Part shown: piece by piece, positions 1 through 64,000 of the stretch | How positions within the stretch are numbered: the stretch's first letter is position 1 | Layout: the number at the start of each line of letters is the position of its first letter | Assembly (NCBI GenBank): GCA_964247055.1 | Contig: OZ176054.1 | Location: 4,898,001 to 4,962,000 of the forward strand | Reading direction: 5' to 3' | From: Paragordius varius | Lineage: Eukaryota > Animalia > Nematomorpha | Length of the DNA stretch: 64,000 bases | The notes under the pieces: model-generated | The model's input: only the letters and a program-made list of their open reading frames with translations | Databases searched by the model: none | What the model was told of the DNA's origin: nothing | Position numbers and translations under genes: made by a program

Positions 1-153
1 GCAACGGAACATTTATATAGATTTATTTTATTAAAACCATTCATAATAATAATAAAATAATGTAACTAATAATTTCAATAAAACAACGAAAAAAAGTCAA
101 TTTAGATAATTATTGATTAATATTTTCCAAATACAAAAACATTAAATTTATAC

Positions 154-3100
154 CGTCAACATTTTTTCATACTGTAAGCTAGCAGCCATACTGTTTTCAC
201 TGTAATCGAGGCCCTCTTTCCACCCATGCATAAGGAATGTCAGCCTAAGTTGTCGCGCTGTAAAACTTTGCAGTGCTTGACGTATAGTAATAAAATTCTT
301 CAATGATTTCGACATTTTACAGCCACTGATAGTCAAATGACCCGAATGAATAAAGTATGAAACCCAATCATTGCTTTCGTAATAAGCCTGGGGAGAAAGT
401 AAATAACATACATTAGAGCACAGCGGTCCGTATACAAATAATTTGATTTTTAATAACTTTAAGCTTGTTTATTAACGTTCCAATAAAACAATATAGTAAT
501 TCATGAATTATTGTAAATTTTAAAGATTCAAATTAAAAACCTTTTTGTAAATGTTAATAATCCAAAATTTTTGTAAACAATAGCTCTTTATATGCCAACA
601 TATGATATATGTGTAAATATATATATGTATAGCCTTTTTATGAAATTATTTTAAGCTATAGAGCCCAATTTTAAAAAAGAAAAGCTTTATTTTAAATATA
701 CGACAATAAAAAAAGTAAGGAAATAACTTCCGTTTGTGCAATTTCATTATCATGATGAGGAAACTTTAAATCAACTCCACCAGCATGAATATCAAGGTAT
801 GATCCACAAATAGCGGTAGCCATTACTGAACACTCAATATGCCACCCAGGTCGACCCTTATATATAATTTAAAAATTTTTTTGGTAATACAGTGAATAAA
901 TAACGCCCTAAAAATAAGTTTTTGTATACTTTGCGCATATAAAATACTTGGCTTAAGCAAATCATCATTTTCGATAAAGAACTAGTTTTTAAGTTATATT
1001 CATGCAAACTTACTCTATTTAAAAATTCGCATAGTGACCCAAATATATAAAAAAATTCCAACATCTATAAAATATATTAAATAAATCGAGAAATAATCAT
1101 ATCTCAATTAAATTTGATGCGTATAATGAGTCATGAACTATTCAAAATCGGGCTTATTATTTTTGGGATGGGGGTTTACTGTATTTAAATTGTTTCTATA
1201 AGCATTTTCAAATATTATAATTTTTATGAAAAAAAAACATTTAATCATTCATTACATTTCCCCAGGGTGATTCCCAATACGGTTCTTCAGGTTTAGAGCT
1301 TTTCCATAAAGCGAAGTCGTTAATACTTCGTTTTTCCGATGTGTGTTCTTCCGTAACACTCAGTTCACCTGTAATATTAATTGCATATAAAATTTTAAAT
1401 GTTATCAATGATAAATCAATTAAATAGAGTATTGATGTTATGTAATAAATATGGTGAGAAATAGTTATCAAGAAAGATGCATCTGAAAATTAACCCTGTG
1501 ATTTAACAATCGTCAATCGCTTTGTAAAGGATCATAATACTTTTTAATCTGCAAGGCTAGGGGCCATTTTATCATAAGGAAAATATATTTAAGTCAATTA
1601 CTAAATAAAATTATTAACTACTTGAATTCATATGGGAAAAGTAATTGACATTACAATTAAAAAATATAATTATAAATACTAAATTGGTGAATACGGCTAA
1701 CCTTTATTCAAATGATACTTAACGGGAAAAAATCTATAATAATAATAATAATACTCAATTAAAATATCAAATACTGAGATTAATAAAAATTATCAATTTG
1801 ATTAAAGTTTTTTAGCTAATTTGATTTGAATTCATTTTATAAAAAGTTAAGGGTATACCTTCTCCTTCATCTATAGCTTTCTGATCTCCATACGCTTCAG
1901 GCAATAGCTTAGCATAATGGTGATTTGGATTTTGCGAAAATTTAGCTGTATCGAAATAGACTGAGCCCGAACGTGCAACATATCTAATGAGAAAAAAGGT
2001 TTATTTAAATAATTTTTCGGAAAAAGTTTCTTATTTTTATACACCAGCTTCTGACACCACATAATAACCCTAAAAAACTCTTTTCTATAATAGCAGGCCT
2101 AATAATGAAGATTATACACTTTTAGGTTAGGAAATATATTAGTATTGTGCATAGATTTGGGCCTTTGTCATAATGAGCCAAAAATGGAAAATAATTATTA
2201 ATATTTATGCTTTTCTCATGATATAAAATTTAAATAAATATAAGTTTTATGGGATATTAATTGAAATTTTTAATTAATAATTAAATTTGATATATTGTTA
2301 AATTGAAAAAATAAGTTAGAAAAAAAAGTTGTTTTAAATAATAAATAATGTTAAAAGACAAAAATATAATAAAAAAAGAAAATCAGGTAAAAACAATAAA
2401 ATAGAAAAACACATGCAAAAATTATGGTTATGGCCACACTTATAAAGTTTACTGACCGACTTGAAGTGTTTAAGAACAGTCTTAAAATGTTTAAAGACCA
2501 ACTTAAAGTATTCAGAAACATTCTTGAAGCACAAATGATATATTATAGATTAATAGTAATTTTTTTATAAATATATAATTTACAAAAAAGTGCAATTATC
2601 AAGATGTATAAATAATGAGTCATGTAATACCTCATTTCTAACCAGTATAAGGGTTTACATTATCACAATATTAAAAAAAATAAATTACGCATATTTATTT
2701 TCAATGATTTTTTGGATGAAAGCTATAATTTCCGGAATGTATTCTGTTACACGCGTCAGTACCGATGGTGGCATTATCTAAAGATTGGTAAAAATGTTAA
2801 ATATTTAAGTGGTATAAAAGAGTAAAAAAATTTAAAGGGAGATGTAAAAATACATTTTAAGAAATAATTAAATTAAAACATCCGTTAATATATGTACATT
2901 AAAATTGTTTTTTTGACCAAAAAAACAAAATTAAACTAATATAATTACTTTTGCGAAACTGGATCAATTAAATGATAAGGAAAATAGTAAAATATAATGT
3001 ATAATACATAGGGTCGAAATAGTAAAACCATAACAAGCTTTATTACTTTTTTAAAAATGTTTGAAATAATATCCAAAACTTGTGTTTTTAGGCAAAAATT

Positions 3101-6100
3101 AATGATTAGTGGCAAATAAAAAGAGTTGGAAACCAGTTATACTTATAACCTTAGCAAAATTATGCGAAAAACAAAAAAATATAAGTATTTAAACATAATC
3201 ATATTACTAACATTTAAGCTTTTCATGTCTTCGTGAAATTCATCCTCCCAAAAACGGGGAAGTTCCAAAAAAATCGTATTTTCTTTAATGGGGTATCTGT
3301 GTTGCGAATCCAACCAGTCGGCCATAACATCCGATATTTGGTTTAAAAATTTCTGCAATTAAAAATTGATAAAAATTTATTATTTAACGCAACGTATGTA
3401 TATACATTGTTTTAGGCTGGATATTATTATATATATATATATATATATATATAGTAAGCCTGATTGTTAAAACCAATTATTTAATAGTTTATTATAGTTT
3501 TTAACGGATATTTGCACAAATAAATCATTACAGTCATAAAACCTCCGAATAAAAATAATGTTTCAATGTTCATATATTTAAGGGTAAAAAAGTAATATTT
3601 TCGTTAAAACAGAGGTAAAAGATTAATATCCACGATAAAGCTATTCATAAAATAGAAAAACTGATAAAAATGAAATGTTAATGAATCATATATCATTCGA
3701 TGTTTGGAAGCTTAAGGTTAAAGAATATTAACACGATATATGCGGTTAAAAAACTAAAAAAAAGTTATTTTGATTTATCTGCTATCAGCCAAAGTTAAAA
3801 AATCACATTATCGCATATTAGGTCAAATAAAATAAATGCAATGATGAAATCGTGTCAAGGAAATTTAATTTATGCTAATATAGCATAAGGATAATTTTAA
3901 ACGGAAAATATTATCAACAAAGTGTTATACTTTTTCGGAGGGTCCAGAGAGGTTTTCAAAAATATTAGCTAAATATCGCATTTTGGCGTTAATTTGAATC
4001 ATAAAAACTTGTTGATCGGTAAAAGAATTCGATTTTTATTAAAATAATTATATATTAACTTTTTATATAGAGTTACTTATTCGCCGTCAGACAAAATTTA
4101 GTCCTTATATAAAAAAGAAATTTTGATAATTTGAACCAAAGCGGAAGCTGCGTTTTTACAAAACATCCAATAAATATTATTATCCATACAAGGATCAGAA
4201 AAAAAGATTTATCAACTCAGTATTTAATTTGGGGAACTTGTATGCCCAAAGCCGGTATTAAAACAAAATGGCGCCAAAAATATAATCGAGATTTTCGGGT
4301 AAAAAAAATTCCCTAAAAAAATCTGAGATGAGAAATCTTTTTTCTGCATCTAATAGTATGAAAAATGTATTTATATTATTTATGTTGGATGTTTTGTAAA
4401 AATTATACACAATTTCCCCTTTAATGCAAATTATCGTTTTTATAAAAGTAAATTTTTTTGAAAATGACAAATTGGGTAATTTCTAACTATAGATTTAATA
4501 TTTGATTGTTTTATTAAAAATTAAAATATTTAACCGCATTTTAATAAGATTTTATGATTCAAATTTAACGAAAAAGTGCGATTTTTTAGCTAATATTTTT
4601 GAAAATCTCTATGGGACCCTCCATAAAGATGTGAAATCTTTGTTGGTATTATTTTGCGTTTACAGTTTATGCTATATTTGAACAAAAATTTAGTTGACGC
4701 GTTTTCATCTAATGTATTTAATTTTATTTGAACTACTATGCGAAACAATGTAATTTTTTAATTTTGGCCAAAAACAGAAAAATTAAAATAAATTTTTCTA
4801 GAATTTTAACCGCATATATCGTTTCGATATTCTTAATTCTAGAGCTTTTTTTAGTTATCGAATGATATATAATTCATTAACCTTTATTTTTAATTCCCAT
4901 TTTTGCCGCACAGTGTTATAGAGCAGGGGCAACCAACACAAATGGCTTTGTGGGCCAAAACTATTTTAATAAATTTAAACATAAGACTATAAATGTAAAT
5001 CGAAAACAATGTTTTCACGTTCGTTGTCGATTCAAGACTTTATCAGAAAATTAGCTTAAGAAATATAGATTTTACCAAAAATTTGTGAAAATAATTTGAT
5101 AAATTTTGGAGTTCCAAGGGACACCTTGGTAAAGTTGATTTTATTTCTGAAATGTCCACCACAGATACAATTTATAGAGTTAAAAGGTTAATAGAAAAGC
5201 ATATAAATAGGAAAAGGGACATGGATTTTAAATCGATATTGAAAAAGCGCTAGGATACCACGAGTCTATATGGCGGAGTTTAGCAAGTTACATAGGAACC
5301 TAAAAAACGTACGGCTTACCAAAGCTAAAATACATCGGGGAATGTAAGATCCAAATGGAATAAACCAAAGCATCTTACAGAGATCAGCAATATGTCCTTT
5401 GCTATTTATCATATGAATGGACGAAATTTCAAAAGAAGTAAACCAATAAGATAGATATGTTCGCTTTATGCAGATGACCTAATCGTGCTGCCAGAGAAGT
5501 AGCAAGAATTGATAAACAAATGATATTTTGAGTTTAAAGTAAATAAGATAAGGACCTCATAATTATTGGTGAGAAAAAAACGAGAAATGGAAGAAGAAGG
5601 TTGGTTATTAAAAAATCAATAGGAATTAAAATATTAAGGAGCGATTTAGCGGCAGATAATTCTTTAACGCATGATATAAATTTAAAAATTCGAAATAGTT
5701 GGGCAAATTATAAAAAGATCTCAAGTTTGTGCGATAAATATATTGATCTTAAAGTCAAGGGTAAGATTTACAGTGCTGTTGTACAGTCAACAATAATGTA
5801 TAACTTATAGACATGGGCAATAAAAGAATTCAGAAGATAAGCACTGTGAAATCACTGAAATCAGAATGCTTAGATTGATGTGCGGTGAAGTAAGGGAAAA
5901 AAAGAAATTATATTAGAGGAGTACAGAAATCAAACCGATAACACAAAAGATTATGTTAAATCGTCTTAGATGGTTTGAACTGTAAGAGGAGATTCTAACT
6001 ACAGTAAAAAGAATGATGAATATATTGCGAAAGGTAAGAGGCGAAGAGGACGTCCTAAAACGCGATGGATAGATACGGTTAAGAGAGATGTGGCAAAACT

Positions 6101-6903
6101 GACTTTAAACGTGAAAACGCCATATATAGGGTTCTAAAGCGGAATGGTTTACAAAATTGACCGTTTTAGGGAATGTTTTTAATAGCGATATTTTTACAAA
6201 CGCTATGTTACTAAGAGCTGTATTAAATGTCCGATGAATGTGGATCAAGATGTAAACCATTTTTTCTTTATCAATTTCAGTCATATCTTGGGGTTTAGGG
6301 TTAGCATCTACCATGCGTTGCAAACGTTTTATTCCATCATTAACCTTATTGACTGTAACATTTTCCAATGTTTTCGCGTCCGGATTGGTTTCTTTCTTTA
6401 TTTTTACCGAAAAATGCTACAAATTAATCGAACCTAGTGTACTTGCAATGCTTCTATACAATCTTTTGAAACCTGTTCTAACGTATGATTTTCGCTAACA
6501 TATCGTTTAAAACGATAATTTTGTCTGGCTCTTTTTATTATCTAAATATAATTAGCAAATACTTTATCATCAATATCTGTGATATTCATAACTGCCAAAA
6601 CGTCATACTTAAAATATTTTTCCAAGACACGACGTATAATATCAAATGATATATAAGATCTACATTTTGATATTATTAAAACCTCGCATGACCCATGTGA
6701 GAAGCATCATAAACAGTGGGTCCACAAGTGTACCACAATACTTTATTCCCATTTCTCGGAATAAATATATCCTAAAAATAGTGATGAACTAAACTTTATT
6801 TCGAGTTAACGAATTATATAGTTGTAATTTTTTGTTATTTTCTATAGGAGCGTTCCAAATAAAACCCTTTTTTTCTTCTAAAAAATTAGTTAAAATTACT
6901 CAT
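154..6903 (-). CDS. CARS1: Cytosolic cysteinyl-tRNA synthetase, 5' part (12 exons, 454 codons visible; 3' end beyond the left edge)
   Basis: Hand-spliced GT-AG exons: 6900-6903, 6795-6877, 6683-6771, 6563-6659, 6443-6541, 6258-6416, 3212-3352, 2689-2777, 1859-1983, 1256-1368, 728-856, 154-387. All phases are compatible (total 1362 nt). The protein has [33 protein letters not shown] (HIGH-type motif), [39 protein letters not shown] and KMSKS, colinear with animal CARS1 as I recall it. Confidence 0.97.
2440..2535. repeat. Degenerate ~20-bp tandem units related to the subterminal repeats of the 15940-16581 MITE
   Basis: Units like ttgaagtgtttaagaacagtc / aaatgtttaaagaccaactt ending in cttgaagcacaaat, resembling 16490-16581. 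Lies in a CARS1 intron. Confidence 0.5.
3656..4895. mobile_element. ~1.25 kb degenerate palindromic (fold-back/MITE-like) element in CARS1 intron 6
   Basis: The left half matches the reverse complement of the right half along its length, e.g. ggagggtccagagaggttttcaaaaatattagctaaa (~3937) vs tttagctaatatttttgaaaatctctatgggaccctcc (~4585), and tttttacaaaacatccaa (~4153) vs ttggatgttttgtaaaaa (~4385). Centre ~4230-4315. No ORF. Ends approximate. Confidence 0.75.
4924..4965. mobile_element. Isolated hAT terminus
   Basis: ttatagag|CAGGGGCAACCAACACAAA, closely resembling ttatagag|CAGGGGTGTCCAACACAAA at 26442. Confidence 0.55.
5080..6150 (+). mobile_element. Decayed RTE-clade non-LTR retrotransposon (RT and C-terminal region)
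   Basis: Broken frames with DIEKA, YADD (tatgcagatgac ~5467), [17 protein letters not shown] (ORF 5601-5810), NRLRWF and [19 protein letters not shown]. Confidence 0.8.
6417..6442 (-). other. 26-nt GT-AG intron 5 of CARS1
   Basis: gtacactaggttcgattaatttgtag. Removal gives EALQ|HFSVK. Retention reads an in-frame TAG. Confidence 0.9.
6542..6562 (-). other. 21-nt GT-AG intron 4 of CARS1
   Basis: gtatttgctaattatatttag. Removal restores DIDDK|IIKRARQ. Retention reads an in-frame TAG. Confidence 0.95.
6660..6682 (-). other. 23-nt GT-AG intron 3 of CARS1
   Basis: gttttaataatatcaaaatgtag. Removal restores HMGHAR|SYISFD. Confidence 0.95.
6772..6794 (-). other. 23-nt GT-AG intron 2 of CARS1
   Basis: gtttagttcatcactatttttag. 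Removal gives LYNSLTRNK|DIFIP, colinear with CARS1. Confidence 0.93.
6878..6899 (-). other. 22-nt GT-AG intron 1 of CARS1
   Basis: gtaattttaactaattttttag. Removal joins ATG A|AA to give [12 protein letters not shown]. Retention gives an early TAA. Least homology-constrained of the five. Confidence 0.75.
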
Positions 6904-8248
6904 GTTTTTAAGTTTTGACAGATGAGAAATGCGTAAAACGGGTTTTGACATATGTTAAAAAACACATTTTACTAAATTTTATAATTGGACAAATTAAGAT
7001 TATTCCGGTAATTTATGGTTGAAAGAAATATCAAAGGTAATGTTTTCTTAATTGTAATCAGTTTAATTTTTTAGGGTGGTAATTTGAGTATAAAACATTC
7101 TTGCTTAAATATGTATTTTATCATTATTAATCTAATGGTGGTTTTGGGCATCATAAACAAGTTAATATCATATTTTAAGTATTGCCCCATATCGTACAAT
7201 CTCAAAATATGCGTAAATCATGCTAATAAAGGCGATATAAGGCTTTATCCTAAAAAATATTTATAAAATTTTTTAAGTGCAAAACAATATTTTTGAAATT
7301 TATATTTCTAATAATGAATTCGACTTTTCTAAGAGCAGGTGTGATTTAAGTTCAAAGCAAATAATCCGATATTTTGTAATAAAATCATATATTTTGACAC
7401 CAAATACAAAAAAATTGATATTCCTAAAATTTAATTTATACTTAAATTTTTGTGAAGCGAATATAAACTATTTGGAGTATGGTGGTAACGGTAAAAACCA
7501 CTTAAAGACATTATAAATATACTTATCTTAAATTCCATCATCTCAAATTTTATATTTTCAAAATGTGTTTAATTTCAAATTTAAATGATTGTTTGTTAAA
7601 AACAGAATATTATTGAACATAAATCTGTTTACAAACAACACTTCAGGACTTTTTAATATTTTTGTCCGCTATATTGGGGTAGTTCATATCAGAGTCAATC
7701 TTGTAAATAAACTGCTGTTTTAAAAGTTATTTTAGTTAAAATTTAATCATCAAACGTTGTTATCCTTTATTAGATAAAAACACAATTTTTGAACTTCCAT
7801 ACTCTATTGAGCTAAATTTAAACCACCATTGAAATAAAAAGCTGATATCAAAAAAGGATCAAACTATTGGTGATTATGACCTGAAATCTGACTAAATATT
7901 ATTTCTAACCATAATATACATTTATTCCCTATAGAAAAAATGGCGGCTAAAACGTTTGACATGTTCATTTTTTACTATTTTACATTTGTTAAAAAAATTT
8001 ATATGAAGCATTCGCCTTAAGCTAAAAGATATTTTTAAATTCAGTGCAATTAAAAAACTTTTTAAAATAATTTTAAAATGCTCTGCGATATAATACTACC
8101 CAAAAAGTGATGAAATGGTAATCAAAAATCTGAGGAGATAAAAATATTTAACATCTTTAAATTATAAGTGTTTTTCTAATATCTTAGAGTGTTTTATCCT
8201 TCGCATCCAGCTTCAAAATACGTTAAAACTCGATGCAGCAATTTTTAA

Positions 8249-8819
8249 CACTTCGATTAAATTGGGGTATTTAAATACCCCAGACAATTTAGTTGATATT
8301 TTCAAAAAACTACTGAAAGAAACGGCTCTAATTTGAAATTGTGCTTCTATCCTAATATATATTTCATAAATAAACCAAATTATCTAAATAAATTTTAGTT
8401 TTGGTAAAAAAGTTATCAAACTATCTGAACACCATTTTATTTTAAAACATTTTTGCAAATATCGTATATATTAAATTTTAAGCCTAAAATTAACTATACC
8501 TTTTAATTAAAATCACATTTAACCTTGATATAAACAGGAAAAGTGGTATATTTTGCATTATTTTTACATTTGGCTTGTGCATACATGTCATGTTGGCTAA
8601 ATCTTTACCATATCTCTAGGTTTTGCCTCTGAATAAGTTTCATCAATATTTGAATAAATTTTTAATGTCGGTTCAGTAATGTTATATAAGTGAAAACTTT
8701 TGCAATGGTCTTAATTTATTCCATATTTTTTTAAAACATTTAATTTTAAAACAAGTCTAGGGTATCTAACCGCCCCAATTTGAATCGAAGGTCTGAAATG
8801 AATGCGTTGTATCCAAGTG
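8249..8819. mobile_element. TTAA-flanked piggyBac-like MITE (unit 1 only)
   Basis: TTAA|CACTT...AAGTG|TTAA with inverted subterminal aattgggg..taccc/ggta..ccccaatt. Interior matches 14943-15497. Absent at the unit 2 position ~43460. Confidence 0.7.
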
Positions 8820-9920
8820 TTAATATTTTTAAGAAATATTTAATTTACAGGTAAACTTTTTTGATGTCAAAATTTAGCATGTAAAAATATATTCACGAAA
8901 TGACGGCATTTTTGCGACTTTTTTGAGATAGCTAGCCCATAATAGATGGGGCAAAATTTTATGACTTTCGGACCCCTAAAATTACGGTTTTCTATAAGTC
9001 ATATATTTCAATAATATTATTTAAGATAAAAGATATGGCTTTATCAAAAAAAAATTAACAACATAATTTTCACAATTTTGCCATTTTTACATATGAGTAA
9101 CTACCATAAAAGTGGTAATAAGTTCTTATATCACTCGCAAGGCCCAAAAGCAAAGGGATCATGAGAATCCTGATATATTATCAGATTATATATTTTCGGA
9201 TTAGTAGATATAGGATTTTTACTGGTATATTAATATTAGGTGAATTATATGGTGTTTAAAAGTTGACTAATTTTGATACCAATATTATAGATGAAAAGCG
9301 AAAAAGTGTTTTAATTTTGGGTTTATTAAGCTCTAGAAAAATTTGACAATTTTTTATGGGTTACGAAAAATATTAATTTTACACTGGGCATAAATTGTTG
9401 AGATGTTAAGCATACTTTTTTTGAAAAATGTTTAATGTGCACTGAAATTTAAAGGCTCCTTAAAGTATATAACATTAAGTATCGTGAAATATTATAAATG
9501 CTCTTGTTTTTACATAATTTCTCCGCTCAACATTCTGACTTTTAGGCCTTTAAAATTTTCCAAAATTTCCTTTGGACGTTTGTAAAGTTGAATTTGATTG
9601 CGAAAGCTTTATTATTAGGTGGAAATCCTAGCGGTTGTATTTTACTAACAACTCATTAATGTACAGTCGTCAAACATTTTTAAGCGATTTTTTACACAAA
9701 AAGTTTATGGCAACTTAAATTAGTTGAAAAAGAATTATAAAATAATACATGAAATTTTTTAGCGGTGTCCTTTGTAAAATAAGCTTTGACTTTATTATAA
9801 TAAGTTTTTTTGTTAAGTATTTTAGAATGGGATTAGAAAACCCTTTGAGGGAGGCTTTGTGATATTCATCAATAGTACTATTTAAATTAAAGAAAAATAT
9901 TTTTTGATAACACTAATTTA

Positions 9921-12900
9921 TTAAATGCTGATTTTTTGTGGAATGATTACACATATATTTCCAATTATGTTTTCCGGCATGTTTGGTATTTTGCTAAACT
10001 TTTGATTCTCAGGATCTAAACATTCACAACTATCTAATTCTAGGTCATTTTGGCTATTAAATCCTCCCATTATATAGATACGTTTATCTACACGTATTTT
10101 GAAATTATATTACCATTAGGAAGATCACATTTACCATAGCTAAAAAATTAAAAGCTAAAATAAAATCAAACCCAAAAACACACAACCAAAACGTAAACGT
10201 GGAATTTTCAAAGATGTTATAAGCTCCCATGTTCTAGTAGCTTGATTTAAATATTCAATAGAGTTTAAACTAAGAATTTTTTTGTCATTGACCGCAGCAC
10301 CCCCAATGACATATAATTTACCATTGGCACTAATCATTGCGTGATAGGAGCGTGCAAAAAGGAGTTTGGGCCTATGAAACCATCTGTATTATAATTTATT
10401 GTATGGATTAAATTTTATATGAAAATGGTAAAGCATCAAAAAAAATTCATGTACGATAACCACTTCTCCCCACATGATTCCCTTTCATATTGGGTAAAAT
10501 AAAAAACCCCATAAAAAACCAGATTTTTTGAGTGATCGGAGTAAACCTATTTTTCCAAAAACCTGGGGTAAATAATGAAGACACAAACTTTAAATAATCA
10601 TAATACCCAAATACACCAACTGGATTAAACTTTTCAACTATATTTTATTCATTAGTATTTATAACGAAATAATCAAGCGTCTTAATATTTATCTTTTATA
10701 CAAAATATATATGATGATAAAATGTATGATCTAAAAATAGTTGCAATGTATTCAGTTTCAGTCTCATTCACTTATTTTAGCATGAAAGCGCTATAAGATT
10801 TTTTTTAATTAAGTCAAAAAGTTTCTTAATATTTACAAAAAATAACGCTATTTTTACGATTCAACTACAGCAACAATTTATAAGACTTTAGAAACTTGGA
10901 GGTTCATTATAAAATAAAAAATCATCTTTTACAGGTAAAAACTACTGCTCTTTCATACTTTTTGTGCGTCATATCAAACACTTCAACGTTTTTTGTCATT
11001 TTAGCCCTATCGTCCTGACTTGATTTGACTATTCCCCCTGAAATCCATATTTGATTTTCATGAACACATGCTGCTAAAGCCATCGTACAGTCTGGTATAG
11101 ATTCTATGCATTTCCATTCATTTTTCAACAAATCATAGCTTTCAACCAAATCTAGTTGACTTTAAATTTTACAAAAATTAAAAATGACACTCTAGAATCA
11201 TAAAGAAATGTATAGGAAAACAAACCCGCAGCTTTAATTAAAGTTATTATAAAAGATATTAAAATGGGTGATTATATTAGGCTAACCCCTAGAGTTAATT
11301 TTCAGTTTAATTTCAAATTTTCAGTTTAATTTTCATAATTACATTAAATTTAATTTAAATTCGTATAACCAACTGCATTTATACCAAAATTGCAAAGTTG
11401 GATATATATACGAAATCGATATGTGAAAACCCCAAGTCAAATAGTTGTGTCGTACTGATGAGTGCTAACAAGCACGAAAGTAGTCTGCGATTACTATTGA
11501 CGAAGGGTTTCATATATCGTTTATAATTTCTATTTATAATTTCATTTAATTTATTTAATTATCCTTTGTCGTTATATTACGGATTTTAACAACTGTTATA
11601 ACTTATTTACGTTTAATTTATACGATACGTCTGTAATAATAAGCGAATTTTGTAACTTTGCTATATATATATATATAGGAATATCAACCAACAATCCGTA
11701 GATCTTAAAACATACTTGTTACAGAGATTTGTAAGGATTGTTGGCTGATCACTACTTCTAAACCCTATTTTGTATAAATTATATTCTTAATAATTCCCAC
11801 TCATGTAAGATTTCAAAAAAAACAGTATAAATTTTTTATACACTCATAAAGATGACAAAAAAATGCCAAAATAAAAAACAATATTTTTGGTTTTATTTGA
11901 TGAATGTTAAGATTTTAATAGTGAGTTTAGGTAGTAAATAATTAATAAAAATTATTTTAATATAGTTTCAATAATTTTTTTGTCTTTAATGTTTAATAAA
12001 AGAAAAACGCCATCTTTTGAGAAATTTTAAAGAGACCTTAACTATTTGATATTAGGCTATTTATATATTTAAAATATATCCTAAAATGATAATAAACCAT
12101 CATTATTTTTTTATTTATCATTAATTTTCACTTTTTGCCCAATTTCAATTTTCTCTCAATATTTTAAAAACTAGGTTGTTAACAAATAAAAATTTTCTGG
12201 CAAATGATTACGCTGGTCATAAGCTATCTCATGAAAAAAAAATTTTTGTTAAAAATCTTTTTGCACACAGTGTATATATATATATATATATACTAGTCGG
12301 ACTTCTGGGGGGAGCTATTTGAAATAAGGGACAATAAAATGATCCACATATGTGGATTATTTCTAAACATTATTTAAATATGATATGGGAATTTTAAAAC
12401 GGTGCATTCATACTAATATTTAATTTTAACGGTCTCATACCTTGGGCAAAAAATAAATAAAAAAATTATTTTTGTGGACTTTGTTTTTTGAACAAGGTGG
12501 CATTTTACGGGGGGAGCGGGTAAAAAGAGGGCTTAAATCAAAAATGTGACCCGACTATGTTCGGCGCAATCGAAAATAAGTAAACAAAAATTATATTTGA
12601 AATTGAATGATCCAACACGTTCTACGGAAAATTGTCTCAAAGACACGATTTCTGAGGACTTCTGTTTTCAAAAAAAATCCGTTTTTCACACGGGGTGGGC
12701 CCGAATCGGGGGCCTATTTCAAAAAACGGGCGAAGCTATTGTCGGGGCATTCATTAATGATTATATTTTTTCGATGTTTGGATTTGAATTGGTCTGCCAT
12801 TTTTCCTCTACCAGATCACAAAACCAGCATTTTCCATTTTTAAAAATATATAGATTTAATGATTGATGCTTGAAAAAACAAATATAACTTATATTCAGAA

Positions 12901-15707
12901 TCAGCTCCCCCAAGCACATATATTTTCCCATTATGAACGAGCATTTGATGGTCGTATCGTTCTTTCGTCATATTTTGCAATTTAATCCATTTTCTATGTT
13001 GGAATTTATGCAATTCATTTGAGGTTTTGTTGTTCGGGAGAGTGCCTCCTGAAATAAAATAAAATTTCTGGTGATATACAGTAAAAATAGAAATTATAAG
13101 GACAAAACATAATATAAAGACATTTTTTTTCAAAAAACAACTTTACTTTTTTTAACCATAATTTTTCCCTTATAAACTATTTATAATTGTTAAATATATA
13201 ATTGATTGCGTTACAATATAAATTATCATTTCATAGTTTACAGTTTCGATGAGTTATATTAAAAAAAATTAATATATAAAAGGTATGGTTGTCTTTTAGA
13301 AAAAAATATTTTTCTCTATATTTTGTTTTGTTCGTATTTTAATTTTACTGTATTTTTACAGTATTCACTTCTATATTTAACATAAATATAAGTTTTTAAT
13401 TATGCTGGATATATATCCGTTTGGATTTACAAGCATAAGCTCAGCGAAACTTAGATCAAATTGAACATATATTTTAAACGTTTCGCTCAAATTATATGCA
13501 TTACATTCGTTAAGGTGAACTCAATAAATATTTAATAAAATGGCCATACCAGAAATATATATAATATTGTCAATTACACAGGCTGCATGGTGGCTAAGTG
13601 GATACGGTAATTCAAATCCGAATTTTGACCAAACACTGGATGCAGGATTAAATAAAAAACATTTCTTTCGCAAATCACTTTCGATCAAGGTATCGCCCGA
13701 TGTCCCACCAATACTTAGGATGTATTCTTTAGCCTAAAATACAATATATATTCTTAGCATAGTTATTATTTATTATCGCCTTTAGAAAATTGTGATTAAA
13801 TAAATTACGTTAAACAAGCTTGAACTTTTTTTCATGCATATAAGACATTGTTTGGATATCTCAGCATGTGGCGATTTTCGAGGAGGTGGTATTTCAAAAA
13901 ATACTTTATCCAATTGACCGTTTTCTTTACATGTTTGATACCTAATTGAATTATATAGTATCAACCAATTTACAGCTCCATAATTGGTTTTATATTTACA
14001 ATTTATAATTCCAATAAATTTGCTATATTTAAACAAATGAGATTTAAAGTTTTATTGCTTATTTTTCAAGCTATACTAGTTGAAAAAATTGTGTCTTGTC
14101 AAAACATATTTCAATATATTATTTTATATTTAGTAAACGAATTATTTGTATCTAGCCAAAAATTTCAAATACCTTTTATTATGACTACTTCTTTAAATCA
14201 GGTAATACAAATCGCTTTGTGGGCCGCATTTTCGCTTCATCTGACGGGTCGCATTCGTCATATATATTTAGGCATTAATCAATATTTTATTAAATTTCAA
14301 ACATACATAAACTGTACAGTAAGGGAACTTAATTGAAAAAAATTGGTAAAACTTTGTATTTGAGAACCCGCGGGTTTTGGAGGGTCGAATGTTACACGCC
14401 TCTGCTTTAAACTATGCATAAATTCAAAAGTAAAATATTTTGATTCAATATTTGTTTATGTAAAAAACTTAAAGGGATTGGAGTACCAAAATGCCTTGTG
14501 AAAATGATGTGCACAAAATGGACTCAATCCCAAATATTCTTTCCCATCCTCTAATGCCAATAGCAAATCCGGAACATCAATATAAACCATACGGACACGT
14601 TCAAATATCTCATTACTGAATTTCATTCGTCCTTCTTTGTCAGCATGAATCCATCGAATAGCTGCTCTTAGAACATCTACCTATTGAATAAAATATTTTA
14701 GATTTTTCAAATTTGGACATTTACTTCATAGTATTATACAGCACGGCCTGATTCAAACAATAACTTCTAACAGGTGTAAAAATATTATTTACTAACCAAA
14801 AATTAAAAAACCTAGGCCAAATTGGTCCGGATTTTAAAATAGGAAAGTTTGAACCAGAATCAATTATATATAATCAATTAATTGGCTTTACGGTAAAATA
14901 TCATCAGTTTAATTTAAAGTGTATGTTATGGATTTTACTTAACACTTTGATACAAATTAAAGTATCTAAATACCCTAGACTATATTTAAGTGATATTTTA
15001 ACAAACTAGTGAAAGACGGTCTTAATTTAAAATTCAACTTCTATCCTAATAAAAAATATACAAATAAGTAATATCAAAATAAAATTTAGCTTTGAAAAAA
15101 CGTCCCATATTAAACTACTTCGACGCAATTTTACAACTTTTTTGCAAACTATCGTGTTTATTTAATTTTTAATAAATTAAAGCTATTTTGTTTAAATCAC
15201 ATCAAACATTGATAGAAAGAGAAAAAGTAGTTTATGTGTTATTTTAAAATTAAACTAATGCACACATGTAATGTAGACTAAATTTTAACTTTGGGTATTA
15301 TTTTAAAATAAGTTATATTAAGTATATTTGAATATTTATTTTATATTTCCGTTCATTAATGTTATATAAATGCAAACTTTTGTAATGGTTACAATTTATT
15401 CCATATTTTTTGAAATATTTAATTTTAAACAGGCTTGGGGTATCTAACGACCCCAATTTGTATCGAAGGATTGAAATAAATGTGTTGTATCCAAGAGTTA
15501 AAAGAAATTAATAAATACCTCTTTGTCAACAGATAAATAATCATTTTCCAATAATTTTTTTATGTTGGATGCGTCAAGCTCAATGAAAGTTTTACTACAT
15601 ACCAAATCAATAAATTTTTCCGTTAAAATTCTTTGATATTTATCATCAAGAACTGTGAGAGCCGGTACTTTTTTTAACTCGTCCAATGCTTTATATATAT
15701 CATCCAT
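9921..15707 (-). CDS. Kelch-like protein (BACK domain + six Kelch repeats, 479 aa), apparently intact; no BTB exon found
   Basis: Exons 15519-15707, 14487-14680, 13809-13941, 13550-13733, 12889-13048, 10959-11159, 10172-10383, 9921-10087. All GT-AG and phase-compatible, 1440 nt ending in TAA. BACK-like TFIELD..LLENDYLSV..EVDVLRAAIRWIH and VRMV, followed by six GG Kelch motifs (ILSIGG, IYISGG, IYVLGG, IWISGG, LYVIGG, IYIMGG). Confidence 0.88.
11417..11519 (+). ncRNA. Candidate type I hammerhead ribozyme, antisense in Kelch intron 5
   Basis: CTGATGA (11455-61), stem II GTGCT/AGCAC with loop AACA, GAAA (11476-79), stem III GTAGTC/GATTAC, U-A cleavage site (11495-96), imperfect stem I. An outer helix pairs CGATATGTGAAAACCC with GGGTTTCATATATCG. 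Confidence 0.72.
11679..12272. mobile_element. Right half of a TA-flanked Tc1/mariner-like fold-back MITE (unit 1 only)
   Basis: Ends TTTTTGCACACAGTG|TATA. Matches the centre and right arm of 36873-38043. Confidence 0.75.
12335..12850. repeat. Dispersed repeat, family unknown; second copy at 53088-53590
   Basis: aaaatgatccacatatg...ttcacacggggtgggcccgaatcg...ttttccat matches 53088-53590 at a non-syntenic position. ORFs 12546-12866 and 12607-12843 lie in it and have no recognisable motif. Confidence 0.8.
14943..15497. mobile_element. TTAA-flanked piggyBac-like MITE in Kelch intron 1 (shared by both units)
   Basis: TTAA|CACTTTGATACAA ... TTGTATCCAAGAG|TTAA. Ends 21 nt from the exon 1 donor. 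Confidence 0.75.
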
Positions 15708-15939
15708 TGGTGTTTATATAGCATAAATTAGAACACAACTACACATGATTAAAAAATTAATATTAAAAAAATTTTATGATTTAAACAGGACCATTTTGCT
15801 TGGATAGCAGCGAAATTCTTCAGTTACCCTGTAATGATATTAAATTTGAATAATACCGGGCTCATTATCCGAATAAAAAAAAGAGAATTTTGTTTTGTAA
15901 TTTAATTATTAAAACATATATCGGAGCTAATAATATACC

Positions 15940-16581
15940 ATTTGCACTTCAAGAGTGTCCTTTGACTTCAAGTTGGTCCTTGAACAGTTCAAGTTGGTCC
16001 TTAAACAGTTCAAGTTGGTCCTTAAACATTTCAAGCTGGTCTTAAAATTTTGAATTTTGATTTAACCATAATTTTTGCATTATTTTTTATTTTATTATTT
16101 ATTAACCTAATTTTCTTTATTTATTATGTATTTATTCATTTAAAAAATAAAAATTTATATTGAACCACTTTTTTGTTTCAAACTATTTTTTTTCTATTAA
16201 ATAAAACTATTAACTTTTAAATGATTATAATAAAAAATTTTAATTAATAACCCAGAAAACTTATATTTTTTCATTTCGTAACTTATAAATATCGAATATT
16301 ATTTTAAGAAATTAATAAAGATATACAGTTTCTCAAAGAAAAAAAGTTGATATCGATTTAAAATTTATGTTAAATAATAGAAAATAGGTTAAAAACAATC
16401 AAATAGATATATTATTTACGATTTGATTGATATAAGTTAAAAACAAAACAAAAAGTCAAAGGACAAAAAACTGTTTAAGGACAACTTGAAATGTTCAAGG
16501 ACCAACTTGAACTGTTCAAGGACCAACTTGAAATGTTTAAGGACCAACTTGAAGTGTCAAGGACACTCTTGAAGTGCAAAT
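15940..16581. mobile_element. MITE with ~30-bp TIRs and ~20-bp subterminal tandem repeats (unit 1 only)
   Basis: ATTTGCACTTCAAGAGTGTCCTT ... AAGGACACTCTTGAAGTGCAAAT, with inverted arrays of ttcaagttggtccttaaaca. Empty site at ~52350. Confidence 0.85.
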
Positions 16582-16776
16582 ATTATAATATATATTTAAT
16601 TAATTAATTATTTGGTTTAGTCAACAATATAATCTTCGATATTTAACTATTCATTACCTTTTTACGTCCTCATTTTGGGTAGTTTTATATCCCACCCGAT
16701 TTTGTATATAAAATACAGTTTTGAAAGTTATTTTAGTTAAAATTTAATTATCAGACACTGTTCTCATGTACTAGAT

Positions 16777-18476
16777 CAGGGCTTCTTAAACTATGGGTCG
16801 CGACTAGGATTTTGCTGACCTGGTCGTAACTACTTATTTTTTAACCACGGTCATTTAAAAAAACAGCTGTTTTTTTGAACAATTGCTAGTATTTTTAGAA
16901 GAGAGATAGTAAGATTTTATTTTTTAATATATTTTTTTAAAAATAAAAATTAAATATTTAAATATACCTTAACAATACAATAAAAATTGTTAAACATGCA
17001 TCGTTATAACATTTGCATTTAAGCAATTCCAGTTATTTCCAAAAACAAAACAATCAGGCACTTTACAAAATATGCAATTATTCCATACCAATAAATGAAA
17101 AATCCTATAATTTAATATTTTATGAAAGAAAATGTAAGACAAACTAGGTAGAATTTTATTTGAAATATCCATTATTAAAAGCTATGTTTTGAAGATTCGG
17201 AAGGCCACAAACATGTGGCAAAATTCAATTAAAAACAAATTTCTTGATTATATTTGATTGAAAATATTTGTAAGTAAAACTTTTAAGAAAAAACATGACA
17301 TTATTAGTGAAACGCAAACGTAACTCGAATATTATTTTGACAATCCAATATCGCATGATACTTACTTAAGTAAAAGGTGGTCATGACCATGGTACTGCCA
17401 CCGGACATTTTTGAAAAAGCCGTCAAATGCCCAACCTTAGCCGCGACCCCATTTGGGGTCGTCAGTGATCAAAATACAATTATACAAGAAATGTTTTCTT
17501 GTATAATATAGATATAAGAAAAATAACAATCATCGTAGATAATAAAACCGAATAATCCAGATAAATATTATCAACAAAATTTTTAAGTGTTATTTCGAAG
17601 AAACTATATAAGGTCGTGTTATTATCATTTACATTGTATGATTGTGAAGAAGAGCATGTTATTCCGTATTAGTCAGTTCAAAAAAATTTACCATTTATAC
17701 TCGTGTTGGAATTACCACCAACCAGTTAAATAAATTTACAGGTTATGCAAAAACTATTGTAGATCACTTAAAAGCGCTAGAAAAGCAGTCCCGGACATAT
17801 TTTATATTAAATATTGATAAAAGTCGTTTTGGATTGGCTAAAGTGAGATGGATCATCTGCCACAAACTCAAGAGGAATTTACTGAGCTTTCATGTGATTT
17901 AAACTTAAAACTACAATCCCAAAAAAGCCCTTGACTGAATTCTGGATCGGAACTAGAACTGAATTTCCCGCAATCGCCAATATGGCGTTAAATGTAGTTC
18001 TGCCATTCAACACTAGATATTTATGGGAAGTTACTTTTTAGCTTTAACACACATTATATCCTAATATCGTTCAGCGATTAAAAATGTTGAATAGGTCTTA
18101 CGTCCGGCAGTTTCAGATATTACACCAAGATTTGATTTGTTATGCAATAAAAAACAGGCACATCCATATCTAAATTTTTAACGTAAATTTAATTTAATAT
18201 TTACCGGGCAACTACTTGGATATATCGAGAGAATTAAGACGGTCAGAATCAACTTTTGGTTTTGAAACTATAATAAACACATTTCTATAACATTTTGTGC
18301 AAATCTCAAATTTATATTTATATGAGTCTCAAAACGTATTCTAAAAATATATTTTCATATGCATTTGTATATTGTTCCCTAATAAATATATTATCAAAAA
18401 ATACTAATTTATTTTACATTTGTTGGGGTCGTTAAAAAACTCGCCATCATTAATGGGGTCAGGAGTTACAAAAGTT
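16777..18476 (+). mobile_element. Internally deleted Buster/Charlie-type hAT element with a transposase C-terminal relic
   Basis: Starts CAGGGCTTCTTAAACTATGGGTCGCGAC. 17870-18172 reads QEEFTELSCD..LTEFW..EFPAIANMALNVVLPFNTRYLWEVTF..KKQAHP with stops. Right end is truncated (ggggtc..aaaagtt). Confidence 0.8.
16805..17439. mobile_element. hAT MITE nested in the Buster-like element (unit 1 only)
   Basis: TAGGATTTTGCTGACC...GCCCAACCTTA with near-perfect 8-bp TSD GTCGCGAC/GCCGCGAC. Same family as 43760-44271 in opposite orientation. Empty site at ~52560. Confidence 0.85.
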
Positions 18477-20934
18477 TCCTTGTTTTATACCATAGAGATA
18501 TATGATTTAAATATCTTAAAAATAATTTTAATTCGGCCAAACTCATTATAGTCTCTTAGCCTTTTAGGCGTGTGATACAAACAATATTTAAAAAATCTAA
18601 AATTCTAAAAAAATCCTCAACTCCAAATTTCTCGCGGCAATTTCGTTAATTTTATTAAAATTACTAATAAAACAGCAAGAACAAATTTTAACTTTTTTTA
18701 ACTGCCATTTTTGTAAATTTAAAATTTATTTTATTTAAGTACACATCTGAAAAGAAAATTGGTCTAGAATGCAAGAATTTTTTTATATTAGAGTTTATCG
18801 ATAATTTTTGGCCCCGATTTAACATTAAACTCGAAATTTCGAAAATTTAAAGTTTTAGATATCAAGCCATGTATATCATTCGAAAGAGCGCAAAAAACTG
18901 CATCATTTAAATGGTAGTAAGTCATTTAAATCAATCGGATGTAAAAGTTATTTGGATTTAAATGGTCAGAATTTTCTATCAAGTCAAGAATTTTCACAGA
19001 CAAACTAATTTAAAAATCATATAAATTATTTTAATATAATTATTAGGGTTATATTAGTATTTAATTTAATAAAAATTTTTAGAAAAGCTTTTGGTTTGCT
19101 TTTTTAATAAAAATTATTATTATCATAAATATTTTACCTAGTGGATACTAAAATGCATAGTTATAACTGTCAATTTATTACAAAATGGCTATAAAAGATC
19201 AAAAGTACCTAATTTAAAATTTCGAAATTATCAGCCTTGTAAAGAAAATAAATTAATATTGATGAGATGGTAATTTTTAAAAAACAAAAAACTTAAAAAT
19301 GGCTGTTTTGAGTGACATAAAAGCAATAAAAAATGTTTTAATCAAAAAAACTTTCTTGTGTATCTTTTTTTAGACATTCATCACCATCTATTCAAAGTTT
19401 GAGCTATTTCCATTAGTTTTAAAATATAATAATTAAAAAAAATGATCTCGCTTCGCGCGTTTGTCGCTCTTTGTGTCCAATATTAACTGTCGATGTAATA
19501 CATATTAGTATGCATTTTATAGAGTTTTTATTACTCTTTCGAATGATATATAAATATGTATTACTTGTATATTTTCAAAGAAATACATTTTTTAGAAAAA
19601 TTTCAAAAAAATCAAATTATACAAAATTCTTCCATCGAGCTATAATTTTTATTTTGGATTTACTGTTAAAATGATAATAATTATCAAAAAATGCAAAAAA
19701 TTCAGAAAAATTTGTTGTCCATTGTTATGATTAGAAAATATATATTAATAACTTTGAAAAGATTTTATACAGCAAATTTTTGACAGTTGTTGATTTTATT
19801 ATGAGGTGTTTGCTTCAATCATGAAAAATTTATCGCAAATTTATTTAAGAGAATCAATTGCATTAGATGTAAATCGTATTTAGGATTTCTCTTGCAGAAT
19901 GGAGGGCCGCGTTTTGGACGTTCTATATGATTCAAAAAAGATTTAAGAATTAAATAAAAAATTTTGGGATATATGCACGAAAGTGGAAATAGCGTGTAAT
20001 TTTAACAAAACCTCCTCGATACAGAAAAAAAATCTATCGATTGAGTTGTTTAGAGACTTTGTCACCCAAAAGTCAGGATCAAAAATATCGACAAAATATT
20101 TAATCATAATTTTCGGGAATAAAACTCCAAAAAACTACGTCAACATAAGTCATAATCTGCATCGAATTGTTTAAAAATTAATATAAATTGAAGAAATTGT
20201 TGTTTACGACGTTATCGCAAGTTTAGTTTACTCAAATAAGTTAAAGTGAAATTTTTTCGCTTAGATTCTTGCATAACTCTTTCTAGGCGCTTCTAAAAAA
20301 GCGTTTTTGTTTATTGCATAATTTTTATAAGACGAAATGTACGGCAATAATTTAATTTTTTAAAGGTAAAAACAAGTAAAACTAAAATACCAGTTTTTCT
20401 AATATTTTAACCACATTTAGCATTTGGATCTCCAATATTCTGATTTAAAATATTATTATAAATAAAAAGTTATAGCTCAATTTTTTTCCAAAATTAAATT
20501 ACACATAAATATTTATATAATAATTCCGCATCTAAATTTGAATCATCAACCAGATTTTACTACAGTACGAATACTTACGAGTAAAATAAAAAACAATTTA
20601 ATGAAGTTGCGAAAAATCATTTTTAATTTTAAAGTATTTTAAAATTATCGGAATTTATTATTTTTTATTTTCATATACCTACGCTACTTAAAATGGGCTG
20701 TGATAACATTTTTAATTTTTATAATTACTGATTTACAGTTTTCTTGAAATTTAAAATACTTAATGATTAAAACTCGTTCAATTTATGATATCAACTATTA
20801 ACCGTAATAATATTCATCGAAACATAGTTGTATAAATAAAATCAAAGGTAAACTATTTACTTTTCTAGACTTTTGTTTGCATAATACACAGGCAATATTT
20901 GTTGATTTTGATTAAATAACTAAAATGTTTTTAA

Positions 20935-20939
<5 letters not shown>

Positions 20940-20982
<43 letters not shown>
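20940..20982. repeat. (TA)n microsatellite (others at ~3430, 12275, 31200, 48680, 53780, 57470, 60780)
   Basis: Directly visible. Confidence 0.95.
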
Positions 20983-20985
<3 letters not shown>

Positions 20986-21746
20986 TAATATATATAAAAA
21001 AATTCACAGAATTCGCTCTCAAACATTTACGTGATCAACTTGATTTCGGTATTGAGAAAACCGATTTCCGCCTATTGTATTTTTGTTGAAAATAAGCACC
21101 AGCATTATCAATTTTAGGTTATATTTAGCAACATTCATCTTCGCTGAAATTTAAGGGCTTGATTACATTATTTTTTTCCCTTTTTGTGGGTTACTTTTTG
21201 CTGTAGTTTTAAAATCTCAGAGCTTGTTTTAATTACAGTTTCCAAAGTTTAGCTTAAATTTAATTATCAAACATTGTTCTCATGTATTAGATAAAAAGCC
21301 TTTATATTTAAAGTTTTGTGACTTCTAAACCCAAAATTAGGACAACTCTAAAGATTGAATGAAAAGCTGATATTAAAATCAAAATGATCAAATTTTTGCT
21401 GGTAAATGTAGCCTAAAAGCTTTTTAAAGTTAATATTTTACATTTTCTAACCATAATATAAATTTATTTGCCTCTTGCATCAGCGATTTAAAAAAATTCG
21501 CGGAAAAAATCTTTGAGATTAGGATTATTTTACACTTTGACAATTTTTTAAATCGTGTATAATGCGCCTTACAGGCTAAAGAAAGGATTTGAAATTTACC
21601 TAATATTTTAAATTTTTAATACATTAAACTTCAAATCGCTCTGGGATATAAAACTACCACAAACGCTAATGGATTGTTAATTCTTTTGTTCAGAAATATT
21701 ACTTTGTTGGAATTTAGGTTTATTTATCCATTATATAATCCATATA

Positions 21747-24700
21747 TAGGGTGACCAGACGTCCCGCTTTTTCACACTGTGTCCCGCGTCCCGCTACGTT
21801 TTCAAAATGTCCCACTTTTTCACGACTTTATAAGAAAAAAATTTAAACACATTTATTTTTTAAAAAAATTTTTTTTATCCGTTTAAATTATTTTTTTAGA
21901 TTTTGTATCATATGATTATACACTTTGCTTCCTACTGCCAACATTATCAAAAAGACAAATTAATACCACAAATCGGTAGCTTATATGTTTACTCCAGGAT
22001 ATTAAGGTAATATAATATTTTTTTTACTAATATAGTTTAAAAATAATTACAAAAAGATGTTGTAAATTCAACGATGAATTAATGAAAGAATTTCCCTTTA
22101 TAAAAAAAAACGAAGAATGAATCATTTGTTAAATCTCGATTCACCCTAGCACATGGCGGCAAGCATGATATTACAAAGCATATGGAAACACAGAAACATA
22201 AAAAATGTTTAAATATGGCGGCATCATCTTCAAAATATTATTATCGAAAACCGCTCTTGGAGAGGAAGAAAAGAATTTGGCACTAGTTGAGGGCGTTTTA
22301 TCTTTCCACGCTGTTAATCACAATCATTCCTTTAGATCTATGGACTGTACCTCACAGGTTATTCGCACGTTATTCCATAAAAAATTTACATGTGCCCGTA
22401 CAAAGGCTGAAGCCATTGTGTGCAATGCCCTTTCGTTACATGCATTTTCTGAAATACAAGATTTGCTGAAAATTAATTTCTTATCCCTATACTCTGATGC
22501 ATCAAATCACCATGAAACAAAATTATTTCCCACTTTAATAAGATATTTTGATTCAGAAACCTGAGTAAAAATTAAAATTTTTGATTTAATTTCTCTACCC
22601 GGTGAAAATTCCGAAATAATATTTACTTCAATAATGCATATTCTAGAAAAAAATAATTTAAAAGACAAAATTATCGCATATTGCGCTGACAACACCAATA
22701 CGAACTTTGGTGAAAAAGCAAGGAGGGTAACAAAAAATATTTTTCATAAATTAACAGATAATCTTAATCAAAACATTATTGGCGTTGGGTGTACAGCGCA
22801 TATAATACACAACGCTATTCTAACAGCTGCTGATTTGTTACCCTAGATGTGGAAATGTAGTTGTTAAAATATATTCCTATTTTTATATATAGACTTACTC
22901 GTTAAAACGCTTAAGGAATTCTGTGAAAATGCAGAAGTTCAATAGAAAAAACGCTTAGATATTGTAAAACTCATTGGTAAGCTCTTCTGCCAGCTATCGA
23001 AATCTTTTAAAAATGTATGATCATTTAAAATCATATTTTTTATCACAGGACAAATGTCCTACAACTTTGGAAAGTTTTTTGAAAGTGATTATACAAAAAT
23101 ATGATTAGAGTTCCCAGATAATCAAATTTCTGTCTTTTAGCATGTTATTAAATTGATAGAAGGTGACAAGATTTCGGCGATCTAAGTAGCCAATGAAGTT
23201 AGTAACCTAAAATTCCAATGTCAAAAAAGGTTAAAAATAATTTTATACCATTAACCATTCGTATTATAAATAATTTAGAAAAACAAGGCTTAATAAATCG
23301 TCAAGGTGTCCTTACTATATAAAAATGTTTTTTACAAACTGTAGAGATTATTTGGAAGACTGGACGGTGCAATTCAATGATATTTATCAATTTCATTGGA
23401 TAACATTAAGAATTTAATTAGTGCGAGGTTTAAAAAGAATTTGATTACATCTGCATCTCCCAAAAATTCCCTAGTTAAAAAATATATTAATAATGAAAAA
23501 CTTAAATTATGGACAACAAAATACAGTAGAAAAGAAATGGTTAGAAATATTTCATCATTTTGAAACAAACTATGTTCTATACAATATTTTAAAAATTGTG
23601 GAATTTGCACTATCTTTGCCAGGAACCAACGCTGCTACTGAGCGTGTTTTCCACAGTAAATCAGGGTGGACATCGAAATATCAAATTTAATTGTTGAAAC
23701 TTTAAATGCCATTTTATCTGTCAAATATAATTTGACAAATTTTTGCGAAGACTTCTACAACATTTTAAATGATGGCATTCTGCTAAAACGCCTTCACTCA
23801 AATAAAAAATATACCAAAGAATAAAATATGTTCTTATATTTATAAAGTTTAAGTCTTCATAATAATTTGTCAAATTATATTTGAACACATAAAATGGCAT
23901 TTAAAGTTTCAACATTTAAAATTTGATTTTTCCGTGTCCACACTTGATTTACTGTTGAAAAACGCGTTCAATAGCAGTGGTTCCAGGTAAAGATAAAGCA
24001 AATTCTAAAATTTTTTAAATATTATTGTATAGAATACAGTTATTCAAAATGATCATTTTTAACCATTTCTATTCTACTGTAATTTTTTTCTGTTGTCCAT
24101 AATTTAAGTTTTCATTATCAATATATTTATTTAATAATGATACATCAGAAAAAAAGGGTCATTGAATTGCACCGTCTTGTCTATTAAATATTATTTTCAG
24201 TTTGTATAAAACATTTTTATATCCTGGCTATTCATTGAGCCTTTTTCTGGATGATTTAGAATATGATTAGGTAATGATATAAATTAAACTTTTCTTGACT
24301 TGGAATTTTAGACATTTGTCCTGTGATAAAAAATAGGATTCTAGGCGATTTTTTAAATTTTTTTTATAGCTGGCAAAAGAGCTAACCAACGAGTTCTACA
24401 ATATCCAAGCATTTTAACAACTACATTTTCCACATCCAGGGGTAACAAATAGCAGCTGTTTGATAAGCGTTGTGTATCCGCCAATAATGTTTTGAATAAG
24501 ATTATTTGCTAAATTATTAGAAATAATTTTGTGCCGCTCTTTGCATTTCCACCCAGCGCACTTTGCGATGATTTTGTCTTTTAAATTATTTTTTTCAGAA
24601 TATTCATTATTGAAGTAAAATTTATGTCAGAATTTTCATTGGGCAGAGAATAAGAGTGGGAAATAATTTTGTGCATCAGAATATAGCGATATGAAATTTA

Positions 24701-24973
24701 TTTTCTGCAAATCTTTTTCTATTTCAGAAAATACATGTGGTGAAAGGACATTGCATACAATCTCTTTCCCCTTTGTTCGTACACATGTAAATTTGAATAA
24801 GGTGCGAATAATCTGAGACCAAGGAATAAAATATTATTTTATATTTATAATGTATTTGTGTTAAAAATAAATATATATTAAAATAAATTTTTTGTACCCG
24901 CGGCCCCATGCCCCCCCTTCCCCCCTTCTCAGATTTGTCCCGCTTTTTTTCTTGGAAAAATCTGGTCACCCTA
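21747..24973 (+). mobile_element. Full-length decayed hAT DNA transposon (unit 1 only)
   Basis: TIRs TAGGGTGACCAGA / TCTGGTCACCCTA and perfect 8-bp TSD TCCATATA (21739-46, 24974-81). Broken transposase: HGGKHDITKH, FTCARTK, LYSDASN, YCADNTNTNFG, GCTAHIIHN, LSLPGTNAATERVF. Confidence 0.95.
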
Positions 24974-26441
24974 TCCATATAGGAAATTTAAAAATCATAT
25001 ATATAAATGTATTCTAAATTATCTTCATAAACAAAAGTTTCTTTATTGTCGATATAATTTTTTAGATGGCCCTGACATCGCTTACTATTTCCATTATTGT
25101 CAACCTTTTTAGCGACATGTGTACTAACAAACGCTAATAATATAAAAACCAAACCAAGAGAGACTCATTTGTATCAATTTAAAATGTGCACCTGGTGTAC
25201 TGCACATTCTCGCAATTTCGTTTTGTTACGTCAATTTAGTTCGGTTGGTTGTCTCATCTTAGGAATGATTTTAATTATTACGCATCAAAGTTATCAATTA
25301 TTGTATGATCTGGTTGACTTTCTTGAAGTTAATTCGACTGGCTAGCGTTTGTCTTTTGAGAGTCTTTTATTGTAATGGTCTCATTAAAAGCTCAGCTTGC
25401 CCACATCCCCTCGCCATTCTGAGCATAACTTTAAATCATTAGTCGTTCATTGGGAATAAATAAGTACGAGAAAGCAGAGGATTGTGTAGTATTTACTGGA
25501 GGATTGTTCAAATGATTCCCATTTTAATAGCCCATAGACACGTGCTATATGCATGTTGTGGAGAAACTAGTTTTAATATATTTATATCTGCTTTTAAGCG
25601 TGACTATCGGCCCTCCTACAGTTTATTCTTGGGATTCTAGCCCATAGATTTTGCGTTGAGCTTACTCAAAGGCGATAGAATTTTTTATCACTGTTTTTGG
25701 AAGCCTATGTCGTTAAATAGGATTTCACAGTCGCTTTTCGATTTCAAATTTTACTTTCACACAAATTGTGTGGACACATTTACCGAGTTTTGTCATTCCC
25801 AACGCTCGTGCCTACTGATAGTTTTTGTGATTATAATACCTCTGCGGATTGCTATGGAGTTTTAATGAGTCTCATCCAATAACTCTTACATTTTATTGTC
25901 TTCGTAGTTGTGTGGTCTACTAGGTACCCACTCTCTTTACAATCAGATCTTTTAAATTTTCAAAACCATAAATCACATGCTTTAATCGATGAACTTTCAA
26001 TATGTTTATACCAGCCAAACGAGAACTTTTAACGGCCTTTCTCCACTGATAAAATGAATACTTAAATTATGTGCATGTCCCAAATGTTCTTTTTCAGGCA
26101 CAAGTTGATGGACTCAGCTTTTGTGTGCTTGTCGTTTTATTCAGGTGATCAAAATGGCGTCTGTGTCAAATTAAGCGACTGTTTTCGCATGTCTTCTTTT
26201 GCTTATTAGGCAATGAATTACATTGAATTACCTATTTAAATTGGGTGGGTATATTATAGCTTTTGTATAAAATAATTGATAATATCGCTATTATTTTAGA
26301 AGTGTACAGTAGCATATGCTGTTGTTAAAATATTTTTAAAAATGATGTACCATCTATATACTAAAATTTTTGATATATACCCTATTTTTGCAGTATATTT
26401 TACTCTTAGTATCTCTAGTTTGTTTTTTATATATTATAGAG

Positions 26442-29400
26442 CAGGGGTGTCCAACACAAAGGCTTGAATAGCCACATTTTCGACCTCAAAATTCCAAAGA
26501 GCCACTTTTTATTTATATATATCAAGACATTGGCAACAAATAAATTTTTTATATTAACATATAGATGTGCTAATTTTCATATCAAAAAGAAAATAAACAG
26601 TATAATAATAATAATGCTTTGCTAATTAAATTAATCAATGTGTAAAAAAAAGATGAAAATACATAGATATGGTAAACTTATTGCAATTTGATAGTATGAC
26701 TAGAGTAGACTGTGGCGAATTTAATCGCCAAAATGAACCATTTATTCAGAAAGCGAGTTTATCATGAGGTGCGTACATGAAATTATCAAATGTGTAAGTA
26801 TTTCGCGCGATACAAGATCACTATGAATCAAGCAATGGTCCTGACTTAAAAGAAAGTACATAAAAGCACATATATTAGCATTCTCAATCGATAGTATCTA
26901 CAAAAGAAATGTTACCTTCTTAAAGGGAGATGATAATCATGCAATTTAAAATGTATTGAGTTAAATATGAGCGTGTCTTGTTTGATAACGATTTGTGCCC
27001 ATCCATGATGGGAAAAAACAAGGGTAAGATGGAAACCGATGCCATAAATATGATCAAATATATATAATGCATTGACACCGTGAAAATCTCTGTGCACATG
27101 AATGTTGTCGAGGAAAATGTCTAATAAAGTTTTTTTTATCTAATAAAAATAAAAGAAATAAATATTTTTCATTGCATAATTAAATTTTAATGGGATATTT
27201 GTTTTGTAATTTTTTTGCTGAATTTATTCAGATCTATATCAATATTTGATACAGCACATCTCAATTCATTCTCCAAGTTTTCATCACTTAATAAAGTATG
27301 TTTTTGTGTATTTCATTTTAGTAAAAAAATTTCACAAAGATAAGTGGACCCAAAAGCACAAATTAATCTTTGTGCAAAAATTCTTGAATTAAACGTTATA
27401 TATTTTTTTAAAAATTCAATTTTATTTGTTTGACCAAATAATAATTCATTATTGGATTGCAAATCTAGTAATTCCATTTGTTAATCAATAGGAGCGTTGA
27501 TAGCTTTAACGTAGAATGGACAACAAAATAAATCAAATATTTTTTCATATCCCCGTATCGATTATTAAAAGCTTTTGATAATATATTAATTTGATCTGCA
27601 TATTTTGAAAAATCGTTAGTTTTACCAGCTTTAAATCTATTCAATTCTGGAAAATGTTCAGTATTATTTTTTTTAAATGGTATTCAAATAACGTTATTTT
27701 TTTAAGAAACGCTTTAATATGGCTATTCGCACCAACAATTAAATTATCTTGCTTTTGCAAGGATTCATTTAATTGATTTAGTTTTTCGGTAATATCTACG
27801 GAAAAGCATAGATCTGACAACCAATCTTCATTGGTTAATTCATTTACCAAATAATTATTCTGCAATAGAAAAATATTTATTTTTTTAATAAATCGTAAAA
27901 CCTTTTTAGTTATTTCCCACGACTAAGCCACCTTACATTTGAAAAAAATATAAGATCTCCATATTCTGAATGAATTTCTTTTAATAACTCCTTAAACTGA
28001 CTATGCTTCAAAGCATGAGATTTTATAAAATTAACTACTTTAATAACAACGGTCATAACATTGTCCAGTGTCTGAGCATGTGCGCAGAGATTTTCACGGT
28101 GAATCATGCAATGAATTATATATATATGGTCAATATTAATACCATCGGATTCCATCTTATAATAATATCACGGTTCCCTTGTTTTTTCCCATCATAGCTG
28201 GGGCACCATCTGTTGTCAAACAAGATAGCGCCCTCATATTTAATTTATTGTCCTCAATACATTTAAAATTGCATGAAACATATCATCTTCCTTAGTTGTA
28301 TTTTTCATCGAAAGTAAGCCTAACATATCTTCTGTTTTATTAAAAATTCATCTATTCCTCGAATAAAGACTACCAATTGTGATATATTGCTTATATCTGT
28401 GCTTTCATCAAATGACAAGGAACACACCACAAAATTTTGAATTCTTTCTTTTAGGGAAAGTTGAATTTCTTCTGCGATGTCTATAATTCGTCGGTATTGC
28501 GCGAAAGACTTATACTGGATATTAATTTAACTTTATTAGGCAAAACACATTTTATAATTTGCAGTACGCTTTCCTTTACAAACTCACCATCAGAATAAGG
28601 GTTCATTTTTTTGGCGAGTAAATTGGCAACAATATAACTTGCCTTTACTATCGGATAAGGTTGCGTGAATTGGTGGAAATTATGAATATTTTTTAAAAAT
28701 TCTGATTTTATTATTTTCATTTCTGTAGTCATATTAATAAAATCCAAATGCATGGTATTGGCATGTCTTTTTAAATTATATTCGCGAAACCCGTTTGCCG
28801 TAAATTTGCAAATAGGTACTCCGCTTTGTTGAAAATTTGAGTTAACCCATATTTTAATTCCCAGTCGGGATTGTATTTTCTAGCTACTTTTTTAGATTTA
28901 TGCATATTTAAAGCTAAATAAATTATTTTAGTTACCTATTTTTTTGCAAGTAATTTAATGTTTCAATGGACCTTAATTATAATTCCCAGTATTGGTAAGA
29001 AAGCTAAATAAATTATTTTACATCCTATTTTTTGCAAGTATTTCAACAATGGACCCAAATTATAATTCCCAGTATTGGTATGAAAGCTATAAATTATTAT
29101 AAATACCTATTTTTTGCAAGAAATTTAATGTTTTTAATGTGACTTATCATCTTGAAGTTGGAAATAACATGCAGGAAAAAATGTGTTTTATAGATGATTA
29201 AATGAATGCGATGATAGATAATTATAATAAAGAATTTTATTAAAAGTTTCTAAAACTAATTTAAATGTCAAAATAAAAATGCATAATTTACATATAAGAT
29301 TTTTTTTAAAAAAATAGAAATTAGTTTTTTTTTTAAAAAAAATTTTTTCTCAAAATTTTTAAAGAGCCACTCAAAATTTTTTATAGAGCGATAAACTCGT

Positions 29401-30496
29401 ACTTGCTCAAACATTTATACATGCTGTTGTATTTCACAGGGGCTGGGGCCACGCCCAGCGAATTATTAAAAAACGTGCCTCTAAGCCAATTATAATTTCC
29501 TTAATGGTAGCAAATCGTAAATGGATATTTACTAAAGCTTGGAAAAAATTGCTGAAACAATTAACGGTATAACAATGCATATATTTAGTATGTTGATTTT
29601 TTATTTACATTACACGCCATGTATAAATTGTATAATTTAGCCATGCTAAATTATTTTATATTTAAATTTTTATTTTTCAAATAACATTACTACTAATTTT
29701 CACAAAATAATTTTTATTTTATTTATTTTAACTTTGTTATGACTTTTTTATAAACACTTAAATTATATATTAAACATAAATCCCAAAACACTTCGTTAAA
29801 GTCGGTAAGAAAAAACGGAATTAAAAGAGATTATATAACTGCAAATCAAACTTATTATGGAATGCCACATTATTTTTGAATACTCTCTCTACCTGTGTGG
29901 TTTAAAATGGTGTTTATGTTCATTTATTTCGCTTAACTGCGGCCTTCCAAACATTTTTACGGTTTACGAGAAATGGAAATATCAAATAAATTCAAATTTT
30001 TATTTTAAGCAAAATAACTGGTAAAATTATATAACTTATAATATTTACTTTGAGATAATATGTTGTTTTATTAATTTATTCAGAATTATGTATATTTCTT
30101 TTATCACAATGTACGCAAAGTTTAAATTTTAAGCCGTTGAAAACTATATTTACCACTTATTACTCTTAAATTGGATTTCATAAAGTGATATGAGTTTTAG
30201 GGAAAAATTTTTAATTCCTAAAACCGTAAAGATCAAAATTTAATTTTTTATTGAAGAGAAAGATAGATAGAGAGAGAGAGAGAGATAAAGTTCTTGTTTT
30301 TTAAAAATGTTAGCATAAATCCAAATATATTTTTCCGAATTTTGCCAAGGCACAAACAAAAATTATTACAAGATATATAATGGTCGTAATTTAGTTACAA
30401 TATGATATTGAAAAATAATAGGATATATGTTATATGCCAGCCGGTGTTTTGATCTAGAAATGCGGCCTGCGAAGCAATTTGTGTTGGACACACCTC
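26442..30496 (-). mobile_element. SPIN/GTF2IRD2-like hAT transposon, frameshifted
   Basis: Left TIR CAGGGGTGTCCAACACAAA; matching inverted TTTGTGTTGGACACACCTC at ~30478-30496. Transposase pieces: ASYIVANLLAKKMNPYSDGEFVKE, IHCMIHRENLC, VRWLSRGK, WLSDLCFSVDITEKLNQLN. TSD does not match across these two ends (see finding). Confidence 0.85.
28911..29135. repeat. Three ~75-bp tandem repeats upstream of the hAT transposase
   Basis: aaagcta..aaattatt..cctattttttgcaag..aatggacc..ttataattcccagtattgg repeated about three times. Confidence 0.85.
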
Positions 30497-30785
30497 TTCA
30501 GTAACTAAGATTAAATTAATAATCAGTTAATTTCATAGGTTGCCGAATTCACGAAAGAAATTCCAAGCTTCTGAGAATAAAATTTATATTTATCAAATGT
30601 TATTGAGATTGAAATGAAGTGTATACAGATAAAATAAATTATTTTTTGTCGGAAACTCCATAATTTATTGAAGACTTTCCATTTGATGAGATGCTGTTCG
30701 TATTTATTGGTATGAAATTATAAATCACACATTTTAAATTGTACCCTATGATATAAAGAATAAAAAAGCCATAAATTTGAATTAA

Positions 30786-31199
30786 TTAAGCAAATTTGGG
30801 TTTTAAACTGATGCAACTCCCATTTTTGTTATTGTCTTTATCTTCCAATGAATTACCGTAAAAGACCATGAAATTGTTCAGCTTGTCGTATTTTTCATAT
30901 TGAGGATATGTAACGTGCAATTCATACGAATTTTTTTCCATGATTCCTTCCAAAGTGAAATTATAAATTGTTTCAGGAGCCGTAATCTATATAAGTAATA
31001 AAAATTATTTTATTATTCTGTTTTTTAGTGATGTCCTCATTCCGCAGCCGCATGCGGCCCATTCAAATTTGGAACATTCCCAAATAAATTGTTCGCAAAA
31101 ATATTACTTTTCGTAACATAAATATAAAAAAATTATTTCCAAATTAATTTTGGCAACAAACTAGCAAAAATTGATGAAATAAATTATTTTTCTCACGCG

Positions 31200-31230
<31 letters not shown>

Positions 31231-34200
31231 TGTTATCTATCTAATAAAATCTTAATTAATGCCCGTGGGATTTTCAAAATGCCGCATGGGAAGGCAATTT
31301 TGTGCAACCCTATTCCATTTACTAGCACATTTCATAATCTCGAAAAGGTGACAAATTATGTTGAAAAAAAGGACTTACATTATGCTTCTCATTTTTCATA
31401 TTGGCTCGATTAATGAATATCAATTGGGCTTGGGTGAATAGCAAGGTAATCTCTATAGTTTTGCAATCCAAAATCTTGAATTCAGCATCGTTTTCGGAGT
31501 GATTTGAAACGACTAAAACACATAAATGTTAAAATATATACATAAGAGATGTAATTGTAACAAAAAATGTTTTCTTACTGAAAGAACCAATTAACTGCGA
31601 AGAGCCATATTTCACTATCACATTATTTGTTATTGTATTTAGGGTTAAGAATGTAATATAACTTTCATTTGTCTAATATTATAAAAATTATATATATATA
31701 TATACTAATTGGTCATATAGCACATATATCATTTTTCAGGTCAGCAAGATTTTTTGACAAAACACAACATTTTCTATCCAAAGGGATTCCGTTTGCTTGA
31801 AAAATGTTGCGTTAATGTTGCTTTTTACTGAAAATTAGTATATTATAAAAATTAATCACTCCAATTTAATGATTATGCACTATTTTATATTTATAATTGG
31901 AAAAATTGTTTTTTCTAAGGTGTGGTTGTTTATAAAATTAATAAACGTCAACTCCTTATAATTGAAATAAAAAAATAATCTCAAAAAAATCATATTTTTT
32001 CAAATGTTTAAAAAGATATAAGGGATTCATTACTACTTTATTACGATTGTTTTATTTTAAAATTGGGGTGTTATGTCAAGAGCTAGCTTAATTTGTTACA
32101 AAAAGAAGTTTTATTTTGGCAAAATATTTGCAAAATATTGGATAAAAATAGTTTTAATTTTTAACAGTTACGTAATTTATATGGTTTAAAAGTTCTTAAA
32201 ATCTATTAAAACATACATGAATCCAAAATCAATGGTCAAATGCTATAAACTATATTTTAAGTTAATAATATATATTTTAACCATAATTTTTTTATTGTAT
32301 TAATTTATAAATCCAGAAAAATTACGACAAAAAATTGATGAGGTTTTTTTTCCTTTTTAAATTGAACCGGAACAAAAAACGGTACCGGTTCCAATCCCTG
32401 GTTAAAATGAATACAATACTTGTTTCTTAATGTTGTTGTAATTAAATCTATTATTGATTTCCACATGGTAGGTGGTATTACATGATGGCCAAAACAAAAA
32501 AATTTGAGAGACATCTGAATCGTTAGGTCTACTTGTGAAGCGCATTCTCTGCAGTTGCTTGTTAAAGTTTATCCTACCGCAAACATCTTAATATTAAAAT
32601 ACAAAGGCACCATACTTTTGACATCATCTTCGAAATATAACATATAAAATGAATCCCAAACACTACATTTATTTGGCTTATGTTCATTGGGAGTGTATAT
32701 ATCCTCCCCTACATTTAGGGAATATTTTCGGGCTAAATCTGTTAAAGCGATGCTAGAAACGCTTTCGTGTTCAGTAATGTTAAATTTGTCTATTGAAACT
32801 TTAGTTTTATTTGGTTCGTGAAATGAATTGTATTTATCCAAATGTATAATTATTGTGAATGCGCGTATTCCCAAATCATACACCACTTTCAAAATACCAT
32901 TCAGATCAGATTTCCTAATATCAATTTCACGGATCTATGAAAATACATATTCAATATTTTTAGCTTTTATTGTTATTGTATACGGCGCTTAAACTTATGA
33001 TATAAAAATATATTATATATATAATGTTAATCTTACATTTGTCCAAGTCTTATTATGATTTTTCGATACATATTCCACTTGAATGTTAGTATCTGGAATC
33101 ATTTGCAAATAAATATTTACACCTTGACATTGGTTATTTTCAGTTATTTCTTTCATCTTAAGCATATTATTTTGATAGGCATGGAAGGTTCCTTTAGATA
33201 TACAAATATTAATTAAATTCCCCCTGTAACCCTTTGATTCCACTCTTTAACTTAACATTTAAAATTCCCCTTTTCAACACATCTAATACACCTGTCAACA
33301 TTTCATTAATTTTATTGAAAATTCTGATAATATATTATTTTTATATTAGCTAACCATTTTATGTGTTTTTCTAATCTGAAAATTACAAATACTAAATTTA
33401 CTTTCCTAAATATAGCGTACCATGATATATGATTTTTTACGATTTTATATATACCATTTACAATTTGAATTCCTAAAAATAAATTATGTGTTTTGAAGTC
33501 AGAATTCGCAGAAATATGCTCATAACATCTTAGCGAAATAATACTCATTATTAATATATAAAATATCTTTATGGCATATATTATTATTTTAATAATATTC
33601 TAATTTTGAACAAAATATCATTTTTAAAAATAAAAAAAAAGGTAATTTTTAATCCTGAAAAACATAATTCATTTTAGGGGGAATTCGAATCGTTCGAGGG
33701 TGATTTTGATTTGTTCGAGGGTGAATTTGAATTGTTCAATGGTCAATTTGAATGTAAATAATATATGGCCCGCTAGTATATATATCATATTAGTTTGTGT
33801 TAAAAGCTCTTACAATGACCCAAAAAATAATTGAAAGAAAAATTAATTATCGGTTAATTATATTTATTTATACTATAGAATAAAAATAATAATTTGTGAA
33901 TTGCGAAAAAAGTGAACGTTCTTACAGCAAAAAAGGGTGAGCGAATATTAAGCTATTATTTGGTACTGTAAATTCCAGGCATTTAAAATACCTATTTTAC
34001 ATAATTAAACTATTTAAAATGGAAGAGATTAAAGTTAATAAATCATGCCTATATTTTTCTTCAAATAAAATCAAAAGACAAATACATTTCTTTATTTTTA
34101 GTAGGGTGTATTTAAATGTTTCAAGGTGAATGCAAAATTGGATTGTTTAATGTGAATAAGGGATTAAATTCAAAATTTTGAAATAAGCGTTTAAAATTCG

Positions 34201-37200
34201 AACGTTAAAAATTTGTTCCGAATCGATATAAATTTAGCTAATCAACAATTTTATGTGTAATACCTAATCTATTTTTTTTCGAAAAAATTCCAGCTTGTTC
34301 GATCCCCACATCATACACTGTGTTCATTTGTAAATCAATAAAGGCTACGTTTCCTTGCCACTGCATGTCAATATAATAAATCATATTATGGCATAAATTA
34401 TCAGTACTTATCGCAAACATTTAGCTAAATAAATTTTTTTTATGAAAGCAAATTACTTGATACCAAATAAATAACTATGAAAAGAAAGACAATATTTTCA
34501 TAAGTATATATAAACTTCAGCCGTGGGCTTAAAAAGTCTCATATATATTTGGACCCGTCTAAAATGGCCAATTCACTTAACCTAAAAATGATTAAATAAT
34601 GCCGGTATTTCCGGATAAAATATAATTGCCAAATTTCCCGAATAAAATATTATTAAAAATAGACATTTTGCTTGAAAATTTAATTTATAGAAAAATTTTG
34701 GTAAAGGGACTTATTTTAAAACATGGTGAAAACGGTATCAAAAAACTATAAAATGATATATAAACGCTTTTTTGATAGAGCAAAACATTTTAATACCTCA
34801 AAATTAAAATCTTAAGCAATAACGCTCAAACCCAGGTTCGTTTGATTTGGTTAAATTTTTATGTAAAAACAATTAATATATAACATAAATTTTAAGACGA
34901 AAGAATATAAAGTTTTGAAGGAATAAATGTTCAGCAACAGCGAGTTATATATAACGAGTGTTTTTATAATATTTTAAGGGGTTTTACCGTTTTCATCATG
35001 TCTCAAAATAGTATGGAGTACATTTCATCAAAATTTTGTTAAAATTAAATTTTGAAACATGGTAATTCTTCCAAAAATATATTTTTTGATGTTATAATTT
35101 TGCATTTTATCGTTTCTCGGCATTTTTGCGTTTAATATAAGATAAGACCCACTTAAGTAGGGCAGAAAATTTAAGACCTTAGGAGCACACAACTAATATC
35201 TCATATGACTCGTAAGGCTAAAATTCAACAGTTAGTAATCCTAATACATTTATCTTTAGAAATATATATAATTTATGAGGATATTTATTAGATATGTTAT
35301 GTTTTTCAATATTTTTCTGGAGTTAAAGTTTTGCATAACCAAGGTTGAAGAATATTTACTATGCGGGATTTATCTGAAAGTATCATATAATTTATATGTC
35401 CTACAATAGAAATATGCCTGAATTTAGATTTTTGACAGATTGCATTTTAATTTTAAATACTAGGAAAATATTACTTTAGACTAACAGATTATGGTTATTT
35501 GGTGCTATTTTTGGAGGTGTCAGCAAGTTTAAACAAAATATAGAGATGGTTTTTACCAAATACAAAAAAAACGCTACATAGGCACACATTATGTCAAATT
35601 TTTGGATTAAAAAAAATATTTATAATGTTAATTAATTAAAAACAAAACAAGTGGATTTTATTAGAATTTTTATGCATGCTAACATTTATATTCGTAATTT
35701 TTTGCTAAGCAGCGATCCTGTCATTAAAATTAAAGTAAAAACCAAGGTTTTTTTGGTGAAAATTTCAAATATGTTTTAAATTAAGTTGAGAATTGGTTTT
35801 ACTAAAAACTTAAATCGCATTCTAGAAATTTGCGACATTTTAAGGAACTAGGATTTTCATCGAAATTTCTATCCGTTAAATATAATAAAATTATAGAATC
35901 TGTTGCAAGACCCTTGAGTTTTCAATTCAAAAAATTTGCAAAAATGCCAATTATTTATTTTCGATGCTCACTATCAAATTAGATAGGAAACTCATGTGTT
36001 TAATATTCAGGCTGTTTAATACAACTTTGGTGGGGAAAGTTGAGGTTTTTCGAAACTTTAGATAAGTGCTCGATTTTACGAATTAGCTTTCAAAAATTGC
36101 TTAACACTTCTTGACCTTTTCGAGTACGTTTTAGGGCCAAAATATTTTTAAAATATTTATAGCATTAGGCCAAATTTAAAAATATGCTTTAGGCACATGA
36201 GACAAAAAATTTTTTTAATTAAAATTGTAAAAGTTTTTAAACTTTTTCGCCGCCATTTTTTTCTTTAATTTATAGATCATGAATACTTTGACTCCCAATT
36301 TAGTTCCATTTTTTTTTGCATAAAGCCAAATGTGATACCCAATGATTCCCAAATACATTTTTAACTCCTTTGCTATTATAATATACTTAAAGCAATGTGC
36401 CGTTTTCCTTAACCATTTCTAAACACGCTTTCTTAAGCCTTATACATTTTTGAATAACGTTAAGATCAAAAGATAAAAAATCACCTCGTAAACTGAAGTG
36501 TCGTATGTTGCTCCGTATTCTAGTTTCATGCTTTTAACAGTTAAATTAGGTTTGGTGTAGGAAGGTTCCGCGTTCAAAATAATTAGGGCTCGATCATTTA
36601 GTAATTTGAAAGTTTGAAACATGGTATTTTCTGCTCACATAAACAGATATTTAAATGGTAAAATTTTTTTAAAACATATTCTTTATACTATACAACCCAA
36701 ATTTAGGCTATAATTTAATAGTTTACCATATATTCGTTCAAACGTTTGAACGATTTTTTTATCTATATCAGCAATTTGGACCTGAATTCTGAATGTACCA
36801 GCATATGGAAATCGAAATGTCACATTATCTGAATATATCTATGTAAAATATCCAATAATATATATATATATACACTGTGTGCAAAAAAATTTTTAACGAA
36901 AATTATTTTTTTCATGAGATAGCTTATGACCAGCGTATTCATTTGCCGCAAAAAATTTTATTTGTAGACAACCTAGTTATTGAAATATTAAGAGAAAATC
37001 GAAATCGGGAAAAAAGTGAAAATTAAGGATAATCAAATAATAATGATAAAATTTGAAATATTTTGGTTTATTATTATTTAAGGGGATATATTCAATATAT
37101 AAATAGCCTAAAATCATATCGTTATGGTTTTTATAAATTTCAGGTCAAAAGATGGCGTTTTTCTTTTGTCACACTTAAAAGTCAAAATAAATTTAATGGA

Positions 37201-40200
37201 ACTATATTAAAATAATTTTTTAATTATTTACTACCTATACTCACTATTAAAATCTTAACATATATATTTCATTCAGTAAAATAAACTTCTATATCAAAAC
37301 CAAAAATATTTTTTATTTTTGCATTTTTTTGTCATCTGGTTGAGTGTATAAAAAATTTATTCTGTTTTATTTTGGATTCTCGCATGATTAGGAAATATTA
37401 AGTATAATTTATGCACAGGATTGAAAATTAGTGGATCAACCAACAATCCGTACAAATCCCAATACAAATATTAATTTGTCATATAACAGACTTGTTACAG
37501 GAAATCGTAAGGATTTTTTGGTTGATTGAATAAATTATATACTTAATAATTCCTAATCATGTGAGAATTACAAAATAAAACAGTATAAATTTTTTATACA
37601 ATCATAAACCAGATGAAAAAAATGCAAAAATAAAAAACAATATTTTTGGTTTTATTTGGATATAGAAGTTTATTTTACTGAATAAAATATGATTGAATAG
37701 TGAGTTTAGGAAGTAATAATTTAAAAAAAATAATTTTATATAGTTCATTAAATTTATTTTGAATTTTAAGTGTGACAAAAAAACGCCATCTTTTGCCCTG
37801 AAATTTTATAGAAACCCTAACTATATGATTTTAGGCTATTTATATATTAAAAATATCTCCTATGATAATAAACTATAATTTGAATTATCCTTAATCACTT
37901 TTGGCCCGATTTCGATTTTCTCTCAATATATCAAAAACTAGGTTGAAATAAAAAATTTTGCGGCAAATGAATACACTGATCATAAGCTAACTCATAAAAA
38001 AAATTTTTCGTTAAATCAAAATGACCCTCTTTTTTGCACCAGTATATATATCATTTCAGTCTCTTTTGACGCTTTTATATTTAGGGGATTAGGACTTAAA
38101 TCTTTGGATCAGGACTTTTGAAGCTTTAACACTTGCTTGTCCAGGGACAGTAATGATAGAAAATTAGCATAATTCACATAATGTAAGATTCCGGCGCCTT
38201 ACTTACTCTACCATTTCACCTTTTTATTAAAAATACAAATTATACTTCAAAGGGTATTTAACTGAATTTGCTAGAAACTAAAAAGAGAATCTAACCTCAT
38301 CGAACATGATGTTAGAATTCGTTTCATCCCTAATAGTCCATATACAGTATTCTAAATAGCCCGCTGGACAGATTAATGTTTTGAGATTTGGATTATCAAT
38401 ATCATGGACAACGCATATGCTTTGATTGACTAAAAATAAACAAGATATCGTTAATACATTTGCCTAGATACTAAACTTTTGCGCAAGCTTACAAAAACAT
38501 AAATTATAATGTTAGTTAAACTACATTGTTAATGTATTATTGTATAGCATTATATATAATATGTATAAACTTCAACAATACTTTACCATTGATATTCGTG
38601 TATGTGAGAATATTTCCTTTCTCTGCAAAATGGAATTCAACGGGTTTGGTTAGAACTCTGGTTTCAGTATTTGATTTCTAAAAATTAATATAATTATAAA
38701 TAGTCATAACCAATTATAATTGATACTATATGGATAAACAAAAATGCGACATTGTCTAGTCGTATGGAGAAAAACTAAATTAACTTTAAAGGGTCAAAAT
38801 TACATTTTTTTGTTTACCAGTCTAAGATGCCCGAATTTAAATGGATAAATATATAATATAAAATTTTACCATCGTTGTGGTTATTATCGGCTTTTCACCA
38901 AAAACGTGTTGTGTAAGGGTAAACCCGTCTTTCCATGTAATTGGATGTGGAAACTACATTAAAACGGTAAGCCACACATTGGGTGAAAATATATTTATTA
39001 TTAATCAATATAGTAAAATATGAATTTTACCGTAAAATGAATGTCGGTCGATGAATTATTTCCATTCATTTTTATGTCTAATTGAGGTTTATGTGCTAAG
39101 TAAATTAATATACTTTGTTAAAACAATCGTTTCCAATCTCGAAAAATCGATGAACATGCTATTATAACCAGAGTTAGGTCTGACAGGATAAAATGCACTT
39201 CGTAACTGTGACTACTTACAAAACAGTCAAAATTATTGATCATGTATGTATTATGTAGTTTCTAAAAAATTGAGGATTTTAACTTTTAATCAATTTTTAT
39301 ATATGATTAAAAGCGAATCGATGATTTCTATTTTCAACAACACGTTCCTTAGAAATGCATCTATAAGCTATGTTACCGGCAAAATATTATATTTATGAAT
39401 ATAAGTAGCTTCTTTAATAGCAAAAAATATTTTTTGCCGATTTAAATTTCGATAACCCAAATATTTATGTTATAAATTTAATATGAAATTTTATAGACAA
39501 AGCATATATATTATATATATGCTAACTATATTTACATCATTATTTTGAGGGGATTTCTTAAACATGAAAATGGAAATAATTATAATAAAGACTGTTATCA
39601 ATTCGTATTTAGATAAATAAAAATGACGGCTTTTAAAGCTAGTATTATGTCATTTTTTTCAATATACAATAAGTGAAATTTTACTGTAATGCATTTCATC
39701 GATGATAATCATTTTGGTATATTTTAAGCCAACTTGAATTTGGTATGTCATCCCACTCGTTAAGTTGACAAGCACATCCGGCGAATATGCCTAGGTTATA
39801 AATTATGTCAAATATATCTTTATCAAAAAAACGCGCAAAAAAAGCCGACATAGGCTTTTGCTGGCAAAATAAATGAAAAAACGTTTTATTGACACAAATC
39901 GTATTTATATAAAAACTCACAAATTAAAGCCCATATTGAAATTTTTGATTTTACGATCAAAATCACCACTGAAGTGAAATATTAGGCTTTTTAATAGTAA
40001 TGAATTTGTTATAAAAATACCATAAAAACTTGGCTCGTGTTATGCAGCAAATTTCTAACCGTAACAATGTATAGTCGCTGACTTGGCATATTTTTAAATT
40101 TCTCGTCCTCGTAAGACTTTACGCGGACGTAGGTATCATGGTTTTTTTGGTGTATAATGGTTATGGGTGTTTTAAGTGCAGTAGTTTTATCCACATCTAA

Positions 40201-40464
40201 AAAATTTAGCCATTAACACACAAGATAATTTGTTTATTATTATGTTTTACCTCCAGAGCCGGGCGTCCCGCTAGCGGAAAACTGTAGTTAAAAAGAGTCA
40301 TTTTAAAATACATTACATCATTAAATATAGACAAATTTAATTTAGTAAGGAGAAATTACATTATAATCTGAATCATCAACCAATTTCACTGTTGAAAATA
40401 TAGCACCAAGAAGGCTTGCCGATAGAAAAGTTATAAACATAATATTGAGCTCGTAAGAAATCAT
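30786..40464 (-). CDS. Unidentified multi-exon secreted/cell-surface protein gene ('gene X'); model incomplete, may be more than one gene
   Basis: One phase-consistent GT-AG chain: 38870-38953, 38587-38677, 38296-38429, 36727-36838, 36485-36630 (YLEYCIWTIRDE..|IYSDNVTFRFPYAGTFRIQVQIAD, PKD/Ig-fold-like). A second chain: 40360-40464 (hydrophobic, signal-peptide-like), 40251-40281, 40030-40196, 39685-39790. A third: ~33039-33250, 32578-~32940, 32420-32557. Further open exons at ~31379-31512 and 30786-~30990. Several junctions could not be closed. Confidence 0.6.
32353..32400. mobile_element. hAT-type terminus remnant in a gene X intron (copy at ~61940-61976)
   Basis: gaaccggaac..ggtaccggttccaatccctg; reverse complement CAGGGATTGGAACCGG. 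Related to the GAACCG array at 42115-42355. Confidence 0.55.
32558..32577 (-). other. 20-nt GT-AG intron in gene X
   Basis: gtaggataaactttaacaag. Removal joins ..NIKMFA|QLQRMRFTSRP.. and opens 46 more codons up to a GTATTG donor. Retention gives GTA GGA TAA. Conserved at 62134-62153. Confidence 0.7.
34620..35110. repeat. Degenerate inverted repeat (fold-back-like)
   Basis: ttattttaaaacatggtgaaaacggta (~34712) is the inverted match of taccgttttcatcatgtctcaaaata (~34985). Extent approximate. Confidence 0.5.
36873..38043. mobile_element. ~1.17 kb TA-flanked palindromic Tc1/mariner-like MITE in a gene X intron
   Basis: TA|CACTGTGTGCAAAAAA ... TTTTTGCACCAG|TA. Arms are inverted along the whole length, with the centre at ~37440-37530. 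Confidence 0.85.
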
Positions 40465-40715
40465 TTTATTATACAAAAAAATTGTTAAAATAAAATAAAA
40501 AATTGATCAGACTTTATATGGGTTATAATATTATTGTTAAAATCGATTAAACATATATTTATTAACAAAACTGATGCAATAAAAATGGGCTGCTACGATA
40601 TAACCTTTACAATTTGATACATATACGCATTTACGCCAGTATTTCTTGAAACTCAAACATATATTATCAAAATTATATTAAGCTAATTTAATTCTCAATA
40701 ATAATATTGTTATTA

Positions 40716-40880
40716 TACAGGTAAGCTAGGTATAAATTTTTCCAGACAAGGTGTTGTTTGTATAACAATTGTTTTTACCTATAATATTAAAAAATTAAAT
40801 TACAGGTAAGCTAGCTACAAATTTTTCCAGACAAGGTGTTGTTTGTATAACAATTGTTTTTACATATAATATAAAAAAAT
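40716..40880. repeat. Two direct copies of an 85-bp unit
   Basis: tacaggtaagctag..aatttttccagacaaggtgttgtttgtataacaattgtttttac at 40716 and 40801. Confidence 0.9.
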
Positions 40881-42114
40881 AACTTATTATTAAAGAAAAT
40901 TTATACTATAGGGTAAAAAATATTTCCAACATACATTGATTGATAGCTAAATTATCTCAAAAAAATACGTAAATTAATTTCCGGTATCGTGTAAATGTAA
41001 TGTATTACGCCCATACATGTTATTTGAATAAGTATCTCATAGTTTTATATTATTGAGTTATTATTAAAGATAATTACAATACATATAAAAATTCGCCAGA
41101 TATATTTTCAAGACTTTTGATAAATAATAAACATTCGTATGTTAATTTAATTGGATTGTGATTACCAATGGTAATTTTCTGATTATAAGTCGAATTAAAA
41201 TAAAATTCAAACCAACTCACAGCCGAAATCGAATCTTTAGAAATTTATAACCAATTATTTCACTTGTTTCTTGGTGCTATTTTACTTCGATTCTTTGATT
41301 AACTGTCTTTTATTGTTTTATGTATGCATATGTCAATTTTTGTTGCGAGTTTCTGGATTGAGAGGTCATATCCTTTTCTATTTTATTATTTCGTATATAA
41401 TCTATTGCCCTTAAATTTTTCTACACAAGTTAACCACCTCTTTGTTTTTATAAGATGTATTTCACAACAAACAATTTATTAGTTGCAATCGCTGACACCT
41501 TAGTTCCTTTCTCAGTGTTTTCCCATTATCGTGTCAATCCTAATCTTTTCCAAACTATTTATAAACTTACAGAAATCAAAAGTTATTAATCTGGGAGTTG
41601 ATTGAAAAAAGCCTTTTCCGGATTAGAGTGTTTTGGTGTCAACTTTTCTCTATTATTATAAGGATTCGCTCTCGCCTTAATTCAGGACTTGTCATACATA
41701 TACAGCTTTTAGTTTAGGAAACTCATTTCTAATATAGTGATTTTAAGTAGTTTGATTTTTTATTGTCTCTGTACGTGTCTCTTTCCTCGTTTCATCTATG
41801 TTCCAATTAACAGTTTTTTAAAATTAGAAAAAAAATGGTCATATTGATATTCTAAAACAACTACATCAGGGCTATGTTTAACCATAATTATGGTGATTTT
41901 TGCCAAAGATTTTTTCAAATAAATGATAACCAACAAAAAAATGTTTTATATATAACATGTTTTTTATCCCGACTGCCATGTGCGGCCGAAATTGAACAAG
42001 TTTGATATTAAAATTCAGGATAAATCATTTATAAGCAAAAATTTCTATTTTATAAAAAAAGATCTTCAATATTTTAAATAATTGAATTATTGGTTACATT
42101 GCATAATTTGTACT

Positions 42115-42355
42115 TGGAACCGGTTCAAAAAAAGTGGAACCGAGACCGGGTCGGTTCCGGAACAAGTAGAACCGGAACCGCGTTGGTTCTTAAGAATTTA
42201 AAAATGGAACCGGGCGGTTCCCAAAATATTGGAACCGTGGTGGTTCATAAGGAAATGGAACCGGAACCGCCTTGGTTCCTTAAAAATTTAGCGGTTCCGG
42301 AACCGGTTTCTTACATTTAGAACCGGTTTCATTTTCGGTTTCATTTTCGGTTCCA
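42115..42355. repeat. GGAACCG/CGGTTCC motif array (hAT subterminal-like) at the duplication junction
   Basis: Many GAACCG/CGGTTC motifs in both orientations within ~240 bp. ORF 42090-42320 is a by-product of the repeat. Confidence 0.75.
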
Positions 42356-43759
42356 GTTACTAAAATGAAAATTATTATTATAATAATACAACCAAAATTT
42401 AATCAAACGTGAAAGAAATATGGTTAAGCATACATCACAAACATGTTAATCCCATATTTAACGTGTTGCCCCATATTGTACAATCTCAAAATATGCGTAA
42501 ACCATGCTAAATAAAGGCGAGATAAGGCTTTGTCCTAAAAAATATTAATAAAATTTTTTAAAAGCAAAACAATATTTTAATATTTTAATTTCTTATTACG
42601 GATCGGACGCCTCTAAAATGAGCAGGTGTATAAGCTCAACGCAAATAATCCGATATTTTGTAATGAAATTATATATTGTGACACATACAAAAAATCAATA
42701 TTTTGCTATAAAATTTTTGTCAAGCGAATTTAAGGTAGTTTGAGCACGGTGGAAATGGTAAAAAAACTTAGGGATATAAAAATACTTATTATCTTCCATC
42801 ACCTAAGATTTTATTCAAAAATGTGTTTAACTTGAAACTTCAAACGATTGTTTGTTAAAAACAGAATATGTACTGAACTTAAATATGTCGACAAACAAAA
42901 TTCTAACAATTTGTCCGTGATATTGGGGTAGTTTATATCCCAGAGTTCAATCTTATGAATAAACTGCTGTTTAAAAGGTTAATATGGTTAAAATTTAATT
43001 ATTAAACTTTGTTTTCTTTTATCATATAAAAACACAGTTTTGTAACTTCTAGAGTCTATTAGCTCCAAATCACCAATCAAATAAACAGCTGATATCAATA
43101 AATATCAAGATTTTATTGATTGAATGACTTGATAGCTTACTAAAGTTAATTTCTAATCATGATATACCTTAATTTGCCTATAGAAAAAAATGGCGGCTGA
43201 AACGTTTGACATGAGGCTTTTTTATTTTAGATTTGTTAAAAAAAATATATATGAAGCATGCACCTTCAATATTTAAATTCGGTCAATTTAGATACTTTAA
43301 AAAAGTTCAAATCGCTCAACGATATAATACCAAAAGGTGACGAAGTGGTAATCAAAAATCTGAGAATATAAAAATATTTAACATCATTGAATTATAAAAA
43401 GTGTTTATCTAATATCTTAGTGTCTTTTGTATCCTGCTTCACCGTTAAAACTCGCTTTAACAAATTTTAATAAATTTATTTAAGAAATATTCAATTTACC
43501 CGATAAAACTTTTTTTGATGGTAAAATCTAGCATGTAAAAATATTATTCACAAAATCTCGGCATTTTTGCGTTTTTATGAGGTAACTGGCTCAATATATG
43601 GGGCAAAATTTTAAGACTTTCGGAGTCCTTATTTAAAAATTGCGCTTTCTCATTAGTATATCATATATTTTAATATTCTGAATAAAGGATATGGCTTTTA
43701 TCAAAAAAAATTAACAAACACAAATCTGCGCAATTTTGCCATTTGATATGAGTAACAAC

Positions 43760-44271
43760 TAGGGTTGTGCATTTGACTGCTTTTCAAAAAAGTCCGGTCA
43801 GACCCGGTCAGACCATGGTCATGATCATGACCACTTTACCTAAGTAAATACCATTCGATATTGGATTATGAATTACTTCTGAAATTTTAAATACCTCGCT
43901 TTTAATACTGGATATTCAAATAAAATTTTTCCTGTTTCTTTTACACTTTCTTTGATCATTGAAATATCCAATTATAAAATGTTTTTTCATTTTATAGGTT
44001 CACATATACGGAATAATTGAATATTTTATAAAAAGTTGGATTGTTCTCTGTTTCGAAATAACTGGATATGCTTAAATGCTAATGTTTTAAGGATGCATGT
44101 TTAGCATTTTATTTATAAATAAGCAAATTTAATATTTATATATATATTAAATAACTTACTATTTTTCTTCCAAAAAAAACTACCAGCAATTTTTCAAAAA
44201 ACAGCTGAAATGACCATGGTCAAAAAATAAATAGTCACTGACCTGGTCATGACTTGGTCAGCACAACCCTA
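43760..44271. mobile_element. 512-bp hAT MITE (unit 2 only)
   Basis: TIR TAGGGTTGTGC/GCACAACCCTA and perfect 8-bp TSD GTAACAAC. Empty site gagtaactaccataaaagtgg at ~9095. Confidence 0.95.
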
Positions 44272-46229
44272 GTAACAACCATAAAAGTGGTAATAACTTC
44301 TCATATCACTCGCACCCAAATGCAAATGTAGCATGAGAATCCTGATTTATTATCAGATTGTATATTTCAGGATTAGTAGGCACATTTTTTTACGGGATTT
44401 TTTATTATAGGTGACTAATTTAGGTACCAATATTTTGGTGAAAAGCGAAACAATAATATTTTATTTTTGGGGTTATTGAGCTTAAAACAAATTTCTTAAT
44501 TTTTTCTATGGGTTCGAAAAATATTAACTTCACACTGAGCATATCACCCGTTGAAATGTTAAGCATACTTTTTCCTTAAAAAATGTTTAAAGTCCGTTTA
44601 CTGAAATTTAACAAAAAGCCTCTAAAGTATATTACACTAAGTATCCTGTATAAAATTATAAATACTCTTTTATCACATAATTTATCGGCTCCACATTATC
44701 ACTTTTAGGCCTTTAAAATTTTCCATTCCTTTTGACGTTAGATTTAAAGTTGAATTTGAATGCGAAAGCTTTATATTAATTAGATGGCAATCCTTTGGTT
44801 GTAGCTTACTAACTAATCAATTCGTCAAACTTTTTAGGCGATTTTTACGCAAAAAAGTTTATGGCAACATAAATTATTTGATGAAGAATTAAAAAATTAT
44901 ACATTATGAATTTTATGCGGTCTCCCTTGTAAAATCAGCTTTGACTTTATTAGTTATAATAATTTTCGTATTGTTAAATATTTTAAGATGGGATTACCAT
45001 ACCCATTGAGGGGGGCTTCCTGATATTCATCAAATGTAGTATTTAAATTTAAAAAAAAATATTTTTTCAAAACACTAATTTATTAAATGCTGATTTTTTG
45101 TGGAATGATTACACATATATTTCCAATTATGTTTTCCGGCATGTTTGGTATTTTGCTAAACTTTTGATTTTCGGGATCTCATTCACAACTTTTTAATTTT
45201 AGGTCATTTTGGCTTTTAATCCTCCCATTATATAGATACGTTTATCTACACGCATTTTGAAATTATATAGGAAAATCACATATATCATAAAATTTAAAGC
45301 AAAAATAAAATCAAACCCAAAAACACACAACCAAAACGTAAACGTGGAATTTTCAAGGATGTTATAAGCTCCCATGTTCTAGTAGCTTGATTTAAATATT
45401 CAATAGAGTTTAAACTAAGAATTTTTTTGTCATTGACCGCAGCACCCCCAATGACATATAATTTACCATTGACACTAATCATTGCGTGATAGGAGCGTGC
45501 AATAAGTAGTTTGGGCCTATGAAACCATCTGTATTATAATAATTTATTGTATGGATTAAATTTTATATAAAAATGGAAACGCATCATAATTTTTTTATGT
45601 ATATTAACCACTTCTCCCATGATTCCCTTTCATATTGGGCTTTTTAAAATTAAAAGCATTATAAAAAAATTGGTTCTTATACTAACTCTTCATTTTCTAG
45701 ATATTTTTTTGAGTGATCGAAGTTGAACCTATATTTCCAAAAAGCTGAGTATATTGGAAATGGGTCAAAAACAAATAAATTAATCAGAATATTTTTATTC
45801 CACATATCTAATTATATAGGCAGTTAAAATAATTAAAAATTAATTTTTTTAAGGGTGATGACACGTATATTCAATAATGCATCTTTCCATAAACGGGGAT
45901 GTAAATAATGAAGACACAAACTCTTGATAATTCTACCCAAATAGAGCAACTAGATTAAACTTTTCAACTATATTTTATTCATTAGTTATTAATAACGAAA
46001 TAATCAAGGAACGTCTTAATATTTATCCTTTATACAAAATATATATGATGATAAAATGTATGATTTTAAAAATAGTTGCAATGTATACAGTTTCAGTCTC
46101 ATTCACTTATTCTAGCATGAATGTGCAATAAGATTTTCTTTGTAAATTAAGTCAAAAAGTTTCTTATTATCAAAAAAATAACGTTATTTTTACGAATCAA
46201 CTACCGCAACAATTCATAAGACTTTAGAA

Positions 46230-48332
46230 CAGTGGTACTCACCAAAAAAATTTGACGGGCCAAATAAAACATATTTTTTTTCGAGGGCCATGAACTTTAT
46301 AATGGCAAATATTCCATAGCTATTTGACACATACGCACATATTTTTACTCTAAATCAGCACAATGAATTTTTTGCGAGTCGCATGTAAATCCAGCTAAAA
46401 ACTCGTTTTGCACCATTTAGTTTTAAAAATAAAAATATTTTGATATTAACCAATAATTTTTGACAAATTTGGTTTCGCCTCATGGCAGGCCAATCTTAAT
46501 ACGTCGTCCATATGATCATTAGTTAAGCGATTTCGGTATGTATTCTTGATACACTTCATTTTTGAATATACCGTCTCACACGTGTAAGTTGATGGATAAA
46601 CAGTTAAGATAACTTGAGCACATTTTTTTATATTTTCATATTTATTTGGCACAACTTGACAAAACTCTACATCTCTTTCTTTTCTACGATTTTCTCTAAA
46701 TATAGCTTCCAGATTGGAATCATTTTTAATATCAACGAATTCTCCAATGATAAGCGCCTGATCAAAACCGAAAAGCTCAAGTTGCTTAATGTTGGATATA
46801 TCCATTTGTCATGGATTAGTTTTAAGCAATTTTTAATATTTTTTAATTCTTGAAATCTGAATTTCATCTCATTAGATAAAAATGTTAAATGATTGTGTAT
46901 TATTAAATTAATCTCCGCGGTAAATTCCATATTTTCTTTATAAATCGTTTTAAGTGTAGGAAAATGTAGGAGTGTTTTATCTGTAAAATCTTGTTTATAT
47001 ATTATTATTTTTTCTTCAAAAGCAAATATATGATTAGCAAATTGGGTTTTTATTTTGCTCCCTTGAAGACTTGTATTAAAAGTACTAAGTTTATAAGTAA
47101 TGTCGCAAAGGTAGGCTAATAAAACACACCATTTGTCACCATCAATTTCCTCGTCAAACTTTTTGTTATCTTTTATAAAAAATAGAATTTCATGTCTTAA
47201 ATCAAAAAATCTATTCAATACTTTGCTAAGGCTTAGTCATCTCACAGCGGTGTACAAAAGAATATCATCAACTGTGGATATCTTTCAGAAGGTTTTTGAA
47301 TTTTCTGCCACGGATGTAGTTTACTATATCCACAGCCGTTTTAATTACTAAATTTAGTGAATCTTTTACACGCGAAACCAAGTTTTGCTGACGAATAAAG
47401 CAGTGAAAGGATTTTAAAAGAGGAATAAACCCTTTGTTTATTCCAATCATAGAGGGACAGCCATCTGTGCAGATCGAAACCAATTTTTTCATAGATATAC
47501 CATTATTATCGAAAAAGGTGCTAATTATTTCAAGAAAATCACTGCCTTTTGTGGTATTATTCATTGGTAAAATTTCAAATATTCCTCGTTGATTATGTTG
47601 TCGTTGCAAAATCTCACGAAGAGCGCACATTGAGGTGTTGAACTTATATCAGTGGTAGAATCGATTGCAATACTGAAGTATTTGCAGTTTTTCAGAGCCA
47701 ATAATGTATTGTTAAAAATATATTTCTTTCCTCATGATTTTCTGGTAATTTATGAGTATGATGGATTTTAAAATGTCTTTCACTATTGTATTTTTTTATA
47801 ATTATGTTGTCCTATACAGGTAGCAACATTGATATTTACTACAAAAAAATTATTTTCCCATTATTTTTTAAAGGAGCGATTTTCATTGGATAATTTACGT
47901 TTTTTGGCATTAGATGTCATCCTTTGAATTTATGTTTAAATATTATGTAAAAAATAGGAATATAAATTGAATTATGCTATAAAAAACAGGTCGAAATTTA
48001 ATGATGTCGAGTTGAAAAATATTTTATGGGAATGAGTTATAAAAAGGATGCAGGATAGCAATGAAATGTATGTGCAATGGGTGAAAGCAAAAAAGAAATG
48101 CAATAAAAATTTCAAAAAGAAAAGAAAATAGAATATAGAAAAAGAAACAACGTGTGCCCATAAATCATAAATTTTAAAATCATTTTAATGTAGGAAAATT
48201 TTTCTACATTTCAAATCGGGTAAAAAATAAATATTAATTAAAAAAAATTTAAGTATCAATATGGTCATAGGGGAATTTTAAAGCACACTTATGGCCGCAT
48301 GCGGCCCGCGGGCCGCGGTTTGAGTATCACTG
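46230..48332 (-). mobile_element. Buster/SPIN-type hAT element, frameshifted and internally deleted (unit 2 only)
   Basis: TIR CAGTGGTACTCA/TGAGTATCACTG and perfect TSD CTTTAGAA. Empty site at ~10885. ORF pieces: SICTDGCPSMIG, HCFIRQQNL, YPSTYTCETVYSKMKCIKNTYRNRL. Confidence 0.95.
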
Positions 48333-48675
48333 CTTTAGAAACTTGGAGAATCATTGTTAAAGAAATTATATTTTACAGGTAAAAACTAGTGCTCTTTCAT
48401 ACTTTTTGTGCGTCATATCAAACACTTCAACGTTTTTTGTCATTTTAGCCCTATCATCCTGACTTGATTTGACTATTCCCCCTGAAATCCATATTTGATT
48501 TTCATGAACACATGCTGCTAAAGCCATATTACAGTCTAGTATAGATTCTATGCATTTCCATTCCTTTTTCAACAAATCATAGCTTTCAACCAAATCTAGT
48601 TGACTTTAAATTTTACAAAAATTAAAAATGAAACTCTAGAATTATAAAAAAATGGATAGGAAAACAAACCCGCAG

Positions 48676-48716
<41 letters not shown>

Positions 48717-50931
48717 TTCATAAAATAATTTAAAATGATTGATAATGTAACAGAGTTACTGATTTACGTTTAATTTATACGAGACGTCTGTAATACTAAA
48801 CTAATTTTTTCCTATATATATTTTGAATGATTGATACTTGAATTTACAAATATAACTTATATTCAGAATCAGCTCCCCCAAGCACATATATTTTCCCATT
48901 ATGAACGAGCATTAGATGGTCGTATCGTTCTTTCGTCATATTTTGCAATTTAATCCATTTTCTATGTTGGAATTTATGCAATTCATTTCAGGTTTTGTCG
49001 TTCGGGAGAGTGCCTTCTAAAATAAAATAAAATTTCTGGTGATATACAGTAAAAATAGAGATTATAAGGACAAAACATAATATAAAGACATTTTTTTTAA
49101 AAGACAACTTTACTTTTCTTAACCATAATTTTTCCCTTATAAACTATTTATAATTGTGAATTATATAATTGATTGCGTTACAATATAAATTACTATTTCA
49201 TGGTTTACAGTTTCGATGAGTTATATTAAAAAAAATTAATATATAAAAAATATGGTTGTTTTTTAGGAAAAAATATTTTTCTCTAAATTTTGTTTTGTTC
49301 GTATTTTAATTTTACTGTATTTTTACAGTATTCACTTCTATATTTAACATAAAAATATTGGAAAGCTTTTAATTATGCTAGATATATATCCGTTTGGATT
49401 TACAAGCATACGCTCAGCGAAAATTGAATCAAATTAAACACATATTTTAAAACATTTCGCTCAAATTATATGCATTACATTCGTTAAAGTGAACTCAATA
49501 AATATTTAATAAAATGGCTGTACCAGAAATATATATAATATTGTCAATTACACAGGCTGCATGGTGGCTAAGTGGATACGGTAATTCAAATCCGAATTTT
49601 GACCAAACACCGGATGCAGGATTAAATAAAAAACATTTTTTTCGCAAATCACTTTCGATCAAGGTATCGCCCGATGTCCCACCAATACTTAGGATGTATT
49701 CTTTAGCCTAAAATACAATATTTAAAATATTCTTAGCATGGTTATTATTTATTATCGCCTTTATTGGTAGAAAATTGTGATTAAATAAATTACGTTAAAC
49801 AGGCTTGAACTTTTTTTCATGCATATAAGACATTGTTTGGATATCTCAGCATGTGGCGATTTTCGAGGAGGTGGTATTTCAAAAAATACTTTATCCAATT
49901 GACCGTTTTCTTTACATGTTTGATACCTAATTGAATTATATATCAACCAATTTACAGGTCCATAATTGGTTTCATATTTACAATTTATAATTCCATTAAA
50001 TTTGCTATATTTAAACAAATGACATTTAAAGTTTGTTTATTTTTAAAGCTGTACTAGTTGAAAAAATTGTGTCTTGTCAAAACATATTGTCAATATATTA
50101 TTTTATATTTAGTAAACGAGTTATTTGTATCCCGCCAAAAATTTCAAATACCTTTTATTATGACTACTTCTTAAACCAGCTAATACAAATCGCTTTGTGG
50201 GCCGCATTTTCGCTTCATAAAATCTGATGGGTCGCATTCGTCAAATATATTTAGGCATTAATCAAATTTTTATTAAATTTCAAACATACATAAAATGTAC
50301 AGTAAGGAAACTTAATTAAATTGGTAAAACTTTGTATTTGAGAACTCGCGGGTTTTGGAGGGTCGCATGTTACACACCTCTGCTTTAAACTATGCATAAA
50401 TTCAAAAGTAAAATATTTTGATTCAATATTTGTTTATGTAAAAAAACTTAAAGGGATTGGAGTAGCAAAATGCCTTGTTAAAATGATGTGCACAAAATGG
50501 ACTTAATCCCAAGTATTCTTTCCCAAATGCCGATAGCAAATCCGGAACATCAATATAAACCATACGGACACGTTCAAATATCTCATTACTGAATTTCATT
50601 CGTCCTTCTTTGTCAGCATGAATCCATCGAATAGCTGCTCTTAGAACATCTACCTATTGAATAAAATATTTTAGATTTTTCAAATTTGGACATTGACTTC
50701 ATATTATTAAACCAGCTCGGCCTAATCCAAACAATAACTTTTAACGGGTGTAAAAATATTATTTACTAACCAAAAATTAAAAAACCTAGGCCAAATAGGT
50801 CCGGATTTTAAAAAGGAAAGTTTGAACCAGAATCAATTATATATAATATAATATTTTAAAATTCAATTAATTGGCTTTACGGTAAAATATCATCAGTTTA
50901 ATTTAAAGTGTATGTTATGGATTTTACTTAA

Positions 50932-51494
50932 CACTTTGATACAAATTAAAGTATCTAAATACCCTAGACTATATTTAAGTTGATATTTTAACAAACTAGT
51001 GAAAGAAACGGTCTTAATTCAAATTTCAACTTCTATTTTATTAAAAAATATACAAATAAGTCGAAATATCAAAATAAAATTTAACTTTGATAAAAACGTC
51101 CCATATTAAACTACTTCGACGCAATTTTACAGCTTTTTTGCAAACTATTGTTTATTTAATTTTTAATAAATTAAAGCTATTTTGTTTAAATCACATCAAA
51201 CATTGATAGAAAGAGAAAAAGTAGTTTATTTTGTGTTATTTTAAAATTAAACTAATACACACATGTAATGTAGACTAAATTTTAACTTTGGGTATTATTT
51301 TAAAATAAGTTTTATTAAGTATATTTGAATAATTTATTTTATATTTCCGTTTATTAATGTTATATAAATGCAAACTTTTGTTATGGTTACAATTTATTCC
51401 ATATATTTGAAATATTTAATTTTAAACAGGCTTGGGGTATCTAACGACCCCAATTTGAATCGAAGGATTGAAATAAATGTGTTGTTTCCAAGAG
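50932..51494. mobile_element. piggyBac-like MITE, unit 2 orthologue of 14943-15497
   Basis: TTAA|CACTTTGATAC ... CCAAGAG|TTAA. Confidence 0.75.
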
Positions 51495-51884
51495 TTAAAG
51501 GAAATTAATAAATACCTCTTTGTCAACAGATAAATAATCGTTTTCCAATAATTTTTTTATGGTGATAGCGTCTAGCTCAACAAAAGTTTTACTACATACC
51601 AAATCAATAAATTTTTCCGTTAAAATTCTTTGATATTTGTCATCAAGAACTGTGAGAGCTGGTACTTGTTTTAACCCGTCCAATGCTTTACATATATCAT
51701 CCATTGGTGTTGATATAACATGAATTAAAAATTAATATTAAAAAAAATTATGATTGAAACAGGACCATTTTGCTTGGATATCAGAGAAATTTTTCAGATA
51801 CCGTGATGATATAAAATTTGAATAATACCGGGGTCCTTATCCGGATGAAAAAAGATAAGATTTTTTTAACATTATGTTTGTAAT

Positions 51885-52330
51885 TTAATTATTATTATTA
51901 TTATTATTATTACATTACATGTTTTCACTCGTGAGAGCGGTCATGGTATACAACCTGTCTCGCCATAGAACTCTAGCTATGGCGTCCTCTGTATTAAGCT
52001 CGTATTCTGCTAGCTCTCTTTTTACTGTATCTATCCATTTCGTTTTAGGCCACCCACCTCGTTTTCCCTCAACTATATGACTATCTATTATTTTTGCAAT
52101 ACATTCCTTTGTGCCCGAATCAACGTAGCCTATTTTTTGACACTCTTCCTATTATTGGTTTAATATCTGTGCTCCCACGAATAAATCTATTCTCAATTCT
52201 GTCCTTTCTTGTTAGCCCACACATCATTCTGAGCATTTTCATTTCAGTCACGTTAAAATGTCTTTCTTCCTATTTTTCGACACCCCACGTCTGTAAATTA
52301 TACATCATTGAGGGCTGGACAACTGAACTG
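51885..52330 (-). mobile_element. 5'-truncated RTE LINE with a (TAA)n tail (unit 2 only)
   Basis: Minus strand reads IVEGKRGGWPKTKWIDTVKRELAEYELNTEDAIARVLWR then (taa)n. Same family as 5080-6150. Confidence 0.8.
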
Positions 52331-52539
52331 TAAATCTTTTATATTGGAGCTAATAATAATATATATTTAATTCATTAATTATTTCGTTTAGTCAACAACT
52401 TAATCTTCGATATTTAACTATCATTAATTTTTTACGTCCTATTTTACGTTTTGGGGTTGTTTTATATCCCAGAGCCAGGTTTTTACAGTTTTAAAAGTTA
52501 TTTTGGTTAAAATTTAATCATCAGACACTGTTCTCATAT

Positions 52540-52870
52540 AAGGGCTTTTTAAACTATGGGTCGCGCTCCATTTGGGGTCGCGAATTACGAAAACAATTAT
52601 ACAATAAATGTTTTTTTAACTTGTAAAATATATATTTAAGGAAAAATAACAATCATCGTAGATAATAAAACCGAATAATTCTGATAAATATTATCAAACA
52701 TTTGTTATTGTTATTTCGAAGAAACTAGTTAAACATTTCGTGTTATTTTCTTTAGCCATTGTATGATTGTGAAGAAGAGCATGTTATGCCGTATTAGTCA
52801 GTTTAAAAAAAATACCATTTATACTCGTATTTGTTGGATCCACCACCAGCTAGTTAAATAAATTTATTTC
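52540..52870 (+). mobile_element. Left part of the Buster-like hAT element, unit 2 orthologue of 16777
   Basis: agggctttttaaactatgggtcgcg..tttggggtcg, continuing like 17445-17745, without the nested MITE. Confidence 0.75.
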
Positions 52871-53087
52871 TCTTGGTGAAAGTATTATAGTTGATGAAAG
52901 ACATATTGACAAGGCATTTAACGATTTTTTATGATTTTATGTTTATTATTGTTTTTTTAATAAATAGTTTTAAATATTTGACAAGTTTTATAACAATTAT
53001 CATCAACTACATAATTTTTCCTGTAAGACATAAACAGGTATTTATTGTATTAAATTATTGGAAAATGTATTCAAGATAATGGAAAAT

Positions 53088-53590
53088 AAAATGATCCACA
53101 TATGTAGATTATTTCGAAACATTATTTAATATCTATGATCTCATAAAATTTTTATAACGGTGCATTCATACTAATATATTGTTTACTTGGGGGAAAAATA
53201 GATAAAAAATTATTTTTGTGGACTGTTTTTTGAAAAAAATGGCATTTTATGGGGGGAGCGGGCAAAAAGAGGGCCTAAATTAAAAAAGCGAGATGACTAT
53301 GTTCGGCGCAATCGAAAATAAGTAAACAAAAATCATATTTTAAATTGAATGATCCAACACATTCTCCGGAAAATTGTCTTAAAGCGATTTTTGTGGACTT
53401 CTGTTTTCAAAAAAAACCGTTTTTCACACGGGGTGGGCCCGAATCGAAGACCTAATTCAAAAAAAGGGCGAAGCAATTGTCGGGGCATTCATTAATGATT
53501 ATATTTTTTCGATATTTGGATTTGAATGAATCTACCGGTTTTCCGGAAGCAGATCACAAAGCCAGCATTTTCCATATTTTTATAAATATA
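53088..53590. repeat. Dispersed repeat, second copy of 12335-12850
   Basis: Direct colinear match. Confidence 0.8.
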
Positions 53591-53709
53591 TAGATGTAAC
53601 ATTTAATTTATCTTCATATATAACAAAAGTTCTTGTTTGTTCTCAATATAATATTCGAAATGTCCCTGTCACTTACTATTTCTATTATTGTCAACCATTT
53701 TAGCGATAC

Positions 53710-53777
53710 TGTGGACGACAAAGTAAAGGTAATGGTAAATTTATTATATGTTGTATGAATGGTGGTTTATATAATAA

Positions 53778-53817
<40 letters not shown>

Positions 53818-56800
53818 GATAATTAGGTCCAATGTATTCACATATATCAAGGTGAAATAATAATATTCACAAGTGGTGGTGAGGTTATAATAATGTAAAA
53901 ATAGCACACAGATAAGTTAATAGGTTAATATAATAATATATAACGAATGTTGTTTGTGCGGGTAATCTAATCGTGTAATAGATTTATTCTGTCATTTACC
54001 AGTCTAACATCACTACCCCCTCCTAATGAAAGCGGGCAGGTTTCTGACGACTTCTTGTCGGGTACCGTCGTTCCTGTGTTTTAGCGGGGGAGTAGGTTGT
54101 CGCAGATTCCTGGGTATTATCATTATTTGGACTTTCGGCTGTCGGAGTAATTGGCTCGATTTCGTCCCTTGAATTGATCGTGTTTGGTTGCGTTTCGGCC
54201 CTTGTTCCATCATTCGTGGCAGTGGTTACATCCTTCTCACTTGTGTTGCTTGTAGTGGTAGGTTGTGGTTGTGGCTGGTGTACTATTTGGTCAGCGTGTT
54301 TCCTCACAACTTTGTCTCAATCCTTGTCCCACACCTTGTATGAAAGCAGCCCTGTACGGTCCGTAATCTCTCCGGCGCGCCACCCTGGACTTAACTCATT
54401 TTTAATCATTATCTGATCATTAATGGCAAACTGCCGTCGGGGGGCCGGTGCATTTAGCAATTTCGCCCTACTATTTAACCAGGTTAAGGGGGTATGGGGA
54501 GTACGCTTGAACATTAACTGGGCCGGGGTTTCTTTCGTTGTTGAGTGTATAGAATTACTATACGCCCATAGGCTAGTGTTAAACGCTTCGTGGGTGGATA
54601 TCGCATTATTTTTTTATTCTTTTGTATTTATTTTTTATTGTACCTACTAACCTTTCTACCATCATTACTCTTAGGATGGTAGGGGTTAACCTTAATATGT
54701 TTCACCCCTAACGTACTTAAGGTTGACGTAAAGTACTCTTTACTAAAATACGAAGCGTTATCGCTAACGATCTCTCTTGCAAAGCCAAACCTTGCAAACG
54801 TTTTTTCTACTTTGTGGATTATATTCGCTGCGGTTACTTTTTTCAAAATAAATCCTTCTGCCCATTTCGAGGCACTACCAATTATCAACAACCAATAAAA
54901 CCCGTCTACCGGTCCGGCTATATCAATATGCAAACGCTCCCACACTGCAACATTATGATCCCACTGATACGTGGAATTCTGAGTAACATTCGGCCTACTA
55001 CGCTGGCACGATTCGCATTGACTACTGGCTTTTACCAGGTCATTTTCTAATTCTGGCCAATAACACGTAAATCTGGCCATTGCTTTCATGGTCTCTACGT
55101 TGTTATGACCGCTGTGTAGGTAACTCACCACCTCTTTTTGGAGGGCCTTCGGAATTACAATCCGATCATTTAAACTTAATAAGCCATATTGATATGCCAA
55201 CTCGTCTTTACGGTTTACAAACTTTACTGATTCTGGAGAACTCCAGTCATGGTTGTTTAACGCTTTAATTACTTTTTGTAATAATGGATCTATTGCGGTT
55301 TCTTTTCGAATTTCATTTCTGCTTAACCGCACGTTATGACAATTCAAAAATCTCAAATATCTGGTAACCGCATAATCTTCATCATAGGCAACGATCTCGT
55401 CAATCGGCCATCTCGATAAATAATCAGCTCTATTTTGAGCCCCTTTTTGATGACTTATTTCAAAGTCGTATTCATTTATCATATTAATCCACCTTAGTAT
55501 TTTAGCATTATGTATCTCTTTTAAATTTCGATCTCTATTTATTAACTTTACTAAGGGTAAATGGTCAGTTAATATTGTAAATTTTCTACCATATATGAAG
55601 CTATGAAACTTTCGTAACGCAAATAATATTGCTTTTAATTCCTTCTCTATAGTGGAATAATTCCTTTCAGCGTTGATACACTTTTGTGAGGCATACGCTA
55701 TCGGTATCCTTTCACTATTAACTTCATGACTTAAAATACATCCGAATCCTAAATCTGCATCAGTTTCTATTATCAATTTCCTATTCGGATTATATGGTGT
55801 TAAAAACACTTTTTCGCTTAACAAATTCTTAGCTGCTAACCAGCTTTTCTCATGTTTCTCGGTCCAACACCAACTCGTATTTTTACTAGTAAATTCATGT
55901 AAGGGACCGACTATCATTTGTAATTTTGGTATAAAGCGTTCATGAAACGTCAAAAAACCTAAAAAATTACGTAATGACTGTTTATCTACCGGCCTCTTTA
56001 GTTTCTTAATTGTTTTGCTTTCACATGGGCTTATACCCTTTTCGATATTACAAACCCTAAATAGTTTACTGATTCTGCGCCTATCATTATTTTATCTTGT
56101 CTTAATTTAAATCCGGCCTTATCAAGACGACTTAATACGTTGTTTAAATTGTTAATGTGCTCATTTTCCGTCCTACCAGTCACTAGGACGTCATCTAAAT
56201 AAACGCAAGTTCCCGGAGTTTCAGCCACACTTGTTCCATCACTTGGAAGATGATAGGTGCCGGGCCAGTCCAAACGGCATGCGTTTGTATCTAAAAAAAC
56301 CTTTATGTGTTGATATTATTAACAATTCCTGACACTCCTCTGCCATTGGCATTTGGAGGTAAGCATCTTTTAAATCAATTTTTGGGAATGTGATACCTTC
56401 ACCTATTTTCGACACCAACTCATCAAACGTATGGGAGTCATTTTGCAACCATTTATTAATCGTTACCCGAAAATCACTACATATTCTTAATTCGCCATTC
56501 GGTTTAAGTACATTAACCGTAGGCGTGGCCCATGTCCCAGGGTTAATGTTAGGATCAACCGGTTCTAAGATGCCTAACTTTTCTAGCATCAGCTCTTTCT
56601 CCACCTTTCTTAATGGAAAAGGCACCCTGCGACATGGCCATACTTTCCGTATCGCATTCGCTGCAATGCGAATTTTTACAGGGTCCTTATAACACCCTAA
56701 CTTATTTTCGAATAAGTTTCAAATCTCATTCAATTTAAGATAATTAACTTTAACCTGTGGCATCTCAATCTGTAATTTCGCCATCCAGTCCAGTCCACAG

Positions 56801-57466
56801 ATCAGCGGAGCCATCCCCATCGTTTTGCTTAGAACAGATATGTCCCCGACCATTTGTTTACCATTTACCTGGACCTTAACACTTGCTGGTCCCCATCATT
56901 GGCACTGTGGTATTATGGTACGATTTTACTGGGGGTGTCGGACTCAGCTTGGGTTTACCGATTTGCTCCCACGGTGCTATGTTTATTACGCTAATATCCG
57001 AACGGGTATCGTAGATAAAGCCTTTTAACCCGTTTCTTACTAGTGTTATCAGTAAGGGAGTTAGCGCATTACGACCTACGTTGACTTCCTTCAATAATTG
57101 ACTATCGAAGTTGGGTCTTTGTCTTTTGGCCACACACATCCTAGCAAAATGGTTCAGCTTTCCGCATTTGTTGCAGGATCGTCTCCAGGCTGGACACTTG
57201 TTGGGTGGGTGTGTGAAACCGCAATGTTTGCATGTAATAGATGATTTTATTATTGTTTGTCGGTAGGGTTTATTATGTTGTAACCGATTGATATTATTGC
57301 TGTTGCTAAGTCGTCAATTGCTATTATTATTGATTTTTGAGCTGTGATATTCATTGGTTCGTCTGCCATACTCGTTTTGGTCACTACTGATAACTGGGGA
57401 CGACAAAGTAAAGGTAATGGTAAATTTATTATATGTTGTATGAATGTTGGTTAATATAATGATCTA

Positions 57467-57501
<35 letters not shown>

Positions 57502-57737
57502 AAGATAATTAGGTCTAATGTATTCACATATATCAAGGTGAGATGTTAGCTTATATACAATTATCTCAAGGTATAATAATAATGTTCACAAGTGGTGGTG
57601 AGATAATAATATAAAAATAGTACACAGATAAGTTAATAGGTGAATATAATAATATATAACGAATGTTGTTTGTGCGGTTAATCTAATCGTGTAATAAAAG
57701 ATTCATTCAAAATAGCCTGTCAGTTACCACTCTAACA
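53710..57737 (-). mobile_element. Ty3/Gypsy (Mag/K02A2.6-like) LTR retrotransposon, decayed (unit 2 only)
   Basis: TG..CA LTRs at 53710-54009 and 57395-57737, and a polypurine tract AGGAGGGGG next to the 3' LTR. Two CCHC knuckles (CKHCGFTHPPNKC, CNKCGKLNHFARMC), degenerate protease DTRS, RT YLDD, RNase H-like NYSTIEKE..TDHLPL, integrase H..H..C..C, IDIAGP, SDN. Domain order is PR-RT-RH-IN. Confidence 0.96.
54628..55953 (-). CDS. Gypsy pol fragment (RNase H-like + integrase), longest uninterrupted ORF (441 aa)
   Basis: Motifs in the ORF track as listed for the element. Flanked by frameshifts. Confidence 0.85.
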   Translation of the reverse strand: MTFHERFIPKLQMIVGPLHEFTSKNTSWCWTEKHEKSWLAAKNLLSEKVFLTPYNPNRKLIIETDADLGFGCILSHEVNSERIPIAYASQKCINAERNYSTIEKELKAILFALRKFHSFIYGRKFTILTDHLPLVKLINRDRNLKEIHNAKILRWINMINEYDFEISHQKGAQNRADYLSRWPIDEIVAYDEDYAVTRYLRFLNCHNVRLSRNEIRKETAIDPLLQKVIKALNNHDWSSPESVKFVNRKDELAYQYGLLSLNDRIVIPKALQKEVVSYLHSGHNNVETMKAMARFTCYWPELENDLVKASSQCESCQRSRPNVTQNSTYQWDHNVAVWERLHIDIAGPVDGFYWLLIIGSASKWAEGFILKKVTAANIIHKVEKTFARFGFAREIVSDNASYFSKEYFTSTLSTLGVKHIKVNPYHPKSNDGRKVSRYNKK

Positions 57738-59006
57738 ATGTACTAACAAACATAATATAAAAACCACAAGATAGACTCAAGATTTGATCTATTCAAATTG
57801 TGCATTATCCTGGTGTGAGGCACATCGCAGGATATCTCCGTTTTGTTACGTCTACTTTGTTCTGTTGGTTGATTTTTCATATCGCTTGAGCTTTTATTGT
57901 GACGGTTTCACATAAGATAAAATCCCGGCCTTGTCTCCCACATGCCCTCGCCTTCTGATCATAACTTTAAATCATTAGTCGTTCGTTGGGAAGAACTTAG
58001 TACGAGAAAGTAGAGGATTGTGCAATATTTCTTGGCAGATTGGTAAAATGATTCGTTTTTTGATAACCCATAGACACGTGCTATATGCATGTTAATGATA
58101 AACTAGTTTTAATATATTTATATCTGCTTTTAAGCGTGCCTATCGGCCCTCCTACAGCTTATTCTTGGGATGCTAGCCCATAGATTTTGCGTATTTGAGC
58201 TTACTCAAAGGCGATAAGAATTTTTTATCACCGTTTTCAGATGCCTACGTCGTTGAATAGGATTTCACAGTCGCTTTTCGATTTCAAATTTTCTTTCACA
58301 CAAATTGTGTGGACCCATTTACCGAGTTTCGTCTTTCCCAACGCTCGTGCCTACTGATGTTTTTGTTATACATATAATACCTCTGCGGATTGCTATGGAG
58401 TTTTAATGAGTCTCATCTAATAACTCTTACATTTTATTGTCTTCGTTGTTGTGTGGTCTACTATGCACTCACTCTCTTTACAATCAGAGCTTTTAAGTTT
58501 TCAAAACCATAAATCACATGCTTTAATCGATGAACTTTCAATATGTTTACCAGCCAAACGAGAATTTTTAACGGCCTTTCTCCACTGATAAATTGAATAC
58601 TAAAATTATGTGCATGCCCCAAATGTTCTTTTTCAGGCACAAAATGCAATATGTTTACCGAATGATAAAAAAAATACGATAGTTGATGGACTCAGCTTTT
58701 GTTTGCTTGTCGTTTTATAGGTGATCAAAATGGCGTCTGTGTAAAATAAATCGACTGTTTTTGCATCTTTTCTTTTATTAGGCAATGAATTAAATTGATT
58801 TCTTATTTAAACTGGGTGCGTTTATAGCTAATGAATAAAATAATTGATAATATCGCTATTATTTTAAGAGTGTACAGTAGCATATTCTGTTGTTAAATTA
58901 TTTTTAATGATGTACCATCTATATACTAAAATTTTCGATATATTCCGAATTTTTGCAGTATATTTTACTCTTAGTATCTCTAGTTTGTTTTTTATATATT
59001 ATAGAG

Positions 59007-60061
59007 CGATAAACTCCTACTTGTTGTATTTTACAGGGGCTGGGGCCACGCCCAGCGAATTATTATAAAACGTGCCTCTAAGCCAATTTTAATTTCCTTA
59101 ATGGTAGCAAATCGTAAATGGATATTTACTAATGCTTGGAAAAAATTGCTGAAACAATTAACGGTATATAACAATGCATATATTTAGTATGTTGATATTT
59201 TATCATTACACGCCATGTATAAATTGTTTAATTTAGCCATGCTAAATTATTTTATATTTTATTTTTTTTTCAAATAACAGTCCTACTAATTTCATAAAAT
59301 AATTTTAATTTTATTTATTTTAACTTTGCTGTGAGTTTTTTATAAACACTTAAATTATATTTTAAACATAACATCCCAAAACACTTTGTTAAAGTCGGTA
59401 AGAAAAAATGAAAATGTTAAAAGAGATTATATAACTGCAAATCAAACTTATTATGGAATGCCACATTATTTTTGAATACTCTCTCTACCGGTGTGGTTTA
59501 AAATGGTGTCTATGTTCATTTATTTCGTTTAACTGCGGCCTTCCAAACATTTTTACGGTTTACGAGAAATGGAAATATCAAATTAATCCAAATTTATATT
59601 TTAAGCAAAATAACTAGTAAAATTATATAATTATAATATTTACTTTGAGATAATATGTTTTATTAATTTATTCAGAATTATGTATATTTCTTTTATCACA
59701 ATGTACGCAAAGTTTAAATTTTAAGCCGTTGAAAACTATATTTACCACTTATTACTCTTGAATTGGATTTCATAAAATGATATGAGTTTTAGGGGAAAAT
59801 TTTTAATTCCTTATTATAACCGTAAAGATCAAAATTTAATTTTTTATTGAAAAAGAGAGAGAGAGAAAGTTCTTGTTTTTTAAAAATGTATAAATCCAAA
59901 TTTCCGAATTTTGCCAAGGCATAAACAAAAATTACAAGATATATAATGGTCGTTAATTTAGTTACAATATCATGATTGAGAAATAATAGGATATATGTTA
60001 TATGCCAGCCGGTGTTTTCTAGAAATGCGGCCTGCGAAGCAATTTGTGTTGGACACACCTC
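59007..60061 (-). mobile_element. Remnant of the SPIN-like hAT, lacking the transposase and left TIR
   Basis: Colinear with 29389-30496, including the terminal tttgtgttggacacacctc. Confidence 0.75.
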
Positions 60062-60359
60062 TTCAGTAACTAAGATTAAATTAATAATCAGTTAATTTCA
60101 TAGGTTGCCAAATTCACGAAAGAAATTCCAAGCTTCTGAGAATAAAAATTTATATTTATCAAATGTTATCTTTGAGATTGAAATGAAGTGTATACAGATA
60201 AAATAAATTATTTTTTGTCGGAAACTCTATAATTTATTGAAGACTTTCCATTTGATGAGATGCTGTTTTGCGTATGTTTTATTAGTATGAAATTATAAAT
60301 CACACATTTTTAATTATACCCCAAGATATAAAGAATAAAAAACCCATAAATTTAATTAA

Positions 60360-60774
60360 TTAAGCAAATTTAGGTTTTAAACTGATGCAACTCCCATTTT
60401 TGTTATTGTCTTTATCTTCCAATGAATTACCGTAAAAGACCAGAAGATTGTTCAACTTGACGTATTTTTCAAATTGAGGATATGTAACGTGTAATTCATA
60501 CGAATTTTTTTCCATGATTCCTTCCAAAGTCAAATTATAAATTCTTTCAGGAGCCGAAATCTATATAAGTAATAAAATTTATTTATTTATTCTGTTTTTC
60601 AGTGATGTCCTCATTCCGCAGCCGCATGCCCCCCATTCAAATTTGGAAAATTCCCAAATAAATTGTTCGCAAAAATATTACTTTTCGTAATATAAATATA
60701 AAAAAATTATTTCCAAATTCATTTTGGCAACAAACTAGCAAAAATTGATGAAATAAATTATTTTTCCACGCGTA

Positions 60775-60812
<38 letters not shown>

Positions 60813-63800
60813 TGTTATCTATCTAATAAAATCTTAATCAATGCCCGTGGGATTTTGAAAATGCGGCATGGGAAGGCAATTTTGTGCAACCCTATTCCAT
60901 TTACTAGAACATTTCATAATCTCGAAAAGGTGACAAATTATGTTGAAAAAAAGGACTTACATTATGCTTCTCATATTCTATATTGGCTCGATCAACGAAT
61001 ATCAATTGGGCTTGAGTGAATAGCAAGGTAATCTCTATAGTTTTGCAATCCAAAATCTTGAATTCAGCATCGTTTTCGGAGTGATTTGAAACGACTAAAA
61101 CATATAAATGTTAACATATACATAAGAGATGTAATTGTAATAACAAAAAATGTTTTCTTACTGAAAGAACCAATTAGCTGCGAAGAGCCATATTTCACTG
61201 TCACATTATTTGTTATTGTATTTAGGGTTAAGAATGTAATATAACTGTCATTAGTCTAACATTATAAAAATATATATATTTATATATAATAATCGGTCAT
61301 ATAGCACATATATCATTTTTCAGTCAGCAACACTTTTTCGATTCAACGCAAAATTTTTCATCCAAACGGATTCCGTTTGCTTGTAAAAATGTTGCGTTAA
61401 TGTTGCTTTTTACTGAAAATTAGGATATTATAAAAATTTATCACTCCAATTTTTGAATATTCTCTATTATCTATAATTGGAAAAAATGTTTTTTTCGAAG
61501 GTGTGGTTGTTTATAAATTAATATACGTAAACTCCTCATAATTGAAATAAAAAAAATAATCTCAAAAAAATCATATTTTTTCAAATGTTTAAACAAATAT
61601 AGGCATTCATTACTACTTTATTACCATTGTTTTTTTAAAATTGGGGTGTTATGTCAGGAGCTACCTTAATTTGTTACAAAAAGAAGTTTTATTTTGGCAA
61701 AATAATTTGCAAAATATTGAATAAAAAAAGGTTTTAATTTTTAATAGTTACGTAATTTATACGGTTTAAATAGCTTAAAATCTATTAAAACAAACACATG
61801 AATCCAAAATCAATTGTCAAATGAAAATGTATTTTAAGTTAATAATATATATTTTAACCATAATTTTTTTATAGTATTAATTAATAAATCCAGAAAAATT
61901 ATGACAAAAAGTTGATGAGGTTTTTTTTCCTTTTAAATTGAACCGGAACAAAAAACGGTACCGGTTCCAATCCCTGGTTAAAATGAATACAATACTTGTT
62001 TCTTAATGTTGTTGTAATTGAATCTATTATTGATTTCCACATGGTAGGTGGTATTACATGATGGCCAAAACAAAAAAATTTGAGAGACATCTGAATCGTT
62101 AGGTCTACTTGTGAAGCGCATTCTCTGCAGTTGCTTGTTAAAATTTATCCTACTGCAAACATCTTAATATTAAAATATAAAGGCACCATACCTTTGACAT
62201 CATCTTCGAAATATAACATATTAAAATTATGCCTGCTACTACATTTATTTGGCTGTTCACTAAGAGCGTATATATCCTCCCCTACATTTGGGGAATATTT
62301 TCGGGCTAAATCTGTTAAAGCGATGCTAGAAACGCTTTCGTGTTCAGTAATGTTAAATTTGTCTACTGATACTTTAGTTTTATTTGAGTAGTTAAATGAA
62401 TTGTCTTTATTCAAACGTATAATTATTGTGAATGCGCGTATTCCCAAATCATACACCACATACAAAATACCATTCAAATCAGATTTCCTTATTTCAATTT
62501 CTTTGATCTAACAAAATAGAAATTCAATATTTATAGCTTTTATTGTTACTGTATACGGCGCTTAAACTTATGATATATATATAAATATATGTTAATCTTA
62601 CATTTGTCCATGTCTTTGTATGATTTTGTGTTACATATTTCACTTGAATATTAGTATCTGGAATCATTTGCCAAGAAATATTTACACCTTGACACTGGTT
62701 ATTTTCAGTTATTTCTTTCATCTTAAGCATATTATTTTGATAGGCATGGAAGGTTCCTTTAGATATACAAATTTAAATTAAATTCCCCCTTTAACCCTTT
62801 GATTCCACTCTTTAACTTTTAACATTTTAAATTCCCCCTTTTTAACACTTCTAATACACCTGTCAACAAATTCTGATAAAATATTATTTTTACATTAGTT
62901 TACCATTTTATGTGTTTTTCTAGATTACAAATACTAAATTAACTTTTTTAAATATAGCGTATCATGATGTATGCACTTTTACAATTTTTAATATACCATT
63001 TACATTTTGAATTCACCCTAAAAATAAATTATATGTTTTGGGGCTTATACTCATTATTAATATAATATATCTTTATGGCATAGATTATTATTTTAATAAT
63101 ATTCTAATTTTGAACAAAATATCATTTTCTAAAAATAAAAAAATATAGGTAATTTTTAATCCTGAAAAACATAATTCATTTTAGGGGGAATTCGAATCGT
63201 TCGAGGGTGATTTTGATTTGTTCGAGGGTGAATTTGAATTGTTCAATGGTCAATTTGGATGTAAATAATATATGGCCCGCTACTATATATATCATATTAG
63301 TTTGTGTTAAAAGCTCTTACAATGACCCAAAAAATAATTGAAAGAAAAATTAATTATCGGTTAATTATTTATTTATACTATAAAATAAAAATAATAATTT
63401 GTGAATTGCGAAAAAAGTGAACGTTCCAGCAAAAAAGGGTGAGCGAATATTAAGCTATTATTTGGTACTGTAAATTCCAGGCATTTAAAATACCTATTTT
63501 ACATAATTAAACTATTTAGAATGGAAGAGATTAAAGTTAATAAATCATGCCTATATTTTTCTTCAAATAAAATCAAAAGACAAATACATTTCTTTATTTT
63601 TAGTAGGGTGTATTTAAATGTTTCAAGGTGAATGCAAAATTGGATTGTTTAATGTGAATTTTAAGGGATTAAATTCAAAATTTTAAAATAAGCGTTTAAA
63701 ATTCGAACGTTAAAAAATTTGTTCCGAATCGATATAAATTTAGCTAATCAACAATTTTATAAGTAATACCTAATCTATTTTTTTTCGAAAAAATTCCAGC

Positions 63801-64000
63801 TTGTTCGATCCCCACATCATACACTGTGTTCATTTGTAAATCAATAAAGGCTACGTTTCCTTGCCACTACATGTCAATATAATTAATCATATTATAACAT
63901 AAATTATCAGTAATTGCATTTAGCTAAATAATTTTTTTGTGAAAGCAAATTACTTGATTCCAAATAAATGAATATAAAAAGAAAAACAATATTTTTAAAA
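60360..64000 (-). pseudogene. Unit 2 copy of the 3' part of gene X, probably degenerate
   Basis: Orthologous exons (ORF 62145-62477, 20-nt intron 62134-62153). CAG->TAG change near 63870 and apparent TGA codons near 62960-63000 relative to unit 1. Confidence 0.55.

Follow-up and report, generated by a model that had tools for sequence, protein, structure and literature searches.

Five predicted introns of 21-26 nucleotides alongside kilobase-sized introns in an animal-type cysteinyl-tRNA synthetase gene of Paragordius varius

The cytoplasmic cysteinyl-tRNA synthetase gene (CARS1) carried by a 64,000-nucleotide stretch of Paragordius varius DNA (contig OZ176054.1, positions 4,898,001 to 4,962,000; called here the window) contains five consecutive segments of 21-26 nt which are, with high probability, ancient U2-type GT-AG introns of a functional gene, compressed to a size close to the smallest known for any spliceosome. 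From the sequence, we infer that the five segments are removed from the RNA. This intron reading is very likely for micro-introns 2-5 and likely for micro-intron 1. The novelty of the arrangement lies in the apparent coexistence of 21-26-nt introns and kilobase-sized, repeat-filled introns within one slowly evolving housekeeping gene, where they are matched one-to-one with vertebrate introns. By contrast, in both accepted animal lineages with introns below 30 nt (as published by September 2026), nearly all introns are tiny.

In the region of the five segments, a coding sequence can be read solely on the minus strand. The frame that opens with the ATG at 6903 is broken five times in 487 nt and each of these breaks is bridged by the removal of a segment running from GT to TAG (Table 1). 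The original prediction had claimed that the N-terminus of the enzyme, including the HMGH motif, can be read only by removing segments of 22, 23, 23, 21 and 26 nt, each opening with GT and closing with TAG. These lengths and ends are exact, and the conserved protein indeed emerges solely upon removal of the segments. The remaining gene was rebuilt by tblastn with two full-length homologues and by reading of the exon boundaries. Once the five micro-introns and six further introns (GT..AG, 340-2905 nt) are removed, a stop-free open reading frame of 454 codons is obtained, the product of which contains both HMGH and KMSKS, the latter in exon 12. The joint presence of tiny introns and of introns of up to 2.9 kb, also predicted, is found here within a single gene (21-26 nt and 2905 nt). 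The gene model stops at the window start, the C-terminal third of CARS1 lying beyond the window.

Table 1. Features of the CARS1 gene and other annotated features of the window, with the lengths of the introns found at the same alignment column and codon phase in the CARS genes of Silurus asotus (catfish), Intoshia linei and Macrostomum lignano
Feature	Position	Strand	Length, phase	Catfish (nt)	Intoshia (nt)	Macrostomum (nt)	Remarks and basis
Exon 1, coding part (ATG + 1 nt)	6900..6903	-					Sole ATG joining the exon-2 frame once intron 1 is removed
Micro-intron 1	6878..6899	-	22 nt, phase 1				GTAATT..TTTTAG, has CTAAT; frame restoration; weakest of the five
Exon 2	6795..6877	-					Aligns with N-termini of animal CARS1 proteins
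Micro-intron 2	6772..6794	-	23 nt, phase 0	1102	161		Shared column and phase
Exon 3	6683..6771	-					HIGH-type motif HMGH
Micro-intron 3	6660..6682	-	23 nt, phase 2	426	2126		Shared column and phase
Exon 4	6563..6659	-					Homologue alignment
Micro-intron 4	6542..6562	-	21 nt, phase 0	692	996	1266	Has CTAAT; shared column and phase
Exon 5	6443..6541	-					Homologue alignment
Micro-intron 5	6417..6442	-	26 nt, phase 0	680	375		Has TTAAT; shared column and phase
Exon 6	6258..6416	-	53 aa				Variable insertion region of CARS1; end at the position of the catfish 582-nt intron
Intron 6	3353..6257	-	2905 nt	582			GT..CAG; mainly multi-copy repeats
Exon 7	3352-3212	-					tblastn, boundary reading
Intron 7			434 nt	183			Shared column and phase
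Exon 8	2777-2689	-					tblastn, boundary reading
Intron 8			705 nt	75			Shared column and phase
Exon 9	1983-1859	-					tblastn, boundary reading
Intron 9			490 nt	120			Shared column and phase
Exon 10	1368-1256	-					tblastn, boundary reading
Intron 10			399 nt	785			Shared column and phase
Exon 11	856-728	-					tblastn, boundary reading
Intron 11			340 nt	112			Shared column and phase
Exon 12	387-154	-					tblastn, boundary reading
BTB/BACK-Kelch gene	9924-15713	-					Long introns; BACK matches 15501-15713, Kelch motifs 13524-13733
LTR-retrotransposon pol	54628-56625	-					RT RNase H, integrase zinc-binding and core domains

The 454-aa product was aligned with pig CARS1 in a single blastp HSP (57.8% identity over 446 aa), its identity to vertebrates being 58-60%, and matches to Pfam tRNA-synt_1e (PF01406) were obtained on three of exons 7-12. 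Nine homologues, ranging from mammal to alga, were aligned with the product in MAFFT, and junctions 2-5 are gap-free. They read RNK/DIF (phase 0), HA(R)/SYI (phase 2), DDK/IIK (phase 0) and ALQ/HFS (phase 0), where the slash marks the junction, exactly as had been claimed. A maximum-likelihood tree placed CARS1 inside the animal clade (support 99/98) on a short branch, outside the pair formed by Macrostomum and Hymenolepis (100/99) and away from Intoshia, with the reservation that this is a single-gene tree that gives no resolution within animals. On account of the pig alignment, the gap-free junctions, the placement within the animal clade and the short branch, the predicted product is an animal-type, slowly evolving cytoplasmic class I cysteinyl-tRNA synthetase.

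The segments behave as introns in composition and in their effect on the frame. Their GC content is 0.23, compared with 0.36 in the exons and 0.21-0.28 in the long introns. Retention of any single micro-intron leads to a stop within 2-7 codons. The lengths of four of the five are not divisible by three; micro-intron 4, of 21 nt, ends with an in-frame TAG and its retention places a stop at codon 98. At the boundary of intron 1 (ATGA/../AAGAA), a TGA located upstream in the exon-2 frame blocks unspliced read-in, so that intron 1 is needed for an in-frame ATG to be reached. With the dinucleotide frequencies of the window itself, the joint frequency of having GT and AG wherever the five segments require them is about 1e-14. 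Because of this value, and because catfish and Intoshia have introns at four of the positions, a chance origin of GT and AG at the five sites is excluded.

To compare intron positions, the exact exon-intron structures of the CARS genes of Silurus asotus, Intoshia linei and Macrostomum lignano were derived from their own proteins and then mapped on a common alignment. The catfish gene came from a profile search in which only vertebrates figured among the best 120 matches. Each of window introns 2-11 coincides with a catfish intron in both alignment column and codon phase, and the positions of introns 2-5 and 7-11 are also common to Intoshia (Table 1). In a stretch that aligns poorly, a phase-1 intron of both catfish (391 nt) and Macrostomum (87 nt) is situated about 2 aa away from intron 1, likewise of phase 1, whose homology to it is probable, if inexact. 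The sole catfish intron absent from the span covered by the window CARS1 is a phase-1 intron in exon 12, near ..LQSFT/ARQLRL... As read from these alignments, the retention of ancestral introns in the window CARS1 is unusually complete. Since random frameshifting insertions would not recreate the ancestral bilaterian intron map, the five segments are best taken as introns and not as damage. Colinearity, shared positions and phases, GT-AG ends, base composition and stops upon retention all agree with the claim that these are spliceosomal-type introns in an animal-type CARS1. The comparison further offers a dated trajectory of intron shrinkage, from about 3.3 kb of catfish intron to 115 nt here. 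The P0026 and Oopsacas CARS loci are intron-less, and a search for relatives of the 5' region with exon 6 as query returned no candidate.

DNA from a second source bears on the segments directly. Sequencing runs X1-X5 contain 0.48-0.79 of the sampled words, intron-rich sequence included, and are on that account DNA. Contigs of run X4, which carries a second organism label (organism-B), span 6243-6759 and 6776-7000; they contain the whole of micro-introns 1, 3, 4 and 5, and micro-intron 2 is represented by 19 of its 23 nt, positions 6772-6775 falling between the contigs. The presence of the micro-introns in this second source excludes that they are an assembly artefact. Three differences from the window are listed, at 6663, 6810 and 3218. 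The first is a C>T change inside micro-intron 3, and the two others, both exonic, are synonymous third-position changes, which weakly supports purifying selection on the coding sequence. It should be noted that the organism-B contig on 6243-6759 counts 531 letters compared to 517 in the window; the 14 extra letters would represent a variant in intron length should they fall within a micro-intron, or a frameshift of that copy should they fall within an exon.

The RNA-labelled runs X6-X10, which bear the same species label, contain a 0.00 share of the sampled words, and no CARS1 transcript was found in X6-X8 at 85% likeness over positions 1001-7000. The only match in X6-X8 at this likeness is a stretch of 30 nt at 6561-6590, corresponding to the NITDIDDK codons, in contigs of depth 20-65. 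It was rejected as a CARS1 transcript, as it belongs to another cysteinyl-tRNA synthetase with PHIGHAKTY and DDKVIKRCSENNV in the flanks; by its sequence, this transcript is of the bacterial or mitochondrial type (CARS2 or symbiont).

The splice signals of the two intron size classes were compared. GT-AG ends are found in all five micro-introns and all six long introns. The micro-introns start with GTA (three) or GTT (two), and the long introns have 5' sites of the GTT or GTA kind that are equally weak, with CAG, TAG or AAG at their 3' ends. A CTAAT or TTAAT motif had been claimed in three of the micro-introns and is indeed present there, as CTAAT in micro-introns 1 and 4 and as TTAAT in micro-intron 5, the distance of its second A being 7-10 nt to the 3' end and 10-18 nt to the 5' end. 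The branch-motif candidates of micro-introns 2 and 3 are looser, and five introns are too few for a branch-site consensus. These sequences give no hint that two types of splice signal exist. The "unusual dual intron-recognition mode" put forward in the original prediction is accordingly unsupported, the 5' sites of short and long introns being alike (GTA/GTT), and clustered, 5'-biased microintrons beside kilobase-sized introns are already known in flatworms (PMC6530080). An Rfam scan of the window returned no RNA genes, hence no spliceosomal RNA among them.

We propose that the micro-introns are removed co-transcriptionally via intron definition. In this mechanism, U1 would recognize a minimal GT(A/T) 5' site and the pairing partner of U2 would be an A-rich, branch-like motif, CTAAT or TTAAT in three of the five introns, situated 7-10 nt upstream of the invariant TAG, a polypyrimidine tract being essentially absent save for a short T run. 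Transcripts that keep any micro-intron would meet a stop in 2-7 codons and be discarded. The downstream CARS1 introns would have become long through filling with multi-copy repeats, so that a single spliceosome would act on introns that were all minimal, some of them being inflated by repeat insertion. The 5' cluster of micro-introns may have been spared by selection or by an insertion bias, a suggestion that comes from one gene. The contig depths of organism-B are consistent with this scheme: they amount to 14-495 in most long-intron bins, compared to 2-6 for single-copy DNA, and reach 46-495 over much of intron 6. Because the long introns are largely multi-copy DNA, the two size classes probably reflect repeat insertion or expansion into minimal introns and not two splicing machineries. 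A high-copy repeat, with up to 495x organism-B contig depth, occurs within intron 6 (3353-6257), particularly at 5601-6200. Translated on the plus strand, the sequence at about 5600-6100 resembles the tail of a non-LTR reverse transcriptase, and a 69-aa ORF is found there without a Pfam match.

According to Hadjez et al. (Mol Biol Evol 2026, PMC13644364), animal introns below 30 nt are confined to the myxobolid myxozoans and Dicyema japonicum, and further lineages with such introns are predicted. In line with the claim that they are far below the animal norm, the 21-26-nt introns are under published animal sizes save for these two lineages (PMC13644364). In myxobolids, the introns have a median of 22-27 nt and reduced GTa..AG signals (PMC13644364). 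The CARS1 micro-introns resemble those of D. japonicum and myxobolids (PMC13644364; Lu et al. 2019, PMC6736024) as GT-AG introns below 30 nt at conserved ancestral positions, with little more than GTa/t left of the 5' site, A residues located a few nucleotides before the 3' AG and no proper polypyrimidine tract, in a parasite-type, AT-rich genome. However, short introns are the rule in those lineages (the myxobolid median given above; a mean of 38 nt in Dicyema), whereas they do not dominate (median below 30 nt) within the window CARS1, where six of the 11 introns measure 340-2905 nt and are repeat-filled. Moreover, unlike in dicyemids and myxobolids, the window CARS1 protein evolves slowly; the 3' end is TAG in five of five micro-introns here and merely AG there; and the GC content is 27% here compared to 36.7% in Dicyema. 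A dicyemid or myxobolid origin of the window was rejected on the long introns, the short protein branch and this difference in GC content.

A parallel in architecture is provided by flatworms. In Opisthorchis felineus and other trematodes and cestodes, intron lengths display a microintron peak at 37 nt and a second peak at 90 nt, and gene predictors run with default settings overlook these microintrons (Ershov et al. 2019, PMC6530080). As in flatworms (PMC6530080), the short introns of CARS1 are adjacent and 5'-biased, the first five introns being micro and the next six long, and a kilobase-sized class stands alongside in a repeat-rich genome. Unlike the flatworm introns, they measure 21-26 nt and not around the 37-nt peak, and CARS1 falls outside the flatworm pair. 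The CARS1 architecture is a more extreme case of the known flatworm pattern, outside flatworms, and not a new mode.

Similar sizes are also encountered in protists. Introns of 20-30 nt in Paramecium and 15-16 nt in Stentor are cited in PMC13644364 and PMC6530080. The micro-introns share with ciliate and nucleomorph introns their size range, the GTA..TAG ends and the premature stops upon retention, but those protists have uniformly tiny introns, whereas the gene described here is of animal type, uses standard stop codons and contains long introns too. The CARS gene of Intoshia linei likewise keeps the ancestral intron positions, and it mixes very short introns of 34-51 nt with long ones of as much as 2126 nt. 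Its size polarity is opposite, with the long introns in the 5' part (161-2126 nt), and none is below 34 nt; eight of the 15 later introns are of 34-51 nt, with introns of 224-842 nt interspersed. The published hairworm assembly of Gordionus montsenyensis (26.9% GC, 64% repeats, 71.6% BUSCO completeness) resembles the window in base composition and repeat load only. Neither the Gordionus montsenyensis paper nor the comparative hairworm preprint mentions introns, and we found no report in the literature of introns below 30 nt in Nematomorpha.

Other explanations of the five segments have to be weighed against this background. It is very improbable that CARS1 is a decaying pseudogene in which the segments are frameshifting insertions. 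The failure to see a CARS1 transcript in the RNA runs and the unexplained 14-letter length difference in the organism-B contig would both fit such decay, but insertions would not land on ancestral positions and phases four or five times running, nor would they all begin with GT and finish with TAG; furthermore, the 454 codons are free of stops and frameshifts with the catalytic motifs intact, both exonic organism-B differences are synonymous and the tree branch is short. Hardly credible is a removal at the DNA level, by programmed elimination as in ciliates, or by an RNA pathway independent of the spliceosome, for example an IRE1-type excision of 26 nt. The smallest sequences eliminated in ciliates and the unconventional intron of XBP1 are of a size similar to 21-26 nt, which speaks for such a pathway. 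Against it, the boundaries are GT..AG and not TA..TA, the positions are homologous to spliceosomal introns of other animals, the segments are kept in DNA contigs from two sources and the downstream CARS1 introns are canonical.

That the segments are real introns which are poorly or regulatedly spliced, retention and decay acting as a throttle on expression, so that they would not be neutral relics, appears unlikely. An early stop upon every retention would suit this function, as would the median splicing efficiency of about 25% of very short microsporidian introns, as cited in PMC13644364, and three RNA contig sets of transcriptome size lack the CARS1 transcript. Nevertheless, CARS1 is essential and apparently single-copy here, ciliates, dicyemids and myxobolids remove such introns efficiently enough for whole proteomes (PMC13644364), and a transcript missing from small contig sets is weak evidence. 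We thus retain the reading of the five segments as compressed ancestral spliceosomal introns. A broader proposal, possible though somewhat doubtful, is that they would mark a third independent animal lineage with introns below 30 nt, in which about 23 nt would be the ground state, kept in promoter-proximal introns, while the distal ones would have been inflated by transposable elements, a single spliceosome working with minimal GTw..TAG signals. If this third-lineage proposal were true, standard annotation and BUSCO-type tests would break such genes, and part of the low completeness and "gene loss" in AT-rich, repeat-rich parasite genomes, for instance that of Gordionus montsenyensis, could be an annotation artefact.

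Two consequences follow from the gene itself. Introns at the physical minimum and ordinary introns, handled by what would be one spliceosome, provide a natural comparison within a single gene. In addition, aligners and gene finders with a minimum intron length above about 20 nt truncate or miss such genes, with effects on estimates of completeness and gene loss in this genome and those of its relatives.

Several other features of the window were recorded. Intron 8 of CARS1 contains, at 2438-2507, a minisatellite with a 21-nt period and the unit ACTTAAAATGTTTAAAGACCA. Look-alike arrays, whose translations read KDQLELFKDQLELF and LVLKHFKLVLEQFK, are located upstream of the Kelch gene, at about 15950-16060 and 16440-16580, and the 21-nt-period minisatellite is probably part of a dispersed element. 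The 5' exons of this BTB-Kelch gene, sought for micro-introns, were not found upstream of 15713. The LTR-retrotransposon pol forms a GC-richer island, with a GC content of 0.38-0.39 compared to 0.27 elsewhere.
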